In this document: one piece after another, positions 1 to 64,000 of the stretch
How positions within the stretch are numbered: the stretch's first letter is position 1
Layout: each line of letters opens with the position of its first letter
From: Centroscyllium fabricii
Taxonomy: Eukaryota
Assembly (NCBI GenBank): GCA_051313645.2
Contig: JBNRSN020000014.1
Coordinates: 145,390,001 to 145,454,000 of the forward strand
DNA: 64,000 nt
Direction of reading: 5' to 3'
Position numbers and translations under genes: made by a program
Notes under the pieces: generated by a model
What the model saw: the letters and a program-made list of their open reading frames with translations, nothing else
What the model was told of the DNA's origin: nothing
The model's database searches: none

Positions 1-928
1 GGAGTTTGGAAGAATGAGAGGTGATCTCATTGAAAGTTATAAAATTCTAACAGGGCTAGACAGACTAGATGCATGAAGGATGCTCCCGATAGCCGGGGAG
101 TCCAGAACCAGGGTCACAGTCTAAAGACAAGGGGTAAGCCATTTAGGACAGAGATGAGGAGGAATTTCTTCACCCAGCGAGTGGTGAACCTGTGGAATTC
201 TCTACCACAGAAGGCAGTTGAGGCCAATTCATTAGAGAAATTCAAGAAGGAGTTGGATATACCGGTTGAGCACCGGTAATCCGGCACCTTCAGTTGTCCG
301 TCACGAATTGAAACCGGCGGTCTTTAGTTTGCGGAGCAGCCGCTCGGCGGCGCCACCGTTTCCCACGATATAAGCAAACATTGTATTGTGTTTATACTGT
401 CTGCTTTATCTACTTCTTTCCAGTTATTTCTAGTACAGTAAACTGTGACGCAGTTTCAGTGAAGGGTGGGCGAGCACTGAAGGCGTCGGGCATTTGGGTT
501 GTACCTAATACGTATTGTTATTTTACCTAACCTTCTGTGGTTCGGAATTTTCAATGGTCCGGCACCGGCCTGGTCCCAACGGTGCCGGAGTACCGGTGCT
601 CAGCCTGTATTTCTTAAGGCTAAAGGGATCGAGGGATATGGGGCGAAGGCAGGGACAGGTTACGGAGTATGGGTGATCAGCCATGATCTCATTGAATGGC
701 GGAGCAGGCTCGATAGGGATCGAGGGATATGGGGAGCGGGCAGGGACAGGGTAATCAGCCATGATCTCATTGAATGGCAGAGCAGGCTCGATTGGGATCG
801 AGGGATATGGGGAGCGGGCAGGGACAGGGTACGGAGTTTGGGTGATCAGCCATGATCTCATTGAATGGCGGAGCAGGCTCGAGGGGCCGAATGGCCGACT
901 CCTGCTCCTATCTTCTATGTTTCTATGT
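1..928 (+). mobile_element. CR1 LINE 3' end, split by a MITE, with a triplicated 3' tail segment
   Basis: ORF2 C-terminal motif [30 protein letters not shown]; tail ending TTCTATGTTTCTATG. Confidence 0.9.
262..607. mobile_element. Tigger/pogo-like (Tc1-mariner) MITE, copy 1
   Basis: TIRs CCGGTTGAGCACCGGTAATCCGGCA and TGCCGGAGTACCGGTGCTCAGCCTG with TA duplication (260-261, 608-609). Removing it restores GATATATTTCTTAAGG seen in other CR1 copies here. Confidence 0.9.
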
Positions 929-929
929 A

Positions 930-1935
930 GGAGCAGGTTTACAGAAGGTGGGGGATCAAAAGGCAGCCAGAAAAGCATTGGAATGGTCGAGTTTGGAACA
1001 GACAACTGCATGGGTGAGTGTTTCAACTGCAGACAGGCTGTGGTGGGCAATGTTAGAGGTAGAAGTCGGTAATCTTTGGGATGGAGTGAACATGGGGTCA
1101 GAAACTCAGCTCAGGCACAAATTGATGCTGAAGTTCCCAACAGTCTGCTTCAGCAAGTGAACGGGGAAGCGGGGGGAGCCATGAATGGAGTTGCTGTCAA
1201 AGGGACGAAGTTTGTGGCAGGGGCAAAGACAATGTTTTAGTCTTCTCAAAGCTTAGGTGTAACAAATTGTGGCTCATCCAAGACTGAAGGCTGGACAAGT
1301 AGCCCGACAGCACACAAGCAGTGGAGAGGTTAAGAGAGATTGTGGAGAGTTGGAACTGGGCATCATCAGTGCACATGTGGAGGACTTGGAAGAGAAAAGG
1401 GAGGATTAGCTTGCAAGGACAGACAAGGACGACAAGTTGTTAAAGCTATATATAAAAAAAGCATATAGGATCCTAGGTTTTATAAATATGGGTATAGAAG
1501 GATGTCAAGGCCATGGTGAAGGTGCAGAAAAGATTCATTGATACCGGCGGTAAGAGGATTAGGTTATGAACAAAGACTAGAGAAATTGGGGTTTGACATT
1601 AGAAGGTTAAACGCAGTACTCAAAATGATAACCGGTTTGAATAAAATGTCATAAAACCAATTTCCACAGGACAGCGAGTAAGGACACAAATTTATCAAAA
1701 GAATGAAGGGAGAGGTAGGTGTTGGTTTACAAAGTAAGTGGTTAAGACATGGACTGCATGGCAGAAGCAATGATGGAAGCAAAATCAGTAATAGCTTTTA
1801 ATAGCAGATAGATTTGAAAAAAATAATTTAAAGAAACATTTATGAAGAAATAGCAGGGGAATGAGACAGTGCATAGTTCCAAGAGCTGGCACAGCTGCAA
1901 TGGGCGAAATAGTCCCCTACTGTGCTTTAAAAATC
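930..1935. mobile_element. Old degenerate LINE fragments (L2-like on -, CR1-like on +)
   Basis: Decayed similarity to the L2 copy at 20545-21290 and to CR1 ORF2 3' segments; no intact ORF. Confidence 0.5.
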
Positions 1936-2663
1936 TAGGATTCAAGTAATTGGAAATCATTCTATACACAAAAGCATGCACTTCAACACACGATGAATAA
2001 GCCACATGTTTACAAGTGATTTTACAACCTGCAAAACTGTGAAACTAATTGGTACACCAAGGTGATGTTTACATTTTTTATTTTTTTATTTTTATTTTTT
2101 ATAATTGTACCTCCAAACAGTACACAGAATTATATTTATAAAATTGTTATACCTAACTCCCCAAAAGTCACAATACTGAGCCATTTTCTTAAAATATGCA
2201 CTTAAATTGTCACTGTTCAAAATGTTGCACAATTTCAAAGCGTTACACAATTCCCCCCTCTCCTACCCATTCTTGATATGCACAACAGTCCATCTCACCT
2301 GATCTAAATGGGTTTATGTTTGGCAATTTTGGAGCAGTCATGGGAAACCAACATTTGTGTGCTCGCTACCCATGTTTACATCAATACAACCACATGCCTG
2401 TAGCAATAAGCCCACAATTTAATGGTCCACAACGTCAGCAGGACTTGTTTGTACTGTGAAGTGCAACTGATAGGCAGACCAGGTCTCCCGCCATATAAGT
2501 AATCATATTGATATCTACATGGATTGTTGAGAAAGTAATTAAATCAGGACCTCATAACTTTGTTCTGATAGTTCACAGCCATAGCACTAAAAGAAACCTA
2601 TCCAGTGGATATTCAAACTGTAGCTTTTTCTTGGTTATTTTTTATGCAGGCAACATTTTAACA

Positions 2664-2731
2664 ATTGTAAGAAGTCACACAACACCAGGTTATAGTCCAA
2701 CAGTTTTATTTGAAATCACAAGCTTTCGGAG
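2664..2731 (-). mobile_element. Penelope-like terminal fragment, family A (68 bp)
   Basis: Matches the arm shared by the 21436, 26205 and 29897 copies; flanked by the 10-bp direct repeat CATTTTAACA (2654-2663, 2732-2741). Confidence 0.75.
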
Positions 2732-3929
2732 CATTTTAACAGCAAGTGGAGCAGGGAGCTGCAGGTAAGCTGCACTTCGCTGTGGACTGAGCAGAAAGAT
2801 CTCCGTGCACGAGTGCTGAAACTTATGCACAGGATGATTCTTGCATGTTTCCAATCCTCACCAGTTTGAGAAGAGTTAACATTGTGCCGCCAAAGTGTAT
2901 TTTCAAAATCAGCCTTCACACTACTATTTTCACCATCACTTCAGCAAAACAGAATGGTCGATGTGTGATGCGTTCATACTGTGTCCATCTGAGCTGTGGA
3001 AAAACACCCAACAGCACAATTGTAGACACGTCCTTCCAAACTTGGTTTGTGTCTGCACTGAACATTGCAAGCTGTCTAAAACTAGGATAAAGCACCAGCG
3101 GCTACAAGTCTGTTACAAGTGATGGCAGCAACTGAAGCAACTTGATGGAAAGCATTAAGAATTTCACACAAAATTAAAGAACACTGGTTGAAGTGCGATT
3201 TCCTCACAGTGCATTCAAACCATTACTGTAAATAAGCCCAGTGACAACAGTTTATTGCTGCCCATTTGGCATCAGCATTGTAAGACTACTCAATCAGAGG
3301 ACCAAAATTGACAAACAGCCTTCCTGCATTGCATTGCTTCAATCAATGTATTTAAAATGAATAGCTGCAGGATGACAGACCATGAATGAAAGCAAAAGTT
3401 TTTTTTGGGGGGGGGGCGGGGGGGGGTTGGGGGAAAGAGGAGAAGGTGGTGGAAGAATTTACACCCACATGTTTTAAATTAAACTATAGTTACTTAACAG
3501 TTTTATTAGGATTATCTGGAATACAAAAAAAGCTGCCAAGTGACGGGACACGACCCGAGAGGATTAAAGGGCAAGTGTGCTGAGCGGAGCTGGGTCAGTC
3601 CTGGGGGCTCAGGACCAGCAGCTAATGGGGGACAAGCTGTCCCCCTCCGCCGCGCCGTCACTACAACCCCAACCGCATCCAGATTAATATACAAACATTA
3701 TTTTTCAAAAGACGATTCAACTTTTTCCATCAGGATTTAAATCAAAATAAATATTGAGGAATGAACACTAAATTCAAAAATAGTTGACTGTACACGAATT
3801 GTCACTCTCCCCGTCAGATCTTACCGCTCTTTATGTGTGCTTGGCAAGGCGAAAAAAACGACAAAACAACCATTGTTTTGTTAAAAAAAAGGCTAAAGGG
3901 AAAAATAACTTTTTTTTTACAAGGAGATA

Positions 3930-4720
3930 CCCACCGCCGCTCCAACCGGCGCCATCTTAAATGTGAGAGAGACGAAAAAGCTCGAGCGCCCACCTCACTC
4001 TCGCGGCTTTTTGGCGGCGCGCAGAGTTGGCGCTGTCAGTGAGGGCGGGGTGGGGAGAGGGGCGAGGCGGGGCGAAAGTGCGCTGATTGACAGGAGGCGC
4101 GCGGTGTGTGTTGGCGCGGTGGTTGTGAGAGGGGCGGGACAAAAGTGCACTGATTGACAGGCGGCGCGCCGAGTCGACGCTGTGGCCAAGAGAGAGGGGA
4201 GGCGGGACAAGAGCGCAAGCGTGGTGATTGACAGGCGGTGCGCGTCACATCTGCTCGGTGGTGATTGTGACGCGCGCGCCCCTGCGCCGGGCGGTGGGAG
4301 ACCCCTGGCGCTCTTGCGTTGGAGCCGCCATTGTTGTGGCGGAGAGCTGGTGTCGGATTGAAAGCGCGGCTCTCGCCTCACACACCCAGCCTTCAGGCGC
4401 CGCCGCCGCCGGTCTAACAGTTTAAGTACTTGAATAGATATTTTTTTTTATTTTTTTTAAATTAACGTGGGCCGTGAGCGAGGTGCAGTGGGGGGGGGAG
4501 GGTGGGAGTGCCGAAGATGCGCCTGAGAGACGCTGCCGGGCCTACCGCTTGGAGCTGAGCCTGAGAAGCCTCCCGCCAGGAAGCCGGCCTCGACCTACCG
4601 CGTGTGTCAGTCAGTCATCCATCCGGAGCGCCGACTCTGCGTCCCCCGCATCGGCCCCATTCATCCCCACCTACCCCCGTCCCTCACTGCCCATTCCCCC
4701 TCCCCTCATTCTATCCACGC
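3930..4720. promoter_or_regulatory. CpG-island promoter of RBBP6 (GC boxes, 3x TGATTGACAG, YY1-like GCCAT motifs)
   Basis: Dense CpG/GC-rich tract in an otherwise AT-rich region, upstream of the RBBP6 ATG. Several GGGCGG/GGGGCG boxes at 4040-4210; TGATTGACAG at 4084, 4151 and 4225; CGCCATCTT at 3950-3958; GCCGCCATTG near 4324. Boundaries approximate; CpG richness continues into intron 1 to about 6250. Confidence 0.85.
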
Positions 4721-5492
4721 TGGATCCCGAGGAACACAAACAAAAGGCGCAGCTCTGCTTCGGGCCTGGTCTGAGATTTGTCTGGCTGCTGCTGCTGTTA
4801 TGTATTTTTTTTCTTCTTTTACTTTGCCAGTAATATTTTGGGGGTAAATTAACAAACGACACCCCCACCACCCTAACCCCACACACCCTTCTCCCAGTTT
4901 TGACCAGGAGAGCCGACACTCCGAACCGCTGCCGAGGACCGTGTCTGTGGGCCGAGGAAGGAAGCCAGACACACACACACCATCGCTGCTGCAACTGGAT
5001 TTTTCGAAGGAAAACCAAGACACAAACGTGGACCTGATTCTCTTTAGATTTAAAAAAAAAAACTGCGCCGAGACATACTGCATTGCGGCTTTGTAATAAA
5101 AAGGAAGAGGGAAAATAAACTGAATATTTTTGAACTCTTTACCTTGGGGAAATAAATCCTTTGGACTTCGTACAATTTCTTGGACATTTAAACTATACCA
5201 TTGACTTTTGAACTATCCGTTTATTAGTGAGTAAAACAGCTAGTATTTAATCTTGTGCAATGTGCAGTTAAAAGGAAGCCAGTTATTTCCTGACTTTACG
5301 ATCCAGTATAGTGTTTTTTTTTTATAAAATTGCTTTAATACAACAGAAAATCTAAATACTTGAATTTTCAGATATGGAAATTAAATTGTGAAAAAGAGAA
5401 TTTTTTTTTTGTTTTTGTGTTTTGCAGTGTTAAAAGGGTAAAAAAAAACTTTTTTTGTGGGTAAGGCTTGTCCCATTCAAAAAAAAAACAAA

Positions 5493-5658
5493 ATGTCGTG
5501 TGTACATTACAAATTTTCCTCTAAACTGAACTATGACACGGTCACTTTCGATGGGCTTCATATTTCTTTGAGTGATCTAAAGAAGACCATCATGGCCAGA
5601 GAGAAGCTGAAGGCGGCAGACTGCGATTTACAGATCACCAACGCACAGACTAAGGAAG
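5493..5658 (+). CDS. RBBP6: RBBP6 coding exon 1 (DWNN N-half), 166 nt
   Basis: [55 protein letters not shown]; donor AAG|GTAAAT. Confidence 0.98.
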
Positions 5659-8600
5659 GTAAATGGACCGCAGTGACTTCTTTCCGTTGAAATAATGTGT
5701 ATGTATCTATCTGTCCTTTGTTTAATGTTGCCTCCAACTGGTATATCCTCTGTTAGACAAGATGGCGCATGTTTGCTGAATCTGTCCCATTCGTCGGGAC
5801 AGCTTGTTCGCAGGTTGGGGCAGTCAATGGTGAAAGGTGCCACGCCATGGCTTGTCGTTTTAGCATGATCCTTCTAATCTAGGCTGCAGTTTTATCGCAG
5901 ATTTTTCCATGTCTTTTTTTTCATCGGCGCCATCCGTTCTTTACCTGTGCTTTTTTTTCTTCGAACGAAAATGCGTTCCAGGCCCATCGTCATTCACAAA
6001 CTGCTTCCGTCCTCCAGGGGGTTTATTTAGAAAGCAATCGTACGTTTATCAATGACCCGTTCAAGAGCTCGATCTCCAACTCATGCTCCACGTAGGTCAC
6101 CTCGCCTCTCGTTCTCCAACCCCCCGCCCCCACAGCACCTTTTTAGAAAGTGCCCTTCAGTCGATGGCGGTCTCAGCAACGTGGTATGCATAAACCGAAA
6201 GCAACAATTCGCAATGATCTTGGGCGATTTGGAGGCATCATAGAAGATAGGATCATAGAAGATAGGAACAGGAGTAGGCCATTCGGCCCTTCGAGCATGT
6301 TCGAGGTTGTCAAACGACTTGAATCCACAATACATTCTTTTTAAAAACTGATTGCTGCAAAGTAACTTACCTTTTAAGGTGAATTTTCACGTGAAGTATA
6401 GATTATTGTATAGCATTACATCCTTCTGTGCTCGTTTTAAAATCACAATGACGGCTGGTTTTAGAGTTTTTAAGCATTGATGTGTGGGGCTGACCTGCCA
6501 CACATTTTTCCTCATGGGGATTAGTCAGGGTTAGTTTGTTATTGGGCTGACTGTCTCCGAAAGGAATGCAAATCCTATAATGTTGGAAGAAAAATTTGGG
6601 GGCATGCCCCATTGAGGTGGTCAATATGCTGCCATTTTACTACAAGTTGTAGATTTTTGAACATGCAATCTGATTGGAGAGTATAACAGAAATAGTTTGG
6701 TGTTTGTTCAGTACAATTTCAGCAGCCTGTGTTGTTAGTCAGAAATGACATCCACTGTGACTCTCCCTTCTCAACCTGCCTGCAGCATTTGACACAGTTA
6801 ACCACACCATCTTCCTCCAACTCCTCTCCTCCATTGTCCAGCCGAGTGAGTCCCCTCGCCTGATTCCACTCTGTGATCCAGTCCTAGCCGGAGAATCTCT
6901 TCTATCCTTCGCCCCTTCCTATTTCTCATTTACATGCTGCCCCTCGGTGACCTCATCCGAAAACACATCAGGTTCCACGTCCCTGCTGACAACACCCAGC
7001 TCTGCCACGTCTTTCGACCCCTCCGCTGCCTCTGTTCTCAAGCTGCTGGTCTGGCCTCCAGTCTTGGGTGACCTGAAATTTCCTCCGATTAAAAAATTGG
7101 GACGGCCAAAGCCGTTGTCTTCAGTCCCTGACACAGACGATGTTCCCATGCCACTGGTTCCATCCGCCTTCCTGGCCAGTGTATCAGGCTGAACCAGGCT
7201 GTTCACAACCTCGGCATCCTACTTGAACTCAACTAATTCCACTGCTCTGTTGGTCGGCCTCCCATCTCCCACCCTTCATAAACTTAAGCTCATCCTAAAC
7301 TAAGCTGCCCATATCCTGAATTTTGTGTCAATTTCCATTCACTCATCACTGCTCGCTGATCTACATTGGTTCCCAGTCCAGCAACACCTCAATTTTAAAA
7401 TTCCTCATGTTCAAATCCCTCCATGCCGCGCTCCTCCCTTTCTCTCTAACTTCCTCCAGAATTACAACCCTCAAAACGCTGGTCTCTTGTGCGTCTTCCA
7501 CTTGGACTGCCATTGGCGGCCATGCTTTCAGCTGTCTAGGCCCCAAGCTCTGGAATTCCCTTACTAAACCTGTCCACCTCTCTCCGTCAGTGGGGTGCTG
7601 TGCTGGCGAGGACGTTATGGCAGCGCGCTGCTTGAAATCTAATTTGAAATAATATTCCACCTAATTTTTTTGAACTTTAATTTAAAACATCGGCCCTTTG
7701 GAAAGTTAGCTGAGAGTTGGGCTGATGGTTTCGGTTTGAATTTAAATTTCACGTTTTTCTGTTCTTTTCTTTGATGTTTTCGGGAGATCTGGCCGAAGGG
7801 TAGGCCCCAGACCTCGGTTCTCCTGAGGTGTGGGAGTTCGATGGTTTAAATGGGCTGCTCCCTGTCGGGCCGTGGGTCGGCGTCGGGCCTCTGATTCTTT
7901 GCTCCCGAGGTGCGGGAGCTCGGAGATTCGTCGGGCCGTGGGTCGGTGTTGGGCCTTTGTTTCTTCGCTCCCGAGGTACAGGAGCTCAGAGATTAGTTGG
8001 GACCGTGGGGCGGCGTCGGGCCTCGGATTATTTGCTTCAGAGGTGCGGGAGCTCGGAGATTCGTTGGGCCTTCCTCGTGCCTTGGTTGGTTGTCTGGCCT
8101 CCGATTCTTCGCTCCCGAGATGCAGAAGTCTAGGGTTCCGGCGGTTCGTTGGGGCCTGTCCTCGGATGGATGGTCGGGCACCGGGGCCTCCTTCTTCACT
8201 CCCGTAAACATCGAAAACCTTGAACTCAGCAGCAAATGAATTGGATGAAGGTTTAATAACATCGAACTTAAGAGCCGGAGCACAAGCGGACCCTCAACGA
8301 TGGTGCCGGAGAATGGCTTGACGTCTTGCGGGTTCCGAGTGTACTATGTATCTTGTGTTCTTTGTTGTTGGTTGATATGTAGTGTGTGGAATAGCAATCG
8401 GCATTTCACTCTCTGAATTTCTGTTTGGTTGTGTGACAATAAAATTTGCTTTAAGACGTTCCTGAAAACCTACTTCTTTGACCAAGCTTTTGGTCACCTG
8501 TGCTGATGTCTTTGACTGTCAATTTTTGTCTGATTACACACCTGTGAAGAGCCGTGGGACATTTTACTAGGTTAATGGGGCTATATAAATGCAGTTATAT

Positions 8601-11600
8601 GGTGATATGTGGTGTGTCAGTCATTGCAAATGCTCCCTTATTAAATCTTTTTGGTGTATGTGTACTGTCATTTAAGATGTCTCCTTTTATTATTGAATTC
8701 TGGAATGAGCAAATTCAATGGATTCTGAGTGACCTGATCTTGATTTGACAGAATAAGCTCGATGCAGTACATTGGACCAGCGAGCTATATTGGTGGCTAA
8801 TTTCAGAGAGTTCTGGGTGGTCTTTCAGACTTTGCATGTTGATCTTATATAGAAACATAGAAGATAGGAGCAGGAGTAGGCCATTCGGCCCTTCGAGCCT
8901 GCTCCACCATTCAATGAGATCATGGCTGATCATCCAAACTCAGTACCCTGTCCCTGCCTTGTCCCCATATCCCTCGATCCCTATCGAGCCTGCACCGACA
9001 CATATCCCACCCAATCCCCGTAACTCCACATATTTAATCCCCCTAACACCAAGGGTCAATTTATCCTGGCCAATCAACCTAACCCGCACATCTTTGGACT
9101 GTGGGAGGAAACCGGAGCACCCGGAGGAAACCCACGCAGACACGGGGAGAATGTGCAAACTCCACACAGATAGTACCCGAGGCTGGATTTGAACTCGGGT
9201 CTCTAGTGCTGTGAAGCAACAATGCTAACCACGATGCCACCTTTTGGGATTTGAATTAAGATTGGCTTTTGTAAACGATTTTATGACAGGAAACACAAGT
9301 GAATATTTCAAGATATGCAATTATTTTTGTTTTGTGCAGTTTGAATGGGTGACACATTAGTCATTTATGGAAGCTATTTTACAATCTGGGTTGTCTGAAT
9401 TTCAATCTCCAGTCAGTGGCATGCATTCTAGTTTGATGTGATATGGATGTGACACAAAATTCTACTTGAGTTTACTTTTTATTCTGGCAACTATAAATGT
9501 GCATGGTATTTTTAATACTTTGTCAAGTCACATTTGGCTCCACAAAATTTCATCCACCTCTTGGAAGGCCTATTGGCAGGGAATGCAGGTATTAATAGAG
9601 CAGACAAACCACTTACTCTTCCGATAACTGCCTCTTTCTTTGTTTCCCACTCTTAATTTCTTGGCGCCCGATTTTGCGAAATGCCTCTTGCACATTTTTC
9701 GAGTTGCCTGATTCTTAATCTGTTCTGTCATTCTTTCCTTCCCTTTCTGTATGTCTATCATAATTAGTGATTAGGCCATATCGTCACAGCACTGAGCATC
9801 AGTGCTAGATGTATCCCACGGACATTCCTTCCCTGAGTGTTTTTAAAATTGGTTTCATTTCATTTAAACAGCCAATAAGACAGTAAGAAATTTTTAAAAA
9901 GCCAAATTTTTCCTTTTGATGATTTGGGACTGAAATAATAGTTTATATAGCATACCAGGCTATTGCACTTCACATCCAGAACCAACCTGGGGAGAGAGCG
10001 GGGAAGTGGTGTTGAGGCCAAGATTGGATCAGCCATGATCTCATTGAATGGCGGAGTGGGCTCGATGGGCCGATTGGCCTGCTCCTGTTTATGTTCTGTG
10101 TTCTTCGAGGAAAGGCCTGTCATTTAAAGCTGCATTGCTTCTGATCTGGAGACAAAGCTGACTAACACTACAATTTGCAAAGTTCTCTGACAAAAAAGCT
10201 ATTAAATTCTGATTTTATGTTTCAAAGGAGCACAGCACCAATTTAGCTAAATGATAAATGGTATAACTTCCATGTCCCTATTGAACAACATATGGGATCT
10301 TGGGCTTCATAAATAAAGGTATTGAGTACAAAAGCGGGGAAGTTACGCTGAACCTTTATGAAGCTCTGGTTAGGCCATAACTAGAATATTACGTCCAGTT
10401 CTGGTCATTACACTTCAGACAGGATGTGAAGGTCCTTCAGAGGGTGCAGAGGAGATTTACCAGAATGGTTTCCGGGATGAAGGATTTTAGCTAGAAGTTA
10501 GGTTGGAGAAGCTGGGGTGGTTCTCCTTGAAGCGAAGGAGGTTATCGGGTGATTTGATAGAGGTGTACAACATTAGGACGGGCTTGGATAAGGTAGTCAC
10601 AGAAAGGCTGTTCCCTCTGGTTGATGGTACAAGGACTAGGGGTCACCAATTTATGGTTTTGGACAATAGATACAGGGGGGATGTGAGGAAGAACTGTTTT
10701 ACACAGCGAGTGGTAATGACTTGGAACTTGCTGCCGACGAGGGTAGTGGAAGCGGAGGCGATCAATGATTTAAAAAGGAAATTGGCTAGGCACTTGAGGG
10801 AAATAAACCTGCAGGGCTACGGGGATAGAGCAGGGGAATGGGACTGACTGGATTGTTCTAGAGAGAGCCGGCAAGGACTCAATGGGCCGAATGGCCTACT
10901 GTGCCTCTGACTCTATATCCTCTGATTTACTGTATCATAGGAAATCAACTTGTAAGTCGTGACAATATGTCTATTGAACAATAAATGTTATTTGGCCTGT
11001 GGTCTTGTGCGAGTGTCCACGGTGGAATCACACCAGTGTAGTAGTTATGTCACTGGACTAGTATCCTTGAAGAATAATCCAGGGAACGAGTTCAAATCGC
11101 AACTTGGCAGCTTGAGAATTTGAATTGTTTCAAAAATTCTGGAAGCAGAAAAGCCGGTACCCTGTAGCAGTAAAAGTGACTGTACAATTTGCCAGATTGT
11201 TGTAAAAACCCAACTGGTTAACTGAAGTCAGTTAGAAAAGCTAACCTGCCACCCTTGCCCGACCTGGGCTGTGACTCCAGTCCCATACCAATGTGGTTGA
11301 CTCTTCACTGCCCTCTGAAATAGCCCAGCAAGCCATTCATTAAGTCATATAAAAAAAACGCAGCGGTTCAGCAAGAAGTCTCGACAGTGCCTTCTCAGAG
11401 TAGCCAGGGTGGGCAATAAATGTGGCCTTGCCAGTGGTGCCAGCATCCCCAGAATAAATAAATAAATAAGAACTTACAGAACTAGTTTGACACTTTCTTT
11501 CACACTGTCTTTCGTTGGGCGGTGAAGATTTTTGAAGCATAACATAAATATGTAACTTCAGAAGGCTGCTTTGGAAAAAGTACAATTAATAAAATTGAAA

Positions 11601-14600
11601 TATCAGTTATGATGTCTATTTTCCTCTGTTCATGCCCTGAGGGATTCCGATACCGTTGTTGTCTGCGTATGACTTTGATTGTTAAATGGGTTATGTTGAA
11701 AACTATTGAGCACTGTACAGTGGGAAAGTCAAAGCGTGTGTAGCTAAATACAAAAACAATTCAATTTATTTAAAGTTTTATTACATTTGTTCAGAATTTG
11801 AAGCCTCTTTTAATAAATTTCTTCAAACTCTAGTGTGCAGCATATAAGCCAAAAAGAGTTTGGGGGTGGGGGGAAATCATGCTGTGGTGCTCAACCCATG
11901 AGTGATGAGGCTTTTCCCCACCAGCAAGCTGAGGATTGTATTCCACTGTCCCATGTGCACGTACAATGCTTCATGATCACATGCTTCAATAGCATTAAAA
12001 CTAGCAATCAGTTAGAGCTGTGTTGAGTAATGAGTTGGGCTCCTTTTCTCTACAAATAATGTTAGAAGAATCAATACATTTGTGAAAAGAAAAGATGTAA
12101 CACTGACGAGGTGGTTTTATACCTTCGATCTTTTACACACACGGGAATCCTATAATGTTGAAAAACTACTGTATCCCAAGATGTGTTGCACTGCTCAAAC
12201 CCTCACAATATTACTTTGTGCTCGTTCAAGACTACTGTACTTTCATCAAATAATACTTTCCAGTAAATTGCTTTTGGGACTTTTTCCCCCAAACGTACTT
12301 TAAAGTGACAAGCTCTTTGGCTGTGACTGCAGCCAGTTTCCAAATTATCCACACACAAAAGCTATTTTACAGTAATGTTAATCTCCCAACATGTGACCAA
12401 AAATACCGTGATGCCCTCCTCCAAAAGCTGTTCCGAGTAAGAAACCAGTCTCTGATCCAAGCCAGACAGTTTCCAGATTATTAATAAAGGAATTTAGTGA
12501 AACAGCCATGCACTTCATAGTTGCATCAAATATTGATGAAAGTTATGCCTTGTATTCTGACACTTGTACAATAACGGTCTCTTAATTCTTTACAGAATAC
12601 ACAGATGATAATGCTCTAATCCCTAAGAATTCATCTGTCATTATAAAAAGAATTCCTATTGGAGGCGTGAAATCTGCTGGCAAAACATTTGTCATGTAAG
12701 TATCTGCAATTTTTTCATAGAAAATAAATGTCTATTGTATGTTTATGGAGCAGCATCTTTAAACAGCTTGAGAATGATTGGTGTTTTTCAGAGCTTTGCA
12801 TTTTAACAGTTAGCATTCTTGTATTTTGAGGGATGCAATTTCACATTTAATTGACCAATAGGAAGTTGTGCCGTGGTTATCATGAAAGTGGATTTAACTA
12901 GTTGCGTGAAATATACATGCACTCGACATTCCTTCGTTTTTCCATTTTAGATGTGACTGACTGGCAGATAAGGCTTTAGTGAGTATTTAAGGCCCACAAC
13001 TCAACCCTGTAGGTCTGTAATGCATCATGTGCTCACATATTTTGATGCATAATGTAAATGTACACACACTATTGTCTTGGAGGAAATGACAGGCTGCCTG
13101 TAACTGCAGTGATAAAGGATGGTGGCTGTTAAGTTCAATATAAGCACAAAGTGCACATCAAATGCACAAAATATAGAAATGTAACTGACGCATTATATTT
13201 CAGAATTGTTTGGAAAGTTCAAGAATAAAATGTAATATAAAACTGTCTGAGGTTTGGACCTGGAAGCGATGAGGATGGACACTCATCGCATTGCTGGCCA
13301 TTGTGCCATTCTCTTGCTACTGTGCACTTAGCAAACTTAGCCGATAGCTATCCAAGCCAAATACGATCCACAGGGCAGACCTTGGCCCTTTTGTGTGTTG
13401 AACAGTCACCCCAAGTCCGAGGTTATAACTGAAGATATATTGCCCCCAAAAAATCTGTCATCTTCAAACTTCAAGGCAGTGTCCAATATTTTGACTTCAT
13501 GGGCTGTTTAGGTCAATACTTTCGACGGTATATAAAGTTTACATTACTGTTCGCATTAATTTGCATATAACTAACCTGATCCAGGTGTACTGATTTAGGT
13601 TTATCCACCGACAAGACAATCTTTCCAAACAAGAAGTCTGACTCACTAATCGAACCAAGTTGTAATGGTTAGAGGGCTGGTAATGGCCATGCTCAATAAA
13701 TTGACCTTCCTAATCTAACTACTAAATTTTTCTTTTGTTTTTGCCCTGAGATGCCCCGAGAAGCACGATCAGTGTGCACTTTCTTGCAGTAGTTTATGTG
13801 CTCAGTTTGCCTCCTTCTGAACTTGGCTAAAGATATACAGCAGAATCTAGTCATATTTTCAAAATTAATCATTACATTGCTGTGAATCCAAAATCAACTT
13901 TCTGAAAGTGATCACTTGGCATAGCAGCTGGGCCGCCTTCATTTCAGATCTGGGGAGGGGTGCCTGTATGTGATTTTGGTTAGCCAGTAATGCATTTGAG
14001 GATAGCAAGTACTTGATGATTCAAGGAGATGCACTTGGGAAGGATATCGAGCCATTTCATTATGGTGGGAATCGAGTCTATTAGGAATAATCTGAGCTAT
14101 TTGGAAATGTGAGCTGCTCCAAAATCTCATTCCACTCACACCAGGGGAAGTGTGGCATTTAACCCAAAAGAAACTTGTTTTGTCTCCACCAGTTTGTGTG
14201 GAAGAAGCCGCACAACTCCAGTTCATGGAGTAAAAGTTTAATCTTTAGGCTTTCCTGTTCCATTAATCTCCCTCCATGCAAATGTTCAACATCATTGTAT
14301 GCTTTCACCTGTATGATGGTGTCGGAGCATGCTGATTCAAGTTCTATTAATTTGGACTCCAGTAGCTTTTTTTTAATCTATTGATGGGATGTGGGTGTCA
14401 CTGGCTGGCTAGGCCTGCATTTAGTGCCCATCCCTAATTGCCCTTGAGAAGATGGTGGTGCGCTGCCTTCTTGAACCGCTGCAGTCCATATGGTGTCGGT
14501 ACGCCCAAAATGTTAGGAAGGGAGTTCCAGGATTTTGGCCCAGCGACAGTGAAGGAGCGGCGATACAGGTCCAAGTCAGGATGGTGTGTGGCTTGCAGGG

Positions 14601-17600
14601 GAACTTGTAGGTGGTGATGCTCCCATGTGTCTGCTGCCCTTGTCCTTCTAAGTGGTAGAGGTCGCGGGTTTGGAAGGTGCTGTTGAAGGAGCTTTGGCGA
14701 GTTGCTGCAGTGCATCTTGTAGATGGTACACACTGCAGCCACGGTGCGCCGGTGGTGGAGGGAGTGAATGTTGAAGGTGGTGGATGGAGTGCCAATCAAG
14801 CGGCCTGCTTTATCCTGAGTGGTGTCGAGCTTCTTAAGTGTTGTTGGAGCTGCACTCATCCAGGCAAGTGGAGAGTATTCCATCACACTCCTGACTTGTG
14901 CCTTGTAGATGGTGGAAAGGCTTTGGGGAGTCAGGAGGTGAGACACTCGCCGCAGAATTCCCAGCCTCTGGCCTGCTCTTGTAGTCACAGTATTTATATG
15001 GCTGGTCCAGTTCAGTTTCTGATCAATGGTAACCCCCAGGATGTTGATAGTGGGGGATTCAGCGATGATAATGCCGTTGAATGTCATGGGGAGATGGTTG
15101 GAGTCTCGCTTGTTGGAGATGGAAAGATGCCTCAGATGGTGGGAAGTGGCGCTCCACAAGGATCAGCGCTGGGCACTGTTGTTCACCATTTATATCAGCG
15201 ATTTGGACTCTGGTATCGGAAGTACAATTTCAAAATTTGCAGATTTGGTGTAGTTAATAAGAAGAGGACTGTGACTAAATACAGGAAGACATAAATAAAC
15301 TTGCAGAATGAGTGTGTAATTGGCAAATTAACTTCAATGTAGATAAGTGTGAGGTGGTACGTTTTGGTAGGAAGAATACTCCTTGGAAAATCATCTAAAT
15401 GTGGCAGCGAGACAGGGGGATCTGGGAGTACAGTTTCTCAAATTACTAAAAGTAATGAAATAACAACAGAAAACACTGGAAATACTCAGCAGGCCAGGCA
15501 GCATCGGTGGAGAGAGAAACCGAGTTAACGTTTCAGGTCGATGACATTTCTTCAAAACTGGAGAAACCGGGAGGGTGGATAGATTTTAAAGCGAGTGGGG
15601 GTGGGGTGGGGGGCTGAAAGAACAACGGAAAGATCAGCGACAGGCTAGAAGGCGGGGGAGATGAGAGATATTCGGAGAAATTCAAGGAACACAGGATGGC
15701 TCTAGATAGGTGCGAACGGCTCTGGCAGAGAAAAGAAAAAGGCCCAGACGAAAGTGTGGATTGAAAAAGGAGAACACAAATATATATATAATATTTTCAC
15801 TGAGCTTCTGTGGAACAATGCAACAGTTTCTCCAGCGTTTTCTGTTGTTATTTAGGATTTCCAGCATCAGTATTTTGCTATCGCGCTAAAAGTAACAATA
15901 CAGGTTGACCCGATGGGCCGAAGGGCCTCTTTCTGTGCTGTATAACTCTGTAAAGCCACAAAGGGCAAATCAAGCACTCTGGTTCATTTCCAGAGGGATA
16001 GAATTGAAAAGCAGGCCAGTTATTTTAAACCTTTACAGAACCTTGGTTAGACCATATTTGGAGTACGCTGAACAGTTTTGGTCTCCATATTCTAAAAAAG
16101 ATGTAGAGACACCGGAGAAGGTGCAAAAAAAAATTACGAGAATGATGGCAGAACTGAGAGGTTATATCCATCAGGAAAATTAAACCGGCTGGGGCTCTTT
16201 CCTCCAGAAAAGAGAAGGCTGAGTGAGGGGTGGCCTCATAGAGGACTTAAGATTATGGAAAGATTTGATTGGGTGTAGAGATGCTTCCACTTGCAAGCGA
16301 GACCAGAAGTAGGTGCCTCGTAAATAAGATGGCCACGAATATATCCAATAAGGAATTCATGAGAAACTTCTTCACCGTGTGGTTAGACTGTGGAACTTGC
16401 TACCACAAGGAGTAGTTGAAGCGAACAGCTTGGATGCATTTGAGGGGAAGCTCGAAAAACATGAGGGAGAAAACGAGATGTTGATTGGGCCAGATGAAGT
16501 AGGGTGGGAGGGGGCTCGTGTGGAGCATGAACCCGTTGGGCTGGATGGCCTGTTTCTGTGTATCCGTGTTCTTGTGCTAGAAGCTCCATGGAGCACTTTG
16601 AACCTTGGTTGCATTCCCTCACAACAGTAACCATGTTTCAAAGTCGCTATTTGAGTATTTGGGGGCATTCCTGTGAGATGCACTCAGTGCTGAGTTCTCT
16701 TGTAGTGTATTCTTTTAGCCCTTCGGTTTTTGACTTGCTTTAGTTATAAATTGGCACATTTTCACCCTTGTCCCAATTGTAAAACCCTAAACTGACCAGA
16801 AAACACAAGGAAAGCGTGGAAAATACATTCTTCCAAATGTAAAACTCAAAAGAAGATGGGGCTACGGCAGTAATCAAATGGTGGGTGGAGGAAGAAAGCT
16901 GATGTAGTTGAACCAGACTTCAGAGTCCGTGTGGTTTGTCTTTTATTGCTGATGTATTTATACTGGACTAGTAATTTTAAATACATTTTCTTTAAACTAG
17001 ATACGGTGTTCATAGAAGTTGTCGGAGCAAATGTTGTGTTGCACCTAAATAGTTTTAGTCTTGTATATAATTCAACCATTTTTTTGTGCTAAAAAAGTTA
17101 TATCTGGTATTAAATTAAGCACAAATAACAAGGAAATGTATGAATTAAGTGCTTAAGATGTCAATTTGGGTAATTTCAATTAAATGGCTTTGAATCAAGG
17201 GTAGACTGTATACAGGTTGATAATCCGGCACCTGATGGTCCGGCACCTTCAGTGGTTCGACACGATTGGAAACCGGCGCTCTTCATTTTGCAGAGCAGCC
17301 GCTTGGCGGCGCCACCATTTCCCGCGTAGGGTGAGCGAGCGCCAATGGCGTCGGGTGTTTGGGTTTCTGTTTTTTTAGGGCTTGTAAGTGTTCTTATCCG
17401 GGCTCCCTCCTGGGGAGTGTTCTACCGCACGTTCCGGGCCCCGGGGAGTGCTCTACCCGCGCGCTCCCCCTGAACCTTCAGTGGTTTGCAATTTTCAGTG
17501 GTCCGGCCTGGCCGTGAGGGTGCTGGATTAACGGTGCTCAACCTGTACAAGGTGAATGTGAAAAAGGACTTCCATTTATATAACATCACACCTAAATGCC

Positions 17601-20600
17601 CCAAAGTGCTTCAAGTACAACACATTACTTTGAAGTGCAATAAGTGTTATGTAGGGAAGTGCTGTGTTCAGCAAGATGCCACAAGCAGCAATAAGATGAT
17701 TGTGGCACGGTGGCATAGTGGTTAGTGCTGTTGCCTCACAGCGCTAGGGGCCCGGGTTCAAATTAGGCCTCGGGTACTATCTGTGTGGAGTTTGCACATT
17801 CTCCCCGTGTCTGCGTGGCTTCCTCCCACAGTCCAAAGATGTGCAGGTTAGGTTGATTGGCCAGGATAAATTGACCCTTCGTGTTCGGGGATTGAATGTG
17901 TGGGGGTTACGGATAGGGTGGGATATGTGTCGGTGCAGGCTCGATGGGCCGAAATGGCCTCTATCTGCACTGTAGGGGTTCTATGATCTGTTATTGGCCA
18001 AAGGAGGGAATGTTGGTCAGGACACTGGGAAAACGCCCTGCTCTTCACACAATGTCATGGGATTGTACACATCCACACTTGAACCACTGGAATAGACGGT
18101 GGCCCACACTCAGTACTGTACTGGAGTGTCAGCCTTGAATGCTCAAATCTGAGAATTGAGGTTTAGTAGCCTGTCGAACTCCTGCTCAGGCCAGTGGAAT
18201 TGCTGCAGGTAGTTTCAGGACAGACAATATTATATCAACCAGTTCTTTATTATTTTGAGGTGTAGGCATGTGTTTGTCGAGGCGAATGTTGTCCGTACTG
18301 GTTAGATTAATTTTCTGTCACTATCATTCCACAGAAATGTGTTTAAGCTCCTTGGGTTAACTGTTTGACTTTAAAAGGACTTAGATTCAGAATATTGGTT
18401 TTACTGCATGTGACCCATCCATCATCTCACAGATGCTTTCAACCAAGAGGATAAGGCAAGCAGGATAACAGAGCTTTTTAGTGGAGAATGGGCTAAGTGA
18501 AAGCCTTTCCACACTGAGGGCCAATCATGATTCCTTTTTACTGAGCTGTACAATTTATGGTTGTTTTGAAACTCCATTTTGACTGCTGCATTTTTTTTGA
18601 CCTTGAATAGTCCCTCAAGCTTTTTCTTTCAAAGCCCACTGGTAGCATTGTTGATTGAGAATTTGTAATGATACAATGATTCTGTAGTTCACTCTGATGC
18701 TAAATACTTTGGCAGCCAATGTTTTTTTCCTCTTCATCAACTTGTTCTTTCTAGATACATTCTTTTATCTGTCTTATGTTTATCTTGTAAATGAAAAGTA
18801 CATGACTAACATCTTTCCAAATTATCTTCTGCTTTCCAGAGATCGTTCTGAACCAGCAAGTGGGACATCGAAAGCAGTATGTAAAACAAAAATACAATCT
18901 GAACCTTTCTTTTCTTTATTTGTTAAATCTAAGTTGCTATTTTTAAATGAATGATAACCATTAGACAATAATGTTAATGATTTTTTTAAATAATAATTTT
19001 CAAAGCATTGCATAAACTAAGTATACCATGATGCATATCTGACCTGGGTATGTTTTGTAATGCCTACTAAAATGCATTCGTAGTATTTTAAAATACTGTT
19101 GGATAATATTTCAAGACAATTGCCCATATCTGCACATATTATCTGTGTGTGACCTGATAATGGTGCACGGTAATGCACTGTATTTCACATTGAAAATGCT
19201 AGTTAATTTCTGTATGACTCGGTGTTGTACAGATCAGTGTATGATCATTTTCAGAGCTTGTGGTTGCAACAGTTTACAATAGTGAACATGAAAGTGTTCA
19301 TGTGATGTCTGTCTTTATTTAGTATTACATGTGTATAGGCTATTGTGTGCATTTTGTTTCTTCAAATAAAGAATGTTTGAAGTGTATTATCTTCCATTTC
19401 ACATTGTATCACTCAACTTTTTATGGTTTAATAGGTCTGATTTCTTGATGGTGAAACAGGTTGCTTTACACTACGATAAGGCACATGAAAAACCACATTA
19501 GACCCCAGTATCGAATGGATATAAAGCAAATGTTGAATTTGTGCAGTTCAACACTTCCTTCCTCTATATCCTATTTTCACAACAGCACAAGTTTTTTGAA
19601 ACTTTGAGCTCAAACAAACTAAAATTTGACAAGTATCATTGAGTCCCAGAAATATTCAATCCTTCTGTTATTGTTTAATTTTTCTTTTCTGGCCACAGAA
19701 CTTTGCAAATAAATGGAAGTCAGTAGGCTTTTGTGGTGCTATTTCAGTTATACTGGTGTATTTTTATGTCTATTGGTAACAAACTGATGTGTTTCATACC
19801 GTATGTACATGATTTTTCACTTGCACACCACAGAAATCCCCTGACTTGTCAATTTAAAGCTTAATTCTGGCTGTTTTGCCCTTATATGTGATATCTGTGA
19901 AGTAAAAGTTGGATGCTTTTTGTTTGAGCTTTTTTTATAATATATATCCTAAAATAATAAACTTTCATCATGTTAAACTTTGTGCGCGTCAGGCACATTT
20001 AGAATTTGGTTGTCTACTTTATTAATAGATGCAGCCAGTTAATATTGGCACTAAATGTTTGGTTTGATTTTGAATCTCCACACATTTGGGAAACTTAACA
20101 TGAAAAGTAGCTTGCAAACGTTTCTACTGAATTCTCTTAAGCCACATAAAATTGCTATCATGGACTTGTCATTCTACATTGTTGGAAGTTTCAACGTTAC
20201 TAAATGGGACTGGCTAATGGGCCGGTGTCAGCCATGACTTTTATGTCAAATCAGATGTTGGTGTAGTTTGCGGTAAAAAAAAATAGCAGATTTTCCATGA
20301 CAGCCCAGGTGAATGCCCGGTTATGTCAACAATGGCCTTTTTTGTCTGTGTTGCTTTGCTTTGAGCCAATGCGCAAGATCTCAAAAGACCGTGTAGTTCC
20401 TTTGATTTTTGAATATTCTGGTAGGTTTTTAAATGGAGAGTAAGCATTGCCGTGCTACTGTATTTTTTTTAAAGTCTTAGCCACTTGCTGTCTTTTTAAA
20501 GTACGTAGCACCTACTTATTGATGCAATTCAAAATGTATAAATAACGAGTGTTTATATAGTGCCTTTAACGTAGTAGTGCATCCCATGGCATTTCACAGG

Positions 20601-23600
20601 AGTATTAAAAGATTTAAAAAATGTGACCCCGAGCCACGTAAGGAGGAATTAGGGCAGGTGAGCCAAAGCTTGGTCAAAGAGGGAGGTTTTAAGGAGCGTC
20701 TTAAAGGAGGGAAGAGAGGGTTAGGCAGGACATTCCAGAGCTTGGGGCCTCGGCAACAGAAGGCACGGCTACCAATAGTGCAGCAATTTATAACCGGGGA
20801 TGCTTAAGAGGACAATGTTGATCGGCGCGAACGGGACTTGGTGTGATTTAGGACACAGGCAGCTGAGTTTTAGATGACCTCAAGTTTACGTTGGGTAGAA
20901 TGTGGGAGGCCAGCCAGGAGTGCGTTAGAATAGTCAAGTCTAGAGGTCACCGAGGCATGGAGGAGGGTTTCAGCAACGGATGAGGTGAGGCAAGGGTGGA
21001 GACGGGCGATGTTACGGAGGTGGAAATAGGCGGTCTGAGTGATGCTGCAGATGTGTGGTCGCAAGCTCATTTCAGGGCCAAATCTGACCCCAAGGTTGCT
21101 AACAGTGTGGTTGAGTCTGAGAGGAATTGCGTCGGTGGCTGGGGAACGGAGTTTGTGCTGTGGACTGAAAACATTGGCTTTGGTCTTCCCAACATTAAAT
21201 TGGAGAACATTTCTGAACTGGATGTCGGACAAGCAGTCTGAGAATTTAGAGACCGTGGAGGGGTCGAGAGAAGTGCTGGTGAGGTAGAGAAATAAATGTG
21301 TCTTTATGTCGGTGTTCAGCACTTCAGCTGCTGTTTTCAGGAATTCCACTTTGGGGGGGGAAAAGAGTTACTGAGGGTTCAGTAAAACTTGCACTGCAAT
21401 TTCTGAGCCCTCTGTTAATTTCAGTGTTGAGATTTGTAAGAAGTCACACAACACCAGGTTATAGTCCAACAGTTTTATTTGAAATCACAAGCTTTAGGAG
21501 CGCTGCTCCTTCAGGGAAAAGTCACACCTGACGACGGAGCAGCGCTCCGAAAGCTTGTGATTTCAAATAAAACTGTTGGTCTACAGGTTGAAGTTCGTTA
21601 ATCCGGCACCCGAAAAACCGGCAACTTCGAACGTCCGGCAATAATTTGCCCGACAGCCCCATACATGTGCAAAATGGCCACCGCGATCGATGCTTTGGCG
21701 AATGATCTGCGCATGCGCCGCCGAACGGTGAGCGCATGCGCAGATCATTCACAGTGGCCGAGCCTGGCCGCTGCGAGCCTCCCTGAGCCGCGTCTCCCCG
21801 AACGATCAGCGCATGCGCAGACCACTCAAAATGGCCGCTGGCCTTTCGCGGCGGCCATTTTGAATGGTCTGCGCATGCGCTCGCCGTAACTTCAATCGTT
21901 GGGGATTTTCACTTGTCCGGTACGGGCCTGGTCCCGCCCGTGCCGGATTAACGATCTTCAACCTGTATAACCTGGTGCTGTGACTGCTTACACTTGTCCA
22001 CCCCAGTCCAACACTGGCACCTCCGCACCTTGAGATTTCGAAGCATTCTGGTCACATCTCTGACCTTTTCCAGGCTACATTGGAGCAATGTTTTAATGCA
22101 CCAAATTTGTGAGCCAAAATATGGTATTAACCAGGCTGATGAAAGCTATGGGTGCTGAAGTTTCTTTTAAAAATCAAGAAAGCTGGGAGAGGCAGTTCAA
22201 GTGCCACAAGCTTTAAAATGTCAGCACAGCAGAATCTGCTCCATTCAGAGGTCTTTATGCATTCAGTGGATAATTGGCCCCATTTGCCCCCATCCCAGGT
22301 GTGAATAGAGAAATCATAGAATCATAGAAGATAGGAGCAGGAGTAGGCCATTCAGCCCTTCGAGCCTGCTCCGCCATTCAATGAGGTCATGGCTGATCTT
22401 TAGTAAGCTAGTACCCCGTCCCCGCCTTTTCTCCGTAACCTTTAATCCCTTTAGCTTGAAGAAATATATCTAATTCCCTCTTGCATATGTTTAATGAACT
22501 GGCCTCCACCGCCCTCTGTGGCAAGGAATTCCACAGGCCCACCACTCTCTGAGTGAAGAAATTCTTCTTCATGTCTGTCCTAAATGGCTTACCCCTTATT
22601 CTTAGACCGTGGCCCCTGGTTCTGGACTCCCCCGCCATTGGAAACATTCTCTCTGAATCTAACCTGTCCAGACCTTTCAGAATTTTATACGTCTTAATGA
22701 GATCGCCTCTCAATCTTCTAAACTCCAACGAGTACAAGCCCAGACTACATAAATGTACTAGAATGTTTAGTATTAACTGCGATTAAATATTCTCAGTCCT
22801 CCCACCACAAAAGAAGTAATAGTACAGGTGACCTTCTCAAAGGAAACATAAATTACTGATAAACCTTCACAGAAAACCTGTAATATATATAATACAGGTT
22901 GCGCACCGTTAATCCGGCACCCTCGGAACCAGGCCAGTGCCGGACTACTGAAAATGCCGAACCACTGAAGGTTCGGGGAGCGCATGCGTAGACCAGTCCA
23001 AGTGTCCGCTGCGCACGGGTAGAACCGTGCAAAGAGTGAGGGAATGGGAGGTACGTAGATTAGCGGTCCTGGGACTTTCCGGGGAGAGGCCCGCACATCG
23101 CTGGGTGCTGCCAGGAGAGGCCCGCGCATGGCGGAGTGCTGCCGGGAGAGGCCCGCGCATGGCGGGGTGCTGCCGGGAGAGGCCCGCGCATGGCGGGCTG
23201 CTGTCGGTTCGCGAGCGTCCCTGGGATCACATGGGCCAGCCAGTGCGATTCGTGCCGGACCACTGAAGGTGCCGAATTGTCGGGTGCCGGATTACTGGTG
23301 CCCAACCTGTAGATTGGTATTTATACAGAGCCTCGTGTCAAATCTGGAAGCGCTCCACACAAGTGGCTTATTTTGAAGGGAGTGACTGTTGGTCGGCAAG
23401 TGCAATCGCCATTTTACAACCGCAATCGCCCATGAACAGCAGTGAGATGAATAAAAACATAAGAAATAGCAGGAGTTGGCCCCTCGCGTCTGCTCCGCCA
23501 TTCAATAAGATCATGGCTGATCTTCTACCTCAACTCCACCTTCCCACACTCGCCCCATACCCTGTGGTTCCCTTAGTGTCCAAAAATGTATCGATCTGTC

Positions 23601-26600
23601 TTAAATATCCACAACTGAGCATCCACAGCCCTGTGGGGTAGAGAATTCCGAAGATACACGACCAACAAATCTCTCTCTATTGGTGGTTGAAGGAGGAATG
23701 TTGGCTAGGATCGGAGAACTCCCTGCTCAGCTATTGATTTGTGTCATGCAGTCATAAATATTTGCCTCAACCACTGGAGCAGGCAAATGGGACCATGCTT
23801 TAATGTCTTGTCTGAAGGATGAGACCTAAATACATAATTAAACATTGGGCCACCTCACTGAATGAAAGACCAGCTGCTCAATTTTAACACCACTAGCACA
23901 AGAGGGGGAGGTGGTGGTGGTGGCGTAGTGGTTATGTCACCAGACCAGTAAGCCAGAGGCTCAGTCAAATGCTTTGAGGATATGGGTTTAAATCCCACCA
24001 CGGTGGCTGGTGGAATTTAAATTCAATTCAATTTAATTCGGCAATTAAATGTTAGTCTTAGTAATGGCGACCATTGTCGATTGTTGCAAAAACCCATCTG
24101 GTTCACTAATGTCCTTCAGGGAAGGAAATCTGCCGTCCTTACCTGGTCTGGCCTACATGTGACTCCAGACCCACAGCAATGTGGTTGACTCTTAATGCCC
24201 TCTGAAATGGCCTAGCAAGCCACTCAGTTGTAAACAACCGCTACGCAACATTGTGGGTGTACCAACACCATACGGACTGCAGCGGTTCAAGAAGGTGGCT
24301 CACCACCATCTTCTCGAGCAATTAGGGATGGGCACTAAAATGCAGGCCTAGCCAGCCAGCGACGCCCACATCCCATCAACGAATAAAAAAAGAAGAGGGT
24401 ATCAGGAAGAGAATTGAACCTACTGTGGTATGCAACACTGTTACAGGTTGCACTGGTATGTGTGTCAATTCACTGGGGCTAAACTGATCTGTGGATGTCT
24501 CATGATGCTCGTTTGTTTGCATTGATATGTGACTAAAACCCTCCAGTGATGAGTTTGGAACATTGGTTCCAATTAGTCCTGCCTATTGGTAACTCAGGAT
24601 AGGAGTGGGGAAGGAACGAGTTTACATGTTATTGTTCCTTCGTGTTTGGAAGTGTGTTGGGTCCACCCTAATCCTCAAACACAACAAGAAGTAAACAGTT
24701 AACACTTGTTAATTGGAAGGGTTTTTTTGCGCACACAAAATTCCCAGCTAGAGAATGCTTTGAATTAAGCAACGTAATGTAACCAAGTGGAAATTTAGTG
24801 CTAAAATGATTTATCAGATCATTTGAATGAAGTGTTTACGATTCAGATTTTTACAGTTTGTAACAATCTTGGACATTGTGTGTGGAAAGGACTGACCAGT
24901 TTACTGTGAGGGAACTCTTGTACTTCGATTTTTAATGTTTTAATCTATACACTGGTTTGAATCTTTCAATGTCATCTATAAACTAATGTAATCCATCAGC
25001 TTGCCCTTGTACCACCATCGCCCACAAATTTCATGAGCACACTTGGCAAAGCATTGCAAAGCAATACTGAATGCTAAACTGCTTAGAGTGTTATAATTCT
25101 TAGTGAGCCTTTCAATAGTGAAGGAATCTTAACCAGTAAATGTCTACGTTCTTGCTATTTTCTAGCAGTAGGGTATTGATGGTGTACTTTGATACTTTTC
25201 TTAATGTTTCCCTGAGCTGAATGCCTATCCTCCTGTAGTTATGGATGTGTCGGGGCTCTCCCTGGCTTGTATATTTTTGTATTTGTAATGGAGGTTTGAT
25301 ACGTTGAGCTATTCAGTAACTTCCGCTCAGTAATGTTTAACTCATGCATGGTATTTGTGCCACTGTTTTTCCACTTTGTGTTTGTCTTGATCTGTTTCTG
25401 TTTATTTTTCTATTGTTTTTAAATTCATAGTTTTCCTTCATTCTGTTTTGTCAAGTTTTATCCTTCTGCTCATGGATGCAGCAGGGGAAGGCAAGAGAAA
25501 GAGGTGTCCGACCTAGTTGCCAGACTGCAGGGAAAGCTGAGCGAGGTCAGTGTTTAGCAGTAGTAGTGGGATGTACAAATACAGGTTGAGCACCGTTAAT
25601 CCGGCAGGGTCGGGACTAGCGCCCTGCCGAATTGTTGAAAACGCCGAATAATGGAAGCTTCGGGGGCGCGTGCGCAGAGCATCCAAAATGGCCACCGCGA
25701 AATTTTGAACGCTCTGCGCATGCGCTGCCGGTACCTGGAAGGTGATTTTCGGCCCACTGGTCGGGTGGAACTCAGGACGCACTCGATTCTGCTGCCCATG
25801 GCGGATCAAGGAGCGGGCTGCACAGCTCCAGCGGGCCTGAGGCCCAATGTGCGGCTCAAGCTCGGCTCACGTGATGCCGCCGCACGCCAGCTTCGGAACG
25901 TGGTGATGTCAGCACGCAGCAGCCTGGCGGAGCCGGGCGCCGAGTTTTGGCTCTACCGTGTCCTGCGAAAGGCGGTTGGCACAACAGCTCATCTTCTGGG
26001 CCTGGGATTCACATCGGCATCGGGGTGGTCACTAAGCCGGGATCCAGTGGGTATCTGTTAGGTGAAAGGGAAGCCCAGCCCCGAAGGCGGCCATTTTGAA
26101 TTGTCTGGACATGCGCCGGGCAGTGGGGAAAATCTGTGCTGGACGACTGAAGCTGCCGGTTCTTTGGGTACTGGGTTAACGGTGCTCAACCTGTATACCA
26201 AGTATGATGTGGAGGTGCCGGTGTTGGACTGGGGTGGACAATTGCAAGAAGTCACACAACACCAGATTATAGTCCAACAGTTTTATTTTAAATCACAAAC
26301 CTTCGGAGCGTTCGCCCCTTCGTCAGGTGGAAAGAGAGACTGACCTAAAGAAAACACAGGAAGGGAGAAATCCGATCTCTCCCACATCTCACGTCAGCAG
26401 AGACAGACCAAGCACACACAGGCATATTAACATATTTTAACACATCAGTCCGGGCACAGTCGCAAGGGGGGTCAAATGCTGCAAAACACAATGATTTAAA
26501 AAAAAAGGAATTTCCTTACAAGACAAAGATGTCCCTAGTCCGGATGACTCTACGTCAGGCAGGGTCACGTAGCGTGACATGAAGCCAATTTGTGATTTAA

Positions 26601-29600
26601 AATAAAACTGTTGGACTATAATCTGGTGTTGTGTGACTTCTTGCAATTGTATACCAAGTAGGATGATTTATGGCAGGAACAGAGAAGGTAGATGCGTTTC
26701 ATTGGAAGGGAGAAGTTGGTTTCAAATCCCCAGTTAAGACCCGGTTAGACTCTTGCCTACTTAAAAGCCCAACTTGCTTCATACCATATCCATCTGTAAG
26801 CCCCCCTTGTTCCTGATCCAGTAATGTATAGTTCCAAAACTTCTTCCTGCCAACTTCAAGCCTTGTACTTCCTGCAGCTAAGAAATTATTAACACAAAAC
26901 ATTTTGTATTCAAAAATTGCTAGGACTGTTAAAAATGAGGTTCAGAAACTGGTGGAATTTGACACTTAATCTGAACTCCTCTAGTATCTTTTCACCATAT
27001 TGCCCGCCCCAAGCCATTGTTTAGCTTGTGCTATTTTTAATTGTTTGTAAGGAGGTACAAAAGAGTAGCCTGGCTAGCTTTTCTATTAATGAGGTACCAG
27101 GCCTCTGCTTAATGTTTATCCACAGCAATCTGACTGACAGGCAGTTTGAGCCATCGATGCCCAAAACCCACATCCCACCACTTTGTGGTATCGAACTTGG
27201 TGCTGTGTTCTTCGACTGTATGGTAATGCCATTGTCATAGGTTAAGTTGTCAGAAGAATCTGTAGATGCCCAAATTAGAAATGGCAGATATATCAGTAAT
27301 CGTTGCTGAGCAGTTGATCAATGTATGAAACTCCTTAAACTCAACTATTTAAGAATTTTTCGGGCCACCTCCGTGTTCACAGCCAGTGAATTACTTTTGA
27401 AGTTGCAGTCACTGAAGCGGGGGCAAAGGCAAGATCCAATTTGCACACCGCAGGGTCTCACAAAATTTTAACTAAGGAGTTGATAGTATTGGTGGCCAGA
27501 ACACCAGGAAAACAGCCTGCTTCTGTTTTGAGTTGTGCCATCTAAACAAGATTAGCGGACCTCAGTTTAATATTGCATCTGAAAGACCGCACCTCTGACA
27601 ATGCAGCACTTCCTAACTACTGTACTGGAGTGTTGGGCTGGGTTATGTGCTCACACATCCTGGGGTGAGGCTTCAGTCCACTACCCCCGATTCAGATGAG
27701 CATGCTTCTTATGTAGCCAAGCAAACGCTCTTCCTAGGGGTATGCCAAGTTGGCACGGCACGATGGATCTGACCAAACTACTTTCATTTTAGGACCCATA
27801 GCTGATAGTGAGGTAGGGTTTTTTATTCTATCCATCTGGACTGGATTGCAACCCGAGTCTGAGAAGAAAGGACAGATAACCACTGGTACCCAATTAAACT
27901 TGAGGTCTCATTTCTGATTGGTGCAATCGTCTGCTTGTAAGATCCAATGTGAGGGTTTACCCTACTGTTGGTAATCGATGTGAACAATCCTGTATGTACC
28001 CTTTGCAGACAGGATTTTGTTTGCCTCAAAACCATTAGACACCAAAACCTTGGTTTAATACTTTAAGGATGTTGGTTTTAACCAGGCAGCAGGTCCCTCG
28101 TGCTATCAATTGGTCTTTATTAAGATTAAATTGGTGAGGCCTGAAATGATGTTTTTTAGTTATGATAAGGTATGCAAAACATTGAATATTCACACCGTGT
28201 GTGTTTGGGGAAAATCTCCTTCCTGGTGCATTTATCTAGAGACTTTGTAGCTGGCAAAGTTGGTCCATATGGCTAAACCCCCTTACTGGCTGGTGGGGGG
28301 GGGGTTAGATTTTACTGTAAATAGCTGGCTGAATTGAAGTACTTTTAGATAGCATTTGACATGAAATGACTTTTAGGCAACTGAGAATGAGCTGCCTGCT
28401 TTAATCTCAAGGCTTCAAAACTGGGTTTAAATCCAGAGTGCTCAATTTCAGACCTTTAACTGCTAATCTTGGAGCTCACACCTTGCTGACATTCATGCTG
28501 GTGTGGATGTTCCTTCACCATTGCATTCGGCATCCTCAATACCTGACATTGAAATAACAGGATGAGCTGTTGTACTGCCATTACTGCAGATTTACAAACT
28601 AATCTAATCTGAAATGTCAGAAAATGCCATGGTCCTAAAGGTGAGAACAACAACAAAAAAGTTTTTTTCTGCTATACGGTTGCAGTTATGTTGCAGCCTT
28701 GTACTGTTTTCCAAGCCAGTCGCTGCACCGATAATCAGGATTATCAATGACTTTGTCATTCTTGGGCGCTGCTGGGAAAGGAACTGCTTTCTAGATACAG
28801 CATTAAGGCTTTAATGTAATCAGCATGACTGGCCTACTGGATTTGTTGACATGCTCTGTACTGGAAAAGTGGATGGAAGATGGTCTTGAATAGTAGGTGT
28901 ATAGAAACATCAGTATATTTGCACATCTGACTAAAATGATCTCCTACAGAGTACTGGAGCTTGGTCTCATTGTAACCGTTGACATTTCTGCAGGCCCCAT
29001 CGCAGCAATAACAGAACTGCCTCAATTTTGATGAAACCATCCAAGGAATTAAATGCAGATTTTCTAGACAGACTGTTTGAAATGGATCACGGGCTGCAAT
29101 ACGACCTTTTTTGCATTTTAGAAACATGGAGCAGGAGTAGGCCATTCGGCCCTTCGAGCCTGCTCCGCCATTCAATGAGATCATGGCTGATCATCCAAAC
29201 CCAGTATCCCGCCCCTGCCCTCCCCATATCCCTCGATCCCTATCGAGCCTGCACCGACACATATCCCACCCTATCCCTGTAACCCCACATATTCAATCCC
29301 CCTAACACTAAGGGTCATTTTATCCTGGCCAATCAACCTAACCCGCACATCTTTGGACTGTGGGAGGAAACCGGAGCACCCGGAGGAAACCCACGCAGAC
29401 ACGGGGAGAATGTGCAAACTCCACACCGATAGTGCCCGAGGCCGGATTTGAACCCGGGTCTCCAGTGCTGTGAGGCAACAGTGCTAACCACTATGCCACC
29501 GTGCCGCCCGAGTCACTGGTGCTGAGCCCACTTGCCACTCTTTTGCCCTGAGAATTCTTGCTGATTGTCTCAATCTGGCAGAGCCGTCTCTCTGGGCTTT

Positions 29601-32600
29601 AAACTGAGGTTTGCTTGGGTGACTAATGCAGCCTGCTCAGCAGACTGTTTGTTTGGAAAATCTTCAGGTAATTTTTATCTTAAGTTGCCCATGTGTGTAA
29701 ATTTTTCATCTTGAGCAATGCACATCTGGGGCAAGTAGTCTGCTCACCCGCAGCAAGAAACCAGTGGAGCAGAGAAATATTTAAACTGGCCATCTTTCTG
29801 GACATAACTGAGCTCATTTTGTGAGGGCGGTGGACAATTTGATGCACTTTGCTCTGCATGGCCAGTCAGTGTCTGTAAGGATGCTGTTCTGCTAAATGCA
29901 AGAAGTCACACAACACCAGGTTATAGTCCAACAGTTTTATTTGAAATCACAAGCTTTCGGAGTGAGATGTTGGAGAGATTAGATTGCTCTCTCCCTTGTG
30001 TATATGCTGTCTTTAAATGAACTTCTCTTTCACCTGACGAAGGGGCAGACGCTCCGAAAGCTTGTGATTTCAAATAAAACTGTTGGACTATAACCTGGTG
30101 TTGTGTGACTTCTTGCATTTGTCCACCCCAGTTCACGTCATGTTCTGCTAAAGCCATTGCATCATCAGTCTTGTGCGCCACAAAATGAATTGGCGCACAA
30201 GCCAGTTTTGACGTTAGTTCAAAATGATGCGTGTAAATCTCTCTTCCAACCACGGTGAGGTTTCCGAGTTAAATGGAGAATTTTCTCCTGGATATCAGTT
30301 CACTTGTCTTCCTTTTCTCTTTGAAGAAAGCCATGACAATATTGCACAGTTGGACTCAATAAATTGTGTCTGCTGTGGTCTTTTTGCTGTCTGAGCACTT
30401 GAGTACAAAATAGAATTGAAAAACACAATGGGTTCAAGATGAGGAGAATCTCACTTATGGCCAATGCAACACTTTGTATTTGTTGATGTTGAACCCTTCC
30501 AGGTTAATGCCCTTGCAGTTTATATGTATTTTAAACTCCCTGTTGCTCAGTTCACCGAAATAAATCCCTTTTTTTAAATTATGATTTGTCTTTTGTACTT
30601 CATGCAAAGATATTGTCATCGTTCCTCTTCAAGAGTGTGGTTAACTCCCAATTCCTGAATGCCCTCCACTCCAGCTGTGATTTTTCTGTTTCCTGTATCG
30701 GCCATCCTTGCTCCCTTTTTAGAAAGATATTGCTGGTTTTGTACTGTGAATTCATGCCTGCTATGTACTGAGCTGAAAGCAGTTTAAACTTGGCTACTGT
30801 CAGATTTTCATGTTCATTTTGAAATAACTTCAAAACTGGCTTATGCTATAACTAATTTTGTCACTTTCAAAAGCTGCTTTTATAGCCATGCTTACAGTGC
30901 TAGTCCCCAACACACATTTCATACAGCTGGCAACAACCTGTGGGTAAACCTGTTGGGATTGACTAAAGCGGACCGCCGAGAAGTCTTGTTTCTGTCCGGT
31001 CCTCTTCCTGCTGCTGTTTTAGGGAATCTCAAAGATCACCTCCAGATTGTAGCACTGCACACGACCTGTCTATCAGGATCCAGCAGCACTAACATGGACA
31101 ATGCATTGTATGAAAGTAGTTCATGTAAATCCCTTTGCTGAAAAGAAAAATCTGGGCAATCTGTTACTTTACATGAGGCCATGTCATTGTTCTCCAATTC
31201 AATATCCCCTTTTTGCAGGCAAAATCTAGCAGGTCACCATAAGGAAGGTTTTTGATTGCTGAAGCTATAAAATAGTTTTTTATGGAGTTCAATGCTCTTT
31301 AAATGTTGGCTATATATGTGGTTCCAATACAGAGTTTTAAAATTGCTGATTAACATTTTAATGCATTGTTACTGATGCTGGATGGGAACACTAGCTGGAA
31401 GCCAGAGACATAAGGAATTCTTCTGGGAATATTGCTTACATTTAAGTTGTAAGTGATGATCAGCTTTATTTATCCGTTTCGGGGTTGGGTCGTATTTTGC
31501 GGAGGTGGTGGGTATGGTTGGATAATACTGTTTTGGTTAAGGTGGACAATCGAACATATTTTACACCGTATTGACATCATGCACTCTCAGTACAGTTACA
31601 GTGTAGATTAGATGTAGAATCAGACTCCCTCTGCTGCCCCAGCAAGATGCACAGTGCTGCTGTTACATCTGTGAGTCCTTAGTACTGACTTTCTGTGTTA
31701 ATCTTGGAGAACCACAAACATTAGGAAATGATGGTGCTCAAATTTGGAGACACTGTTGAGGGTATGTGACCCTTTTTACTGCGGCATTGCAAGTTGATCC
31801 TTATTGGAGCATCGTTGGCCAATCTGAGTGACAAATATAATAGCACTGCTTGTGGGGACATCAACTGCACTTAGAGCACTTAGACTGGAGTTACTGTAAC
31901 ATTACATCACAAATGCTCAGTAGCATTAGCAGATTTGTGCTTGACCTTTGTCCTGGAGTATCATGAATGTAACACTAAATCAAGCATATGGAGGGAATTA
32001 ACCCAATCCCAATAAAGCATGCTTGCAGCATCTGAACATAAAACCTGCTTCATTCTGAGAGAGAGGCTTCCATCTGCAATTTCTGTATACGCTTCATTAC
32101 TTGTCGGTCTACGTTGGCATTGCACACGGGAAATCATGTCTTGTGAATAACTGGATCCAACAGTCAGTTATCAACTCTGTCACTACCTCTGAGTGAATGA
32201 ATTAGAATTGCTCAGAAGGGGAATCTGAAACGCCTTGCACGACATCTGCATCGATGCATCTAAAATCACTTGCAATGTGCAAGTGGCAAGATCAATGAAA
32301 AGCTAGACAAATAGAAACATAGAAACATAGAAAATAGGTGCAGGAGTAGACCATTCGGTCCGTCGAGCCTGCACCGCCATTCAATACGTTCATGGCTGAA
32401 CACAAGAACACAACACAATAGCACAAGAACAGAAGACACAAGAACACAGGAACACAAGAACACTAGAACCCCAGAAATAGGAGCAGGAGTAGGCCATCGG
32501 CCCCCCGAGCCCGCCCCCTCCCCATCAAGATCGTTGCTGATCCTACCCTAACCTTCGTACCACTATCACCCTTCTCCCACCCAAAGAACCGTGTGATCTC

Positions 32601-35600
32601 CTGGGAGAGGCGAAAAACCGGATAAAAACCCAGGTCCAATTTGGGAAAATAAATCCGGGAAATTCCTCTCCGACCCCAATCCAGGCGATCGAAACTTGTC
32701 CAGGAGATCACTCAGGTCTTACTATACTAACCATAACTCAGGTCCACTTCCCTGCCCGCTCCCCGTAACCCTTAATTCCCTTGTCAGCTAAAAAACAGTC
32801 TATTTCGGTTTTAAATTTATTTAATGTTCCCGCTTCCACAGCTCCCTGGGGCAGTGAATTTCATAGATTAACCACCCTCTGGGTGAAGAAGTTTCTCCTC
32901 ATCTCAGTTTTAAAAGAGCCCCCCCTTATTCTAAGACTATGCCCCCTAGTTCTGGTCTCCCCGATCATTGGAAACATCCTTGGCGCATCCACCCGATCAA
33001 GGCCCCTCACGATCTTATACGTTTCAATAAGATCGCCTCTCATTCTTCTGAACTCTAAAGAGTAGAGTCCCAACCTACTTAACCTTTCCTCATATGTCAA
33101 CCCCCTCATCGCTGGAATTAACCGTGTAAACCTTCTCTGCACTGCCTCCAGGGCAAGTACATCCTTTCTTAAGTATGGACACCAAAACTGCACACAGTAT
33201 TCCAAATGCGGTCTCACCAATACTGTGTACAGCTGCAGCAAGACCTCCCTGTTTTTATACTCTATCCCCCTAGCAATAAAGGCTAAGACTCCATTGGCCT
33301 TCCTAATCACTTGCTGCACCTGCATACTAACTTTTTGTGATTCATGCACTAATACCCCCAGGTCCCTTTGCGTTGTATTACAACGCAGCTCCTCCCCATT
33401 TAGAAAATAACTTGCCCTATGATTTTTTTTTCCAAAGTGTATAACTTCACATTTGTCAGTATTAAATTTCATCTGCCAGGTTGCTGCCCAATCACCTAGC
33501 TTATCTATATCCTTTTGCAGGCTTTTTCTGTCCTCCTCACTCCCTGCTTTTCCTCCCATTTTTGTGTCATCTGCAAACTTTGATATATTACACTTGGTCC
33601 CCTCCTCCAAATCATTTATATAGATTGTAAACAGCTGGGGTCCCAGCACCGACCCCTGCGGAACACCGCTATTCACCGATTGCCATCCCGAGTATGAACC
33701 ATTTATCCCAACTCTCTGCTTCCTGTTTGAAAGCCAATCCTCTACCCATGCTAATATATTTCCCCCAATCCCATAATTTTTTATTTTAAGCAAAAGTCTC
33801 TTATGTGGCACCTTGTCAAAAGCCTTTTGGAAGTCCAAGTATACCACATCCACCGGTTCCCCTTTATCCACCCGAGATGTTACTTCCTCAAAGAATTCGA
33901 GCAAATTAGTTAAACATGACTTCCCCTTCGTAAAACCATGCTGACTCTGTCCGATTAAGTCATGTTTATCCAAGTGCCCCGTCAGTGTTTCTTTAATAAT
34001 GGTCTCTAACATTTTACCCACCACAGATGTTAGACTAACCGGTCTATAGTTACCAGCCTTCTGTCTACTTCCCTTTTTAAATATAGGTGTTACATTAGCC
34101 ATTTTCCAATCCACCGGGACCCTTCCTGTCTCCAGGGAGCTTTGGAAAATTATCACCAATGCATCCACAATCCCCACCGCTATTTCTCTCAAGACCCGAG
34201 GATGTAATCCATCAGGCCCAGGGGATTTATCCGCCTTAAGTCCCATTAATTTACCTAATACCATCTCCTTAGTGATCTTAATAGTGTTTAGCTCCTCCAT
34301 TCCTATAGCCCCCTGTTTATCCAGCGTTGGAATATTTTTAATGTCTTCTACGGTAAAGACTGATACAAAATATTCATTTAATGCTTTTGCCATCTCCATG
34401 TTCCCCACCAACAAATTCCCAGTCTCACCCTCCAATGGACCAACATTCACCTTAGCCACCCTTTTTCTTTTTATATAACTATGGGAAATTCCTCTCCGAC
34501 CCATCTAGGCGATCGAAACTTGCCCAGGAGATCACAGAGAATCCCTACAGTGCAGATAGAGGCCATTTCGGCCCATCGAGCCTGCACCGACACACATCCC
34601 ACCCTATCCTCGTAACCGCACATATTTAATCCCCCAAACACTATGGGTCAATTTATCCTGGCCAATCAACCTAACCCACACATCTTTGGACTGAGAGAGG
34701 AAACCGGAGCACCCGGGAGGAAACCCACGCAGACACAGGGAGAATGTGCAAACTCCACACAGATAGTCACCCGAGGCCAGATTTGAACCCGGGCCCCTGG
34801 TGCCCGTGAGACAACAGTGCTAACCACTATGCCACTTGGCTGATCTGAACCTTGCCTCACGTCCATTTACCTGCCCGCTCACCGTAACTCCGAATTCCCT
34901 TTACTTCCAAGAAACTGTCTGTCTTGGTTTTAAATTTAATCAAAGTAGTAGCTTCCACTGCTCTCTGGGGCAGCAAATTCCACAGATCTGCCACCCTCTG
35001 AGTGAAGAGGTTTCTTCTCATCTCAGTTTTGAAAGGGCAGCCCCTTATTCTCAGATTATGCCCCCTAGTTCTAGTCTCACCCATCAGTGGAAACATCCTC
35101 ACCGCATCCACCCGATCAAGCCAATTCACAATCTTATATGTTTCAATAAGATCGCCTCTCACTCTTCTGAATTCCAATGAGTAGAGGCCCAACCTACTCG
35201 ACCTTTCCTCATAAGTCAACCTCCTCATCTCCGGAATCAATCGAGTGAATCTTCTCTGAACTGCCTCGAGAGCAAGTATATATGACTTTGCTGCAACAAT
35301 GGTTGATGACAGAGAATTTCACATTCTACTTTATGTGGAAACAAATGTTTCTAACTTCCTCTTCATTTTCTTAGATTTATATTTGTTCCCTTTCATTATC
35401 ATTTCTCTGACACATGGAAACAATCACTCCCCCTTATTCATAGTCTTGAAGTACTCGAACAGGTCATTTATTGAACTTCAAGGTCCAGTGGGGGGGAAAA
35501 AAGTAATTGCCCTCCAGTTTCTCCATATAACTGTAAACCCATATCCGGGTAACATTCTAGTGAATCTTCACTGCAACCTTTTTTATTTTTTGTGTATCCT

Positions 35601-38600
35601 TCCTATAATATGCCCAAAACTGGGGCAGCGTTGCAAAGAGCTGTCCTTGGCCCTGTTGCCTCGCAGATGGATAAATCCTAAATCGGAATGCCAAGACTCC
35701 TTAGTATAGAAACATAGCAAATAGGTGCAGGAGTAGACCATTCGGCCCTTCGAGCCTGCACCGCCATTCAACACGTTCATGGCTGAACATGCTACATCAG
35801 TACCCCATTCCTGCTTTCTCGCCAGATCCCTTGATACCCCTAGTTGTAAGTATTACATCTAACTCCCTTTTGAATATATCTAGTGAACTGGCCCCAACAA
35901 CCTTCTGTGGTAGAGAATTCCACAGGTTCACCACTCTCTGGGTGAAGAAGTTTCTCCTCATCTCGGTCCTAAATGGATTACCCCTTATCCTTAGTCTGTG
36001 CACCCTGGTTCTGGACTTTCCCAACAATGGGAACATTCTGCCCGCATCTAACCTGTCTAAACCCATCAGTATTTTAAACGTTACTTGGAGATGCATAGAT
36101 AGATACATAGATGATAGGAGCAGGAGTAGGCCATTCGGCCCTTCGAGCCTGCTCCGCCATTCATTGAGATCATGGCTGATCCTTCAGTTCAGTATCCCGT
36201 CCCTGCCTTCTCTCCGTAACCTTTAACCCCTTTTGCCTGCAGAAATATATCTAATTCCCTCTTAAATATATTTAATGAGCTGGCGTCCACTGCCCTCTGT
36301 GGCAGTGAGTTCCACAGGTTCACCACTCTCTGGGTGAAGAAATTCCTCCTCATCTCTGTCCTAAATGGTTTAGCCCTTATCCTTAAACTGTGTCCCCTAG
36401 TTCTGTACTCTCCTGCCATCGGAAACATTCCTTCTGCATCTAGTCTGTCCAGGCCTGTCAGAATTTTATATGTTTCTATGAGATCCCCTCTCAATCTTCT
36501 AAACTCCAGTGTGTACATCCCCAGACTACATAGTCTCTCCTCATAGGTCATTCCTGCCATTCCTGGTATCAGCCTGGTGAATCGCCGCTGCACTCCTTCC
36601 ATGGCAAGAACATCCTTCCTCAGATGAGGCGACCAAAACTGCACACAGTACTCGAGGTGTGGTCTCACCAGTGCCCTGTACAGCTGTAGTAAGGTGTCCT
36701 TGTTCCTGTATTCTAACCCTTTTGATATGAAGGCCAGCATACCATTTGCCTTCCTGACCGCCTGTTGCACCTGCATGCTCGCCTTCAATGACTGGTGCAC
36801 AAGAACACCCAGGTCTCTCTGTACTTCCCCATCTCCCAATCTATTGCCATTTAAATAATAATTTGCCCTCCCGTTTTTGCCCCCAAGGTGGATAACTTCA
36901 CACTTATCCACATTATAGTGCATTTGCCATGTATCTGCCCAGTCCCCCAATTTGTCCAAATCGCTCTGGAGCTTCCTGATCTCTTCTTCTGAGCCTACCC
37001 CCCCTCCTAGTTTAGTGTCGTCTGCGAATTTGGAGATGCTGCATCCGATTCCCTGATCCAGGTCATTAATATCCACCCTAATTCTTCTGAACTCGAGAGT
37101 ACAAGTTCAGTTGATCCAGTCTTTCTTGATATGTCAGTCCGGCCATCCCGGGAATCAATCTAGTAAACCTTCGCTGCACTCCCTCAATAGCAAGAATGTC
37201 CTTCCTCAAGTTAGGAGATCAAAACTGCACACAATACTCCAAGTGTGGCCTCACCAAGGCCCTGTACAACTGTAGCAACACCTCCCTACTCCTGTACTCA
37301 AATCCCCTTGCTATGAAGGCCAACATGCCATTTGCTTTCTTAACTGCCTGCTGTACCTGCATTTCCACCTTCAGTGACTGATGTACCATGACGCCCACGT
37401 CTCGTTGCACCTCCCCTTTCCCTAATCTGTCACCATTCAGATAATAGTCTGTCTTTCTATTTTTACCGCCAAAGTGGATAACCTCACATTTATCCACATT
37501 GTACGTCATCTGCCATTCATTTGCCCATTCACCTAACCTGTCCAAGTCACTCTGTAGCCTCTTAGCATCCTCCTCGCAGCTCACACTGCCTCCCAATTTA
37601 GTGTCATCCGCAAATTTGGAGATACAACATTTATTCCCTTCGTCCAAATCATTAATATATAATGTAAACAGCTGGGGCCCCAGCACCGAACCTTGCACCG
37701 CCTGCCATTCTGAAAAGTACCCATTTACTCCTAAGTTAGTATCACCAACTTGAGATGTCTGCAAATTAACGGGAGGGTAGATTAAAGTGGCCGCTGAGGC
37801 TTTGTGCTATGTACCTACGTGGCCAACACAGACCACAAGCTTGGACGCCCTCGCTCCAGGGATTAGTGAGGAAGAGGAAAATCTAAATTGAAGTTAAAAT
37901 TATTATAGTTTAAGTCCCAACTTTTAATTTGTGCAAATGGAGTTCATGTTTAAATGCTGGAATTGAAAGCAGTTTTGTGGGTTTTTTCCTCCCTTATTCC
38001 CACTTAATCCATTGACACGATCCTTAATTGGTCATTTTATTTGCAAGGACTTTTTGCTAAATATTGGATTTGGATTATGATGTAGAAAGCATAGACAACA
38101 GGAAGAAACCTCAGCAAAAATAAATCTTCAAAATTCTTCCCAGGGTCATATGTAATGTAAATTTGGAGAAAGGGTTAACATTTCCTTCCCATAATAAATG
38201 CATATTTATCATCCATCTGTGCATATGTCCTGTCATCGTTTACATTTATTGATTTTTGTGCCCATATTTACAGTAGAAATGACCTATCTTGTCATACTAT
38301 AATTGCGCTCTACTGTCCGTGATGGCAGTCCTTCCAGCTCCTCAGCCTAGACTGCAACTAACTCTGCTTTGCAGACGGTGCTAAGCTTTTCTACTTAAGA
38401 TCAAAATATTGAAAGAATTAATAGAATGTGGGGACTGAATTTTAACTGGTAAAATGATTTATGCCTCCCCCACCCGCGCCCAAACATAAGAAGTAGGAGT
38501 AGACCTTACGGCCCCTCGGTCCTGCTCCGCCATTCAATAGGATCATGGCTGATCCAAACGTAGACTCGCGTCCACTTCCCTGCCCGCTCCCCGTAACCCT

Positions 38601-41600
38601 TTATTCCCTTATCAGCTAACACACGGGTACACGTAGCCTTGACTTTGTGCAGTGCCACAAGAGGTTAACTGGAATTGTATTAGCAACTTTACATGTGTGT
38701 CCACCAATGTTCGCTGTCATTTCTTTGGCCCTGCGCTGCCCCTTTAAAACACGCAGTTTATACATTGAAAAGCCAGCTGCACGGGTTCCCTGGAGCACGG
38801 CACAACTTAAAGGGAACATTGGTGTCCACTGCCCGTGGCGGCTTTTCCCCGTCATAAATGCCTGTCTCCACATTTACAATGGGAGCTGCCTGTGTAAGCT
38901 TGTCACGCTGTAATTACACCTTTTCTGCCAGTAGTGGTACTGTAGCACCGCAGTTTTACGCCTCCCAGGTCCTCTACCTGTACCGAAGAGAAACTCCTGC
39001 GCTGCGACCAATTCTATTCCCCTAAGTTTTGCTATTTAATTATACATATCAAATGATAATACAGGTTGAGCACCGTTAATCTGGCACCCTCGGGACCAGG
39101 CCGGTGCCGGATTACTGAAAATTCCGGAGCACTGAAGGTTCGGGGGGAGCGCGTGGTGGAACACTCCCCGGGGCCCGGAGCGAGCGGTAGAACACTCCCC
39201 GGAAGGGGGCCCGGGGAATAGAACACTGTCCAGCAGCAACCCCGACGCTCGCCCACCCTTCGCGGGAACCGGTGCCGCCACCGAGCGGCTGCTGCACAAA
39301 CTGAAGGCCGCTGGTTTCGATTCGTGCTGCCGAACCACTGAAGCTGCCGGACCTTCGAGTGCCGGATTAACAGTGCTCAACCTGTATGTTAGAAGTAAGG
39401 ACCGTGTATGATTTTAAAATAAGGGTGAATTCCATCCATGTGACCTGATCCAATTACCTCCCACCCTCTAACTCCACTTTACCTGAAGATTTCACACTTG
39501 GCCTAGACTCCCCGTTTGCAGTGCCATGTAAGGTCAGCTAATATTTAAAATACTAGTTAGGAAAGCTGTTGTACCTCCAATAGGTAATGCTGCAACAACT
39601 TCTGTTCTTGCTCCTGAGTTGGTGCTGCAACTCTAAGAAAGTGATTGATTGCAAGAGTACCTATTCTTTGTTCCAAAGAAGGCAATTTAGATTTTCATTC
39701 TGTTGCCACAAACACAGCTGAAGGAAATGCTGTTTCCTCCGATTATCTGTGAGCAAGGCCACAGGACATTGCATCTAATTGTATAATAGACTAGTCATAG
39801 TCCGGGAAGGTGAGCAATGGAGCAGCAGAAAAAACATGCACATACAGGACAATGCATGTAGAGTAAATATATTTCTTAATCAATTCAGAGGTCAACCAGT
39901 ATCATTTTATTTTTCACCTGAAGTACAGTCTGTCATGGCAAAAACAGTTTCACTGTATTTGAAATATGGGATGAAGGGAGTAGTCATTGCTGCTATTCAT
40001 GGTGCACAATGGAAATAGTGGCTCCTGAGCACCTGCCGTCCTGTGCAGGCAGCATTCTTGCACACTGCCTCCCACTGTCAATAATGGATGGTGGGGGTGG
40101 ATCTGAAGACACTTGGTTTGTCACACCTACCCAAGATGTCTTGTTCTCGTTTCAGCCTCACTTTTTTTGATCTATCTTAAATGTGGAGAACAAGGAAATC
40201 ATATGAATGTAGTTACTGATTCTGTAAGTTAGACTTGATGTCCTCAATGCACTCGAATAAACTAACTGGACATTGTCTGGATGAGCGTAATGACCCTAAT
40301 ACAGTACTTTAAATGCCTGGAGTGCAGTTTGGGATTTTACTAGTTTTTACCACCCCACGGTCGTCATCACATCCTTAGCAGCTCAACACATGGAGCTGAC
40401 ACTCTTCCCACCCAACCCCCATACTTTGCTGGGCAGAAAATTAACATTGGTACAAGATTCTCGCTCGCTCGCACCAATTTCATATAGTTTTTCTGTAAAA
40501 CATTTAAATCCTTTTTCAGTTCTGTTCTATGTTGGAGTGGCAACTGTATGCAAAGTCACTTCCTTTAGCACTGAGCTTATACTGTGTGATATTTTGCACC
40601 CCTGTTCATCTATTAAAGCACAGTCTGAACCCAACAGTTATATTTAAGAGCGTTTCATTGTAGTGTGAATTTTATTCTTATCCCCCGCCCCTCCCCACCA
40701 CACACTACATGTACACTAACTATGGACAGTATAAAAGAATGCTTATGCAGGTGAGTTTAACTGAAATGTGAGAGTAATGACCAGGCTGTCTATTTGGGTT
40801 TGAAATATGTGCCTTATCATGGTTTAAATGTGAATGTCTGTATTTAATTCTTCCATTAACAGATTGATGACTCTGGAACATCTATCTCTCTGGCCCAGCT
40901 TACAAAGGTAGAAAATGTTTTTTTTGTTGTTAGTGGTGTCTTTTTTCCTGCAAATTCAATTCATTGCAAAGTTTAATTGTATTAAATGTTGCACTAATCT
41001 GTAATTGTCCCATGCATTATCCAGCACAAATTTACATTAATGCATTGTATATTATCATTTTGCATAATGTTGCGTATATTCAAATGCATTTAATGTCATT
41101 AAAAGGTATTGTAATTTGTGTCAATGTTAGTAGCCTGGAACATGAATATATACTGAATATCCTGTAAAGAGTGAGTGATATGGGGATGATGGAAGGGGAG
41201 TCCCTCGACAGCCTCACCTAGCTACCATAATGCACACCTACCTCAGTCAGCTTTGAAAATGCAGCAAGATCAAACCTTAGCTTAATGTCTTGCTTAAATC
41301 TGGGATGCGGTGAATACTAAATCGGTTATTTCACCTGTTGGCTTTGAACACCTCGCCAGTAAAGAAGGCGGTAGAAGAATGGAAAAGCCCAGATCACTGG
41401 ATACGGTGATTGGTATGAAGGTTCTCGCCTTTAGCACAGTCAAATCCATGTACGGCTGTAAACAAAAGGACTGTTACCTCAGCAATACAGCCAAGAATTG
41501 AAAGCTTCCTTTGTTGATGTTATTAAAAGTATAAATCTTGTGTGTAAACTTTACCTGAATTTTACAGCAATGTCTATACAGTCAAATAATCATGAATTGA

Positions 41601-44600
41601 ATAAGTGTATTCCAATCCCGTGTTGTACTGACCCATGCATAGCTTAGCTTGGACCATGTAAATGTAAACCACTAAATACAATAAACTATGTTCTCTTTTA
41701 AGATCAGATGTTGGAAAGGATGTATATGGGTGGTCATTTGTTTGAACACAGACTGAACCTATGTGAAATCTGTGTATTTGTTGCTGTGTCTTTATGTAGC
41801 TGATCTATAGGGAGAGACGAGTATTAGTCATGGTAGTCAATGCTTGTGGCATGGGGAGAACAAGGTGCGGATGTCAGTTATTACTCAGTGTTTTTACATT
41901 GCCCAAACTTGCTGTACTTACCCTCCTGGTTTGTAGATCTCTCTGAATATTCTGAATTTAAACCCAATGTTACTATGTGTGCAGTAAACACATCCTCATT
42001 TTAGCACACCTGCAGAACCACACACCCATGCACTGGTATCATTTCTAGCCTCTGGTTTTTTAATATAAAGTAAAATGCTGTTTGGGTTCAAACAGATGTG
42101 TTTTGTGTGTGAGGTACAGTCAAACCTTGATAGGATCAATCTCCATTTGCTGCACCACGGAATTGGAGCTAAATTACTACATGACACCTGGATAATGGGT
42201 GAGCAGTGAGGTTTTCTCATCTGTGGGGCTCTTGATGTGCGAGCCTCACAGCATTGAGTTAGGTGTTCCAGTGGGCATTTAGTTGAATGGTATTCAAGCA
42301 CCGAGATTCGTTTGTTGAAATCGAGTGATTTCTTCGTGTAGCATACTGTTTTTCCAATGATTTTATTTCTAATCATTCCTGAGATACATTTAAATACTAT
42401 GTGAATTCTTTCTGAAATGCAGAGGTTACTCAACATTTCATTCGTTGTTAACATCATGAGTCAGGTGGTCTAATGGGACAGATCGCAGTGGCTGTTCAGC
42501 ATGTAGCCTCCCTCCTTTTACGAATCAGCATCCCACGTGGATATCTTATTCCATCCATTGGCATGGGTTGCATTTATACTGTCTGGAAGAGTAAGACATT
42601 TCCTCTTAGCCAGGAGAAGTGCTGCGTTGACCTGTTCCAGAGCCTGGTTTGAAAACCTGCTGCAGCTACAAAGAAGGCGTTTCCTTGCTGTGACCAGTAC
42701 TTTGCCAATCCACTCCTCATACGGGTTCTGTCAAATTCTGAGGAATGTCCAAAAAGAGGTTCCATGTTGATCAGTATCGCCCATGAGCTGTCATTTTGCT
42801 AATAGGAAATTGCCCAGAAACTTCAGGATTGATGCATCAAGTGCAAATACTCGAATATAAAAATCCGAATGCCACAAGAAGGAACCTGTTCTCAGTGCAG
42901 ACCCCTTCCAGGTGGCAGCAGGGAATGTGACTTTGATGTGTTCATGACTGCTGATGCTGGACTGCGCTGTGACTGCATTTGGAGAGCACTGAAGCATAAT
43001 AATTCGGTATCTCGGCTGTGCATGGAATCTATAAAATCTTGTTTACAGAAGTATAAAATCTGCTGCGTAAAGGTATAAAAAGCCCGCTTCCATGAAGGTA
43101 AGTGCTACGGTATATCCGAATCTCAGGCCCTGCCTGGGAAAGGCTTCAGTCATCCCGCAGCTGGAAAACTGGACTCACTAACTGAAGCATATACTCTGAA
43201 TCTGAAATACACAAGCTGGTGCTGCAAGAAGCCACAGGTTGTTAGTATATCAAGTTCCACACACTGGCAGTTTGAGCCAGAGGGAGGCTAAGATAATTGC
43301 AGACCATAGTCATTTAATACTCTAACTCATTTTCCATGGGGACACACCACAGTACTTGAACCTTGACTGAAATTCCTGAGCAAAGTGATGTCTTAATTCC
43401 ACCTACAGGAAACTTTTTTTTTTAAATCCGGGACCGGCGTGGTGCCGGTTTATCAGAGTCCAGATTACAGAGGTGCAGTAAACGGTGCGAGAATTCAGTA
43501 CACCAACAGATCCAGGCGTCTCTGTTGCTTAGCAACGGGTGCAGGAACCCCGGCCGCAAGATCAGGCTTCCTTGTTGCTTAGCAACAGGTGCAGGAACCC
43601 CGGCCACAAGATCCAGGTGTCCCTGTTGCTTAGCAGGTGCAGGAACCCTGATTACACGGCCACAGATCCAGGAACGGCCGCTAATATGAAGTAAAACTTA
43701 GCCGAGCCTACTCCTGAATTTTGCTGGTTAACAGAGATTTCCGGTTATCTAGGTGCCGGTAAATCGAGAGTTTTCTGTAGTTGGACATTTTCCTACCATT
43801 CTGGGAACCACTCAAACCCTATTTGAATTACGAGCTTTTGAGAGGACCTTGATTACCACTTAGGGCACAAACTATTTCATTGTCTTGAAATTCAGATCAA
43901 CCCATGATGACTCTTCTCATTTCTTCCCCCTCTCCTCTCAATTGGTGGGAGCCTATATTCTACAATGCTACCAACTATCAAGGAAAATGTGTGGTTTCCC
44001 CCCCACCCACCCACCCTCAAATGAGCTATTTATGGTTCGTAAAAAGTTAAATTATTCACCTTTAGGTCTGTTGTGCTGCTCATTCTTAACGTGAACTTGT
44101 TCATATTCCAAATTGCCCCTCCTTTCCTTTCGGGTGACTCCCGACGGGTTTGATTTCTGTGTTGTACTCTACAGGTAGTTTTTTGCATGACTATTTTGGA
44201 CAAACCGTTACTATCATTGATCAACGTTTGAGTAGATTGGAGTCCTTGCTTAATGTTATGGTTTTTAGCTTCCTTTGGTCTAGTATTTTTTTTTAAACCC
44301 AGAAAGTGACCATGGGAGTGCTACATGAAGGGGATGGATGGTGTGAAGATGAAAATCTCAATGACTGGTTCAGTTTAAAATCTGACTTAGCTGTGTGGAA
44401 TCACTGAAGGATGATGAATACTGCAGCTAGCAGTGAGAGCACTGGAACAAGCCCCTTGGGACTAGCAGAAAAATACAGGTCCACCTTCTGCTACCCATGA
44501 CGTAGAGAGAGATGGAGAATATTTCTCCATGTAACTGAAGTTCTTCTATCTGCAAGACCCAGCAGAATGAGGCCATTCTTAAGAGTGTAAACCAGTAATG

Positions 44601-47600
44601 CACTGCTATTTAGTGCAACATTGTGTTGATTACATATTTGTGTCCAATATTTAAAAAATCTGATGTTCAGCCATTCTGTGCTTTTGGTATGGGTTTGTTA
44701 TTGGAACTTGTGACATCAAGGGAACAGTAGCATAGTGGTTATGTTACTGGACTTGTAATCCAAAAGCCAGCATTTATTGCCCATCCCTAATTGCCCTTGA
44801 GAAGGTGGTGGTGAGCCGCCGCCTTGAACCGCTGCAGTCCGTGTGGTGAAGGAGCTCCCACGGTGCTGTTGAGGGAGTTCCAGGATTTTAACCCAGCGAC
44901 AATGAAGGATCAGCGATATACTTCCAAGTCAGGATGGTGTGTGACTTGGAAGTGGTGGTGTTCCCATGGTCCTGCTGTCCGGGCGGCATGGTGGCGCAGT
45001 GGTTAGCACTGTTGTCTCACAGCACTGGAGACCCGGGTTCAAATCCAGCCTCTGGTACTATCTGTGTGGAGTTTGCACATTCTCCCCGTGTCTGCGTGGG
45101 TTTCCTCCGGGTGCTCCGGTTTCCTCCCACGGTCCAAAGATGTGCGGGTTAGGTTGATTGGCCATGATAAATTGACCCTTCGTGTTAGGGGGATTGAATA
45201 TGTGGGGTTACGGGGATAGGGTGTCGATGCAGGCTTGATAGGGATTGAGGGATATGGGGAGAGGGCAGGGGCGGGGTACTGGGTTTGGATGATCAGCCAT
45301 GCTCTCATTGAATGGCGGAGCAGGCTCGAAGGGCCGAATGGCCGCCTCCTGCTCCTAGTTTCTATGTTTCTGTGTCCTTGTCCTAGGTGGTAGGGGTCAC
45401 GGGTTTGGGAGGTGCTGCCGAAGAAGCCTTACCTGAACTATTGTGGGGGTGGGGTTTACCTTGGTTATAATGGTGGCTTACCTCGATCATGGTTGGGTGT
45501 GGGGAGTGTTTCTCTATTACCAAGCCGGTGGTTATTTGTTAGTGAGGTGGTTCCAAAATTAGTCATGTGAGTGTGTTGTCGTGGAGGGGTGCGGGGAGAT
45601 GGCTGAGCAACGGTGGGTTATCCATGTTAAAGTGAGTGGATTGTTCTTGACATGCTGTCAGAGAAAATTCTGGAGTCCATTATTAAGGAAGTAGTAGCAG
45701 GACATTTAGAAAATTATAAGACAATCAAGCAGAGTCAGCATGGTTTTATGAAAGGGAAATCATGTTTGACAAATTTGCTGGAGTTCTTTGACGATATAAC
45801 GAGCAGGGTGGATAAAGGGGAACCAGTAGATGTAGCATATTTAGATTTCCAGAAGGCATTTGATAAGGTGCCACATAAAAGGTAAGAGTGCAAGAGCGCA
45901 CAGGGTTGGGGATAATATATTAGCATGGATAGAGGACTGGCTAATTAACAGAAAACAGAGTTGGGATAAATAAGTAATTTTCTGGTTGGCAAATGGGGTG
46001 CCGTAGGGATCAGTGTTGGGGCCTCAACTATTTACAATCGATATTAATGACTCGGATGAAGGGGCCGAGTGTAATGTAGACAAATTTGCTGATGATACAA
46101 AGATAGGTGGGAAAGCAAGTTGTGAAGAGGACACACAGAATCTGCAAAGGGATACAAATAGGTTAAGTGAGTGGGCAAAAATTTGGCAGATGGGGTATAT
46201 TATCCACTTTGGTTGGAAAAATAAAAAAACCAATTTTTATTTAAATTGAGATTACAAAATGCTGCAGTACAGAGGAATCTGGGGGTCCTTGTACATGAAT
46301 CATAAAGTTAGCAAGTAATGAGGAAGGCAAATGGAATGTTGGCCTTTATTGCAAGGGGGTTGGAGTATAAAAGCAGGAAAGTCCTGCTACAGCTGTACAG
46401 GGTATTATTGGTGAGACCACACCTGGAGTATTGCGTGCAGTTTTGGTCTCCTTATTTAAGGAGGGATATATGGTTGGGCCTTTACTCATTGGCGTTTAGA
46501 AGAATGAGAGGTGATCTTATTGAAACATATAAGATGCAGAGAGAATGGTTCCCCTTGTGGGGGAAATCCAGAACTTGGGGGCATAGTTTCAGAATAAGGG
46601 GCCGCCCATTTAAAGTTGCGATGTGGAATTTCTTCTGAGGGTGGTGAATCTGTGGAATTCTTTTCCCCAGATAGCTGTGGAGGCAGGGTCATTGACTATA
46701 TTTAAGGTGGAGATAGACTGATTTTTCATCGATAAGGGAGTCAAGGGTTATGGGGAGTGGGCAGTGAAGTGGAGTTGAGGCAAAGATCAGATCAGCCATG
46801 ATCTGTCTGAATGGCGCAGCAGGCTCGAGGGTCCGAATGGCCGACTCCTCCTATTTCTTATGTTCTTTAAAAGTAAGAGAAATGCTGCCAAGTTGCCACC
46901 ACTTGAAGTGCAGATGATTTTTGTTTCGGGTGGAAGGTTTCACAGGGCGGGTGTGCACATTCTGAACATTTTGCCAGTTACACCATGCTTTTAACAATCT
47001 CGGTGCAGTGCCTGATCAGGACAGAGTGCTTGTGTGCTGTTTTCGTTGCTATGAAATCCCACTGGAAAAAAACCCTCAAATAATCTCTAATAACCAATGA
47101 CGATGAGAGAACCTCAGAAGTTGCTGCTCTGTGAGTTATCCTGTGTGTTTTGGTAGAATAAATGCTGCCCCAATTTAGATTTATTTCCAGGACTCCCAGT
47201 CTCGCCTTTGAACTGGGTGGTGACATGGCCACAGGACAGGGCTGCATTAACTCTTCAGTCTAATGTGACCATTTCTCCTCCAACTTATTAGAAATTGCAG
47301 TGTTTTCCCCTGATGCCAGTTGAGGGCTTATTGTGTGGTAAATTGTGGGCGCTATGCAAAAATGTTCCCTTCCTGCTTTGTATAGCGTGCCAATTCATTA
47401 CAGTTTAATAGCTGAGTTTTACAACCGGTCACTTATTTAAATTTGTGTTAACTTGATGTACACTGGCATTGAAAAACGAACATCACAATGTGTAATGTCT
47501 GTTAAGTTCAGTGTTTTAATAGTAGAACTTGTTCCTGATCAAAATGCCTGAATACCCAATGAAAACGTAGGCTGAGAAACTGATGAGTGGTCACCCACGC

Positions 47601-50600
47601 AAGCAGAATTTACAGGAATGTAACTGTCGGCAGAGCTGATCTTACCAAGGGTTTTACTGTACATGTGTGAGATTGTTTGAAATGGTGCCCAAGGCTGATT
47701 TGTGAGTGTAAGCTGTGGAATTGAACCTGAATGGCTAGGTGTGGCTGTAGGTGTGGCTGTGTGGGAGCTTCGACGAACTTTGCTACATTCCATCGCCCAT
47801 GCTCGGACTGTCAGCATAGCTAAAGGTTTTAATTAAATTACTGTAAAATGGAGGAAGAGGAGAAACTGACCCCAAGTCACGTCCCCTAACTAAAAATAAG
47901 TCTCTTGGCAGCTGTTTTATATTTCGTGCAAGTTTACATTTTGCTTCCCATTTAATTCAAAATAATTTTATGATTTTTTTTAATTTAAATTTTATATGAA
48001 CTGGGTTTTTATACTTGTTACACTGAGGCTGCAGCATTGATCCAGAAGTGAGTGATCTTCATTCAGTCATTGACCCAGCTTTCAGCGTTGCCTCTCTGTC
48101 TTTTTGCTGAAACAAGTGCGAGATTACAGAAGCATGGACATCGTTCTGATTGGCCAACAGCCCCCCCCCAAATAATCCACTTCAGTAAAAATTCTTCCTT
48201 GCTAATTTTTTTTTGCAAAAGAGCATTTCTGCTTCAATCTTCTCTTTTTGCAGGATTTTCCACATCCGTAACTAATACAATTTTCATTTTGGTCTTAAGA
48301 ATTGCAAATAGTAAAATCAACCTCAGCCGCCTTTATTGAGGTTGTGACATGGAACTGAGGATTTCAGTGGGGTCCCTAGAACATTAAATTGAACTGCGTG
48401 TAATGCCTTCAACCATCTAAAAGTATTATAATTGGCTGCAGGTAGCAGGCTTGAGGAACTCCCCCCGCCCCCCCCCCCCCCAGATCATCAGCAAACTGGA
48501 TGGAAGGTGGTATATATATAAAAGTAGACTTACTGATCGTATAATAGCAATAGGGACAGGACTTCCTGCTACTCTTTACAGGATGTGCACTGGAGTGTAT
48601 AGTAAATTCTGGGTAACAACCTTTTTTGTAACACACGCCTATCAAACAGACGGCCAATCTGGCTGAAGCTAATGCCTCAGAGGAAGATAAAATTAAGGCA
48701 ATGATGACTCAGTCTGGTCAAGAATATGATCCAGTCAAGTAAGTTGGAAAGAAGAAGCAATTTCAAATTTTTATTGGTTGATACCTCACAGAGAGCAATT
48801 GACAGTATGTATTAATGGTATTTTTTTAAATTTTCTTTCGTAGTTACATGAAGAAACCTTTGGGTCCTCCTCCTCCAACATATACTTGTTTTCGTTGTGG
48901 AAAACCTGGCCATTACATTAAAAACTGCCCAACAAATGGGGTGGGTAAACATGGTTCAACCTTATTATGTAGTAACAATACTGTGTGTTGCTCTTGAAGT
49001 GTGATCCTGAAACTACCTGCCTTCTCTGGCCAGTGTGCAGCAATGGTCAAACTGGAGGAACAAGTTGGTCCAGTCGGGAATGCTTCAGAAATGTATTAAA
49101 ACATTTTGCTAGTGGTGGAACAAAATTGCTGCAGGTTGTACATTTATTGTATTTGATCTAGCATGGAGCCTTTGATCCTTCTCTTTGAGGTATCCACTTG
49201 AAGCACTGGTCATCTGCTGGACATGTGGCCAAATCTAACCATGTTAGGCAACTTCATTTGCTCATGCATTATTCGCTGCCGAGATGGATGGATTTCCTTT
49301 TAACCCTTTTGGTAGAGTTGGAGCGTAGCAAGTTCTAAAATTAAGGCAATTCAAATTGTGTTTTGTCCTGGCATTGGAGTGAGCCTCGGGCTTGCCAGGC
49401 AAAGTGAAACCGGGTTCCTTACAGATGTTGAGAGCCGGAAATTGATCCAACGCTTGGCTTTAATGCACGCTCACTGCTCCACGATACAGCTGCAAAACTG
49501 GGTCTTCGTAATTATAGACAAGCTTCGAAGTCAAGGTGGTGGCTGTGAGATGTATGCCAGTTCAGCATTAAACGCTCGGACTGCAGATTCCTAATGTATG
49601 GGCGCTGCTGTATTGCATACAGTTTAAAAATAAATACAGGTACTTTGTTTTGTTTTTGCAAAAATTCAGGACAAAAGTTTTGAAGCTGTGCCAAGGATTA
49701 AGAAGAGCACGGGGATTCCCCGCAGTTTTATGGTAGAGGTTGATGACCCAAGCATTAGGGGTGCGATGCTCACCAACACTGGGAAATACGCCATTCCCAC
49801 AATTGATGCGTAAGTACTTTAACTTCTGTTAACTACAATACTGGGCTGCTAGTCTGCTGGATAGTCAGTCTTAGTTAAAAATCCCTAATACATATGTAGG
49901 ACTCACGTGATGCAAGGGGTTTAAGCTCCACAACTGTGCAATTCTCCCATTAACATTTTCCATCCTCCTTTCCTTAATTGTTTTCCCAGGCAGTCATTCT
50001 CCATGTTAACCAACCTCCGCATGAAATAATTAAATCTAAAATCTCTGTGAAATTCTTATGGGAATAAAATTGAATTGTAATATGTTTGGATTGTCACACG
50101 TTCTAAGCTTGAGAACTTGCGGTAATCTCAAATATATTGGAGTTCAATTTATCTATTTCCTTTATAAACTTAAATACTGGAGAAAGCTCGGAGGAGCTAG
50201 TGTTTTTCTCTGAAGAATGCAATCCCAGGCTGTTCACCCTATCGTCCTAGTTCAAAAGCCTTAAACTGGGCATCGGTTTGGTTGACTTTTTCTGAGCTAC
50301 TCCAGTGAAGAGGGAAAAGACAGGTTACCATTTTGGATGAAGGGTCTGTACCCAAAACATTAGGCTGTCTTCACTGGCATGCCGGCTCTGTATTCTCAGC
50401 ATTTCTGTCTCTTTTTAGATTTTCAGCATTAGTCTTTTTTTTGGTCTCTGCTGCAGCTTCAGTATCTAACTATTAAATGTTTTGTATTCTAGAGAAGCAT
50501 ATGCACAGGGCAAGAAGGAAAAGCCACCATTCTTGCCAGAGGAGCCCTCCTCATCGTCTGAAGAGGAAGATCCAATCCCTGATGAACTGTTGTGCCTTAT

Positions 50601-53600
50601 CTGCAAGGATCTTATGATGGATGCTGTTGTCATACCATGCTGTGGAAACAGTTACTGTGATGATTGTAAGTGACCTGGGGAATGCATTGCCATTCAAACA
50701 AAGCCTGAAGCAGTCAGCCACTGTGCGATTGCTCTATTCACCCACCAATGTATCGTGTGTATAGAAACATAGAAGATAGGAGCAAGAGTAGGCCATTCGA
50801 CCCCTCGAGCCTGCTCCGCCATTTAATGAGATCATGGCTGATCATCCAAATTCAGTACCCTGTCCCTGCCTTCTCCCCATATCCCTTGATTCCTTTAGCC
50901 TTAAGAAATATATCTAACTCCATCTTGAATATATTTAATGAATTGTCCTCCACCGCCCTCTGTGGTAGAGAATTCCACAGGTTCACCACTCTCTGGGTGA
51001 AGAAATTCCTCCTCATCTCTGTCCTAAATGGCTTAACCATTATCCTTAGACTGTGACCCCTGGTTCTGGACTCCCCTGCCATCGGGAACATCCTTCCCGT
51101 GTCTAGTCCTGTTACAAATTTATAAGTTTCAATGAGAACCCCTCTCATTCTTCTAAATTCTAATGCGTATAAGCCCAATCAACCCAATCTCTCCTCATAC
51201 GTCATTCCAGCCATCCCAGGTATCAGTCTGGTGAATCTTTGCTGCACTCCCTCCATGGCAAGAACATCCTTCCTTAGATAAGGTGACCAAATCTGCACAC
51301 AATACTCAAGGTGTGATCTCACCAAGGCCCTGTACAACTGCAGCAAGACATCCTTGCTCCTGTACTCTAATCATAGAATCCCTACAGTGCAGATAGAGGC
51401 CATTTCGGCCCATCGAGCCTGCACCGACACATATCCCACCCTATCCCCGTAACCCCACATATTCACTCCCCCTAACACTAAGGGTCAATTTATCCTGGCC
51501 AATCAACCTAACATCTTTGGACTGTGGGAGGAAACCGAAGCACCCGGAGGAAACCCACGCAGACACGGGGAGACTGTGCAAACTTCACACAGATAGTCAC
51601 CCGAGGCCGGATTTGAACCCGGGCCCCTGGCACTGTGAGGCAACAGTGCTAACCACTCTGCCACCGTGCCGCCCAGAAGGCCAACTCTCGCTGTGAAGGC
51701 CAACATACCATTTGCCGCCTTAACCGCCTGCTGCACCTGCATGCTTACCTTCAGCGACTGATGCACGAGGACACCCAGGTCTCGTTGCACTTCCCCTTCT
51801 CCCAATCTATTGCCGTTCAGATAATCTGCCTTCCTGTTTTTGCCACCAAAGTGGATAACCTCACATTTATCCACATTATACTGCATCTGCCCAATCTCCC
51901 AACCTGTCCAAATCAAACTGGAGTTTCTCTGCATCCTCCTCACAGCACACACGCCCACCCAGCTTTGTGTTGTCTGCAAACTTGCAGATATTATATCTGT
52001 GCAATGATCTGAGTGCAAGTAATTTTGTGTATTTAGTCTTAACTGTACTTTGTTGCTTTCCCTCCTATTGCTGTGTGCAGGTGTCAGAACATCACTACTG
52101 GAGTCGGAGGAACACACCTGCCCAACCTGCCACCAAACGGATGTTTCTCCTGATGCTCTGATTGCGAACAAATTTTTAAGACAGGTATTGCAACTAACAT
52201 ATAATTCAAGAGTTTTGATGATCTGCATAGCATTTCAATTCAAAATCTAATAGCCTCTATCTTTAAACTTGCATGTATATGAAATAAAATGGATCTGTCT
52301 GGTGGTGACATTGTCATTCTAAATCTAATTTACTGACAACATATCCCTGTACAATTCTGATTTGGCAGCAATAAGTTGCAGTTCAGTTTATAGCAGATCT
52401 GTCTGTGGTATGAAATACACTCTTAAACTGTTCTAAAAATTTGAGTGGAAATGGAAGTGTAATTTATTTGAGGTGTGTGTTGGGAACAGGATAGAATGGG
52501 GTGGAATTTCAGAACTTAATTCTCAGCCGTAGAATTCTTTTATTTGCAGGCTGTGAACAACTTCAAAAATGAAACTGGTTACACAAAAAGAACTCGCAAG
52601 CAACAGCAGACCCAGCAGCAGCGTCAAGCTCCGTCCCATCAAATGCTCAGTCAGCAATCCGGTCTGAGGTCATTACCTCAGCTCAACCCTCCGCCCGTTA
52701 CCCCTGTAAGCAGAACAGCCATCTCCAAGCCACCAGAAATGCCAGTCACCACTACGACTCAGGCTGGCCACACTTCCGCCCCAGCGCCTCTTCCAAGTGC
52801 AGCTTCTGCCCCAGTACGTGCTCCTTCTCCGGTGAAAATTAGTCGAGCCTCCATTGCCAACGTCCCTGCTCCGGATGTGTCAACAGCATCAGTTCATGTT
52901 CATCAGCTACCTCCAAAATACGAGGAAGGCGATAATCTGTAAGTTTCATTCTCATTGGAACCTTTTAAGGACTGCAGTAACATCTTGCTGTCCGCTTCAC
53001 AAGAAAATTATTTTAGTACAGGTGCACAATCCCTTATCCGCAACTCCAAAAACCGAAAAGCTCCAAAAACCAAAGTTTTTCTTGAATCATTTTTTTCTTA
53101 AATAAATTGAAGCTGTTGATGCCGTGCTGAGGGGAAAAAACGGCCGATCTCCCGTTACCCGACTGCGAGCTGGGCCGCAAACACGGAAATGCGCATGCGC
53201 ACTGGGGTCAACTCTTTAAAACCGTATTTATCCGAAAACCGAGACTCGCCCGGTCCCGAGGTTTTCGGATAAGGGGTTGTGTACCTGTACTTGGATATGT
53301 ACCTGAAGTGCCGTAACCTATAGGGCTACAGACCAAGAGCTGGAAAGTGGGATTGGGCTGGTTAGCTCTTCTTCAACCAGCACAGACCTGCTGAGCTGAA
53401 TGGCCGCCTCCTGTGCTGTAAATTTCTATGAATAGCTCACACAGAATCGCTGGGATTTCTGCACAAGAGGCCACTCAGGCCAGTTTTTGTGCCACTGCTA
53501 CACATGAAATGCACATGTTCTGTACATTTCTACCATTAAAATCAATATTTCATCAATTTCTTTCTCCGCTAATCTAGGCTTCTTGATTAGATTCCAGTGT

Positions 53601-56600
53601 GTAACTAATTCGTGGATATGTTACGTTGTACTGTATATAAACTATCAGCCAATAATAAGCCACTCAGCCAATCTCGCATATCCTTCCATAGAAGCTGCTC
53701 CCATCACAGTATCCTGCTGCTTTCCAAAGTCTTTGCCTTCACAATGCTATCCAGAACCCCACTCTGGATATTAATTACTCCTTAAATGAAGTGCTTTGTG
53801 ATAGTGCTCCATGATTGGATTCCTGGGTATCTGTTGCAAATCCCTTGATTGGATTCCAGCCTGCAACTGTGACTCTTCGCATCTAATTCTTCTGATATTA
53901 GACACGCTGGATTAATTAAAACAATAAAACTTCTTAAAAGTCATTAGCATGGTCAGAACTTTCCAATCGTGCTTGTGTGATTGCTAAATCCTCCTTTCCC
54001 CCCCCCATCCAAAAAAATCTGTTAACCGGCTTGGAAATCTGTCTTTTTAAGTCTGCACTTACCTTTTTTTGCTCTGATGATTCAGTTGCCTGCGTCTTCA
54101 AATGATTTCCATGACCATGCCTTTCAGGTGGGAGGGAGACATGCATTGTCGAAGGCAGTGAAAGGTGACTCTGATTTTTAAACCTGAAAAGGGCATATCC
54201 CAGTTTATTATTCTGAGTCTGGACTGCTGTGTGTCCCAACCCCTTCCCTCTGCTCCATTGATGGCACAACCCTCCACTATTGTCATGCTAAACTCTGCAG
54301 TTTCCTTCGAATGCTGCTACCTTCCCCTGGTAAACCATCCCCCCCATCAGTATCCAAAGTGGTATATCTGTTGGGAGAGTGGGATGGCCACAGGGGACCC
54401 CTGCACTACCTGCCTGCGCCTACTACTCTGCCTGTTGGTCACCAATTCCGGAATCTGTATGGGTAGAACTGAGAAATACCAAGAGGCAGAAAACGTTAGT
54501 GGGAGTTGTATACAGACCTCCAAACGGTCATGCGGAGGTCGGGGATGGCATTAAATGAGAAATTAGAGACGTGTGCAATAAGGGCACAGCAGGTATCATG
54601 GGTGACTTTAATCTACATATAGATTGGGCTAACCAAATTAGTAACAACACTGTGGAGGAGGAATTCCTGGAGTGTATACGGGATGGTTTCCTGATCCAAT
54701 ATGTCGAGGAACCAACCAGAGATCAGGCCTTCGTAGAGTGGGTATTATGTAATGAGAAAGGATTCATTAGCAATCTTGTGCGAGACCCCTTGGGTCGGAG
54801 CGATCATAATATGATAGAATTCTACATTAAGATGGAGAGTGAAGTAGAGACTGGGGTCCTGAATTTAAATAGAGGAAACTATGATGGTATGAGGCACGAG
54901 TTGGGTAGGATTGATTGGGGAATGTCACTCAAAGGGTTGACGGGGGATGGGCAATGACAAACATTCAAATATCGTATGGATGAACTACAAAATTTGTTCA
55001 TCCCAGTTTGGCATAAAAATAAAAAGGTGACTTAACTGTGGCTAACGAGGGAAATTAGGGATAGCATAAGATCCAAGGAGAGGACATATAAATTGGCCAG
55101 AAAAAGCAGTAAACCTGAGGATTGGGAGCAGTTTAGGATTCAACAAAGGAGGACAAAGGGATTAATTAAGAGGGGGTGGAAATAGAGTATGAGAGTAAGC
55201 TTGCAGGGAGCATAAAAACTGACTACAAGCTTTTATAGATATGTGAAGAGAAAAAGATTGGTGAAGTCAAGCGTTGGTCCCTTGCAGTCAGAATCAGGGA
55301 AATTTATAATGGGGAACAAAGAAATGGCAGACCAATTAAATATATACTTTGGTTCTATCTTCACAAAGGAGGACACAAATAAACCTCCCAGAGATATCGG
55401 GGAACATAGGGTCTAATGAAAGGGAGGAACTGATAAAAATCAGTATTTACAGGGAAATGGTGTTGGAGAAATTGATGGGATTAAAGGCCGATAAATCGCC
55501 AGAGCCTGATAATCTACATCCTAGGGTACTTAAGGAAGTGGCCCTCGAAATAGTAGATGCATTGCTGATCATCTTCCAAAATTCTATAGACTCTGGGACA
55601 GTACCCATGGATTGGAGGGTAGCTAATGTAACCCCACTGTTCAAAAAAGGTGGTCGAGAGAAAACGGGAATTATAGACCGGTAAGCCTGACATCGGTAGT
55701 GGGGAAAATGCTAGAGTCCATTATAAAGGATGTAATAGCAGAGCACTTGGAAAACAGTGACAGGATCAGACAAAGTCAACATGGATTTACAAAAGGTGAA
55801 TCGTGCTTGACTAATCTACTGTAATTTTTTGAGGATGAAACTGGTAAAATAGATAAGAGAACCAGTGGATGTGGTGTATTTGGACTTTCAAAAGGCTTTC
55901 GATAAGGTCCCGCATAAGAGATTGGCGTGTAAGGATATGGCACATGGGATTGGGGGCAAGGTATTGACTTGGATAGAGAACTGGTTGTCAGACAGAAAGC
56001 AAAGAGTTGGAATAAACGGCTCTTTCCGAGTGGCAGGCAGTAACTAGTGGGGTACCGCTGGGATCGGTCCTTGGACCCCAGCTATTCACAATATACATTA
56101 ATGATCTGGACGAGGAAACTAGATGTAATATCTCCAAGTTTGCAGCCGAGACAAAGCTGGGTGGGCATGTGTGTTGCGAGGAGGATGTCGAGAAACTCCA
56201 GTATGATTTGGACAAATTCAATTCAATTTTATTTGTCACGTACTAAATAAGATAAGATTCAATTTATTGTCATTGTAAAGTGAACATTCACAAAACAACT
56301 AAATGCAAACATGCAATCTCCCAAATTATTAAAATGTCCTTTAGTCCCAGTCTGATCCATTCCATCCCACCAGGACCACCCGGCGCTGCAGCCACGATGC
56401 GCCCGGTGCCTGGCCACGCAGGCCCTGGCGCGACGGCCTCGCAGCTCCCGGCCCTCGACAGCCTTGCAGCTCCCGGGCATCGCAGCTCTCAGCGGCCGAC
56501 GGCCTCGCAGCTCCCGGGCCTCGCAGCTCTCGGCGCCCGACGGCCCCACAGCTCCCGGGCCTCGCAGCTCCCGGCCCCCGACGGCCCCACAGCTCCCGGG

Positions 56601-59600
56601 CCTCGCAGTTTCCGGCGCCCGACGGCCCCACAGCTCCCGGGCCTCGCAGCTGACGGCCCCACAGCTCCCGGGCCTCGCAGCTCTCAGCGCCCGACGGCCC
56701 CACAGCTCCCGGCCCTCGACGGCCTCGCAGCTCTCAGCACCCCGGCGCTCCGACGACCACGACGGCTTGGTGCGTCAACACCGGTGCCCCGATTGAGGAG
56801 CACCAGTGCTCTACTCCACCGACCCCGCCGTCCTCTCCAGGAACAGTGCGGGAACCAGGGACACTACCAATTCGGGAGACGCAAAGCCGCTGCGTCTATG
56901 CGCGCCACCATCTTGCTCACGATATGCCTCATCTGTGTACAACAAGTGTAATCTAGACAGTGAAATGCTTTTTTCACGGCTCGAACGCACCGCGCAACAA
57001 AGAACACTAAGCTGCCCGACACGCCCGGAGCCCGTGAGACGGCAGCTGTCACACCAGCGCCATCAATCACAAGTCCCGTTTCCGCGCTGCTCAGGCCACT
57101 CCGGCACGCAAAGTTCTTGAGGTCCTTTCTGTTGTTTCTTTCGCCGACCTCCTTCTGTTCTTTCACTCGCTCCTCTTCAACCTCTCGATAGAACTGGGCT
57201 CTGGGGGCCGCATTCGAAGGCCCTGGGCCTGCCCCTTGGTCCGGCGCCATGCCGGCTCCTTCCGAATCCGCCAAGCTCCGAAGCGCCTGGAGGCCTGTGA
57301 CCTGCCTCTCGGGCTCCCCCCAAACCTTCTCGGAACCTGGGCTCCGGGGGCGCGTTCGAAGGCCCTGGTCCCTTGCTTCGCCTCGCGGCTCCAGCCGAGT
57401 CCACCGAGCTCCGGGAGCAACGCTCGGCCCGGCGCCTGCCCGAGTCCTCCGGGCTCCCCGCTTCCCTGTTCGCTCCCGACTGCCTTCCCTCATCCGACCG
57501 TCCACGCCGGGCTCCTCCCAGCGTTCCTCATGGACGGATGGCGGCCGATTTAACTTCGCTTCGTTGGGGCCGATGCGGCCGGAACTGGATGGGTGATTGG
57601 GCAGATGCAATATAACGTGGATAAATGCGAGGTTATCCATTTTGGTGTCAAAAACAAGAAGGCAGATTATTATCTGAATGTCAATAGATTGGGAGAAGGG
57701 TAAGTGTAACGAGACCTGGGCGTCCTTGTGCACCAGTCGCTGAAGGTAAGCATGCAGGTGCAGCAGGCGGTGAAGAAGGCAAATGGTATGTTGGCCTTCA
57801 TAGCAAACGGGTTTGAGTACAGGAACAAGGATGTCTTGCTGCAGTTGCACAGGGCCTTGGTGAGACCACACCTTGAGTATTGTGTGCAGTTTTAGTCGCC
57901 TTATCTGAGGAAGGATGTTGTTGCCATGGAGGGAGTGCAGCAAAGATTCCCCAGGCTGATGCCTGCGATGGCAGGAATGACGTATGAGGAGAGATTGGGC
58001 CGATTCGGCCTATATTCGCTGGAGTTTAGAAGAATGAGAGGGGATCTCATTGAAACTTATAAAATTCTAACAGGACTGGACAGACTAGATGCAGGAAGGA
58101 TGTTCCCGATGGTCGGGGAGTCCAGAACCAGGGGTCACAGTCTAAGGATAAGGGGTAAGCCATTTAGGACTGAGATGAGGAGGAATTTCTTCACCCAGAG
58201 AGTGGTGAACCTGTGGAATTCTCACGCAGATCGCCGTAGAGGCCCATTCATTAAATATATTCCAGACAGAGTTGGATATATTCCTTAAGGCTAAAGGGAT
58301 ATGGGGAGAAGGCAGGGACAGGGTACTGAATTTGGATGATCAGCCATGATCGCATTGAATGGCGAAGCAGACTCGAGGGGCCGAATGGCCTACTCCTGCT
58401 CCTATCTTCTATGTCATCTCCCTTAATTGTCATTTAATTCCCACTTGTAAAGCTTTACTTTTAAAGACAGTATATCAGTGTAAGCTGTTTGTTCTGTGCA
58501 GCTGTTATATGATGGGTTACAATATTAACATTAGACCAAGACTATAGTGGGAGTCAGCTGAAGAGCCTGGACTTCAGTCAATGTCTGCGGCACATTAGTT
58601 TGTTGTTGAGGGTTAATATTCGACTTTTATTGTGGGAGAGTATTTTGCAGTGATTGAGCTGAGAGTGTGGTAAATGGTGTATAATCAAAACAGAGCATCG
58701 TTTAAATGGATGTTGTTCACACTATCCCACAATCACTAAACAGCAAATGAGTCTTGAAGTTATAAATATCGACTGTGTGTAAAAGCAGAATGTTTTATTC
58801 TTGTTTCCCTTAGTGAACTCAGCAAAGCGGTTGCAGTCACTGTCACGACTGGAATGACCACTGGCCATCCACCTATGTCCACGAGTAGTACCTGTGCACT
58901 GAAGGTATGTCATTGATCATGTGTCTCTGTTGTACAGTTAAATGTTGTTGTCTTGCGTGATGCAGTGACACAGAGGGTAATTTACACCCACCTTTTAAAG
59001 AGCATCCTCATCCCCCAACATTACATAGCAGGCCTCATGAGCAGACTGTATCAGTGGGCCCTGCAGCTAGCACAGACCAACCCTACTAGAAGAGGCAGCT
59101 CTCCCAATTCTCTTCCGAGGATTGTATGCAACAACCGGGACCAGGAGTGAGAAAACAAAAGATACCTAGAATGATAACGGAAGAGGCCAGGAAGGAATAC
59201 AATTACAGAGGGACCAAAATGGAAAGAGTGATATAGTTCACCAAAGTCAGGTTTGTCAAATGGGACCCAGCATGAAATTAACAGCAAGTTGCGTGTAGCA
59301 TGAAGTTGAAATCCAGCTGCTTCAGCCTGAACCGTAAAATTATGAGTGTTTCGGTGGCTAAAAGGTCACTGACTTCATTCAGCATGCGCAAGAATGACAG
59401 GGTGGTTAACCAGAAGCAATGCGTGGATCTAGATTGGTGGTTGGAGCTGGAGAAGTGTACTTTGAATGTGAGGTTTCCTTGCTGTCCAGCTCACTGATGC
59501 TATCCTGTTGGTCAAGAGGTGAAAGTTTTTGTGGATTGGTGAAAAGCTGTCATTTCTGGCCTCACAATTACACAATGGGAATGAATGGGGAGCAGTTTGC

Positions 59601-61800
59601 TCCATTGACATTTTAGCCTCTGGGGCAAGATGTTTGGTCCATTGAGATTGTGTGCAGTGGGAAGCAGTTTGGTCTGTTGTAATTTTATACAATGAGTGAA
59701 TGGGTAGGGGTTTGAACCATTGGGATTCTGTTTAATGGGAATGATTGGGAAGGACCTTGGTTCATTGGCCTGCACTATAGATTCAAGCTGTGAATTGACT
59801 TGTATCTGCCCAGCCAGTGATGTACCAATAATGCGGTGGGCTTGATGGTCGTTGTGCTTTATTTTCAGGGTTATCAGGTTCCTGTTCTTGGTCACCCTGC
59901 TTCACATGGACAGTCCATACCCACAACAGGTTTGTTTTTTCGGAAATGGTTTTCAGATTGACTTCTCATTATAAAAACTGAATCGAAGCATTAAATTCTG
60001 TGAACTTTATGTTTAGGTCAGCCAATGAGGACCAGTGGTGTTCGACCACCAGGAAACAGACCTGGCTGGGAAGTGTAAGTAGGAAACTTACTAGAGTTAC
60101 TGTGTCCGAACTCAACAATTAGACCTTCCTGGCTAGTTTTCAATTTTACAGAAACATAAACTCTTTCTGAATTCTGCTGAATTTGTACTCTTTCATATTT
60201 TTGGGTATGGAACTTTTTCCTTTTTGGCACAACTAGCGAGCAATCCCAGGGTCGGGGTTAGATGCTGATTGGAACTCCTTTTTACCCTGACCACCAAACA
60301 CTCCCAGGTTGAGTATAACACACAATAAAGCTCTCCGTGGTTTCCCGTAACATTCTACCATGGCCCCAACTTTAGAGAGGCATCTTTACTGCCCCACTGT
60401 CGCGTTTCTGGTTCCCCACACCGGTCGTTGTGGCTTCTCCGTGTGCATTTGACATTTTGAATTGTGAGCACTTTTACACTGTCTACTTGAACTCACTAGC
60501 GACGTTCCCGTTAAGCTGTGTGGCGGTCTGGAGGTCCTGCGCAGACCGCTCACTGGCCTTTGTATGGAAGAAACCACGCACGCCCAAAAATTTGAATGGG
60601 CGTGCAGCCTGATAATGGGGCTGCGCACCAATAGAAAATAAGAGGAAACATTGCCCACTCGGTCTTGGGGTGAGACTGCCCCCAAACACATTTTTGTGGG
60701 AATTCTTGCAGCCTGTAGAGAGAAGAGACGTTCATCCCATCGGTCTGGGTTAGATTCAAAGCCAGGTCACAGCAGTCGGACTGTATGCTGAATCGCAGGT
60801 AGTTGATGGTGTTGAACACTGATTTAATGTGATGAAACCCAATGTAAATGAAATTAATACTTTCCATCTCCCCCATTCCACTCCATCTAATCACCAAAAT
60901 AAAGCTGTTGTATAGCTGATCAGTACAGTTAGATTTAGCTGATTTCAGCTTTGATTCCATAGAAATATGGTTATAGAAATCATTGTATTTCAAATGGCAC
61001 TGACTCTTTTGGGCATTCTTAACTGTTTCATTCAGATCTTTATATTTGCATTTTTTCAGTAAATCTTTATTCCATTTAAGTATATATTTTTATCGTGACA
61101 GGTTGCAGTGAGTACAGTTCTGTAGTTTTTCCGAGAGCAATATGAATTCGGAGTGAAATGACTTTCAGCTCACTTTCTGCTTGAGCTGCCCACAAGGATC
61201 TCTGGGAGCTGGTGTTGTTTCTGACGTCTTGGCTTCCAGCTTTCCCACAGGACAGTGAAGCATTTACCCAGACATACCATGTTTAAGAATATCCACCAGT
61301 GCATCTCTATTGATGGAAAGTGGGCATCGCATTGGAAACGTTAACCCTTCTCTTTCAGATGCTTACAGATCTGCTGCTGTTCCCGCATCTCAGGATTTCT
61401 GTTTATCTCTGACGCCTTTCTAACTCTCTTCCACTAGGCCATCCAACAGAGGGCATCAACCGAGTGATCGAGTTCCAAGAAGCCGAACGCAGGCCATTAC
61501 AAACCCCCCGCCAGTGTACGTGCATCCCCCAGCCCTGTATCCTCCGCCACCTCACCCAGTTCCTCCCCCCCCGGGAGTGCCTCCCCCTCAGTTTCCTCCA
61601 CAGTTTCCTCCTGGCCAACCCCCACCCACGGGATTTAGCGTCCCCCCTCCAGGATTCCCTCCAGCTCCGGCCACGATAGCCGCCCCATGGGTGCCTCCTG
61701 CCACCCCAGCAGCCCCTGCCAGTGCAATACCAACAGTCACACAAGTACCTCCCCTGTCCAGGGAAGAGTTCTACAGGGAGCAGCGACGGATGAAAGAGGA
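5493..61800 (+). CDS. RBBP6: RBBP6 E3 ubiquitin-protein ligase, 3'-partial spliced CDS: join(5493..5658,12596..12695,18840..18876,40863..40907,48650..48738,48844..48940,49670..49809,50493..50665,52081..52184,52550..52938,58814..58904,59869..59929,60017..60074,61438..61800)
   Basis: The joined exons give one open frame (1913 nt, 637 codons plus 2 nt) from [25 protein letters not shown] to [17 protein letters not shown]. All introns are GT-AG with matching phases. Domain order DWNN, zinc knuckle, RING, Pro-rich is that of vertebrate RBBP6. No downstream coding exon found before 64000. Confidence 0.97.
6760..8600 (+). mobile_element. Degenerate L2-clade LINE 3' part, interrupted at 7586-8448
   Basis: LHWFPV..LNFKI and [16 protein letters not shown] motifs; 3' UTR matches the reverse complement of the copy at 20545-20760. 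Confidence 0.75.
7586..8448 (+). mobile_element. Non-coding GC-rich retro-derived element with a ~66-bp internal minisatellite and TGACAATAAA tail
   Basis: Cleanly splits the L2 3' region; about 4 tandem units at 7864-8130; tail GTGTGACAATAAAATTT resembles the Rex1-type tail at 63465. Confidence 0.6.
8849..9241 (-). mobile_element. V-SINE (HE1-like) with CR1-derived tail
   Basis: tRNA-like head with A/B boxes, V-domain TGTGGAGTTTGCACATTCTCCCCGTGTCTGCGTGGGTTTCCTCCGGGTGCTCCGGTTTCCTCCCAC, CR1 3' tail. Confidence 0.9.
10290..10915 (+). mobile_element. CR1 LINE 3' fragment (older subfamily)
   Basis: ORF 10503..10847: [19 protein letters not shown]...TRGH...[13 protein letters not shown]. Confidence 0.85.
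11030..11470 (+). mobile_element. tRNA-derived SINE, same family as 23920-24390 (older copy)
   Basis: Head GTAGTAGTTATGTCACTGGACTAG...GTTCAAATC; core AAAACCCAACTGG...GTGACTCCAG...ATGTGGTTGACTCTT; LINE-like tail ending (AATA)n. Confidence 0.8.
12596..12695 (+). CDS. RBBP6: RBBP6 coding exon 2 (DWNN C-half, di-Gly G78-G79), 100 nt
   Basis: ttctttacag| [33 protein letters not shown](I) |gtaagt. Confidence 0.97.
14367..15120 (-). mobile_element. CR1/L2-group LINE ORF2 3' fragment, partner of the 23920 SINE
   Basis: ORF 14434..15159: [16 protein letters not shown]...[17 protein letters not shown]...[13 protein letters not shown]; 3' UTR with A-rich end. Confidence 0.85.
15120..16575 (+). mobile_element. 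Degenerate CR1 RT/3' fragment interrupted by a Penelope-like insertion
   Basis: [37 protein letters not shown] and VRLWNLLP motifs in broken frames. Confidence 0.8.
15456..15885 (-). mobile_element. Penelope-like insertion, family B, with inverted terminal segments
   Basis: 10-bp direct repeat CTAAAAGTAA (15446-15455, 15886-15895); inverted ends; degenerate hammerhead core on - at 15524-15558. Confidence 0.7.
17213..17545. mobile_element. Tigger/pogo-like MITE, copy 2
   Basis: TA-CAGGTTGA...TGCTGGATTAACGGTGCTCAACCTG-TA; interior similar to copy 1. Confidence 0.85.
17560..18150 (-). mobile_element. Degenerate DeuSINE (SacSINE1-like), split by a V-SINE
   Basis: CCCTGCTCTTC...CATGGGAT...ACATCCAC and CTCAGTACTGTACTGGAGTGTCAGCCT; the latter motif is shared with 27375-27720. 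Confidence 0.6.
17702..17987 (+). mobile_element. V-SINE (HE1-like)
   Basis: GGCACGGTGGCATAGTGGTTAG head, GGTTCAAA B box, V-domain, tail CTGCACTGTAGGGGTTCTATGA. Confidence 0.9.
18840..18876 (+). CDS. RBBP6: RBBP6 coding exon 3, 37 nt
   Basis: gctttccag| (I)[12 protein letters not shown] |gtatgt; phase 2 in, phase 0 out. Confidence 0.93.
18877..18954 (+). CDS. RBBP6: Intron-3 read-through C-terminus of a short DWNN-only RBBP6 isoform (isoform-3 equivalent, 126 aa total)
   Basis: In-frame continuation [25 protein letters not shown]-stop resembles the recalled human isoform-3 tail VCKNTISHFFYTLLLPL. AATAAA at 19365, 19708 and 19956. Confidence 0.7.
   Translation, partial: VCKTKIQSEPFFSLFVKSKLLFLNE
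19365..19370 (+). terminator. Candidate intronic poly(A) signal for the short isoform
   Basis: First AATAAA after the read-through stop. TGTA elements upstream (near 19211, 19226, 19332) and U/GU-rich sequence downstream. Confidence 0.5.
20545..21290 (-). mobile_element. L2-clade LINE 3' fragment
   Basis: ORF 20870..21349: [32 protein letters not shown]...[23 protein letters not shown], typical of L2 RT C-terminus. Confidence 0.88.
21525..21560 (+). ncRNA. Minimal type-I hammerhead ribozyme motif
   Basis: CAC-CUGACGA-C-GGAGC(AGC)GCUCC-GAA-AGCU-U-GUG: core boxes, perfect 5-bp stem II, palindromic AGCU stem III, stem I CAC/GUG. Confidence 0.65.
21584..21965. mobile_element. Tigger/pogo-like MITE, copy 3 (NRF1/YY1-rich interior)
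   Basis: TA-CAGGTTGAAGTTCGTTAATCCGGCAC and GTGCCGGATTAACGATCTTCAACCTG-TA; inserted at the TA of GG(A/T)CTATAACC in the host arm. Confidence 0.9.
22312..22748 (-). mobile_element. CR1 LINE 3' fragment
   Basis: ORF 22408..22737 ORF2 C-terminus; (TTCTATGA)n tail. Confidence 0.9.
22895..23309. mobile_element. Tigger/pogo-like MITE, copy 4 (internal ~31-bp tandem repeat x4)
   Basis: TA-CAGGTTGCGCACCGTTAATCCGGCA and TGCCGGATTACTGGTGCCCAACCTG-TA; GGGAGAGGCCCGCGCATGGCGGGGTGCTGCC repeats at 23081-23205. Confidence 0.9.
23920..24390 (+). mobile_element. tRNA-derived SINE (conserved-core type, tentatively Meta/SlmI-like) with LINE-shared tail
   Basis: A box TGGCGTAGTGG, B box GGTTTAAATCC, core CCCATCTGGTTCACTAATGTCCTTCAGGGAAGGAAATCTGCC; tail nearly identical to the 3' end of the LINE at 14367-14515. 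Confidence 0.85.
25582..26193. mobile_element. Tigger/pogo-like MITE, copy 5 (612 bp, CpG-rich)
   Basis: TA-CAGGTTGAGCACCGTTAATCCGGCA and GGTTAACGGTGCTCAACCTG-TA. Confidence 0.9.
26205..26650. mobile_element. Penelope-like palindromic insertion, family A
   Basis: Inverted arms; direct repeat ATACCAAGTA (26195-26204, 26651-26660); hammerhead on - (26293-26329) with GAAA changed to GAAG. Confidence 0.8.
27375..27720 (-). mobile_element. Degenerate DeuSINE (SacSINE1-like)
   Basis: CTGAAAGACCGCACCTCTGACAATGCAGCACT...TACTGTACTGGAGTGT is the recalled Deu-domain antisense signature. Confidence 0.7.
29119..29509 (-). mobile_element. V-SINE (HE1-like) with CR1 tail
   Basis: Near-identical to 8849-9241 and 44981-45372. 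Confidence 0.9.
29897..30140. mobile_element. Penelope-like palindromic insertion, family A
   Basis: About 65-bp perfect inverted arms; 12-bp direct repeat TGTTCTGCTAAA (29885-29896, 30141-30152). Confidence 0.82.
30030..30067 (+). ncRNA. Minimal type-I hammerhead ribozyme motif
   Basis: UCAC-CUGACGA-A-GGGGC(AGAC)GCUCC-GAA-AGCU-U-GUGA: stem I UCAC/GUGA, stem II with one G-U pair, palindromic AGCU. Confidence 0.65.
32396..32463 (-). repeat. (GAACACAA)n-like 8-bp microsatellite, CR1 3' terminal repeat
   Basis: Imperfect tandem GAACACAA units directly after the CR1 tail. Confidence 0.8.
32464..34482 (-). mobile_element. Young 5'-truncated CR1 LINE with near-intact RT ORF
   Basis: ORF 32861..34504 (547 aa): [53 protein letters not shown]; single TGG-to-TGA stop near the end; extended 3' UTR. 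Confidence 0.95.
32593..32711 (-). other. Structured RNA module in a CR1 3' UTR
   Basis: Perfect 12-bp closing stem GTGATCTCCTGG/CCAGGAGATCAC enclosing four further stems. Confidence 0.6.
34536..34835 (-). mobile_element. V-SINE (HE1-like)
   Basis: V-domain plus CTGCACTGTAGGGATTCT tail. Confidence 0.9.
34836..37745 (-). mobile_element. Head-to-tail stack of CR1 3' fragments (34836-35280, 35705-36080, 36100-37075, 37076-37745)
   Basis: ORFs 34857..35240, 35797..36108, 36189..37076 and 37219..37764 are all CR1 ORF2 RT or C-terminal segments on -. Confidence 0.9.
38705..38821. mobile_element. hAT-superfamily MITE (117 bp)
   Basis: TIRs CAATGTTC... and ...AGGGAACATTG; perfect 8-bp TSD GTGTCCAC (38697-38704, 38822-38829). 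Confidence 0.85.
39062..39384. mobile_element. Tigger/pogo-like MITE, copy 6
   Basis: TA-CAGGTTGAGCACCGTTAATCTGGCA and TGCCGGATTAACAGTGCTCAACCTG-TA; interior is the reverse orientation of copies 1 and 2. Confidence 0.9.
40730..40750 (+). CDS. RBBP6: Candidate in-frame 21-nt cassette microexon (YKRMLMQ)
   Basis: cactaactatggacag|TATAAAAGAATGCTTATGCAG|gtgagt; phase 0-0, no stop, 112 nt upstream of exon 4. Confidence 0.5.
40863..40907 (+). CDS. RBBP6: RBBP6 coding exon 4, 45 nt
   Basis: ccattaacag| [15 protein letters not shown] |gtagaa. Confidence 0.96.
43406..43777. mobile_element. Tc1-mariner-like MITE, second subfamily, with ~50-bp tandem repeats
   Basis: TA-CAGGAAACT... and TGCCGGTAAATCGAGAGTTTTCTG-TA; three internal units carrying GTTGCTTAGCA(AC). 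Confidence 0.7.
44981..45372 (+). mobile_element. V-SINE (HE1-like) inserted into a LINE 3' fragment (44770-45430, -)
   Basis: GGGCGGCATGGTGGCGCAGTGG head, V-domain, CR1 tail; flanks rejoin as the 14367-type LINE end. Confidence 0.9.
45655..46868 (+). mobile_element. CR1 LINE RT/3' fragment (frameshifted)
   Basis: [32 protein letters not shown] and VRPHLEY motifs across several short ORFs. Confidence 0.9.
48650..48738 (+). CDS. RBBP6: RBBP6 coding exon 5, 89 nt
   Basis: atcaaacag| [29 protein letters not shown](N) |gtaagt. Confidence 0.97.
48844..48940 (+). CDS. RBBP6: RBBP6 coding exon 6 (CCHC zinc knuckle), 97 nt
   Basis: tctttcgtag| [32 protein letters not shown] |gtgggt. Confidence 0.97.
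49670..49809 (+). CDS. RBBP6: RBBP6 coding exon 7, 140 nt
   Basis: aaattcag| [46 protein letters not shown](A) |gtaagt. Confidence 0.97.
50493..50665 (+). CDS. RBBP6: RBBP6 coding exon 8 (RING N-half), 173 nt
   Basis: tattctag| [57 protein letters not shown](C) |gtaagt. Confidence 0.97.
50760..51995 (-). mobile_element. CR1 3' fragment with nested V-SINE (51369-51674)
   Basis: ORF 50852..51178 and the chimeric ORF 51503..52228; V-domain at 51520-51590. Confidence 0.9.
52081..52184 (+). CDS. RBBP6: RBBP6 coding exon 9 (RING C-half), 104 nt
   Basis: gtgtgcag| (C)[34 protein letters not shown] |gtattg. Confidence 0.97.
52550..52938 (+). CDS. RBBP6: RBBP6 coding exon 10 (Q/P/S/T-rich linker), 389 nt
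   Basis: tatttgcag| [24 protein letters not shown]...PKYEEGDN(L) |gtaagt; phase 2 out. Confidence 0.93.
53019..53287. mobile_element. Tigger4/Zombi-like MITE
   Basis: TA-CAGGTGCACAATCCCTTATCCG and CGGATAAGGGGTTGTGTACCTG-TA. Confidence 0.88.
54215..58413 (+). mobile_element. Long decayed CR1 (EN C-half, RT, tail) with an inverted ORF1 piece at the 5' end, split by a 1.37-kb insertion
   Basis: MGDFNL...GRSDHNMI endonuclease motifs (54571..54957), RT motifs 55349-56214, resuming at about 57590 through the tail at 58413. Confidence 0.9.
56216..57590 (-). mobile_element. Non-autonomous GC-rich retroelement with a 41-bp minisatellite and Rex1-type tail
   Basis: Interrupts CR1 at TTGGACAAAT|GGGTGATTGGG; on - it ends TGACAATAAATTGAAT...GTGACAAATAAAATTGAATTGAA; tandem units at 56430-56750. 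Confidence 0.7.
58814..58904 (+). CDS. RBBP6: RBBP6 coding exon 11 (divergent), 91 nt
   Basis: ttgtttcccttag| (L)[30 protein letters not shown] |gtatgt. Supplies the required phase 2 to phase 0 bridge with good splice sites; similarity to human is weak. Confidence 0.75.
59869..59929 (+). CDS. RBBP6: RBBP6 coding exon 12, 61 nt
   Basis: attttcag| [20 protein letters not shown](G) |gtttgt; matches recalled human GYQVPVLG...HGQLIPTTG. Confidence 0.93.
60017..60074 (+). CDS. RBBP6: RBBP6 coding exon 13, 58 nt
   Basis: atgtttag| (G)[18 protein letters not shown](V) |gtaagt; conserved RPGWE motif. Confidence 0.93.
61438..61800 (+). CDS. RBBP6: RBBP6 Pro-rich coding exon (human exon-15 equivalent), 363 nt
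   Basis: cttccactag| [15 protein letters not shown]...[31 protein letters not shown]...[17 protein letters not shown](E) |gtaagt. Confidence 0.96.
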
Positions 61801-61969
61801 GTAAGTGAATAAGTTGGTTTGAAAGTCTCTCATTTCTGCTGTCAGTAGATAGTATATATACGGTGTTCTTCCTTTGGGAAGCTGGCGACCGTTGAAATGT
61901 CATCAGATGTATTATTTGCGCCATAACTGTTGAAAATCTGAAATAAAAATAAAATACAGATAGTATTTA

Positions 61970-62800
61970 TCACTTTACCAACTTAGCGGAGTAACCACTA
62001 ACACTACTGGTATCAACCAGCCCCAGGACAGTGACGCCCTAGCACTCAGAATCCGACCCAACACAATTATTACTACACAAAAAGAAAAATACTTGAATTA
62101 CTGGACAGAAATGACAAAAACCCAAAACAAACTAGATTGTTATTTGTCCCTAAACAGACAGTACACCATGGCTGATTACCTGACCATGGTGAAAGATAGG
62201 AAACTGAGAAAAACCCTGAGCACAGCCTAGCCATCGAAAAAGGCAGACACAGAAAGACTTGGCTGCCCAGAGAGGAAAGGCTGTGCTCCCACTGCAGTCA
62301 GGGAGCGGTGGAGACAGAGCTGCACTTCCTCACAACTTGCGAAAACTATCAGGGAATAAGGGGAAATTTCTTCCCAAAATTTGCAACAACATGCCCTGAA
62401 TTCAAAAATCTGAACGACCACCAAAAACTCCCATATCTATTGGGGGAACAGAGGGACTGTATAAAATTAGCAGCAAACTACGTCACAGCTTGCCATAAGC
62501 AGAGGGACAACCAGTGACCATTGAAGCTAGGAAGAGCATACAAGCTCTATATGCGGGTATATATGTATGTGTTTGCGTAGCTATTCATTCAATACGTCTG
62601 GTTATGCATTTGTATGTCCAATTGTATATGTTCTTTTTAGATTTATATGCGGGTTTTTATGTGTATGTGTTCGCATAGTTATTCATTCAATACGTCTGGT
62701 TATGCATTTGTATGTCCAACTGTGTTCTTTTTCTGTGCTTTGGCAACATAGGATGTATCTTGTCATGCCAATAAAGCAATTTGAATTGAATTGAATTGAA
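61970..62800 (+). mobile_element. RTE-X-like LINE 3' fragment
   Basis: KYLNYW...KLDCYLSLNRQY..ADYL and HSLAIEKGRH..TWLPREERLCSHC....VETELHFLTTC (C-terminal CCHC); tail ATGCCAATAAAGCAAT(TTGAA)n. Confidence 0.75.
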
Positions 62801-62859
62801 AATAGTGCAGACACAATGGGCCGAATGGCCGCCTCCTGTGCCATAAATTTCTTTGCTTC

Positions 62860-63020
62860 TAGCACATCGCAGGTTATTCAGCACACATGAGAAAGAAAGG
62901 TTAATGTTTCAGATGTGGCCCTTCATCAGAACTGTTCTGCTGATTTTCTACCCCAGACATTAAAACGCTGAGTCTTTCAGATGCCGACTGATCCGCTGCA
63001 CGCGTTCATCATTTTCTAGC
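62860..63020. mobile_element. Penelope-like family B inverted remnant with hammerhead core on - (62900-62932)
   Basis: On -: GUU-CUGAUGA-AGGGCCACAUCU-GAAACAUU-AAC. Confidence 0.55.
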
Positions 63021-63464
63021 AGGAATTGCATTATCTCAAATTAAAGTTCAGCCGCTAATCTCGGGAGTCATGCTGATAGTTACTGTGAGGCTGAAGAGTC
63101 TTCCAGCTGTATCTTGTATGTTCTGTTTCAGCAGCCAATGACTTGTGTGCACGGTGCACTTTGTGCTTCTGTGAGGTCCTGGTATAAGCATACAAAAAGC
63201 TGTTTTAAGAGTTTACCTTGTTGACCCTTGTCTGCAGGGCAGGAGCCCATAGTAATTGCAAAAAAAAGGTTAAAACAAAAATCTGTCTGTAAAGACCAGC
63301 ATTTCATTCAGTGTGCCCCATTAGTCACGAGAACATAAGAATCAGGAGTCGGCCATATGGTTCCTCGAACCTGCTCTGCCATTCAATATGATCACGGCTG
63401 ATCATCAACCTCAACTCCACTTTCCCGCCCGATCCCCATTCCCCGAGAGTCCAAAAATCTATCT

Positions 63465-64000
63465 TCAATTCAAGTTTTATTGTCATTGCAGAGTACTATT
63501 ACAATACAACGAGACGAAGACTCGACGCTCCCTAGAGTAGTGCAAATAAATTACATGCAAATTGCATACAGTAAAGTACATTTTCAGGTGTGCAGGTACC
63601 GGAGTTTATTTTTAGAGTTCAGGAGGCTGACAGCCCTGGGGAAGAAGCTGTTCTTAAATCTAGTCGTGCGGGTGCGAATTGATCTGTAACGTCTCCCGGA
63701 GGGCAGGGGGGCGAACAGACTGTGGCTGGGGTGTGTGGGGTCTTTAATAATGTTCAGAGACCTCCGTAGGCAGCGTTTGAGGTAGATGCTTTCCATTGAC
63801 GGTAGCTGGGTGCCGGTGATTCGTTGGGCAGTTTTGACTACCCGCTGCAGGGTCTTCCGGTCCGAGATGGTGCAATTTCCATACCAGACTGTGATGCAGC
63901 TTGTCAGTATGCTTTCGATTGTGCAGCGGTAGAAGTTGGAGAGGATGCCGGATGACAGCCTGGCTTTCTTCAGCTTCTTTAGGAAGTACAGGCGCTGTTG
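63465..64000 (-). mobile_element. Rex1/Babar-clade LINE 3' end (continues beyond the window)
   Basis: ORF 63584..63796: RCLRR..NIIKDPTHPSHSLFAPLPSGRRYRSIRTRTTRFKNSFFPRAVSLLN; tail TGACAATAAAACTTGAATTGAA. Confidence 0.88.

Follow-up and report, generated by a model that had tools for sequence, protein, structure and literature searches.

In Centroscyllium fabricii, the 5' end of RBBP6 intron 3 corresponds, with a probability of roughly 0.82, to the last exon of human RBBP6 isoform 3, and intronic polyadenylation likely terminates the transcript there. The window, i.e. the whole stretch of 64,000 nucleotides analysed here, carries RBBP6 on the plus strand with the motifs of the DWNN domain, the zinc knuckle and the RING domain in this order at 5493, 12596, ~48887 and ~50584-52119. 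The coding part of exon 1 (5493..5658, +) encodes DWNN residues 1-55 and was matched by phmmer to the solved human RBBP6 DWNN domain (PDB 2c7h, E=1.4e-30), exon 2 (12596..12695, +) contributes the remaining DWNN residues including R74 and the glycine pair GG 78-79, and exon 3 (18840..18876, +) comprises 37 nt and ends with the donor GCA/GTATGT, its last letter coinciding with contig ends in two sequencing runs of related species (X1 and X6). Exon 4 (40863..40907, +) is the rival splice partner which leads to full-length RBBP6.

Intron 3 measures 21,986 nt, compared to 6.9, 6.1 and 7.7 kb for introns 1, 2 and 4, respectively. The exon-3 donor agrees with the U1 consensus at 5/9 positions, as does that of exon 4, while the donors of exons 1 and 2 reach 7/9 and 8/9; this score is no more than a crude count of matching positions. 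As far as can be judged from the sequence, RBBP6 possesses both the weak 5' splice site and the large intron of the CSTF3/PCF11 type.

Read-through of the exon-3 donor (18876/18877) had been predicted to give a protein of 126 aa, and the reading frame bears this out, with a 25-residue tail closed by a TGA that ends at 18954. The product is DWNN-only and falls within the range of ~118-150 aa given for the known short DWNN form in Pugh 2006 (PMC1360078). Residues 1-81 share 76/81 positions with human isoform 3 (NP_116015.2), residues 1-101 match the RefSeq entries of Mustelus, Carcharodon and Cetorhinus without a difference, and D43, R74 and the GG pair are all retained. The tails of the shark and human forms both open with VCK at residue 102, and the proposed correspondence to human isoform 3 stands, since the same donor is used and the junction lies at the same residues 101/102.

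The mechanism envisaged is a competition between two fates of the transcript. With its weak donor and a length of 22 kb, the intron would give cleavage and polyadenylation a chance to act before exon 3 is joined to exon 4; reading through the donor would yield the 126-aa DWNN-only protein, and intronic polyadenylation would likely end the transcript, most probably past the AATAAA at 19956. Judging from human data, the short form may lower full-length RBBP6, and with D43 and R74 in place it would compete with the full-length protein, thereby closing a feedback loop. According to PMC8887125, D43 and R74 are CPSF73-contact residues whose mutation in RBBP6 abolishes CPSF activation. The human isoform is reported in PMC4201286 to act as a competitor of the full-length protein and to inhibit cleavage in vitro as well as when overexpressed, an anti-DWNN blot having been used for the endogenous protein; autoregulation of RBBP6 is only proposed there, as 'an attractive idea', and a literature search covering titles and abstract starts returned nothing on RBBP6 feedback beyond this proposal. 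The favoured reading is that splicing and intronic polyadenylation compete and thereby produce an attenuating DWNN-only form which probably also acts as a competitor; for the feedback loop via short RBBP6 our analysis would put the odds at about even.

Rather unlikely, albeit conceivable, is an intronic site that is real and acts as an attenuator only, as described for CSTF3 and PCF11: it would divert transcripts from the full-length path, and the short protein with its arbitrary hydrophobic tail would be unstable and do little. Hydrophobic read-through tails promote protein degradation, and the elasmobranch tails vary in length (13-30 aa) as well as in frame. CSTF3 intron 3 moreover displays the same anatomy of weak donor, large intron and conserved site, with no apparent protein product (PMC3708835). 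Against this reading stands the intact DWNN domain with D43 and R74 kept, although full-length RBBP6 requires both residues anyway, and also the inhibition of cleavage by human isoform 3 together with the anti-DWNN blot of the endogenous protein (PMC4201286).

The original prediction described 18877-20540 as devoid of recognisable transposons, and its self-BLAST cover is indeed 0% as opposed to 42% for the remaining intron 3. This description is upheld because the search against the shark's own genome returned a single candidate for 18841-20540, while two control stretches taken from intron 3 gave 2575 and 3551. That the intron would be otherwise full of repeats goes somewhat too far, since other stretches of 1-2.5 kb are likewise without within-window repeat. 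The GC content of 33% ranks the stretch among the bottom 1% of 563 sliding windows.

Three AATAAA hexamers are found precisely where they had been placed, at 19365, 19708 and 19956. In 1000 dinucleotide shuffles 1.55 copies are expected for 18877-20540 (P=0.21), and for 18955-19990 the three observed copies compare with 0.87 expected from dinucleotide shuffles (P=0.056). The supposed abundance of TGTA does not hold, with 15 copies in 18877-20540 against 14.2 expected (1000 dinucleotide shuffles, P=0.45). Enrichment of TGTA and AATAAA was consequently rejected, both counts being at chance level. The 3' UTR predicted for the short isoform (18955..19990, +) is single-copy, has 32% GC and is 96-97% identical in three related species; its presumed 3' end at ~19990 is derived from the position of the last hexamer. 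This AATAAA (19956..19961, +) is the likeliest candidate poly(A) signal on the basis of its sequence, for which the positions of contig stops are a weak hint at most. It is surrounded by U-rich sequence upstream, TGTA at 19757 and 19804 and a G/U-rich segment at 19979-20023, and the hexamers at 19365 and 19708 are alternative candidates. Two other conceivable reasons for the conservation were discarded. An embedded non-coding RNA had a sole Rfam match, PCGEM1, at chance level (E=0.65, 26.8 vs 75 bits), and a hairpin masking the donor was rejected with a folding z of 0.19.

Sequencing runs of related organisms provide a view of the transcripts. There were 24 matching runs from six organisms besides the best DNA source, 18 of them guessed to be RNA (none recorded as such, which speaks neither for nor against transcription), and contigs of four runs from related species (X1, X2, X6 and X23) were placed on 18500-20540. 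In X1 and X6, which come from two studies and two organisms, one contig covers exon 3 and ends at 18876, and its loose end consists of the last 30 nt of exon 2; owing to this splice of exon 2 to exon 3, these contigs are RNA. A second contig extends from 18847 to 19947 in X1 (29 differences) and from 18847 to 19928 in X6 (37 differences, 10 gap letters). These intron-3 contigs are 96-97% identical to the shark sequence and run ~1.05-1.1 kb into intron 3, although they carry only 30 exon letters, one below the bridging rule. A 31-letter assembly graph that branches at the donor would be expected to give just such a start, 30 letters ahead of it. Since the spliced contig passes the exon-3 acceptor unbroken, the simplest view is that the read-through path continues spliced exon 2 and not intron 2, with the caveat that contigs drop rare variants. 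The contig layout points to RNA of related species in which exons 2 and 3 are spliced and which extends into intron 3.

The third run, X2, yields contigs at 19042-19911 and, separately, at 20151-20437. Thus contigs from three studies stop at 19911 (X2), 19928 (X6) and 19947 (X1), 9-45 nt before the AATAAA at 19956, yet contigs cannot show ends, and sequence of low complexity is found near these stops. The DNA-like run X23 has four short unrelated pieces only and no long piece, and it is thus no control. For these three reasons we only infer the poly(A) site. Contig depth was excluded as evidence, and so was the missing cover of X1 and X6 upstream of exon 3 or past 19947. As in the CSTF3/PCF11 type, sequence is conserved around the donor and the predicted poly(A) site, with 96-97% identity over ~1.1 kb in three related species, a skate match at 19723-19849 and a donor-adjacent fit to bony vertebrates, the contig cover ending before the third hexamer. 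The plus-strand X2 contig at 20151-20437, beyond this hexamer, may stem from DNA, from unprocessed or read-through RNA, or from a form with a longer UTR.

It is improbable that the conserved stretch merely represents the end of a retained or slowly spliced intron, or a region controlling splicing, so that the RNA would be unprocessed and no polyadenylated short isoform would exist. Such an interpretation could draw on the X2 contig past the third AATAAA, on the poly(A) motif counts at chance level and on contigs which do not carry a poly(A) end. It is at odds with the spliced contig of X1 and X6, which passes the exon-3 acceptor unbroken and branches at the donor only, with the curated human and mouse forms, and with a drop of conservation past the third AATAAA in X2 (19/730 differences in 19042-19771 vs 18/281 plus 16 gap letters in 20151-20437; Fisher p=0.008).

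The short form is widespread. Protein searches were represented by the best 120 of 218 and the best 120 of 334 matches, which together with 10 cluster look-ups amount to 253 proteins. Among the matches listed, 127/253 have no more than 220 aa and contain the exon-2 motif; 75 of these show VC[K/N] at the junction, 33 run on into exon 4 and 19 belong to neither group. Short proteins with VC[K/N] include, among the matches listed, those of sturgeon, bichir, eel, teleosts, frogs, snakes, birds and mammals, and human NP_116015.2 and mouse NP_778188.1 are curated short forms. RefSeq holds at least eight distinct short-form entries of 114-131 aa naming nine elasmobranchs (Hemiscyllium ocellatum, Chiloscyllium plagiosum, C. 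punctatum, Stegostoma, Mustelus, Carcharodon, Cetorhinus, Leucoraja and Amblyraja); as automatic XP models they may contain read-through calls caused by partial coverage, and exon-4 read-through forms are also called. Occurrence in sharks, skates, ray-finned fish and tetrapods supports the origin in the gnathostome ancestor claimed by the original prediction, and by parsimony this shared distribution dates the short form at least to the jawed-vertebrate ancestor. The tail is absent from the two Callorhinchus entries found. No lamprey, hagfish or invertebrate names occur among the matches listed (120/218 and 120/334), which is uninformative on the age.

Several observations concern further exons and ends in this region. 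In a model of the skate Rhinoraja (X8), exon 3 is spliced into sequence matching 19723-19849 (+) of the window; the tail scores 67 there and at most 44 in the other of 291 intron windows. The acceptor would be situated inside the predicted UTR, and the window contains an AG at ~19724-19725, yet the window frames are not open as in the skate. Within intron 3, a stop-free, frame-preserving segment of 90 nt flanked by AG and GT (25456-25545, +) is a candidate cassette exon. Its translation is 84-87% identical to inserts in RefSeq isoforms of Stegostoma and Leucoraja and would insert 30 residues between the DWNN domain and the zinc knuckle; regarding a transposon origin, none of the best 40 own-genome candidates scored covers it.

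Read-through is also conceivable one exon further downstream. The exon-4 donor AAG/GTAGAA (5/9) is followed by 22 codons up to a stop, and the segment 40908-41700 (+) contains ATTAAA at 40981, 41098 and 41522 as well as AATAAA at 41680 and is without within-window repeats. Short models of this kind exist for Mustelus, Rhincodon, Cetorhinus, Stegostoma, eel, pike, trout, Xenopus tropicalis (NP_988981.1) and manakin, and the exon-4 read-through may possibly constitute a second DWNN-only form. Four skate and carpet-shark models stop soon after exon 4, either with very short alternative ends or with an immediate stop, and no exon matching these four ends was present among the matches listed.

The tail of the 126-aa protein falls into two parts. 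The first 33 nt of intron 3 (18877..18909, +) comprise 11 codons whose peptide is identical in 8/8 elasmobranch entries, after which the sequences diverge, while the T-rich distal part including the stop (18910..18954, +) does not keep its frame among sharks and skates. When the distal tails are placed on the window DNA, Hemiscyllium uses frame 0, the skates and C. plagiosum frame 1, and Mustelus and Stegostoma frame 2, two of the eight tails being too short for placement. In run X6 a 4-nt deletion at 18905 shifts the frame within the tail. The conserved hydrophobic FF-containing tail of the original prediction can therefore not be maintained, the frame being kept neither among elasmobranchs nor in comparison to human. 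Hydrophobicity and FF follow from the 60% T content of the distal stretch, as its shuffles display a GRAVY of 1.71 +/- 0.65 (1.26 observed) and contain FF in 50% of cases. 'PFF' occurs in 4/8 elasmobranch entries, and the initial V-C residues are encoded by the donor GTATGT itself.

A comparison with bony vertebrates was carried out by the best possible back-translation of the seven residues following VC[K/N] at 16 offsets, with a maximum score of 21. The human peptide fits the shark DNA with 9/21 in frame but with 17/21 at offset +5 (P ~0.02 over 16 offsets), and the +2 frame of the window reads KNTI*TFLFF, which is close to human KNTISHFF. Eel reaches 17/21 at +7 and sturgeon 16/21 at +3, while the peptides of bichir, Denticeps, Xiphophorus and Cynoglossus gave no significant back-translation fit to the window DNA. 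For 32 distinct 7-mers of non-elasmobranch (bony-vertebrate) origin, mostly amniote variants and not independent, the mean best fit to the donor-adjacent DNA is 15.25/21, compared to 12.76 +/- 0.8 (max 14.78) for 200 random starts and 11.8-13.3 for four other donors. Thirteen of the 15 peptides scoring at least 16 are out of frame.

That the hydrophobic FF tail is an ancient functional element under selection at the protein level is the least probable explanation of all and, for the distal tail, largely refuted: the 11 invariant elasmobranch residues and the VCKNTISHFF common to human, finch, duck, gecko and rattlesnake, each clade keeping its own first 10-11 residues, could likewise be accounted for by protein-level selection within clades, but the best fits of human, eel and sturgeon peptides at different offsets (the human one in another frame), the three distal frames, the deletion in X6, the donor-encoded V-C, the behaviour of the shuffles and the patchy 'PFF' all speak against it. 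Selection instead appears to keep the nucleotides after the donor and in the UTR. On sequence grounds, the conserved unit of jawed vertebrates is likely the weak donor with ~30 nt of intron DNA, acting as an RNA element. More speculative, and on balance doubtful, is the extended proposal that the donor GTATGT and the next ~30 intron bases have since the jawed-vertebrate ancestor balanced splicing against intronic polyadenylation and that, together with a second such site in intron 4, they would form a two-step feedback sensor of 3'-end processing with the tail as a by-product.

The existence of an elasmobranch short form is already known from Pugh 2006, which ascribes the short form to all vertebrates (a preliminary statement) and describes its tail as poorly conserved (PMC1360078), and from the RefSeq shark and skate models. 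The shark and skate data presented here confirm the preliminary statement of 2006 that a DWNN-only short form occurs throughout the vertebrates; what they usefully add is a correction, namely that conservation does not reside in the tail peptide. Searching titles and abstract starts revealed no report of the shark form or of the tail frame shift, while supplements (e.g. of PMC7471841, PMC11331416, PMC4463644 and PMC13226542) or further papers may hold intron-3 alignments. As for the idea of RBBP6 feedback, the focus shifts to ~30 nt by the donor and to the UTR, both of which can be mutated in human cells with full-length RBBP6 left untouched.

Compared to human isoform 3 (iso3/DWNN, NP_116015.2, 118 aa), the shark form corresponds in gene, intron, DWNN-only architecture and the 101/102 junction with VCK. 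It differs in its tail of 25 instead of 17 aa, and past VCK the matching DNA is read in another frame. Poly(A) use and inhibition have been demonstrated for the human form only. The RefSeq models of Hemiscyllium (XP_060696735.1), Carcharodon (XP_041062469.1), Mustelus (XP_078096429.1) and Leucoraja (XP_055507423.1) are identical to the shark form at 98-101 of the 101 positions preceding the junction and throughout the first 11 residues of the tail, but deviate in frame and length of the distal tail (114-131 aa in total), the models being automatic.

Beyond RBBP6, the closest parallels are CSTF3 intron 3 (PMC3708835) and PCF11 intron 1 (PMC6428223), which likewise belong to genes of 3'-end processing factors and pair a weak donor with a large intron in which sequence is conserved; the latter paper includes RBBP6 among the genes with such intronic sites. 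In contrast to RBBP6, for which feedback is only proposed (PMC4201286), it has been shown experimentally for CSTF3 and PCF11. Unlike these two cases, the short form of RBBP6 retains a complete domain with reported dominant-negative activity.
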